DNA of 27,033 bases from Caulobacterales bacterium (GTDB lineage Bacteria; Pseudomonadota; Alphaproteobacteria; Caulobacterales; Aquidulcibacteraceae). Below, piece by piece: positions 1-27,033 of this stretch (position 1 is its first letter; each line of letters starts with the position of its first letter). The stretch covers positions 1 through 27,033 of the forward strand of contig JBEVOS010000329.1 in the NCBI GenBank assembly GCA_040507435.1, read 5' to 3'. The translations under genes and the position numbers were made by a program. The notes beneath the pieces were generated by a model. It was given only the letters and a program-made list of their open reading frames with translations, did no database searches and had not been told where the DNA came from.

Positions 1-2
1 AG

Positions 3-179
3 GACGATGAGAAACATCCTCGTAAAATGGTGATGAATGCGTTTCGCCGCCGCGGCTGGCCTGTCAACAAAACGCAAGGCGTATATGTCCGCTACTTCTC
101 GAATGGATATCCGACGCGTCTGGGCGAGATTTCGGCGGAACCATTTGATTGGTTTGATAAAGTCGAGAAGTATGCCTGA
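3..179 (+). CDS. C-terminal fragment (58 aa, 5' end outside the window) of a probable metallo-beta-lactamase-fold / ComEC-like hydrolase
   Basis: Frame 3 is open from base 3 to TGA 177-179: DDEKHPRKMVMNAFRRRGWPVNKTQGVYVRYFSNGYPTRLGEISAEPFDWFDKVEKYA*. It is absent from the ORF track and overlaps the next ATG (172) by 8 bp. The KHP-x4-NAFxRRG tail resembles, from memory, accessory MBL-fold hydrolases; the catalytic HxHxDH motif is not in the window. Confidence 0.55.
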   Translation, partial: DDEKHPRKMVMNAFRRRGWPVNKTQGVYVRYFSNGYPTRLGEISAEPFDWFDKVEKYA

Positions 180-906
180 CTTTGCTAAGCTTTTTGACAG
201 CTACAATCGTCAGGCTCGCCTGTATCCATCGCTAATCGCAATTTTGCCAGCGCTTATCGTCGTGCTTTTAATTTTGCCTACGGTTTTCTCCGGAAATATT
301 GGAGCAGTATTTCTTGGCATAATCGGTTCAACTGGGTTGCTATTTTACATTGCAGAAGCAGGACGCTCTTTGGGAAAGCGTGCTGAGACTGAATTGCTGG
401 TGAAATGGGGCGGTTGGCCAACAACAATTTGGCTGCGGCACGAAAGCGAGTTTTTATCACGGACCACAAGGGGGCGATATCTCGCTAAATTAGGCGAACG
501 AATTCCGAACCTGCAGTTTCCAACGCCTGAATCTGAGCGCCACAATCCACGAGCTGCCGACGAACTCTACGCCTCAGCTGTTGACTGGCTCAAAGAGCAA
601 GCCAGAGGCCCTAAGTACCGCCTAGTTGCCGTTGAAAATGCTGCCTATGGCTTCCGGCGCAATCTCTTTGGTCTAAAAGCTATCGGGGTTCTAATTTCGG
701 TCGTGGCGATACTTTCGATCGCTGCTCTAATTGTCTTTAGTTGGCCTAAGGTTGGATGGGAGCAACAAAATGCAATTCAAGTCGTCGCAGGCATTGCCGT
801 GGTATTTATCCTGCTTGCGTGGCTTTGGCTTGTAAATGAAGACTGGGTTAGACAGGCGGCGGATGCCTATGCGAGAGCGCTTCTCGCATGTTGCGAGAAT
901 ATTTAG
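172..906 (+). CDS. Hypothetical membrane protein, about 4 TM helices, 244 aa
   Basis: Track ORF 37..906; ATG 172 is preferred because it couples to the upstream stop. Hydrophobic segments LYPSLIAILPALIVVLLIL, IGAVFLGIIGSTGLLFYI, IGVLISVVAILSIAALIVF and IQVVAGIAVVFILLAWLWL flank a soluble loop (KWGGWPTT...ENAAYGFRRNL). GC is low. Confidence 0.8.
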   Translation: MPDFAKLFDSYNRQARLYPSLIAILPALIVVLLILPTVFSGNIGAVFLGIIGSTGLLFYIAEAGRSLGKRAETELLVKWGGWPTTIWLRHESEFLSRTTRGRYLAKLGERIPNLQFPTPESERHNPRAADELYASAVDWLKEQARGPKYRLVAVENAAYGFRRNLFGLKAIGVLISVVAILSIAALIVFSWPKVGWEQQNAIQVVAGIAVVFILLAWLWLVNEDWVRQAADAYARALLACCENI

Positions 907-912
907 CGCCAT

Positions 913-1848
913 CTACTCAAACAGCACGGACACACTCTGCTCCGTCGCGATCCGCTGGATCGCATCGCCCATCAGCGCCGCGACCGAGATCACATGCACC
1001 TTCTTCGACGCTAGCGCTTTATCGCTCGGTTGAATTGAATCGGTGACGACCAATTCCTTCAACCCGCTTTTCTCGATCCGCTCGACCGCGCCGTTCGACA
1101 ACACGCCATGCGTTGAATAGGCCGAGACAGACTTCGCGCGCGCGCTCATCAGCGCGTCGGCCGCGTTGCACAGCGTTCCGCCGCCATCGATGATGTCGTC
1201 GATCAGCAGGCAGCGCCGTCCTTCGACATCGCCGATAATGTTCATCACTTCAGAGACGCCCGCTTTCTCGCGCCGCTTGTCGACGATGGCGAGATCGGCG
1301 CCGAGCCGGTTCGCCAGCGCGCGGGCGCGCACCACGCCGCCAACGTCCGGCGAGACGATCATGAGATCGGACGGGTCGCCGAACCGCTCGCGCACATCCG
1401 CCTCGATGACGGGCGTGGCGAACATGTTGTCGGTCGGGATGTCGAAAAAGCCCTGGATCTGCCCGGCGTGGAGTTCGAGCGTCAGCACCCGGTCGGCGCC
1501 CGCTTTCTCAATGAGATTGGCGACGAGCTTGGCCGAGATCGGCGTGCGCCCGCCGACTTTCCGGTCCTGCCGGCCATAGCCGTAATAGGGGATGACCGCC
1601 GTGATGCGCTTGGCGGAAGCCCGCACCAGCGCGTCGATCCCGATCAGCAACTCCATCAAATGGTCGTTCGCGGGATAGGAGGTCGATTGAATGATGAAAA
1701 CGTCCTGACCGCGGACGTTCTCCGCGATGCGGACGAAAATCTCGTTATCTTTGAAGCGTCTAAACTCGGCTTCGGCGAGCGGCGTGTCGAGGTGGGCGGC
1801 GATGGCGCGCGCCAGCTGCTGGTTGGCGTTCCCGCTAATCAGTTTCAT
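913..1848 (-). CDS. prs: Ribose-phosphate pyrophosphokinase
   Basis: MKLISGNAN start, [50 protein letters not shown]-binding [12 protein letters not shown]; SD GAGGGG upstream. Confidence 0.98.
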
Positions 1849-1975
1849 CGGCCCGCCCCTCGTGGTTGCGCGTTCCGTCTATCCCATCGCGAGAGTCGTG
1901 CAACCGCATCGTGACACTAATGTTGCGGCGCATTGTCTGCCGCGCCGGAGCGTGGCGTTTGCGCAACGAATGCGC

Positions 1976-2779
1976 TTAAGCGAGAACGATCGCCGCGCAA
2001 TTGCGTCCGTAATCGCCCTCGCTTCTCAGCACGGCGCGGCGGTTGGAGAAGAAATCCTCCGCCTCGGCGCAGGTATCGTTCGGAAGAACGCCGATCTTTG
2101 AGACGCCATGCTCCCGCAGCCGATGCGCGCAATAGCCAGGCAGGTTGAACTGATACCGGTCGCCCGCGCCGGGAGCGAAATAAAAGACGTTGGCGGAATC
2201 GTCCGCGAGGAAGCGGTCCCGGAATTCGGGGCCGACTTCGTAGCTCGCCTGCTGGATCGTGGGGCCGATGGCGCAGGATATGTCCGGGAGGCGCGCCCCG
2301 GCGCGGACCATCTCGTCGAGCGCCGCTTCGATCACCCCGCCGAGCGCGCCTTTCCAGCCCGCATGCGCCGCCCCGATCACCCCGGCTTTCGCGTCGTGAA
2401 AAAGGATCGGCGCGCAATCGGCCGTGAGGATCGAGAGCGCGATCCCCGGCTCGGTCGTCACCATCGCGTCGGCCTCAACGCCAGCGCTGGAGAGGTTGGC
2501 GTCGATCCGCACCGCCTTTGCCGAATGCACCTGGTAGAGCCCGGCGAGTTTATCCAGCGCAACGCCCATGCCCGCCGCGATCCGCGCGCGATTGGCGGCG
2601 ACGTGCGCGGCGTCGTCCTTCGAGCCGCGCCCCGCGTTGAGGCTCGCATAGATGCCGCTGGACACGCCGCCGCGCCGCCCGAAAAAGCCGTGCCGCGCGC
2701 CAATGAGCGGCGAGAAAAACGCTGGCGGCGCTTCGCCTAGAAGCCGGCCGGCGGCGGAAGATTGGGGCTTGAAAGACAT
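1976..2779 (-). CDS. pgeF: Peptidoglycan editing factor PgeF / YfiH-family purine nucleoside phosphorylase
   Basis: RHGFFGRRGGVS, QVHS, LTADCAPIL, AAHAGWKGA, AIGPTI, YEVG, FFSNRR; typical position between the methyltransferase and prs. Confidence 0.95.
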   Translation of the reverse strand: MSFKPQSSAAGRLLGEAPPAFFSPLIGARHGFFGRRGGVSSGIYASLNAGRGSKDDAAHVAANRARIAAGMGVALDKLAGLYQVHSAKAVRIDANLSSAGVEADAMVTTEPGIALSILTADCAPILFHDAKAGVIGAAHAGWKGALGGVIEAALDEMVRAGARLPDISCAIGPTIQQASYEVGPEFRDRFLADDSANVFYFAPGAGDRYQFNLPGYCAHRLREHGVSKIGVLPNDTCAEAEDFFSNRRAVLRSEGDYGRNCAAIVLA

Positions 2780-3813
2780 GTCGCTTTAAATAGGTCGCCC
2801 ATCTGATCGGGCGCGGTCAAACGCTGATAATCACGCCCAAGCTGCTCCGTGATCTCAGGGTGCTGCTGCGCCAGCGCATGGGTGCGTTGATCGAGCCCGA
2901 GCGCGCGCAGGAAATCGCGCTGCGGAATCGCATCCGCCACCGCGAGTCCGGACGCGCGCGCAAGGCGTTTGATCGCGCCGAAATCGACATGCGCCGTGAG
3001 ATCCGCGATGCCGATATCGTCGAGCACATAGGATTTTTCGTGCGCGCGCATCGCTTGCAGCGTGTCGCCCGCGCCGTCGCCGCCATAATCGATGATGAGC
3101 GCGCGCGAGGGCGCGGCGTGAAAACGCGCGGCGATCAGATCGATCCACGTGGGCAGGGCAGGTGCGATCTCCGCGATGGCGCCGTCTTCGGCATCCGCCA
3201 GCGTGGGTGGAATGATGGCCGCGCTGAGCAGCGCGATGTCGCTTGCAAGGCCGAAAGTGAGTTCGCCTTCGTCGTCGCGGCCAAGCAGCCGTTCACGCCA
3301 TTGCCCGTCGCGCCGCACGAATTGCCGGATCGGCAGGCAATCGAAAAACTCATTCGCAACGATGATCGAAGGGCCGGCGGGAATATCTTCAAACCGTTCG
3401 TGCCATGTCGCTTTCGCGCCAACGTTTGCGAGTGACGCGCTCTGCTTGCGCCTCAGCCCTTCGCCGATCTCAAGCATGTGAATGCGTGCGGCTTTACGAA
3501 ACGCGGGCGACAGCTTCGCAGCGCGCCACGCATCGCTCATCAGAACGCCGTTGCCCGGACCGAGCTCGATAAGGTTGAAGGGATCAGGCTTTCCAATCTG
3601 CTCCCACTCATGCACGCACCAAAGCCCGATCAACTCGCCGAACATCTGCGAAATTTCCGGCGACGTCGTGAAATCGCCCGTGCCGCCAATATCGGCGTTG
3701 CGGGCATAATAGCCGCCCTCCGGATCATAGAGCGCATGCGTCATGAATTGCGCCACACTCATCGGCCCGTCGATCGCGATCTGTGCAATGAGGCGCTGCT
3801 GAAGCGTTGTCAC
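2737..3813 (-). CDS. SAM-dependent methyltransferase, MidA/NDUFAF7 family
   Basis: GYY...GDFTTSPEISQMFGELIG, LIELGPGNGVLM, ANEFFDCLP, LIIDYG, ADLTAHVDF, RLTAPDQMGDLFK; start overlaps the lgt stop. Confidence 0.95.
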   Translation of the reverse strand: MTTLQQRLIAQIAIDGPMSVAQFMTHALYDPEGGYYARNADIGGTGDFTTSPEISQMFGELIGLWCVHEWEQIGKPDPFNLIELGPGNGVLMSDAWRAAKLSPAFRKAARIHMLEIGEGLRRKQSASLANVGAKATWHERFEDIPAGPSIIVANEFFDCLPIRQFVRRDGQWRERLLGRDDEGELTFGLASDIALLSAAIIPPTLADAEDGAIAEIAPALPTWIDLIAARFHAAPSRALIIDYGGDGAGDTLQAMRAHEKSYVLDDIGIADLTAHVDFGAIKRLARASGLAVADAIPQRDFLRALGLDQRTHALAQQHPEITEQLGRDYQRLTAPDQMGDLFKATCLSSPNLPPPAGF

Positions 3814-4691
3814 GCTGCTTTCTCAACGGGCGTCTTCAGCGAACGCGCAATGAGCCATGCGCCTGCGGCGATCATTGGCAGCGAAAGCAACATGCCCATC
3901 GTGACATAGCCCCGCAAAAACTCCGGCATTTGCGCGTCGGGCTCGCGAACCAGCTCAACAAGCGCGCGGAACAAGCCATACCCCGCAAGAAAAATGCCTG
4001 TATTCATCCAAGGCCGCTTCAATGAATCGAAGCGATGCGTCGCAATGAAGATGAGCGCAAACAGCACGATCCCTTCAAGCGCCGCTTCGTAAAGCTGGCT
4101 TGGATGTCGTGGCTCTGGCCCGCCCGATGGAAACGCCATCGCCCACGGCGCATCGCTTGGCCGGCCCCACAATTCTCCGTTCACGAAATTCGCGACGCGC
4201 CCGAAGAATAAGCCGATGGGCACGCAGCCCGCGACGATATCGGAAACAGAAGAAAGCGGCGCTTTCTTTTCCCGGCAGAAATAGAGCGTTGCGAGCACGA
4301 CGCCGATAAAGCCGCCGTGAAAGCTCATGCCGCCTTCCCAGATTTTCAGGATCGTGAGCGGATCGTCCGCGATCAGCGCGCGCGAAGCAGGATCGGGCAG
4401 CATGTAAAACAACACGTAGCCGAGCCGCCCGCCAACGATGACGCCAAGCGTCGCCCAAAAGAGAAAGTCGTCCGTGTCGGCGGCCGTGATCGGCGCGGCC
4501 CCAGGCGTCCACAAGCTCTGCTTGCGGATGAGATAAACCATGTACCGCCAACCCAAGACGAGCCCGGCGATGTAAGCGAGCGCGTACCAGCGCAGCAGGA
4601 ACGGCCCCAATTCCACGCTGCCGAGCGTGAACGGGCCAAGCCGCAGCGCGACCGGATCAAGATTCGGAAATTGCAGAACCGCTTCGATCAT
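3810..4691 (-). CDS. lgt: Prolipoprotein diacylglyceryl transferase
   Basis: RWYALAY, GGRLGYVLFY, WEGGMSFHGG, GRVANFVNGELWGR, RHPSQLYEA, ELVREPD, MGMLLSLPM. Confidence 0.98.
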   Translation of the reverse strand: MIEAVLQFPNLDPVALRLGPFTLGSVELGPFLLRWYALAYIAGLVLGWRYMVYLIRKQSLWTPGAAPITAADTDDFLFWATLGVIVGGRLGYVLFYMLPDPASRALIADDPLTILKIWEGGMSFHGGFIGVVLATLYFCREKKAPLSSVSDIVAGCVPIGLFFGRVANFVNGELWGRPSDAPWAMAFPSGGPEPRHPSQLYEAALEGIVLFALIFIATHRFDSLKRPWMNTGIFLAGYGLFRALVELVREPDAQMPEFLRGYVTMGMLLSLPMIAAGAWLIARSLKTPVEKAA

Positions 4692-4802
4692 GCCGCGCTC
4701 TTATCCTGTTTCCGTGACGCGCCAAACTCCCGGAATCCCAGTGCAGCCCCATGCAGGGGAGCGCCGTTGCGCCGTCCCCCGCATCTCCCTAAGTGTTAAG
4801 GC

Positions 4803-5051
4803 ATGACGCAAAGCACAGTTCTCGACGATTTCGCCAAGCTGATGACCGGCGCGATGGGCATGGCCCAGGGCGTTGGCGATGAGGCCAAAAGCTTCATGCG
4901 CTCGCAGGCCGATCGCTTCGTGGCCGAAATGGACCTCGTCTCCCGCGAAGAGTTCGAAGTGGTCAAAGAATTGGCTGAGAAGGCGAAGGCTGAGGCGGAT
5001 TCGCTTCGTGAGCGAGTGGCGCTGCTCGAAGCTGCGCTTAAAGCTCGATAA
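4803..5051 (+). CDS. ubiK: Accessory factor UbiK (BMFP/YqiC) family coiled-coil protein
   Basis: 82 aa with LDDFAKLMT..A.G.AQG and MDLVSREEFEVVK, then a coiled-coil tail; divergent from lgt. Confidence 0.85.
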   Translation: MTQSTVLDDFAKLMTGAMGMAQGVGDEAKSFMRSQADRFVAEMDLVSREEFEVVKELAEKAKAEADSLRERVALLEAALKAR

Positions 5052-5202
5052 CGGCGTTAAGAAGATTGAGACCTTTTCCGTTCGAACCTAGCTTCGCTTT
5101 GGGGAACGATTCGATCACGCAGCTCAAGCGTGGCCCAAGGGAGGTCAGGACGGCGCTCGCCGGAAGACCGGCGCGCGCTCTGGCCACAGAGGGGGCGCAT
5201 TG

Positions 5203-5706
5203 ATGTCACTGTACTATACCGACGGCGAAGAGAACGTAACCGATCCGATGGATCTGGTCGAAAGCGTTGTGGCTTCAGATGACCGCTTCTCCGTCGAGCG
5301 GGCCGAGGACGGCGACGTCCAATTCTATTTCAAAGGCGTGTGGACCGAAGCCGCGGGCTACTTCTCGTATCGGGATGAATTGCCGGCGCTGCTCTTCACG
5401 CTTGGCTTCGATCTCCAAGCGACCGACGCGAACATTCTCAACACGATGAAACTCGCGGCGATGATCAATGAAAACCTCTGGCTCGGGCATTTCGATGTCT
5501 GGTCGGACGATGGCTCGATCGTGTTCCGCCATTCCGCACCGATGATTGGCCGCGAGGAAATTTCTCCCGGTGAGGTGCAAGCGCTTCTCGCGGCGGCCCT
5601 CGATGCGGCAGATCGCTTCTATCCCGCATTCAAATTCGTGATTGAAGGCGTCTCGCCGGAAAAAGCGGTAGAAGCGGCGATGTTCGAGGTCGCGGGCGAG
5701 GCGTAA
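5203..5706 (+). CDS. YbjN-domain protein
   Basis: DPMDLVE, INENLWLGHFDVW, ADRFYPAF resemble the alphaproteobacterial YbjN-like gene before proC; ATG 5203 follows an AGAGGGGG SD. Confidence 0.85.
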   Translation: MSLYYTDGEENVTDPMDLVESVVASDDRFSVERAEDGDVQFYFKGVWTEAAGYFSYRDELPALLFTLGFDLQATDANILNTMKLAAMINENLWLGHFDVWSDDGSIVFRHSAPMIGREEISPGEVQALLAAALDAADRFYPAFKFVIEGVSPEKAVEAAMFEVAGEA

Positions 5707-5732
5707 TCGCCCCTGGAAGAAAGATTGAGCGT

Positions 5733-6554
5733 ATGAGCGGGAAAGACTCCCCATCGGTCGCGCTTGTTGGCGCGGGCGCAATGGGCGGCGCACTCGTACG
5801 CGGTTGGATCGAAGCTGTGCGCAAGGGCGGTGGGCTGACGCTCACTGTTCTTGAGCCGCGCTTCGATCAGGCATTGCAGGAAGCGCTCGAAGCTGTCGGC
5901 GCCGTCCTCAATCCCCCAGCGCCTGGCCCGGCCGATGTTGTTGTGCTCGCGGTGAAGCCGCAGCAATTCCTGGCGACGATCAACGACGTCAAACAATTCA
6001 TCGGCGAAAATACTTTGGTGCTGTCCGTCATGGCGGGCGTAACGCTCGGAACGCTGACGCGGGAATTGGGCGTTGAGCGTGCGATCCGCGCCATGCCAAA
6101 CACGCCGGGCCAGATTGGGCAGGGCGTCACCGCCTATGTCGCCGCAGGCGCTTGCACTGCGGAAGATCGCGCCCTTGCAGAACAATTGCTGACGCCGCTC
6201 GGCAGCGTTGAGCCTCTGCCTGCGGAGCGCTTGATGGATGTGGTGACGGCTGTGTCCGGCTCCGGTCCGGCATACGTGTTTTTGCTCGCGGAAGTGCTCG
6301 CGCGCGCAGGCGAACTTGAGGGCCTCGATCCCGACGTGGCGCTGCGCCTTGCGGAGCGCACTGTCGCGGGCGCCGGCGCGTTGATGCTGCAAACGGGCAC
6401 GCCGCCATCCGTTCTGCGCAAGCAGGTCACCTCGCCGGGCGGCACGACAGAAGCTGCCCTCGACGTGTTGGCTGCTGGCGATGGTCTTGGCCCGCTCATG
6501 CGCAAAGCGGTGAACGCCGCCGCGCAACGCTCTCGCGATCTCGGTAAAAGCTAG
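5733..6554 (+). CDS. proC: Pyrroline-5-carboxylate reductase
   Basis: LVGAGAMGGAL, VLAVKPQ, SVMAGV, RAMPNTP, VTAVSGSGPAYVF, VTSPGGTTEAAL. Confidence 0.98.
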   Translation: MSGKDSPSVALVGAGAMGGALVRGWIEAVRKGGGLTLTVLEPRFDQALQEALEAVGAVLNPPAPGPADVVVLAVKPQQFLATINDVKQFIGENTLVLSVMAGVTLGTLTRELGVERAIRAMPNTPGQIGQGVTAYVAAGACTAEDRALAEQLLTPLGSVEPLPAERLMDVVTAVSGSGPAYVFLLAEVLARAGELEGLDPDVALRLAERTVAGAGALMLQTGTPPSVLRKQVTSPGGTTEAALDVLAAGDGLGPLMRKAVNAAAQRSRDLGKS

Positions 6555-6607
6555 CTCACCTCGCGCGAAGGCTCGTATAATGCGGGCCGCCACGAACGGA
6601 GAAAGCT

Positions 6608-7213
6608 GTGAGCCTCGATTCCGCCATCCGCCGCGATCTCGCCCGCGCCGCGCTGACACTCGCCGCAACGAAGCCATGGTCGCAGATCACGCTCGTTGAT
6701 CTCGCGCACGCGTCTGCACGGCCGGTATCTGATTTTTACGGCGCAACGCTCGCGGACGCTGTCGATTGCGCCGAGGAGGCGTTCGACCGCGCGATCTCCG
6801 AAGGCTTGGAGAAACTCGACAATACGCAAAGCGTACGCGATCGCCTGTTCGATCTCATCATGAAGCGTTTCGAAGCGATGGAGCCGCATCGCGAAGCTGT
6901 GCTCGCGATGGAAGCGGGCGCCGACCGCGATCCCTTGGCAATGAGCGCAGGCCATAACAGAAGCGTGCGCTGCGCGCGGTGGGTGCTCACGCTGGCGGGG
7001 CTGGAGGCCGATCACATGACGGGCCAAGCGCGCGCGCAAGGCCTCGGCGTCATCATTGGTCAAGCGCGCGCGGCCTGGCGCACTGATACGGACGGCGATT
7101 TCGCGAAGACGATGGCGAGCCTCGATAAAAATCTACGCCGCGCCGAGGAAATGTTTGGCCGTTGGGCGGGCTTCGATCCCAAACCAAAAGCCGAAACGCC
7201 GCCCGCAACGTAA
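6608..7213 (+). CDS. TetR-like transcriptional regulator
   Basis: GTG start; N-terminal helices (AALTLAATKPWSQITLVDLAHAS) and SVRDRLFDLIMKRFEAM, typical of the TetR-like gene after proC in Alphaproteobacteria. Confidence 0.75.
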   Translation: MSLDSAIRRDLARAALTLAATKPWSQITLVDLAHASARPVSDFYGATLADAVDCAEEAFDRAISEGLEKLDNTQSVRDRLFDLIMKRFEAMEPHREAVLAMEAGADRDPLAMSAGHNRSVRCARWVLTLAGLEADHMTGQARAQGLGVIIGQARAAWRTDTDGDFAKTMASLDKNLRRAEEMFGRWAGFDPKPKAETPPAT

Positions 7214-7216
7214 ACG

Positions 7217-7690
7217 CTAAGCCTTCTTTTCCAGCATCTCCGTGAGGCGCGCGACGGCGGCGGTGAGCTGCGCGATTTCAGTCTCACGCAGCAAATCCAC
7301 TTTGTGATGCAGCGTTTCGATTTCGAGCTCGGCCTTTTGGTTGACTTCGAAATCCAGCACGCCGCGCCGCCGGTCGACCTCCGATTGCCGGTTCTGGCTC
7401 ATCATGATGATCGGCGCGGTATAGGCCGCCTGAAACGACAGCATCAGATTGAGCAGGATGAACGGAAACGGATCGAGCGGATGCGCGGCGCTGGCGTTGT
7501 AAACGAGCCATCCGATGAGCAGCACGCTCTGCGTAATCACAAAGCCCCATGAGCCGACATGGCTCGCGATCCAATCGGCGGCCTGCTGTGCGAAACTGTC
7601 GGGCTTCTGCACGACGATCGGCTTTTGGTGGCGGCGTAGGCGCGCGCGTTCGCGCAGGGCTTTAAGAGCGTCGAGTTCGGCTTGGTTCAT
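7217..7690 (-). CDS. DUF1003-family membrane protein
   Basis: ADWIASHVGSWGF, DPFPFILLNLMLSFQAAYTAPIIMMSQNRQ, NQKAELEI; GGAGG SD 5 nt before the ATG. Confidence 0.92.
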   Translation of the reverse strand: MNQAELDALKALRERARLRRHQKPIVVQKPDSFAQQAADWIASHVGSWGFVITQSVLLIGWLVYNASAAHPLDPFPFILLNLMLSFQAAYTAPIIMMSQNRQSEVDRRRGVLDFEVNQKAELEIETLHHKVDLLRETEIAQLTAAVARLTEMLEKKA

Positions 7691-7735
7691 ATGGGCCTCC
7701 GGTGTGGAGGCTTAGCGCAGTTTGCGGCGAGGCGG

Positions 7736-8530
7736 CTAATCCTGCGGCCAGGGATAGCGGTAGACGAGTTCGACATGGCGCGCATGCACGGCTTCCGCGA
7801 GCGGATCGTTCTGGTCCGATAAAAACGCGTGCTTTTGAAAGTAGCCTTTGCCCGGTAATCCCGTCTCTTCCGAAACGACAAGCGCGCACAGCGGCGGCGC
7901 GCGCGCAATGCGGTCTTGCTCCGCGATTTTATCGAGCGCGCCCCACAAAGTCGGCTGCACCAGCGTTGAGATCGGAATGCGTTCCGCTTCGGCCGCCGCG
8001 CGAAGTGCGTTCTCGGCTTCCTTGTAAGTGAACGGCGCTTCCTGCGCGCGCGCTTTCGCGACGAGGAGGCGGCGCAAGATCGCGACCATTACCGGATCTT
8101 GCCCGCCCGCCCACGCAAGCGAACGCATCGCGAGACTGGGCTCCCCGATGTTCTTGCCGAGCGCGCGCATCACGGCGAGCCAGCCTTCGTGATCCAGCTT
8201 GCCGTCCCAATCGCATAGATCGGCGGCGTGAACGCGCGCGAATTCCTCGGGTAGGGCGGTTTTGGTCAGAAACGCGATGATGAGACAGCTGCGCGCAAGC
8301 CCGATGCGCATCTCTTCCAAAACCCACGCGCTCCTCAGCGCTTCCGGCGTAACGCACGCAAGAATCGCTTTTGCAGCAATCGCTTCTTGCCTCAGCGTCT
8401 CGTCGAAATATTCGCCGGGCAGAATATGCGCGTCGAACCAAACATCCGCGCCAAGATCGGCGAGCGCGGACGCAATCGCTTCAACACGCGGCCGCTCCTG
8501 GCGTTTGTAGGAGATGAAGACGTCGGGCAT
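7736..8530 (-). CDS. TIR-domain protein with a C-terminal putative winged-helix-like domain
   Basis: TIR box DVFISYKRQE...VWFDAHILPGE, with Glu in SAWVLEEM at the catalytic position. C-terminal LLVAKAR...FTYKEA...ALDKIAEQD...PPLCALVVSEETGLPGKGYF domain. ATG abuts the GIY-YIG stop. Confidence 0.85.
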   Translation of the reverse strand: MPDVFISYKRQERPRVEAIASALADLGADVWFDAHILPGEYFDETLRQEAIAAKAILACVTPEALRSAWVLEEMRIGLARSCLIIAFLTKTALPEEFARVHAADLCDWDGKLDHEGWLAVMRALGKNIGEPSLAMRSLAWAGGQDPVMVAILRRLLVAKARAQEAPFTYKEAENALRAAAEAERIPISTLVQPTLWGALDKIAEQDRIARAPPLCALVVSEETGLPGKGYFQKHAFLSDQNDPLAEAVHARHVELVYRYPWPQD

Positions 8531-8884
8531 TTATGTTTTTGAACTCGGCTCGTGCCATGCATCGTCGTATGTGCGCATATGCTCCGGCAACAGAAAATCG
8601 TCGTAGAGATCGCGCCATTGTGGATTGCACTGCTCAATCAAATCGAGCTTCCAGGAGCGGCGCCATTTCTTGAGTTCTTTTTCGCGTGAGATGGCGGTGG
8701 CTATATCGCTGTGCCGCTCCCACCACGCCAGCATCGTGCAGCCATGCTTTCGCGAGAAACCAGCGACACGGCCTTCGCGATGCTCAAGGCCACGATTGAG
8801 GAGATCGCTTGTCACGCCAAGATAAAGCGTGCCGTTGCGTCCATTCGTGACAATATAAACCGCGATCAGATCGTAGCGCGCCAT
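8531..8884 (-). CDS. Stand-alone GIY-YIG nuclease (UPF0213/YhbQ-like)
   Basis: AVYIVTNGRNGTLYLGVTSDL.NR..EH and AISREKELKKWRRSWKLDLIEQCNPQWRDLY; catalytic Arg and Glu positions appear intact. Confidence 0.93.
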   Translation of the reverse strand: MARYDLIAVYIVTNGRNGTLYLGVTSDLLNRGLEHREGRVAGFSRKHGCTMLAWWERHSDIATAISREKELKKWRRSWKLDLIEQCNPQWRDLYDDFLLPEHMRTYDDAWHEPSSKT

Positions 8885-8946
8885 GTGCGTTTGCTAATGT
8901 GCGCCGCTCGCGGCGTCATCTCAAATTTGAAAGCGCACATTGATGC

Positions 8947-9052
8947 CGTCATTCCGGACGCGCGCATCGCGCGCGATCCGGAACCCAGGGGCAAACGCCG
9001 CAACCTTGGCCCCTGGGTTCCGGGTTCTTGCTCCGCAAGCCCCGGAATGTCG
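8947..9052. repeat. CGTC-type palindromic REP-like element, 106 bp
   Basis: Terminal IR CGTCATTCCGG (8947-8957) / CCGGAATGTCG (9042-9052, 1 mismatch); perfect 15-bp IR CCGGAACCCAGGGGC (8978-8992) / GCCCCTGGGTTCCGG (9009-9023); side hairpins GCGCGC-ATC-GCGCGC (8960-8974) and CTTGC-TCC-GCAAG (9027-9039). Confidence 0.85.
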
Positions 9053-9106
9053 GATGCTGCCAGGCTTGCTAAAAAGATTTGGCGACGCTGGCGCGATTGA
9101 TTGAAC

Positions 9107-11416
9107 TTAACTCCCCTTCCTCCGTCTCCCACGATAAGCATTCCCGCCGCCCTTCTTCCCCGGCATGCCGCGCGCGAGCGCTGGATCGGTTCGTCCTTTC
9201 ACAGCATCCTCCGCGCCTTCACGCACAGCGCTTTCGCGCGCGAGCGGATCGTCTGAGATCAGCAATTCGCGTTCCTGCAAGCGTTTGATCTCATCGCGCA
9301 GACGCGCGGCGGTTTCGAATTCCAAATTGGCGGCGGCTTCGCGCATCTCTTTTTCGAGATCGGCGATATAGGTTTTGAGATTATGGCCCACCATGCCGTG
9401 CTGCGGGCCTTTTTTGCCGGCTTTATCGAGCTTCTTGAACCCGAGCGGATCGCCCACATCGACCGTGAGCGAATCTTTCTCGTAAACGCTGTCGAGAATA
9501 TCGGCGATGCGCGAGCGCACGCTTTGGGGCGTGATATTGTTCGCGAGATTGTAGGCGTGCTGCTTCTCCCGGCGGCGCGAGGTCTCAGCCATCGCGCGCT
9601 CCATCGAGCCGGTGATCTTGTCCGCGTAGAGAATGACTTTGCCGTCGACATTCCGCGCCGCACGCCCGATCGTCTGCACCAGCGAGGTTTCGGATCGCAG
9701 AAAGCCTTCCTTGTCCGCATCCAAAATCGCGACCAGCCCGCACTCGGGAATGTCGAGGCCTTCGCGCAAAAGATTGATCCCGATCAGCACGTCGAACACG
9801 CCGAGCCGCAAATCGCGAATGATCTCGATGCGCTCCACCGTGTCGATGTCGGAGTGCATATAGCGCACGCGCACGCCTTGCTCGTGCATATATTCCGTCA
9901 AATCCTCCGCCATGCGTTTCGTGAGAACGGTAACGAGCGAGCGCAAATCTTTCTTCGCCGCATCCTTCACTTCCGCGATCACGTCGTCGACTTGGCTCGC
10001 ATTGTCCTTTGAGACAGGCCGCACTTCGACAGGCGGATCGATCAAACCAGTGGGGCGAATGACTTGCTCGGTGAAGACGCCGCTCGTGCGATCCATTTCC
10101 CACGGGCCCGGCGTCGCTGAGACATGCACCGTCTGCGGACGCATCACGTCCCATTCCTCGAATTTGAGCGGACGATTATCCATGCAAGAGGGCAGGCGGA
10201 AGCCGTAATCGGCGAGCGTCTTTTTGCGATTGAAGTCGCCGCGATACATCGCGCCGATCTGCGGAATCGTCACGTGGCTTTCATCCGTGAAGATGAGCGC
10301 ATTGTCCGGAATATATTCGAACATGGTCGGCGGCGGCTCGCCCGGCAGGCGCCCGGTGAGATAGCGCGAATAATTTTCGATGCCCGCGCACGAACCCGTC
10401 GCCAGCATCATCTCCATATCGAAATTCACGCGCTGTTCGATGCGCTGCGCTTCCAGCAGCTTGCCTTCTTGCTTGAATACGGCAAGCCGGAGCTTCAACT
10501 CCTCCTTGATGAGGTCGACAGCCTGATTGAGCGTCGGGCGCGGCGTTACATAGTGCGAATTCGCATAGACCTTCACGGCATCGAGCCGCGTGATCTTCTT
10601 GCCCGTCAGAGGGTCGAATTCGTCGATGCTTTCCACATCATCGCCGAAGAACGAAATCCGCCACGCGCGATCTTCCTGGTGAACTGGGAACACTTCGACA
10701 TTGTCGCCGCGCACACGGAAAAGGCCGCGCGCGAAGCCTTGCTCGTTGCGTTTGTATTGAAGCGCGACGAGATCGCGGATCAGATCCTGCTGGCCGTATG
10801 CATCGCCAACCTTCACCGTGAACGTCATCGCTGTGTAAGTTTCGACCGAGCCGATGCCGTAAATGCACGACACGGAAGCCACGATGATCACATCGTCGCG
10901 TTCCAGAATCGCGCGCGTCGCGGCGTGCCGCATCCGGTCGATCTGCTCGTTGATGTTGGATTCTTTTTCGATGTAGGTGTCGGTGCGCGGCACATACGCT
11001 TCCGGCTGGTAATAATCGTAATACGAGACAAAATATTCGACGGCGTTTTCTGGGAAGAAGTTTTTGAATTCGCCATAGAGCTGCGCCGCGAGCGTTTTAT
11101 TCGGCGCGAGCACGAGCGCAGGGCGCTGCAATGTCTCGATCACCTTCGCCATCGTGAAAGTCTTGCCCGAGCCAGTGACGCCGAGCAGCACTTGGTCCTG
11201 ATCGCCTTTTTTCGCGCCTTCCACCAATTCCGCGATCGCGGTCGGCTGGTCCCCCGCGGGCGTATAATCGGAAACCAGTTTGAACTTCTTGCCGCCCTCA
11301 AGCTTCTCCCAGGCGCGCTCGGGCCTATGCGGCGTCCACATCGCGCCGGTCTGATCGAACACGAAGCCGGCGGCGGGCGCTTCGGAAACGCCGGAAGGTT
11401 TTGGGGAACGGGCCAT
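9107..11416 (-). CDS. uvrB: Excinuclease ABC subunit B
   Basis: PAGDQPTAI, Walker [57 protein letters not shown]-terminal UVR domain [20 protein letters not shown] 11416 (M73 of the track ORF) taken as the start. Confidence 0.98.
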
Positions 11417-11420
11417 GAAC
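11406..11420 (-). promoter_or_regulatory. Alphaproteobacterial LexA (SOS) box overlapping the uvrB start codon
   Basis: Minus strand GTTC-ATGGCCC-GTTC is an exact GTTC-N7-GTTC; the uvrB ATG lies in the spacer. Confidence 0.75.
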
Positions 11421-11547
11421 GATGAAATTAGGGATTTTGCGATCCCAGCGCCAGTTGGCAGGGCCGCCCAATTCGCACGGCATGGTGAGCGTATTTTAAG
11501 AATGTTTCGAAACCGCACGTTTATGCAGGGAGTGTAGCGGTTGCCGT

Positions 11548-12099
11548 GTGCGCTTCTTTCTATCTCTAGCTTTGATGGCTGGCCTTGCCGCTTGCGCGCA
11601 GCCTCATGCGGCTGCCCCCGCTGAGCACGCATTTTCCGCCGAGCAATCCGCGCTCGTGAACGCGGATTTGGAAGGCGCCTGGCGCGGTGAGGCGATCGTG
11701 CGCGATGCGCCGGATAGTCAGCCGCGCCGCGAACTTATCATGCTCACGATCCGGAAGCGCGCCGATGGCGGCTTATCGGTCACGACCGATAGCTCTGAAG
11801 GCATGCGCGCCTCGCGGGTCGGCTATGTCTACCAAGACGGCGCTGTGATTGCGGAGAGCGCGGCTGGCGAACCGGAAGTCACGACCGTCACAGCCTTCGA
11901 GGGTGGGAAGGGGCGCTGGCGCCTCGAAGGCAAGACCGGTGAGACCCGCGTGCAGCAGGCCCTGTCAGGCGACCGCTTCCGCCGCCGCGTCGAGTATAAA
12001 CCGCCCGGCCAATCCGAATTCGTCGTCATGTATGCCGGGGAATTCGCGCGTGTTGAGACCGCCGCGCCGGAAATCGTCGCCGAAATGGCCCCGCACTAG
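11548..12099 (+). CDS. Hypothetical lipoprotein, probably beta-rich
   Basis: GTG start; signal peptide [18 protein letters not shown] with an LAAC lipobox; alternating beta-strand-like mature region. Confidence 0.75.
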
Positions 12100-12165
12100 C
12101 CGGCGTGCCGGGCCGGGGGTAACGCCGCCATATTGCGCGCGCTTTCCAGCCTGTAATGTCCCGCC

Positions 12166-13299
12166 ATGAATTTGCGGGACGTTTTCATCACCGGCGCTGG
12201 CGCTTTCCTGCCAGGACCGCCCATCCCGAACGAGCGGATCGAGGCGCATATCGGCCGCGTCTACGGCCGTGACTCTTTCTTGGGCAAACGGGCGCTGCGT
12301 TGGAATGGCGTCGAAAGCCGCCACTATGCGTTGGACGACGCGGGCCGCGTTCTGCACTCCAATGCGGAGATGTGCGCCCGCGCTGTCGAAGCCGCGCTCG
12401 ATGACGCTGGCGCCTCGCGCCGCGATCTGACCTTCCTCGCCGCCGCCACAACGCAAGGCGATCTGCTCGTGCCCGGCCACGCGAGCGCGGTGCAGGGCGA
12501 GTTGGGCGGTCCAGCGATGGAGATCGCAAGCTTCCAATCCGTATGCGGCTCTTCGTTGATGGCGGCGAAAACGGCGTGGCTCAACGTGCGCGCACGCGAA
12601 CATGATGTCGCCGCCGCATGCGCAGGCGAATTCTCTTCACGCTGGTTCAGGCCCGAATTCTATGAAGGTACCGCGTTGTGCGATGAGAAGGGCAGGCTGC
12701 GTGCGGAGGCGGATTTCCTGCGGTTCACGTTGTCCGACGGCGCCGGCGCGATCGTGCTGCGCGACAAGCCCAACCGCGATGCACTGTCGCTGCGCATAGA
12801 TTTTATCGACATCATCTCGCTCGCTGGCGCCTTTGATTCATGCATGTGGGCGGGCGCTACGGTCGATGGCCGCGCCGATATGAAAAACGGCTGGCCTCAT
12901 GCAGGCCCGCGCGCAGCACACGAAGCGGGAGCGATCGCGCTATTACAGGATTTCGATTTGCTGAAGCGTGTTATTCGCGCCTGGGTTGGCGAATATCTTA
13001 AGAAGGTGGATGCGCGCCGCATCGTTCCATCCGAAGTCGATCATCTCCTCTGCCACTATTCCGCCAAGAGTCTGCGTGCAGAGATCGTCCAGCTTTTGGA
13101 GGACACCGCCGGAATGATCCCGGAAGAGAAGTGGTTCTCTATATTGCGTGAGAAGGGCAATATCGGCGCAGCGTCAATCTGGGTGATGCTCGACGCTTTT
13201 CTAAAGTCGGGACGGCTTGAACGCGGCCAGAAAGTGCTATGCGTCGTGCCCGAAAGCGGCCGCGCTCTGGTCGGCTTTATGATGCTGGAGGCAGTGTGA
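12166..13299 (+). CDS. StlD/DarB-like beta-ketoacyl synthase (KAS III fold)
   Basis: VFITGAGAFLPGPP, GVESRHYA, TTQGDLLVPGHAS, catalytic Cys in FQSVCGSS, FLRFTLSDGAGA, His in LLCHYS, Asn in KGNIGAAS, VPESGR. Confidence 0.88.
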   Translation: MNLRDVFITGAGAFLPGPPIPNERIEAHIGRVYGRDSFLGKRALRWNGVESRHYALDDAGRVLHSNAEMCARAVEAALDDAGASRRDLTFLAAATTQGDLLVPGHASAVQGELGGPAMEIASFQSVCGSSLMAAKTAWLNVRAREHDVAAACAGEFSSRWFRPEFYEGTALCDEKGRLRAEADFLRFTLSDGAGAIVLRDKPNRDALSLRIDFIDIISLAGAFDSCMWAGATVDGRADMKNGWPHAGPRAAHEAGAIALLQDFDLLKRVIRAWVGEYLKKVDARRIVPSEVDHLLCHYSAKSLRAEIVQLLEDTAGMIPEEKWFSILREKGNIGAASIWVMLDAFLKSGRLERGQKVLCVVPESGRALVGFMMLEAV

Positions 13300-14687
13300 A
13301 GAATTCTCGGCGGCTTGGATGCGCGCGTGCAGCGTTTCTCGCGCTGGCTTTGACATCGGCGGCGCCTATCGCGGCACATGCTGAAGCAGCTGCGCAGCAA
13401 GCGCAATCGCATGGCGTGCCAGTTCAGGAAGTCGTGTCGCCGAATGGCATTCGCGCCTGGCTCGTGTCGGACGACACCGTGCCGATGATCGTGCTCAATG
13501 CGTATTGGAAAGGCGGCTCTGCCCTTGAAGAACCGCGCATGACCGGCCTCACCGGCGTGATGACGGATATGCTGAGCGAAGGCGCGGGCGATCTCGATTC
13601 CAACGCCTTCAAGGTGCGTCTTGAAGAATTGAACATGCAGCTCGGCTTTTCATCGAGTTGGGATGGCGTCTCGATGGGCCTCGTCACGCTCACGCAAAAT
13701 CGCGATGCGGCATTCGAGATGGCGCGCGTTGCGTTGATGTCGCCGCGTTTTGATGCGCCGCCGCTGGAGCGCATCAAGCGTCAATTAGCGGTGTCGATCC
13801 GTCAGCGCGAAACCAACCCCAGCTACATCGCCAATCTCGCGCTCGATCAAGCGCTCATTCCCGATCATCCCTATGCGCGCCGTGCGACGCTTGCGAGTGT
13901 CAACGCGATCAATCGCGCCGCGCTTGTGAATTGGCGCGCACAATTGTTGAAACGCGCGCGTCTGCAAATCACCGTGGTCGGCGATATCGACGCCGCGACA
14001 CTTGGCCCGCTGCTCGATCGCACATTCGGCGCGCTTCCTTCCGGAGAAGCGGCGCTCGCCGTTCCGCAAGCTGCGCAGCGGCCGCCCACGCCATTGATCG
14101 TGCGCCCATTGCCGCAACCACAGAGCCTGATTCTGTTCAGTGCGCCGGGCATCGATGATGACGATCCAGATTGGATTCCGCTTGCCGTCGCGAATTACAT
14201 TCTTGGCGGCGGCGGTTTTTCTTCGCGCCTGATGGATGAGGTGCGCGAGGAGCGGGGCCTTGTGTACGGCATCTCGACAACGAATTCCGTGCGCGATGGC
14301 GCAGCTTTCATTCGCGGGGCTGCGCAGACGCGCAACGAAAGCGTCGGCGAGGCGATCGAAACGACGCGTGCGGAAATCGGCCGGCTTTATCGCGATGGCC
14401 CGGCGCAAGCTGAGGTGGATGACGCAATCCGCTATCTCACGGGCTCATTCGCGCTTGATCTCGATTCCAATGTAAAAATCGCGAGTACGCTTTTTAGCTA
14501 TCAGGCTGCTGGCCGTCCGATTGATTACATCAACCGCCGCAATGATCTGATCCGCGCGGTGACGCGTGATGATGTTGTCCGGGTCATGCGCCGCCTTTAT
14601 GACCCGGCGAAATTCACCTTCGTAGCGGTGGGCCAGCCTGCAGGCCTCGATGGGCAACCGCCGCCGCCGGCGCAAACCGCGCAGTAG
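13296..14687 (+). CDS. Exported M16 (pitrilysin-family) peptidase-like protein, non-catalytic subunit
   Basis: GTG 13296 overlaps the ketosynthase stop (GTGA); signal peptide ending AAHA; VQEVVSPNGIRAWLV, NYILGGGGFSSRLMDEVREERGLVYGI. No HXXEH motif (GLTGVMTDMLSEG at that position). Confidence 0.9.
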   Translation: MKNSRRLGCARAAFLALALTSAAPIAAHAEAAAQQAQSHGVPVQEVVSPNGIRAWLVSDDTVPMIVLNAYWKGGSALEEPRMTGLTGVMTDMLSEGAGDLDSNAFKVRLEELNMQLGFSSSWDGVSMGLVTLTQNRDAAFEMARVALMSPRFDAPPLERIKRQLAVSIRQRETNPSYIANLALDQALIPDHPYARRATLASVNAINRAALVNWRAQLLKRARLQITVVGDIDAATLGPLLDRTFGALPSGEAALAVPQAAQRPPTPLIVRPLPQPQSLILFSAPGIDDDDPDWIPLAVANYILGGGGFSSRLMDEVREERGLVYGISTTNSVRDGAAFIRGAAQTRNESVGEAIETTRAEIGRLYRDGPAQAEVDDAIRYLTGSFALDLDSNVKIASTLFSYQAAGRPIDYINRRNDLIRAVTRDDVVRVMRRLYDPAKFTFVAVGQPAGLDGQPPPPAQTAQ

Positions 14688-14707
14688 CGCCGCCGGCAAT
14701 TCCGCGT

Positions 14708-14736
14708 TTGACTATGTAGTCTCCGTCGTCTTTTTA
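14708..14736 (+). promoter_or_regulatory. Putative sigma70 promoter with an inverted-repeat operator over the -35
   Basis: TTGACT 14708-14713, 17-nt spacer, T-rich -10 region at 14731; GACTA-TG-TAGTC IR at 14710-14721; GGGAG SD before ATG 14757. Confidence 0.4.
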
Positions 14737-14756
14737 AGAGCGATAGGGAGCACGTC

Positions 14757-15671
14757 ATGAAATTCGTTTTGGAATTGCCTGTCGATCACGTCCAAGAGGG
14801 CAAGGAGTTTATCGGCCAGGAAGCGCTGGTTGAAATGGCGCAAACGGCGGAGAAAGCGGGTTTCGACGGCGTCGCCGTGACGGATCACCCGGCGCCAACC
14901 GGGCGTTGGCTTGATGCTGGCGGCCACTATGCGCAAGACCCGTTCGTCATGTTGGCGATGGCTGGCGCGGTGACGAAGAAAATTAAGCTACTCACATATC
15001 TGCTGGTTGTTCCCTACCGCAATCCATTCCTATCGGCGCGTGCGGTTGCGAGCCTGGATGTATCGACCGAAGGGCGCGTTATTCTTGGCGTGGGCGCCGG
15101 TTATCTCAAAGGTGAGTTCAAGGCTCTCGGTGTTGATTTCGACACCCGCAACGAACGTTTCGATCAAAACATCGAAGCGATGCGCGCCGCGTGGGAGAAT
15201 GACGAGTTCACCTTCAGCGGCAATGGTTTTGAAGCGCTCGGAAATCGCATTCTGCCGCGTCCGCTTCAAAAAACCGTGCCGATGTGGATCGGCGGCAATT
15301 CCAAGGAAGCCATTCGCCGCACCGTGAAATACGCACAAGGCTGGATGCCGCTGGTGTCCCTTGGCTCGACCGGCATTACTCAAACAGCGCGTACAGCGGC
15401 TATCCCAAGCTTCGAGGAATTGGCCGATCGTCTCAACTACATGAAGCAATATGCCGCCGAACTCGGAAAAACCGCACCGACCGATCTCATCGTCACCGTC
15501 TATCCAAGCTTTACGGGTGAAGCAGGCGAAGAGAGCAATTTCAGGGAGCGCTATGACATGTTCGCCAAAGCAGGCGTGACGTGGGCGCCAATACGTGCGG
15601 CCGGCCGCACACGAAAAGAGTGGATCGAAAACGCGATGCGTGGCGGCGAAATCATCGCCAAGACGCGTTGA
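14757..15671 (+). CDS. Luciferase-like (LLM) class oxidoreductase, probably F420- or flavin-dependent
   Basis: AEKAGFDGVAVTDHPAP, DPFVML, VVPYRNPF, RVILGVGAGYLKGEF, PMWIGGNS, AQGWMP. Confidence 0.9.
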   Translation: MKFVLELPVDHVQEGKEFIGQEALVEMAQTAEKAGFDGVAVTDHPAPTGRWLDAGGHYAQDPFVMLAMAGAVTKKIKLLTYLLVVPYRNPFLSARAVASLDVSTEGRVILGVGAGYLKGEFKALGVDFDTRNERFDQNIEAMRAAWENDEFTFSGNGFEALGNRILPRPLQKTVPMWIGGNSKEAIRRTVKYAQGWMPLVSLGSTGITQTARTAAIPSFEELADRLNYMKQYAAELGKTAPTDLIVTVYPSFTGEAGEESNFRERYDMFAKAGVTWAPIRAAGRTRKEWIENAMRGGEIIAKTR

Positions 15672-15686
15672 TCCGTGGGCGCGGCG

Positions 15687-16484
15687 CTACGGCGCCACGC
15701 GTTCATCTTTCACCTCGGTGAGCGTCGCGGCCCCAAGATTGCGCGCGATCAAATGTGTCCACACATCTTCCGCTGTCTCGCCGTAAGCGAACAGCGTGAG
15801 GTCATCTTCCGTGATCATGCCGTTCTCGAGCAGCGTGTTGAAATTCATGACGCTGCGCCAATAGGCTTCATCGAATAAAACGACTGGTAGGCGCCGCGCT
15901 TTGCCAGTCTGGCGCAGCGTGAGAATCTCGAACAATTCATCGAGCGTGCCGAACCCGCCCGGGAATACGACCAGCGCATTGGCGCGCATAGCCAAATGCA
16001 TTTTGCGCATCGCGAAATAGTGGAAGCGGAATGTGAGATCCGGCGTCGTGAACGGATTGGGCGTCTGCTCGTGTGGCAAAGAAATGTTGAAGCCGATTGT
16101 TGGCGCGCCGGCATCCGCAGCGCCGCGATTGGCCGCCTCCATGAGACCTGGGCCGCCGCCCGTCGCGATCACATTCTCACGCAGGCCCTTGTCGGCGAGG
16201 AGAGCGCCCCCGCGCTCTGACGCAATGCGTCCAAACGCGCGCGCCGCCGCATACCAAGCCGCATGTTTCGCCGGTCCGTCTTCCCGAACCCGGGCGCTGC
16301 CGAACACGACGATGGTGGAATTGACGCCCCAGGCCCTCAGCGCCTGCTCGGCTTTCTCATATTCGAGCTGAAACCGGACGCCGCGCTGCCGGTCCGCCAG
16401 CATGAAATCCTGATCGAGCGCGGCCAGGCGATAAGAAGGCGAATCGAGTTGGGCTTGCGTAGGGGGAAAGACATTGTCGGGCAT
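15687..16484 (-). CDS. LOG-family (TIGR00730-like) nucleotide phosphoribohydrolase
   Basis: [50 protein letters not shown] 16484 (MPDNVFPP) chosen; the track's 5' extension runs antisense to mutL. Confidence 0.93.
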
Positions 16485-16551
16485 GAGCTTGGCATTCCAT
16501 CGCGCGGCGCGGTTGTCGAGCCTTACGGACCGGCGTGATAGGATGCGATTC

Positions 16552-18387
16552 ATGCCGATCCGCCGCCTGCCGCCAGAAGCCGTGAACCGCATCGCCGCGG
16601 GCGAGGTGATCGAACGCCCAGCCGCTGCCGTCAAAGAGCTTGTGGAGAACGCGCTCGATGCGGGCGCGCAACGCGTCGCAATTACGATCGCGCGCGGCGG
16701 CCTATCGCTGATTCGCATTGAAGACGACGGCCACGGCATTCCGGCGGCGGAACTGCCGCTTGCGGTGGAACGGCATGCAACATCGAAATTGACCGCTGAC
16801 CCAGGCGGCGGCGTCGATCTTTTGAACATCGCCACGATGGGCTTTCGCGGCGAGGCGCTGCCTTCGATTGGCGCCGTCGCGCGGCTATCGATCACGTCGC
16901 GGGCGCGCGATCTTGAAGATGCTTGGCGGATTGATGTGGAAGGCGGCGCCTTATCGGAGCCTGCGCCTGCATCTTGGGGCGGGCTCTCGCAAAGCGGCGC
17001 GATCGTTGAGGCGCGCGATCTTTTCTTCGCAACTCCGGCGCGTCTGAAATTCATGAAAAGCGAACGCGCCGAAGCGATGGCGATCACGGACGTGATTAAG
17101 CGCCTCGCGATGGCGCGGCCCGACGTCGCTTTTTACTTGGAGAACGAAGGCCGCGCGACATTGAAGCTCGCGGCGGAACGCGATCCCGAACATGAGGGCC
17201 GGCGCCGCCGTCTCGCCGCGATCCTCGGCGCAGACTTCGCGCCCAACGCGCTCGAACTTGATCAGATGCGCGATGCTGTGCGTCTCACAGGCTTCGCGGG
17301 CTTGCCGACTTTGCATCGCGGCACACGCGAGCATCAACATCTTTTCGTCAATCAGCGCCCCGTGAAGGATAAGCTGATCGTCGGCTCGGTGCGCGCAGCC
17401 TATCAAGATTTGCTGGCGCGCGATCGCCATCCCGTTGTGGCGCTGTTTCTCGATCTGCCGCCAGAAGAAGTGGACGTAAACGTCCATCCGGCGAAAACCG
17501 AAGTGCGCTTCCGCGATGCAGCGCGCGTGCGCGGTTTGATCATCGGCGCGCTGCAACATGCCCTTGCAGGCGCTGGCCATCGCGCATCAACGACGGTCGC
17601 GCAATCGGCGCTCAATTCCGTACGCGCGCATATTTCGCCGCAATTACCGCTGCGCGCTTGGCAAATGGCGGAAAGCGCGATCGCGCCCGGCGATTTCATC
17701 ATGCCGAGTGCGCGCGCCGATTATGCGCCGCCGTCTTCAGCCAATTACGGGGGCGCAGCCCTAAGCGAAGCAGGGGGCGTCAATGCGGCGTCCGTCACAC
17801 AATTCACGCCGCTCACAGATAGCGCGCCCGTAAACGGCGGGGCCGACCAAGAGTTTTTTCCGCTCGGCGCCGCGCGCGCGCAAATCCATGAAACCTACAT
17901 CGTCGCGCAAACCGAGGACGGAATCGTCATCGTCGATCAGCACGCTGCGCACGAACGGCTCGTATATGAGCGCATGAAAGCGATGCTCGCCAATGGGGGT
18001 GTCAAACGGCAGGCTTTGCTTATTCCCGATGTCGTCGATCTCGATCCAGCGGAAGCCGAGGCCATTCTGGCGCGCGCAGAGGAGCTTAGCGAACTTGGCC
18101 TCGTGATCGAACCGTTTGGTGTGGGCGCCATTCTCGTGCGTGAAACGCCCGCTTTGCTGGGGCATGTCGACGCGCGTGGCTTGCTGAAGGATTTAGCGGA
18201 CGATCTCGTGGAACTCGGCGATGCGCATGCGCTGAAGGAGCGTCTCGAAGAAGTGTGCTCCTCGATGGCATGCCGCGGTTCGGTGCGTGCAGGCCGCAGG
18301 CTCACTGCCGATGAGATGAACGCGCTGCTCCGGCAAATGGAGGCGACGCCGTTTTCGGGACAGTGCAATCACGGCCGCCCCACCTAA
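16552..18387 (+). CDS. mutL: DNA mismatch repair endonuclease MutL, ending at a premature stop (canonical end 18435)
   Basis: [87 protein letters not shown] at 18385-18387 is followed in frame by FELKLADIEKLFGRR-TGA. Confidence 0.96.
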
Positions 18388-18445
18388 TTTGAGCTGAAGC
18401 TTGCCGACATTGAAAAGCTGTTCGGCCGAAGATGAAAGAAGCTCG

Positions 18446-20179
18446 ATGAGTGAATTTCAGCGCGCGTTTGGTCTTTTCCAGAACGGCGACCTTGCGGGCG
18501 CCGAAAAAGCGTTGCGCGCGCTTGTCGCCAAAACGCCTGCTGACGCGAACGCGCTCCATCTCCTGGGCGGTGTTTTGCACGCGCGCGGCCGCAGCGAGGC
18601 TGCGTTGCAATGGTTTGAGCGCGCAGGAAAATTTGCACCGCAAGACCTTTCGATCGCGTTCAACCATGCCAACGTGCTCGCCGCGCTCGGGCGTCACGAA
18701 GAAGCGGTCGCCGCATTTGATCGCGTGCTGAAATTAGCGCCGCGTGACGGCGAAGCGCTCTATGCGCAAGGCGCATCCTACCTTGCCATTCGCCGTCACG
18801 AAGAAGCGCTCGCATGTTTTGACGCCGCCACGGCGCTTGGCGTTCGCAAGCCCGATATGCAAGTGAATCGCGGCGCGGCGCTTGCGGCGTTGAAGCGCCA
18901 CCAAGATGCGCTGGATATTTTTGACGCCGCGCTGGCGCAAACACCGAACGATATGAAGGCGCACTACAATCGCGGCGCCGCTCTGATCGACCTTGACCGT
19001 TATGAAGACGCGCTCGCAGCGTTCGAGCGCGCGCTCGCAATCGACCCGAACTACCCTGAAGCGCGTGCTGGCCGCGGTTCCGCTCTCGGCACGCTGGGCC
19101 GCACAGAGGAGGCGCTCGCCGAAATTGGCGCAGCGCTCGCGGGCGCGAAGGTCAGTCCTGATTGCTATCGGATCAAAGCGCAAATTCTGCTGCACGCGAA
19201 CATGGATGGCGTTGAAGAGAATATCGATCGCTTCATCGCCGCCCGTCCGGAAGATGCTGACGCCCCGTTTACGAAAGCAGTCGATCTGCTCGCGCGCGGC
19301 GCGTTCCGCGAAGGCTGGCGCTATTATGAATCGCGTTGGGGCATGACGAAAAGCCAAAAGCCGCTTGCCGCATCGCTCGCGCCGCTTTGGCTTGGCGAAG
19401 AGGATATAGCCGGAAAATCTGTCGTTGTGATTGGAGAGCAAGGCTTCGGCGATTGCTTTCAATTCTGCCGTTTCGTGACGCGTCTCGCCGAACGCGGCGC
19501 AGATGTGATTTTGCAGGAGCGCGCCAGCACGCTTGGAATTTTGCGCAGCCTGAAAGGCGTGCGTGGCGTGTATGCATCGAGCGAGCCGGCCCCACTGACT
19601 GATTATCACATCCCAATGGGCAGTCTGATGCGCGCGCTTGCGATCCATGAGGAATCTGATGTGCGCGCCGGCGCTTATCTCTTCGCGGCGTCCGAACGCG
19701 TTGCGCACTGGCGCGATATCCTGGGCCCCGCGCGCCGCAAACGCGTTGGAATCATTTGGGAAGGCAACGTCATCGATCATCGCCAGCGCCAGCGCGCGCT
19801 CGATATGCGCTGGCTTTCGCGCTTGCTCGAAGCTGACGTTGATTTCATCAATCTCAAACTTGGCCTCAACGCTGAAGCGACAGCAGTGCTCGAAAACGCC
19901 GGCGCGCGCATGTTCGGCGACGCTACGAAAGAATTCAGCGAACTCGCCGCGTTGATTGAAGCGCTCGATATGGTGATCGCAATCGACACCGGCGTCGCGC
20001 ATCTTTCCGGCGCGCTCGGCAAAGAGACTTGGGTGTTGCTGCCATTCCACGCCGATTGGCGTTGGATGCGCGAGCGGACGGATTCGCCCTGGTATCCCAG
20101 CACGCGGCTTTTCCGTCAGCAGCGCTACGGTGATTGGAGTGATCCGATTGAAGCGGCGATGGCTGCGCTCCGCCCGTAG
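18446..20179 (+). CDS. TPR-repeat protein with a C-terminal GT-B (GT9-like) glycosyltransferase domain
   Basis: Multiple TPR units (HLLG..., FNHANVLAALGRHEEAVAAFDRVL, YNRGAALIDLDRYEDALAAFERAL), then GWRYYESRW, GEQGFGD, LDMVIAIDTGVAHLSGALG, DWRW...SPWYPSTRLFRQ. Confidence 0.88.
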   Translation: MSEFQRAFGLFQNGDLAGAEKALRALVAKTPADANALHLLGGVLHARGRSEAALQWFERAGKFAPQDLSIAFNHANVLAALGRHEEAVAAFDRVLKLAPRDGEALYAQGASYLAIRRHEEALACFDAATALGVRKPDMQVNRGAALAALKRHQDALDIFDAALAQTPNDMKAHYNRGAALIDLDRYEDALAAFERALAIDPNYPEARAGRGSALGTLGRTEEALAEIGAALAGAKVSPDCYRIKAQILLHANMDGVEENIDRFIAARPEDADAPFTKAVDLLARGAFREGWRYYESRWGMTKSQKPLAASLAPLWLGEEDIAGKSVVVIGEQGFGDCFQFCRFVTRLAERGADVILQERASTLGILRSLKGVRGVYASSEPAPLTDYHIPMGSLMRALAIHEESDVRAGAYLFAASERVAHWRDILGPARRKRVGIIWEGNVIDHRQRQRALDMRWLSRLLEADVDFINLKLGLNAEATAVLENAGARMFGDATKEFSELAALIEALDMVIAIDTGVAHLSGALGKETWVLLPFHADWRWMRERTDSPWYPSTRLFRQQRYGDWSDPIEAAMAALRP

Positions 20180-20301
20180 GAAATATTTTCGTCATTCATC
20201 GTGCGCTCAGTTGCTGTGGAGATTTTAGGCGTCGCTTTTGCCTTCCCGCCGCCGCTTTGACGCTCTAAGACGGCGGCAGGGAGAAACCCGAGGGGCGGCG
20301 C

Positions 20302-21861
20302 ATGGCGCAAATTTTTCTATCCTACGCGAGCCAAGATCGCTTGCGGATCAAACCCTTGGCCGAAGCGCTTGAAGCGCGCGGCTTTTCCGTTTGGTGGGAT
20401 CGCGCGCTGGGCGCCGGGGAAGACTACGCCGCCGTGATCACGCGCGAGCTGAGCGCCGCCAAAGTCGTGATCGTTGTGTGGACCGATGCGTCCGCCGCTT
20501 CGACGTTCGTACGTGATGAGGCCGGGCGCGCCCGCGATCAGGGCCGGCTCATCCCAGTCATGCTTGACCGCGTACAAATTCCGCTGGGCTTCGGCGCGTT
20601 CCAAGCCGAGGATTTCTCCGCGTGGAACGGCCGCGCGGAAGCGGCGCAGATGCAGCTTCTGGAAGAAGCGATCCACGCCAAGCTTGAAGGCCGCGCTATT
20701 GATGGCGGCGCAGTCGCGGCCAAACGCCGGCGGCTCATGTCGCGCATCCGTATCGTGTCTGTGCTGACGGTGGTGGCCGCGATCGCGGTGATCGCCTTCG
20801 TCGGCAATCAATTCATCAACCCGCCCGAGATCGTGCAGCCGCAAGATCCGCGCAATCAGCTGCTCGATCTGGTGAACCAGGGGAAGCTGACGCCTGAACA
20901 AGCCATCGAACTTGCGCGGCTTTTGGAATCTGGCGCCTTGGGCGAAACGGAAGTTGCCGCGAATGAAGCGCCGTCCGCTGGCGCGCCCGCGCCCGACGCC
21001 GCCTCGCGCACCATGACAGCGGAGTCCGAACAACAGGTCGCGACGGTTACGTCCGCTGAGTTCGATGCGGCCTCGCGCGACACCTATCGTGAATCCATCA
21101 CCCAGCTTTTGACGAGCAGTGATGTGCGCGTGCGCACGGCGGCGCTGCAATTGTCGAATGACGCGACGCGCGATGAAGCCATGCGGACGTTGTGGAGCAT
21201 CGCGGAGCAGGGCGGTCCGAACGCGGCGGCGATTTACAAAGTCTGCGGCGCGGTCGGCGAAGCGAACAATCACCCGCTCGGCGTGCGTGCGCTGGAACGC
21301 GCGCGAAATGCAAACCCGCAAGACGCGCAGGTCTGGCGCATGTTGTCTTATGGCCTGCGCCGCTCGAACCAAACCGCCGAAGCGGAAGGCGCAGCGCTCG
21401 TGGGAGCGGGCCTTGAAGCGCAAGCGGAGGGCCAAACGGAAGTCGCCGAACAGCGGCTCGAACAAGCTTTGCCCAATCTGCAAGCTGTTGAAGGCCGCGC
21501 GTTCGTAGAAGGCCAATTGGGCGATGTCGCTGCACGCCGCAATGATTGGGCGGCGGCCACGTCGCGTTATCGCAGCGCGTTTGAATTGCGTGAGCGCGCC
21601 GCGCCGAACACCTCTGCCGCGCAAGGTTTGCAAGTCGATGCGCAAAAGCTCGTGCGCGCGCTGGATCGCGATGGCCGCACCGAGGAGGCGTGCCGCCAAG
21701 CTCAAGACGTGCAGCAGGATCACGAAGTCGCGCCAGCGGATCAGGAACTCGCCCAGCGCTGTCAGCGCTATCGCATAACGGTTCGGCCGCAGGTTCTGCA
21801 GCCGCAGCAGCAACAGCGTTTGCAGACGGCGCCCGCGCAGCGCATCACGCCCGCGCAATGA
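20302..21861 (+). CDS. Membrane-anchored TIR-domain protein with a C-terminal helical/TPR-like region
   Basis: IFLSYASQDR...VWWDRAL.AGEDY, Glu in STFVRDEA; one TM (IVSVLTVVAAIAVIAFVGNQF); TPR-like segments; Gln-rich tail; GAGGGG SD. Confidence 0.87.
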   Translation: MAQIFLSYASQDRLRIKPLAEALEARGFSVWWDRALGAGEDYAAVITRELSAAKVVIVVWTDASAASTFVRDEAGRARDQGRLIPVMLDRVQIPLGFGAFQAEDFSAWNGRAEAAQMQLLEEAIHAKLEGRAIDGGAVAAKRRRLMSRIRIVSVLTVVAAIAVIAFVGNQFINPPEIVQPQDPRNQLLDLVNQGKLTPEQAIELARLLESGALGETEVAANEAPSAGAPAPDAASRTMTAESEQQVATVTSAEFDAASRDTYRESITQLLTSSDVRVRTAALQLSNDATRDEAMRTLWSIAEQGGPNAAAIYKVCGAVGEANNHPLGVRALERARNANPQDAQVWRMLSYGLRRSNQTAEAEGAALVGAGLEAQAEGQTEVAEQRLEQALPNLQAVEGRAFVEGQLGDVAARRNDWAAATSRYRSAFELRERAAPNTSAAQGLQVDAQKLVRALDRDGRTEEACRQAQDVQQDHEVAPADQELAQRCQRYRITVRPQVLQPQQQQRLQTAPAQRITPAQ

Positions 21862-21865
21862 ATGC

Positions 21866-22426
21866 TCAGGCGGGCTTGAGGAATTTAAGCGTCGCCGCGC
21901 CGTAATCGCGTGTGTCGAGCAGCGTAAACCCGGGCGGTTCGATCTGTTCGTCCACCCCATGCTCGAACACGATGAGCGCGTCGCTGGAAATCCAGCCGCC
22001 GGGCATGAGACTGGCGAGCGCTTTCTCGCCGAGGCCCTTATGGTAGGGCGGATCGAGAAACACGAGATCGAATGGCGCGCCGAGCCCCGCTGGTTTGGGG
22101 CCAAGATCGGTCGCGTCGCGCCGGTGAACGCGCGTGGCGCCGAATAAGCCGAGCGTCTCGACATTGGTGCGGATTGCGCCGCGCGCTGCTTCATCCGTTT
22201 CAACGAACAACGCGAAAACCGCTCCGCGCGAGAGCGCCTCGAAACCAAGCGCGCCCGAGCCGGCGAAAAGATCCAGTACGCGCCGCCTTTCGACGCCGGG
22301 CGACCAGTCGGCATGCGCCAGGATATTGAAGAGGCTCTCCCGCGCCCGGTCGCTGGTGGGGCGCGTCGCCCGTCCCTGCGGCGCTTGGAGCGCCCGGCCT
22401 TTATGCTCGCCGCCGACAATTCGCAT
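21866..22426 (-). CDS. rsmD: 16S rRNA m2G966 methyltransferase
   Basis: MRIVGGEHKGR, TRPTSDRARESLFNIL, VLDLFAGSGALGFEALSRGA, FLDPPY. Confidence 0.97.
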   Translation of the reverse strand: MRIVGGEHKGRALQAPQGRATRPTSDRARESLFNILAHADWSPGVERRRVLDLFAGSGALGFEALSRGAVFALFVETDEAARGAIRTNVETLGLFGATRVHRRDATDLGPKPAGLGAPFDLVFLDPPYHKGLGEKALASLMPGGWISSDALIVFEHGVDEQIEPPGFTLLDTRDYGAATLKFLKPA

Positions 22427-22527
22427 GCGTCCTCATCGCCCGCAGCAGCGGCCGGCGCAACCGGGCGGTGGGTCACAGCGTTAGGGCTCCGGATGCGGGC
22501 AAAGGGAGCAGGCGAGGGAGACGAGGA

Positions 22528-22962
22528 ATGAAGCCGTTTTTTGCCGCCGCGCTCGCGCTCATTTTGGCTGCGCCGGCGTTCAGCCTGCCAGATGATACGG
22601 CGCAGGCGCGCCGCTCTTATCGCGACGAATGCGCGAAATACGATTCCTATGCATGGTGCGAATGTCAGGCGTCGGGTCTGTCCCAATCGCTGACGCAGCA
22701 GGAAATGCGTCTCGCGACGGTAAGTCTGCATGATCGCTATGAACCCGCGAACGGGCAATCCGTGGCGATGACGGGCAAAGCGTCCGATCTCGTGATCCGT
22801 GAACGCGATGACGGCGTCACAGACGCATTCGAGCGTATCCGCGATGTAGAGGCTGGATTGACGGAGCCTTGCGCGCAGTTTCGCGGTCTTCCCACGAGGT
22901 CCGGCCCAAGTACGCCGAAGCCGCCGGACCAAAAACCGCCCGGCGCCACGCCGCTGAGTTAA
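22528..22962 (+). CDS. Hypothetical secreted 4-Cys protein, 144 aa
   Basis: GAGGA SD before ATG 22528; signal peptide MKPFFAAALALILAAPAFS; C-x8-C-x-C plus a distal Cys; Pro-rich tail. Confidence 0.7.
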   Translation: MKPFFAAALALILAAPAFSLPDDTAQARRSYRDECAKYDSYAWCECQASGLSQSLTQQEMRLATVSLHDRYEPANGQSVAMTGKASDLVIRERDDGVTDAFERIRDVEAGLTEPCAQFRGLPTRSGPSTPKPPDQKPPGATPLS

Positions 22963-23099
22963 GCCGGAACGATTGGCCGCGTTCACGCGAGCGTCATCGT
23001 CAACACAGCGTATTGACCCGGGCGCGTTGAGAAAGAACAACACCCGCATAACTTCCCGCGCATAATCGCGGCCGAAGCCAGGGCGGAGACATAAGCGAT

Positions 23100-23771
23100 A
23101 TGGATTGGAGCGCGGCCGCCGCTTTTGTTCAGGTAGTGCTGATCGATCTCGCACTCGCGGGTGATAACGCTGTGGCCGTCGGCCTCGCCGCCGCAGGCTT
23201 GCCGGACAAGCAACGGAAGCAAGCGATTTTCTGGGGCATCGTTGGTGCGCTGGTTCTGCGCATAGGCTTCGCGCTCGTCACAGTGCAACTTCTGGAGTTT
23301 CGCGGCATTTTGCTCGCGGGCGGCTTGCTCCTGTTCTGGGTGGCGTGGCGGATGTGGCAGGATTTGCAGGCCCACCGCACGCCAAGTCCGTTTGAAACAC
23401 CGGAAGAGGCCGCTCACGTCGCTGAAGAAGCAGCGCACGTCGCTCCCAAAGCAAGCTTTGGCCGCGCGCTGCTGACCATCGTTGTCGCAGACGTTTCGAT
23501 GTCGCTCGATAACGTGCTCGCGGTTGCGGGCGTCTCGCGGCATGAACCCATGATCATGGCGTTCGGCTTGATCTTGGCTGTCGCCCTCATGGGCGTCGCA
23601 GCAACTGTGATCGCACGCATTATCGAGAAACATCGTTGGATCGCTTATGTGGGCATTGCCATCATTCTATTCGCGGCGCTGCGCATGGTGTGGGAAGATT
23701 CACACTTTTTCTTCCCGTCGATCATTCCAGCGCTGCCAGGCTTTTTAGGCCACGCGCCGGCGGCGCACTAA
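23100..23771 (+). CDS. TerC-family (YjbE-like) integral membrane protein
   Basis: [45 protein letters not shown]. Confidence 0.93.
23403..23444 (+). repeat. In-frame 21-bp tandem duplication within the TerC gene
   Basis: GAAGAGGCCGCTCACGTCGCT / GAAGAAGCAGCGCACGTCGCT encode EEAAHVA twice. Confidence 0.85.
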
Positions 23772-24520
23772 GCTTTGCCAATCTGATCACGGATCACGCG
23801 GCGCGGCACTTCCTCGACCATGCCGGTTTTAAGAAGGCCGAGCTGAAATGGGCCGTAGGCGACGCGGATCAAGCGGTTTACCCGCAGCCCAATCGATTCC
23901 AGCACGCGGCGCACTTCGCGATTCTTACCTTCCGCGATCGAGACGGTGATCCAGGCATTGGCGCCTTGCTGTCGCTCAAGCGAAGCCTCAATGCGTCCAT
24001 AGCGGACGCCTTCGACCGTGACGCCTTCCGCGAGTTCGTCCAATTCGGCTTGGCTGATGATCCCGTAAGCGCGCGCGCGATAACGGCGCACCCAGCCGTT
24101 CGCCGGCAATTCGAGTTTCCGCGCCAGCGCGCCGTCATTCGTCAGCAGCAGAAGTCCCTCGGACGTAAGATCGAGCCGCCCGACGGAAACGACGCGCGGC
24201 AGCCCGTCCGGCAAATGATCGAAAACGGTTGGCCGCCCGGCGGGATCCTTATGCGTCGTTACGAGCCCCGCAGGTTTGTGATAGCGCCAGAGGCGTGTCT
24301 CTTCGGCGGTCCGCACCTGCTGGCCGTCGACCAGAACTTTATCCGCGTCCGTCACTTTCACGGCGGGCGTCTCGAGCTTTTTGCCGTTAAGCTTGACGCG
24401 GCCTTCCGCGATCAGCTTTTCGGCGTCGCGGCGCGAACAGACGCCGGCGCGCGCAAGCCATTTGGCAATGCGTTCGCCTTCGACGTGCGTGAGGCCATCG
24501 GTTTTCTCGGGTGAAGCCAT
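23768..24520 (-). CDS. rRNA pseudouridine synthase, RsuA/RluB family with S4 domain
   Basis: [25 protein letters not shown], catalytic [36 protein letters not shown]. Confidence 0.95.
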
Positions 24521-24839
24521 GTTTGCAGTTATCTATCGTTGGCGCGTGATACCAGGGCTCGAAGCGCAATTCGAGGAGGGCTGGGCCGAAGGCACAGAGG
24601 CCATTCGCCGCGAATTCGGCGGATGGGGTTCGCGGCTTCATCATGCCGGCGGCGATGTTTACATCGCCTACGCGCAATGGCCGGATGAAGAAACCTGGAA
24701 GGCGGCGTTGGAAAAGCGCATGTATCACTCCAATGATGAAGCCCGGCGCAAATATCGCGATGCGATCGTGCCCGGCACGTTTGAAACGCTGTTCGCGATG
24801 CCTGTCGTTTCCGATAAACTGGATATGCGTCACGCATGA
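24519..24839 (+). CDS. Antibiotic biosynthesis monooxygenase (ABM) / dimeric alpha-beta barrel protein, 106 aa
   Basis: [20 protein letters not shown]...GSRLH...YIAYAQWPD; its stop overlaps the tadA ATG. Confidence 0.8.
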
Positions 24840-25291
24840 GCGATGAGACCTTCATGCGTATGGCGATCTCCTGCGCCGAAGCCGCTGCGGCGGAAGGCGA
24901 AGCGCCGGTCGGTTGCGTGATCGTAGATAGCGCGAGCGGAGAGGTGATCGCCGAAGCCGCGAATGCGCCGATCGGAAACCGAGACCCGACCGCGCATGCG
25001 GAAATCCTTGCTCTGCGCCGCGCCGCCGAAAAACTCGGCAATTATCGCTTGCGTCCAAATCTTGCGCTCTACGTTACGCTGGAGCCTTGCACGATGTGCG
25101 CTGCGGCAATCTCGAACGCCAGGATCGCACGGCTCGTGTATGGCGCGAGCGACCCGAAAGGCGGCGCGGTGGAAAGCGGCGTGCGGTTTTTTGAATCTCC
25201 GACATGTCATTGGAAGCCGATAATTGCACGCGGTGTGCTCGCGGACGAGGGTGGCGCGCTCCTTAGAAACTTTTTCCGCGCCCGCCGTTAG
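24836..25291 (+). CDS. tadA: tRNA adenosine deaminase
   Basis: GEAPVGCV, DPTAHAEILALR, YVTLEPCTMCAAA, RLVYGASDPKGG, FFRARR. Confidence 0.92.
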   Translation: MSDETFMRMAISCAEAAAAEGEAPVGCVIVDSASGEVIAEAANAPIGNRDPTAHAEILALRRAAEKLGNYRLRPNLALYVTLEPCTMCAAAISNARIARLVYGASDPKGGAVESGVRFFESPTCHWKPIIARGVLADEGGALLRNFFRARR

Positions 25292-26226
25292 GAAGAGGCC
25301 GCGAGCAGCGCTTTCGCTGCGATCACGTCATTGTCGATTTGCGCCGTCATTGCCGCGAGGCTGTCGAATTTGCGTTCAGGCCGGATGAAGCCGACGAAAC
25401 TTGTTTCCGACATCCGATCGTAAACGTCAGCGTTGAAATCGAACACAAAGGTTTCAAGGCGGGGCTCGGGCAGCGTGCTTGTCGTCGGATTGAGCCCAAC
25501 ATTCGCAACGCCAGCGCGGGGCGGCCCGCCTTCGATCGAAACGCGCACAGCATAAACGCCAAGGCGCGGGCGCACATAATCCTTGAGCCACACATTGATC
25601 GTGGGAAATCCGATCGTCCGGCCAAGCTGTTGGCCGTGGGACACGATCCCCTCGATTGCGAATGGCCGTCCCATCAGCGCAGCTGCGTTTTCAACGCCGC
25701 CCTCGGAAATATGCGCGCGGATTGATGTTGAGGAGATGCGCTCGCCTTGGTCCGTAATGGCTGGCGCCGCGCTCACCGTAAAGCCGAGCGTTTCGCCTTG
25801 TTGGCGCAGGGTTTCGGCATTGCCGCCCCGGCGATGGCCGTACTGAAAGTCGAAGCCAACGCTGACATGCTTGGCGCCGAGCTTTCCGGCCAATACGTCG
25901 CGTGCAAAAACCTCCGCAGGCATATCGGCAAGCGCCTTATCGAACTTGATCTCGAAAACGGCGTCCGCGCCGAGCGCCGCGATCGCACGGGCGCGTTGAG
26001 CGGCCGATTGAATCCGGAAATGACCGCCTTCTTGAAAGTAATGCCGCGGATGCGGCTCGAAGACAGCCGCGCAAAAAGGCGCGCCGCGCGCATGCGCATC
26101 ATTGCGAGCGGCGGCAAGGACAGCTTGGTGCCCGTGATGTACGCCGTCCATCACGCCGAGCGCGATCGATGCGCCGCGCAAATCGGAAGGAGCGGGCGCA
26201 AGCCCGTCGAGAACACGCACGCTCAT
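25288..26226 (-). CDS. ribF: Bifunctional riboflavin kinase / FAD synthetase
   Basis: DGVHHGHQ, FEPHPR, VGFDFQYG, ISSTSIR, GRTIGFPTIN, GVYAV, FIRPERKF; ATG 26226 overlaps the MaoC stop. Confidence 0.96.
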   Translation of the reverse strand: MSVRVLDGLAPAPSDLRGASIALGVMDGVHHGHQAVLAAARNDAHARGAPFCAAVFEPHPRHYFQEGGHFRIQSAAQRARAIAALGADAVFEIKFDKALADMPAEVFARDVLAGKLGAKHVSVGFDFQYGHRRGGNAETLRQQGETLGFTVSAAPAITDQGERISSTSIRAHISEGGVENAAALMGRPFAIEGIVSHGQQLGRTIGFPTINVWLKDYVRPRLGVYAVRVSIEGGPPRAGVANVGLNPTTSTLPEPRLETFVFDFNADVYDRMSETSFVGFIRPERKFDSLAAMTAQIDNDVIAAKALLAASS

Positions 26227-26663
26227 GCGGCTTTCCGCGGTGCGATAACGACTGCTTCGCCGTCCAAGACTTTTTTCCCGCCGACGCTGCATGTGCAAGC
26301 GAACGTGACGCGTCCGGTCTTCTCGTCGAGCGCTTTGACTTCGACGCGCGCCGTCACCTGCGCGCCGATTTTGACTGGCCGCAAAAAATTGAGACTCTGC
26401 GAAACGTAGATCGCGCCGGGCCCAGGCAAATCCATTCCCAAAACTGCGGAGATATAAGCGGCGGAAAGCATGCCATGCGCGATGCGTTCTTTGAACGCTG
26501 TCGTTGCGGCATAGGCGGCGTCGAGATGCACCGGGTTGCGGTCGCCCGAAACATTCGCGAATTGCGCGATTACATCTTCGGTAACTTCTGACACGCGCTC
26601 GGCGGCTTGCCCAATCGATAGCTCCTCAAAACAGAGCCCGGCGGGGGCGGCGCGTTCATTCAT
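26223..26663 (-). CDS. MaoC/PhaJ-family (R)-enoyl-CoA hydratase
   Basis: FANVSGDRNPVHLD, RIAHGMLSAAYISAVLG..LPGPGAIY.SQ.L.F..PV.IG. Confidence 0.93.
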   Translation of the reverse strand: MNERAAPAGLCFEELSIGQAAERVSEVTEDVIAQFANVSGDRNPVHLDAAYAATTAFKERIAHGMLSAAYISAVLGMDLPGPGAIYVSQSLNFLRPVKIGAQVTARVEVKALDEKTGRVTFACTCSVGGKKVLDGEAVVIAPRKAA

Positions 26664-26665
26664 GC

Positions 26666-26680
26666 TTAAGTCCTGCTTTA
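26666..26680 (+). promoter_or_regulatory. Possible CtrA box (7 of 8 positions match)
   Basis: TTAA-GTCCTGC-TTTA versus TTAA-N7-TTAA, in the maoC/cheY divergent region. Confidence 0.3.
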
Positions 26681-26856
26681 CCGAAAATTTCCGGAGGTTT
26701 GCTATTTATCTCAGTCAATGGTGGGCGCAAAGCCGGTCCCCGTTCTGAGGCAAAATGCCTTCAGACCGGTTAGCTGGAGGCGCAGACGAAAGCAGCCGGG
26801 ACGCGCTTTGGCGCAACTGTGTCCGCTTCGTTGGCAGATGGTGTTGGGAGCCAAGA

Positions 26857-27033
26857 ATGGCCGTTTCCTTGACGACGCCGATATTGGTCGTCGACGATTA
26901 CAATACGATGGTGCGCATACTGCGGAATTTGCTGCGCCAATTGGGTTTCTCCAATATCGATGAAGCCAGCGATGGTGCGACCGCATTGAACAAGATGCGC
27001 GCCAAGCCCTATCAGCTTGTGATTTCCGACTTC
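26857..27033 (+). CDS. cheY: CheY-like response regulator, 5' part (cut by the window end)
   Basis: Not in the ORF track. GGGAG SD at 26846-26850, then [59 protein letters not shown], including the acidic DD pocket and the phosphoacceptor Asp. Confidence 0.9.

Follow-up and report, generated by a model that had tools for sequence, protein, structure and literature searches.

Two genes at the left edge of the window, by which we mean the whole 27,033-nucleotide stretch analysed here, probably form the 3′ end of a mobile conflict module, presumably anti-phage in role, that joins a ComEC/HamM-like DNase to a membrane partner. The first gene encodes a metallo-beta-lactamase (MBL)-fold hydrolase and the second a four-transmembrane (4TM) protein. 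The identities of both families, the conservation of their operon, its mobility and its foreign composition are established below. The module is widespread, mobile and uncharacterised, and it looks like an anti-phage system. Its unnamed 4TM family is the constant partner of three defence-associated subfamilies of ComEC-like MBL, with or without E2-E1-JAB, and deserves to be named and given its own model in defence-finder databases. Moreover, the MBL and 4TM pair offers a simple two-gene experimental entry to the whole group. The instance in the window is an ordinary member, truncated at the contig edge.

Organisation and acquisition of the locus

The original prediction described an unlisted frame-3 C-terminus overlapping a 4TM gene by 8 bp, in a low-GC tract that stops 6 bp from prs, and every one of these particulars held (Table 1). 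The C-terminus belongs to an ORF that is open at the contig start and closes with a TGA at 177-179, whilst the 4TM gene is an ORF of 244 aa with its ATG at 172 and its end at 906. The two genes share 8 bp, and 6 bp separate the 4TM stop from the convergent prs. The GC counts, made by hand, were exact: 28/60 at positions 181-240, 24/60 at 241-300 and 41/60 at 1141-1200. A longer frame listed for the 4TM gene runs from 37 to 906 (289 aa); an alignment of 34 homologues puts the true start at 172. The 8-bp overlap suggests that the MBL and 4TM genes are translationally coupled.

Table 1. Features at the left edge of the window and at its junction with prs.
Feature	Positions	Strand	Evidence
MBL-fold hydrolase gene, ComEC-type, 'MBL-L' subfamily: last 58 codons and stop	3..179	+	PADLOC PDC-M48B match, identity to L040, conserved C-terminal positions
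Four-transmembrane protein P0001, intact, 244 aa	172..906	+	Homologue alignment, AlphaFold2 model
Overlap of MBL stop and 4TM start, ATGCCTGA, 8 bp	172..179	+	Sequence; spacing in other loci
Low-GC tract (0.496), right-hand end of horizontally acquired insert	1..906	.	z = -3.6, GC3, composition profiles
6-bp spacer from 4TM stop to prs stop, right junction of the insert	907..912	.	ORF coordinates, genus comparison
prs, convergent core gene	913..1848	-	Pfam Pribosyltran_N, E 1.7e-51

Since the window is a complete contig (C38:1-27033), the upstream gene was cut by the assembly and not by biology. Approximately 940 bp of the 5′ part of the MBL gene are missing beyond the contig end, the full-length protein being about 370 aa. 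We could not find this part in the 337-contig assembly (2.34 Mb, 83.5% complete) by tblastn with five relatives as queries. An exact 40-mer for extending the contig had no match in JGI metagenome contigs, and a homology search confined to partial proteins returned close relatives, with no fragment of the host's own MBL. Among the contigs of three soil runs, two sister-run contigs extend the locus leftwards, by 472 and 323 nt.

The GC content of bases 1-906 is 0.496, compared with 0.599 +/- 0.029 over all 906-bp windows of the assembly (z = -3.6), and 0.09% of the genome's 906-bp windows are as low. This edge is the sole 1-kb block of the window with GC below 0.57, and GC3 is 0.45 in the 4TM gene versus 0.83 in prs. 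We found no MBL and 4TM pair among 60 relatives. Moreover, the gene that follows prs varies within the genus, being an abhydrolase and then L25-pth-ychF in one genome (G003) and ArsR-AHSA1 in another (G001). The atypical GC, the absence of the pair from the 60 relatives searched and the variable slot behind prs bear out the proposal that these genes were acquired horizontally. The same proposal made them the tail of a defence locus; the acquired part of this stands, whereas the larger locus is uncertain, the two genes being the whole conserved module in 39/80 relatives.

The MBL fragment belongs to a ComEC-like family

The 58-aa fragment matches the PADLOC PDC-M48B model PDLC04676 at positions 303-356 of 357 (E 4e-7). 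It shows 67% identity to the last 57 residues (about 315-370) of a 371-aa protein of Bradyrhizobium manausense BR 3351 (L040) and 66-70% identity to the C-termini of L040, P0130 and P0135. The conserved positions of the tail are all kept (DDEKHPRK...RRRGW...KTQG...TR...VEKYA) and align to H319, P320, R331, G332, T338, R352 and E368 of L040; in terms of the family, the fragment keeps the C-terminal His-Pro, V, A, R-G, T, R and E. A full-length relative, P0122, matches PDLC04676 end to end (E 1.9e-150) and exceeds the cut-off of Pfam Lactamase_B, and relatives also match the PADLOC MBL models LmuA (E 2.7e-23), RTasMBL (4e-18) and Avs1a (5e-12). By sequence, the nearest neighbours of the MBL-L family profile are the MBL domains of ComEC (E 1.7e-13). 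The nearest fold to an AlphaFold2 model of the family (pLDDT 91) is likewise the ComEC MBL (9ic4, E 1.7e-14, TM 0.75). The MBL fold originally proposed for this fragment is therefore confirmed by the PDC-M48B match, by the identity to the C-terminus of L040 and by the placement of the family, in both sequence and fold, with Lactamase_B and the ComEC MBL.

The motifs HxDxDH, TGD, PHHG and HP are invariant in 36 MBL-L members. In the window's gene the metal-binding motifs are expected some 40-250 residues upstream of the contig start, and the catalytic two-thirds of the gene lie off the contig. In several relatives (L022, L026, L042, L072 and L078) the MBL-L gene is frameshifted or fragmented. 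The MBL protein carries no signal peptide. Both the MBL domain of ComEC and HamM are DNases (PMC12799240), and MBL-L is related to the MBL nuclease effectors found in some Hachiman, Avs, Lamassu and DRT systems. In our reading MBL-L is a cytoplasmic ComEC-type metallo-beta-lactamase-fold phosphodiesterase, most likely acting as a metal-dependent DNase. The second-best fold neighbours of the MBL-L model are phosphorylcholine esterases; as ComEC-type MBL folds include these enzymes, the substrate of MBL-L need not be DNA.

The partner is an orphan 4TM protein

The 4TM protein has four hydrophobic segments, at about 18-40, 44-63, 166-190 and 203-224, and hydropathy and charge analysis predicts an N-in/C-in topology. 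TM2 and TM3 are joined by a conserved, basic, cytoplasmic helical domain of ~100 aa; the C-terminal helix, also conserved, ends LLACC[ED]. We identified at least 292 homologues, and the family comprises ~3,000 clusters at 50% identity (3,005 representatives). Conservation is highest in the soluble cytoplasmic domain, where many polar residues are invariant, and lower in the TM helices and periplasmic loops. The window's protein, P0001, retains 38/38 invariant columns of the alignment (A1, 34 homologues), and its AlphaFold2 model is all-helical (pLDDT 91.3, pTM 0.86).

Searches of Pfam, NCBIfam and PADLOC with single 4TM proteins and with 34 members gave sub-threshold noise only (DUF6232, DUF2207_C and SLATT_5). 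None of the 34 members matched SLATT, S_4TM or DUF4231 at E <= 0.5, the sole SLATT trace being to NCBIfam SLATT_5 (E 0.3). The Foldseek comparison that had been advised returned no PDB relative of the model below E 0.5, and the ESM Atlas contained unnamed clusters of the protein's own family only. A ComEC-like channel and a MotA/ExbB-like stator were considered and rejected, with TM-scores of 0.2-0.3 and ComEC absent from the matches. No MBL-4TM fusion exists among the best 150 of the 3,005 representatives, since all of these are 158-295 aa long. Given that the 4TM protein has no detectable kinship to characterised proteins, to call it an anchor, a sensor or an effector is a guess. DUF4231/SLATT sequences were found neither in 121 genomes of the order nor in control genomes. 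One UniRef record does call a 4TM homologue 'DUF4231 domain-containing', a label that Pfam does not reproduce.

A mobile two-gene module

The two genes form a conserved operon: an MBL ORF is present in 79/80 loci that contain a 4TM homologue. In 39 of the 80 the partner is an MBL-L gene directly upstream, in 21 an MBL-6a gene with E2-E1-JAB and in 9 a short MBL. When loci were sampled by their MBL gene, 3/4 had the 4TM gene next. The spacing from MBL-L to the 4TM gene is -11..+16 bp in 36/39 loci, with overlap in 18. Loci where the pair is intact include those of Bradyrhizobium manausense BR 3351 (L040) and Komagataeibacter xylinus (L034), as well as L051. The 4TM gene is always the last in the operon, whether it follows the enzyme or E2-E1-JAB. 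One 4TM family is exchanged between the three MBL subfamilies, and its tree shows 19 or more changes of partner. Relatives of the module occur in 227 species from many phyla, and near-identical copies are found in different phyla. It is carried by 87 plasmids, of which 61 are mobilizable or conjugative. In phage collections the family was detected once among 2.9 million viral contigs and once among 50,697 phage records.

Examination of the neighbourhoods for defence genes gave a divided answer. On the positive side, CapH/CapP lie divergently upstream of the module in L051, type I, II and IIG R-M and AbiL adjoin it in some loci and, on an Acinetobacter plasmid, the 4TM gene comes after that of a WYL regulator. 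On the negative side, the 57 genes immediately next to MBL-L>4TM pairs include few defence genes (raw counts: type I S subunits 3, CapP 2). Genes for relaxase/TrwB-like proteins, transposases, integrases and recombinases also adjoin the pair in some loci. The recommended PADLOC search was similarly split, with the MBL fragment matching the candidate PDC-M48B and the 4TM protein matching no model. By association with CapH/CapP, R-M and AbiL neighbours, with plasmids and with the PADLOC 'candidate' label, the pair probably has an anti-phage role. In the searchable literature we found no functional study of PDC-M48, of MBL with E2-E1-JAB or of MBL with 4TM. The published work on the Lipocone is unrelated.

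Relationship to the 6a operon and to named systems

The advice to look for E1/E2 genes was apt, as there is a sister architecture made up of an MBL, E2-E1-JAB and the same 4TM protein. This is the 6a operon, in which a specialised MBL protein accompanies an E2-E1-JAB triple-module protein, usually as two genes (Iyer, Burroughs and Aravind 2006, PMC1779556). Lau et al. 2022 (bioRxiv 10.1101/2022.04.27.489752) count a 6a operon that carries CapH/CapP among the likely defence systems and enter the extra gene only as a hypothetical protein. In 21/80 sampled loci the third gene of the operon is of the same 4TM family, and the MBL proteins of the 6a and L types are related, both being ComEC-like. 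Moreover, L-type and 6a modules lie side by side in about a dozen loci. L-type loci differ in that no E2-E1-JAB gene stands between the MBL and the 4TM; none stands there in the window, where the upstream side of the MBL gene is beyond the contig end, and neither an E2-E1-JAB nor an MBL-6a homologue was found in the assembly at its 83.5% completeness. The C-termini differ too. The 6a MBLs end ...AHG, ...PRAG or ...GFA, whereas MBL-L has an acidic/aromatic tail instead. The last residues of the window's MBL, ...FDWFDKVEKYA, align with the L-type tail ...VEAYD and are not the Gly-type end of an E1 substrate. The MBL-6a ends, judged by their residues, look as those of an E1 substrate would, which suggests that E2-E1-JAB targets the C-terminal Gly of the MBL. 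In one such operon the E2-E1 protein matches a PADLOC CBASS E1-E2 model over the full length (E 3.7e-187). To our knowledge, no function has been assigned to the 6a operons since they were described in 2006, and their MBL component bears only a candidate label in PADLOC.

Within PADLOC, the window's MBL gene is a member of component B of PDC-M48 (models PDLC04673-04677). PDC-M48 is defined with a component A, whereas the pair in the window has a 4TM protein without any PADLOC match. The PDC-M48A model PDLC04672 (125 positions) is absent from five genomes with the MBL-L and 4TM pair. The 4TM proteins P0001, P0007, P0069 and P0088 matched no PDC-M48A model, further such models, if there are any, being covered solely in so far as these proteins were compared with the whole library. 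PDC-M48 is a candidate system only, and we found no paper on it.

Pairs of a HamM-type MBL nuclease and a trypsin-like protease occur in Hachiman, Avs, Lamassu and DRT (PMC12799240). As in the window, a ComEC-like MBL hydrolase is encoded immediately upstream of the partner gene; however, the HamM partner is a protease fused to a defence enzyme and the window's partner is a 4TM membrane protein. No protease family matched the latter, which is all-helical, and the pairing is therefore not of the HamM type. With a 4TM protein and not a protease as partner, activation by proteolysis is not expected. ComEC is the closest solved structure and the closest sequence relative of the MBL family, and in both cases an MBL nuclease-type domain is combined with a polytopic membrane part. 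In ComEC, however, the MBL nuclease domain is the C-terminal part of a channel for DNA uptake, whilst the window's MBL is a separate cytoplasmic protein. The 4TM protein resembles the competence domain of ComEC neither in sequence nor in fold, and the MBL and 4TM module is accessory and mobile, unlike ComEC. The order of enzyme then membrane protein is shared with type I/II CBASS, Pycsar and Rst hydrolase-3TM systems, and the optional insertion of E2-E1-JAB mirrors the distinction of type I from type II CBASS. The 4TM protein differs in matching no PADLOC effector or hydrolase-TM model, SLATT or S-4TM. The original analogy with CBASS and Pycsar did not survive, as there is no cyclase in the 80 homologous loci and the 4TM protein falls outside known TM effector families.

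Proposed mechanism and alternative explanations

In the reading that we favour, the second gene, translationally coupled to the first, would encode a 4TM protein of the inner membrane that turns its conserved, arginine-rich face to the cytoplasm. This protein would bind the nuclease at the membrane and hold or license it, with docking perhaps through the nuclease's conserved acidic/aromatic C-terminal tail. An infection cue linked to the membrane or to DNA entry may then free the nuclease against incoming or cellular DNA. The physical interaction, the trigger, the defence role and the DNase activity are all inferred. In the 6a form, covalent Cap2-like conjugation of the C-terminal-Gly MBL would replace the non-covalent coupling of the two-gene form. 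A more specific version, offered tentatively and on balance unlikely, is that the pair is a minimal membrane-coupled nuclease immunity of a new class. Here the orphan-fold 4TM protein would sense entry and license the docked ComEC-like DNase, and 6a would be the elaborated form, E2-E1-JAB attaching the MBL covalently via its Gly, perhaps with the 4TM protein or a lipid as acceptor. If so, one tethering problem would have been solved in two ways, by the acidic tail in the two-gene form and by the C-terminal Gly in 6a.

The last place of the 4TM gene in the operon is that of the effector in type II CBASS, and its exchange among three MBL subfamilies, with those 19 or more changes, is like that of modular effectors. 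The roles may accordingly be the reverse of those we propose, in a CBASS-like manner. The 4TM protein would then be a killing effector that oligomerises and depolarises or perforates the inner membrane, the MBL would be a sensor or activator that might, for instance, bind or process nucleic acid of the phage, and E2-E1-JAB would prime the MBL in 6a as Cap2 does CD-NTases. The match of one E2-E1 protein to the CBASS model and the parallel between the C-terminal Gly of MBL-6a and the C-terminus of CD-NTases are consistent with this. We nevertheless think it unlikely. The related MBLs of Hachiman, Avs, Lamassu and DRT are DNase effectors (PMC12799240), and invariant catalytic motifs are unexpected in a pure sensor. 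Moreover, the 4TM protein lacks a match to SLATT, S-4TM or PADLOC effector models, and its conservation peaks in the soluble cytoplasmic domain and is lower in the TM helices and periplasmic loops.

Set against our preferred reading of a membrane-coupled nuclease module, a function outside immunity seems distinctly unlikely. The pair would in that case serve as cargo or in maintenance of a mobile element (addiction, exclusion or membrane-associated DNA processing in transfer), or the MBL would be a niche envelope phosphodiesterase acting with its membrane partner on lipid or teichoic-acid-like head groups. Its frequency on plasmids, the relaxase/TrwB-like, transposase, integrase and recombinase neighbours in some loci and the modest defence signal among immediate neighbours would all suit this, as would the phosphorylcholine esterases as fold neighbours. 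Yet the linkage to E2-E1-JAB, CapH/CapP, a WYL regulator, R-M and AbiL is repeated, the MBL is already a PADLOC defence-island candidate and the family is nearly missing from phage collections, whilst the lack of a signal peptide and the cytoplasmic face of the 4TM protein argue against an envelope substrate. It is very improbable that the pair in the host genome is a decaying remnant, with its MBL truncated or inactivated and its 4TM protein orphaned, even though just 58 MBL codons are visible and several relatives have broken MBL-L genes. The point of truncation is exactly the contig end, and the two sister-run contigs continue further left. The fragment keeps every conserved C-terminal MBL position, the 4TM protein retains all 38 invariant residues and the 8-bp coupling overlap is intact.

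The left-edge locus and its origin

The gene pair at the left edge, cut short by the assembly, is an ordinary example of a widespread module that pairs a metallo-beta-lactamase (MBL) fold hydrolase with a four-transmembrane (4TM) protein. Support is strong for the identities of the two genes, for the conservation of the pair and for its foreign origin. The source assembly is a soil MAG of 337 contigs (2.34 Mb, GC 0.60), of which the window is one whole contig (C38:1-27033). Since the upstream ORF ends at 179 and the ATG of the 4TM gene lies at 172, the two overlap by 8 bp (ATGCCTGA). A longer 4TM frame in the ORF table (37..906) was rejected, the start being set by family alignment.

Features at the left edge of the contig
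Feature	Position	Strand	Remarks
MBL-L fragment	..179	+	frame-3 ORF, open at contig start
4TM gene (P0001)	172..906	+	244-aa ORF, ATG at 172
prs	913..1848	-	convergent with the 4TM gene, 6 bp off
prs, Cu-oxidase_4 (YfiH/PgeF-like), Methyltransf_28, lgt	within 913-4691	-	right of the insert; housekeeping, GC normal throughout

The original prediction held that the pair was horizontally acquired, and composition, distribution and context all bear this out. Bases 1-906 have a GC of 0.496, against a mean of 0.599 (sd 0.029) for 906-bp windows of the same genome (z = -3.6), and just 0.09% of those windows are as low. GC3 is 0.45 in the 4TM gene versus 0.83 in prs, and none of the remaining 1-kb blocks of the window falls below 0.57; the GC counts made by hand at this edge were exact on recount. 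Moreover, searches of 60 relatives, comprising 4 congeners, a further 32 members of the family and 24 from the order, did not find the 4TM gene, and the slot behind prs varies within the genus, holding an abhydrolase gene followed by L25-pth-ychF in one relative (G003) and ArsR plus two AHSA1 genes in another (G001). The window's own genome carries ychF-pth-L25-abhydrolase, which adjoins prs in G003, on a separate 5.5-kb contig (C223; L017:3542-5463). Beyond the abhydrolase gene this contig has a lower-GC stretch (0.51-0.57) that contains an unassigned ORF of 148 aa and the N-terminal part of an MFS_2 transporter, which may be the opposite end of the same insert.

Identity of the two proteins

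The 58-residue upstream fragment had been predicted to be an MBL-fold hydrolase, correctly: it matches the last 54 of the 357 positions of PADLOC model PDLC04676 (PDC-M48B; E 4e-7) and aligns end to end, at 67% identity, with the C-terminal 57 residues of a Bradyrhizobium manausense protein of 371 aa (L040). It is also 68-70% identical to several metagenomic proteins, with the JGI name 'beta-lactamase superfamily II metal-dependent hydrolase'. The full-length relative P0122 (358 aa, Labrys) matches PDLC04676 over its entire length (E 1.9e-150), exceeds the gathering score of Pfam Lactamase_B and also matches PADLOC's LmuA, RTasMBL and Avs1a MBL models (E 2.7e-23 to 5e-12). The only strong solved relatives of a 36-member profile of this subfamily, MBL-L, are ComEC MBL domains (E 1.7e-13). 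Structure points the same way: for the L040 protein, modelled with AlphaFold2 (pLDDT 91, pTM 0.90), the best superposition is with 9ic4, a ComEC beta-lactamase-like domain (E 1.7e-14, TM 0.75 on the target). The MBL belongs to the PDC-M48B/ComEC-type family.

Invariant columns of the 36 members include H67-x-D69-x-D71-H72, D248, P277-H278-H279-G280 and H319-P320. The fragment begins just ahead of H319-P320 and retains all conserved C-terminal positions; the catalytic motifs of the window gene lie beyond the contig end and were not found elsewhere in the assembly. Two sister soil runs from the same study (X2 and X3) provide Logan contigs that overlap the first 118 and 47 bases of the window and continue 472 and 323 nt further left. 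Therefore, the truncation is an assembly artefact at roughly 4x coverage, and the missing part is present in public reads at about that depth.

Homologues of P0001 number in the hundreds (240-300 aa), and an exhaustive profile search, clustered at 50% identity, gave 3,005 clusters, of which 2,328 reach E <= 1e-10. There were no fusion proteins among the matches listed, all of single-domain size. Neither single-protein scans nor a 34-member scan found a Pfam, NCBIfam or PADLOC family. The AlphaFold2 model is all-helical and of high confidence (pLDDT 91.3, pTM 0.86); Foldseek gave no match below E 0.5 in the PDB, and the ESM Atlas returned only unnamed clusters of the same family. Hydropathy and charge predict four TM segments, both termini inside, and a cytoplasmic domain of about 100 residues (65-166; 18 K/R versus 12 D/E). 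Conservation is concentrated in this domain (WGGWPTT, YGFRRN and many invariant Arg and Glu), in an N-terminal amphipathic stretch and in a C-terminal helix ending LLACC[DE]; the periplasmic loops vary. All 38 invariant columns are retained in the copy on this contig.

Gene neighbourhoods and the link to 6a operons

A degenerate-pattern scan of one genome per species (185,579 species) found 227 that encode a 4TM relative, and 80 loci were examined. ORF clustering gave just four recurrent neighbour families, all MBL or E2-E1-JAB, and an MBL-family ORF was present in 79/80 loci, the lone exception being a 3-kb contig. Directly upstream of the 4TM gene was MBL-L (~368 aa, the window type) in 39 loci and a short MBL (~270-281 aa) in 9, with a tenth ambiguous. 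In 21 loci MBL-6a (~397 aa) was followed by E2-E1-JAB (~770 aa) or split E2-E1 and JAB genes; 10 had other arrangements, most with an MBL gene downstream or nearby. Sampled from the MBL side, the 4TM gene was adjacent in 3/4 loci. Spacing from MBL-L to 4TM was -11 to +16 bp in 36/39 MBL-L loci, the genes overlapping in 18. With at least 19 changes of partner type on its tree, the 4TM protein is a shared module swapped among MBL subfamilies. L-type and 6a-type modules adjoin each other in about a dozen loci. Some ten loci (L027:8817-9629, L022, L041, L100 and others) hold triplets in which a short MBL of 270-281 aa, matching PDC-M48B models PDLC04674 and PDLC04673, lies directly 3′ of an MBL-L and 4TM pair.

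Operon type '6a' was described by Iyer, Burroughs and Aravind (2006; PMC1779556) as an E2-E1-JAB triple-module protein beside a specialised MBL. Lau et al. (2022; bioRxiv 10.1101/2022.04.27.489752) place a 6a operon behind CapH/CapP among 'known or likely' defence systems and give its final gene as a hypothetical protein, which we suspect is a 4TM family member. The MBL + 4TM module is a two-gene variant, undescribed until now, tied to these long-enigmatic ubiquitin-like operons. The MBL C-termini differ. Beside E2-E1-JAB almost all end ...(Q/E)P(L/H)xHG, ...PPRAG or ...GFA (L018:4465-5619, L055, L065, L095 and other MBL-6a genes), whereas MBL-L proteins have a conserved acidic/aromatic tail, P-[FY]-x3-V-E-x-[YW]-[DE]. 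By analogy with CD-NTases conjugated by Cap2, the former would be as expected of an E1 substrate, and their Gly end suggests that MBL-6a itself may be conjugated by the E1/E2 enzyme.

Possible function

We compared the pair with known systems. PDC-M48 as defined was rejected, as component A (125-position model) is absent from five genomes carrying the pair and the 4TM protein has no PADLOC model. The pair does not fit 6a, its MBL tail being of the wrong type (...VEKYA versus ...AHG, ...PRAG or ...GFA) with no E2-E1-JAB gene between the MBL and 4TM genes. CBASS and Pycsar were ruled out by the lack of a cyclase in the 80 loci, SLATT/S-4TM by the lack of a model match to the 4TM protein, and a HamM-protease pair by the lack of a protease.

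In one locus (L051:5496-6733), CapP (E 9e-70) and CapH (E 2e-28) homologues lie divergently upstream of the MBL-L and 4TM pair. This placement has been reported for CBASS and other defence operons under DNA-damage-inducible control. CapP also occurs in L069, L045, L085 and L090. Type I R-M subunits occur in about seven 4TM loci, and other neighbours are a type II R-M pair, a type IIG/DrmMI-like enzyme and AbiLi/AbiLii. The signal is modest: the 57 genes directly flanking L-type modules include S subunits in 3 and CapP in 2 (raw counts). On an Acinetobacter baumannii plasmid (L103; pOXA58_005078, NZ_CP027245.2:6685-17185) a WYL-domain protein is immediately upstream of the 4TM gene.

4TM homologues occur in Pseudomonadota, Acidobacteriota, Nitrospirota, Cyanobacteriota, Bacteroidota, Bacillota and other phyla, with near-identical copies across phyla. 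They are also carried by 87 plasmids, of which 61 are mobilizable or conjugative. Viral collections hold the family in 1/2.9 million viral contigs (L098, IMGVR_UViG_2636415425_000001; 31% identity) and 1/50,697 phage records (ON170032.1, Ralstonia phage YO009_3; 37%); each record may represent a true phage gene or host DNA at a prophage border.

A role as a candidate defence module is plausible because the MBL is a PADLOC candidate component related to HamM-type DNase effectors, recently shown to be DNA-degrading proenzymes (PMC12799240), because E2-E1-JAB, CapH/CapP and WYL regulators are linked to the module, which also adjoins R-M and Abi genes, and because its distribution is patchy and plasmid-borne. 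The pair may instead serve a non-immune function of mobile elements. Within a defence module, the invariant catalytic motifs lead us to favour the MBL as the putative DNase effector; the 4TM protein would be a membrane anchor, sensor or regulator working via its conserved cytoplasmic face. Reversed roles, in which the 4TM protein would be the effector and form pores, are a real rival.

Annotation of related loci

The 4TM homologue of 15 Acinetobacter plasmids is preceded by a WYL-domain protein rather than an MBL, and lies back to back with an operon of a 'hypothetical' (397 aa) and a 'ThiF family adenylyltransferase' (751 aa), probably MBL-6a and E2-E1-JAB. RefSeq labels a Bacillus cereus plasmid example 'MBL fold metallo-hydrolase' then 'hypothetical protein'. 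An E2-E1 protein (L004:3754-5487) matches the full length of PDLC00855, the 'E1-E2' model for CBASS in PADLOC (E 3.7e-187); its MBL operon has no cyclase, and the JAB neighbour matches CBASS JAB models. Therefore, pipelines may mislabel 6a operons as partial CBASS.
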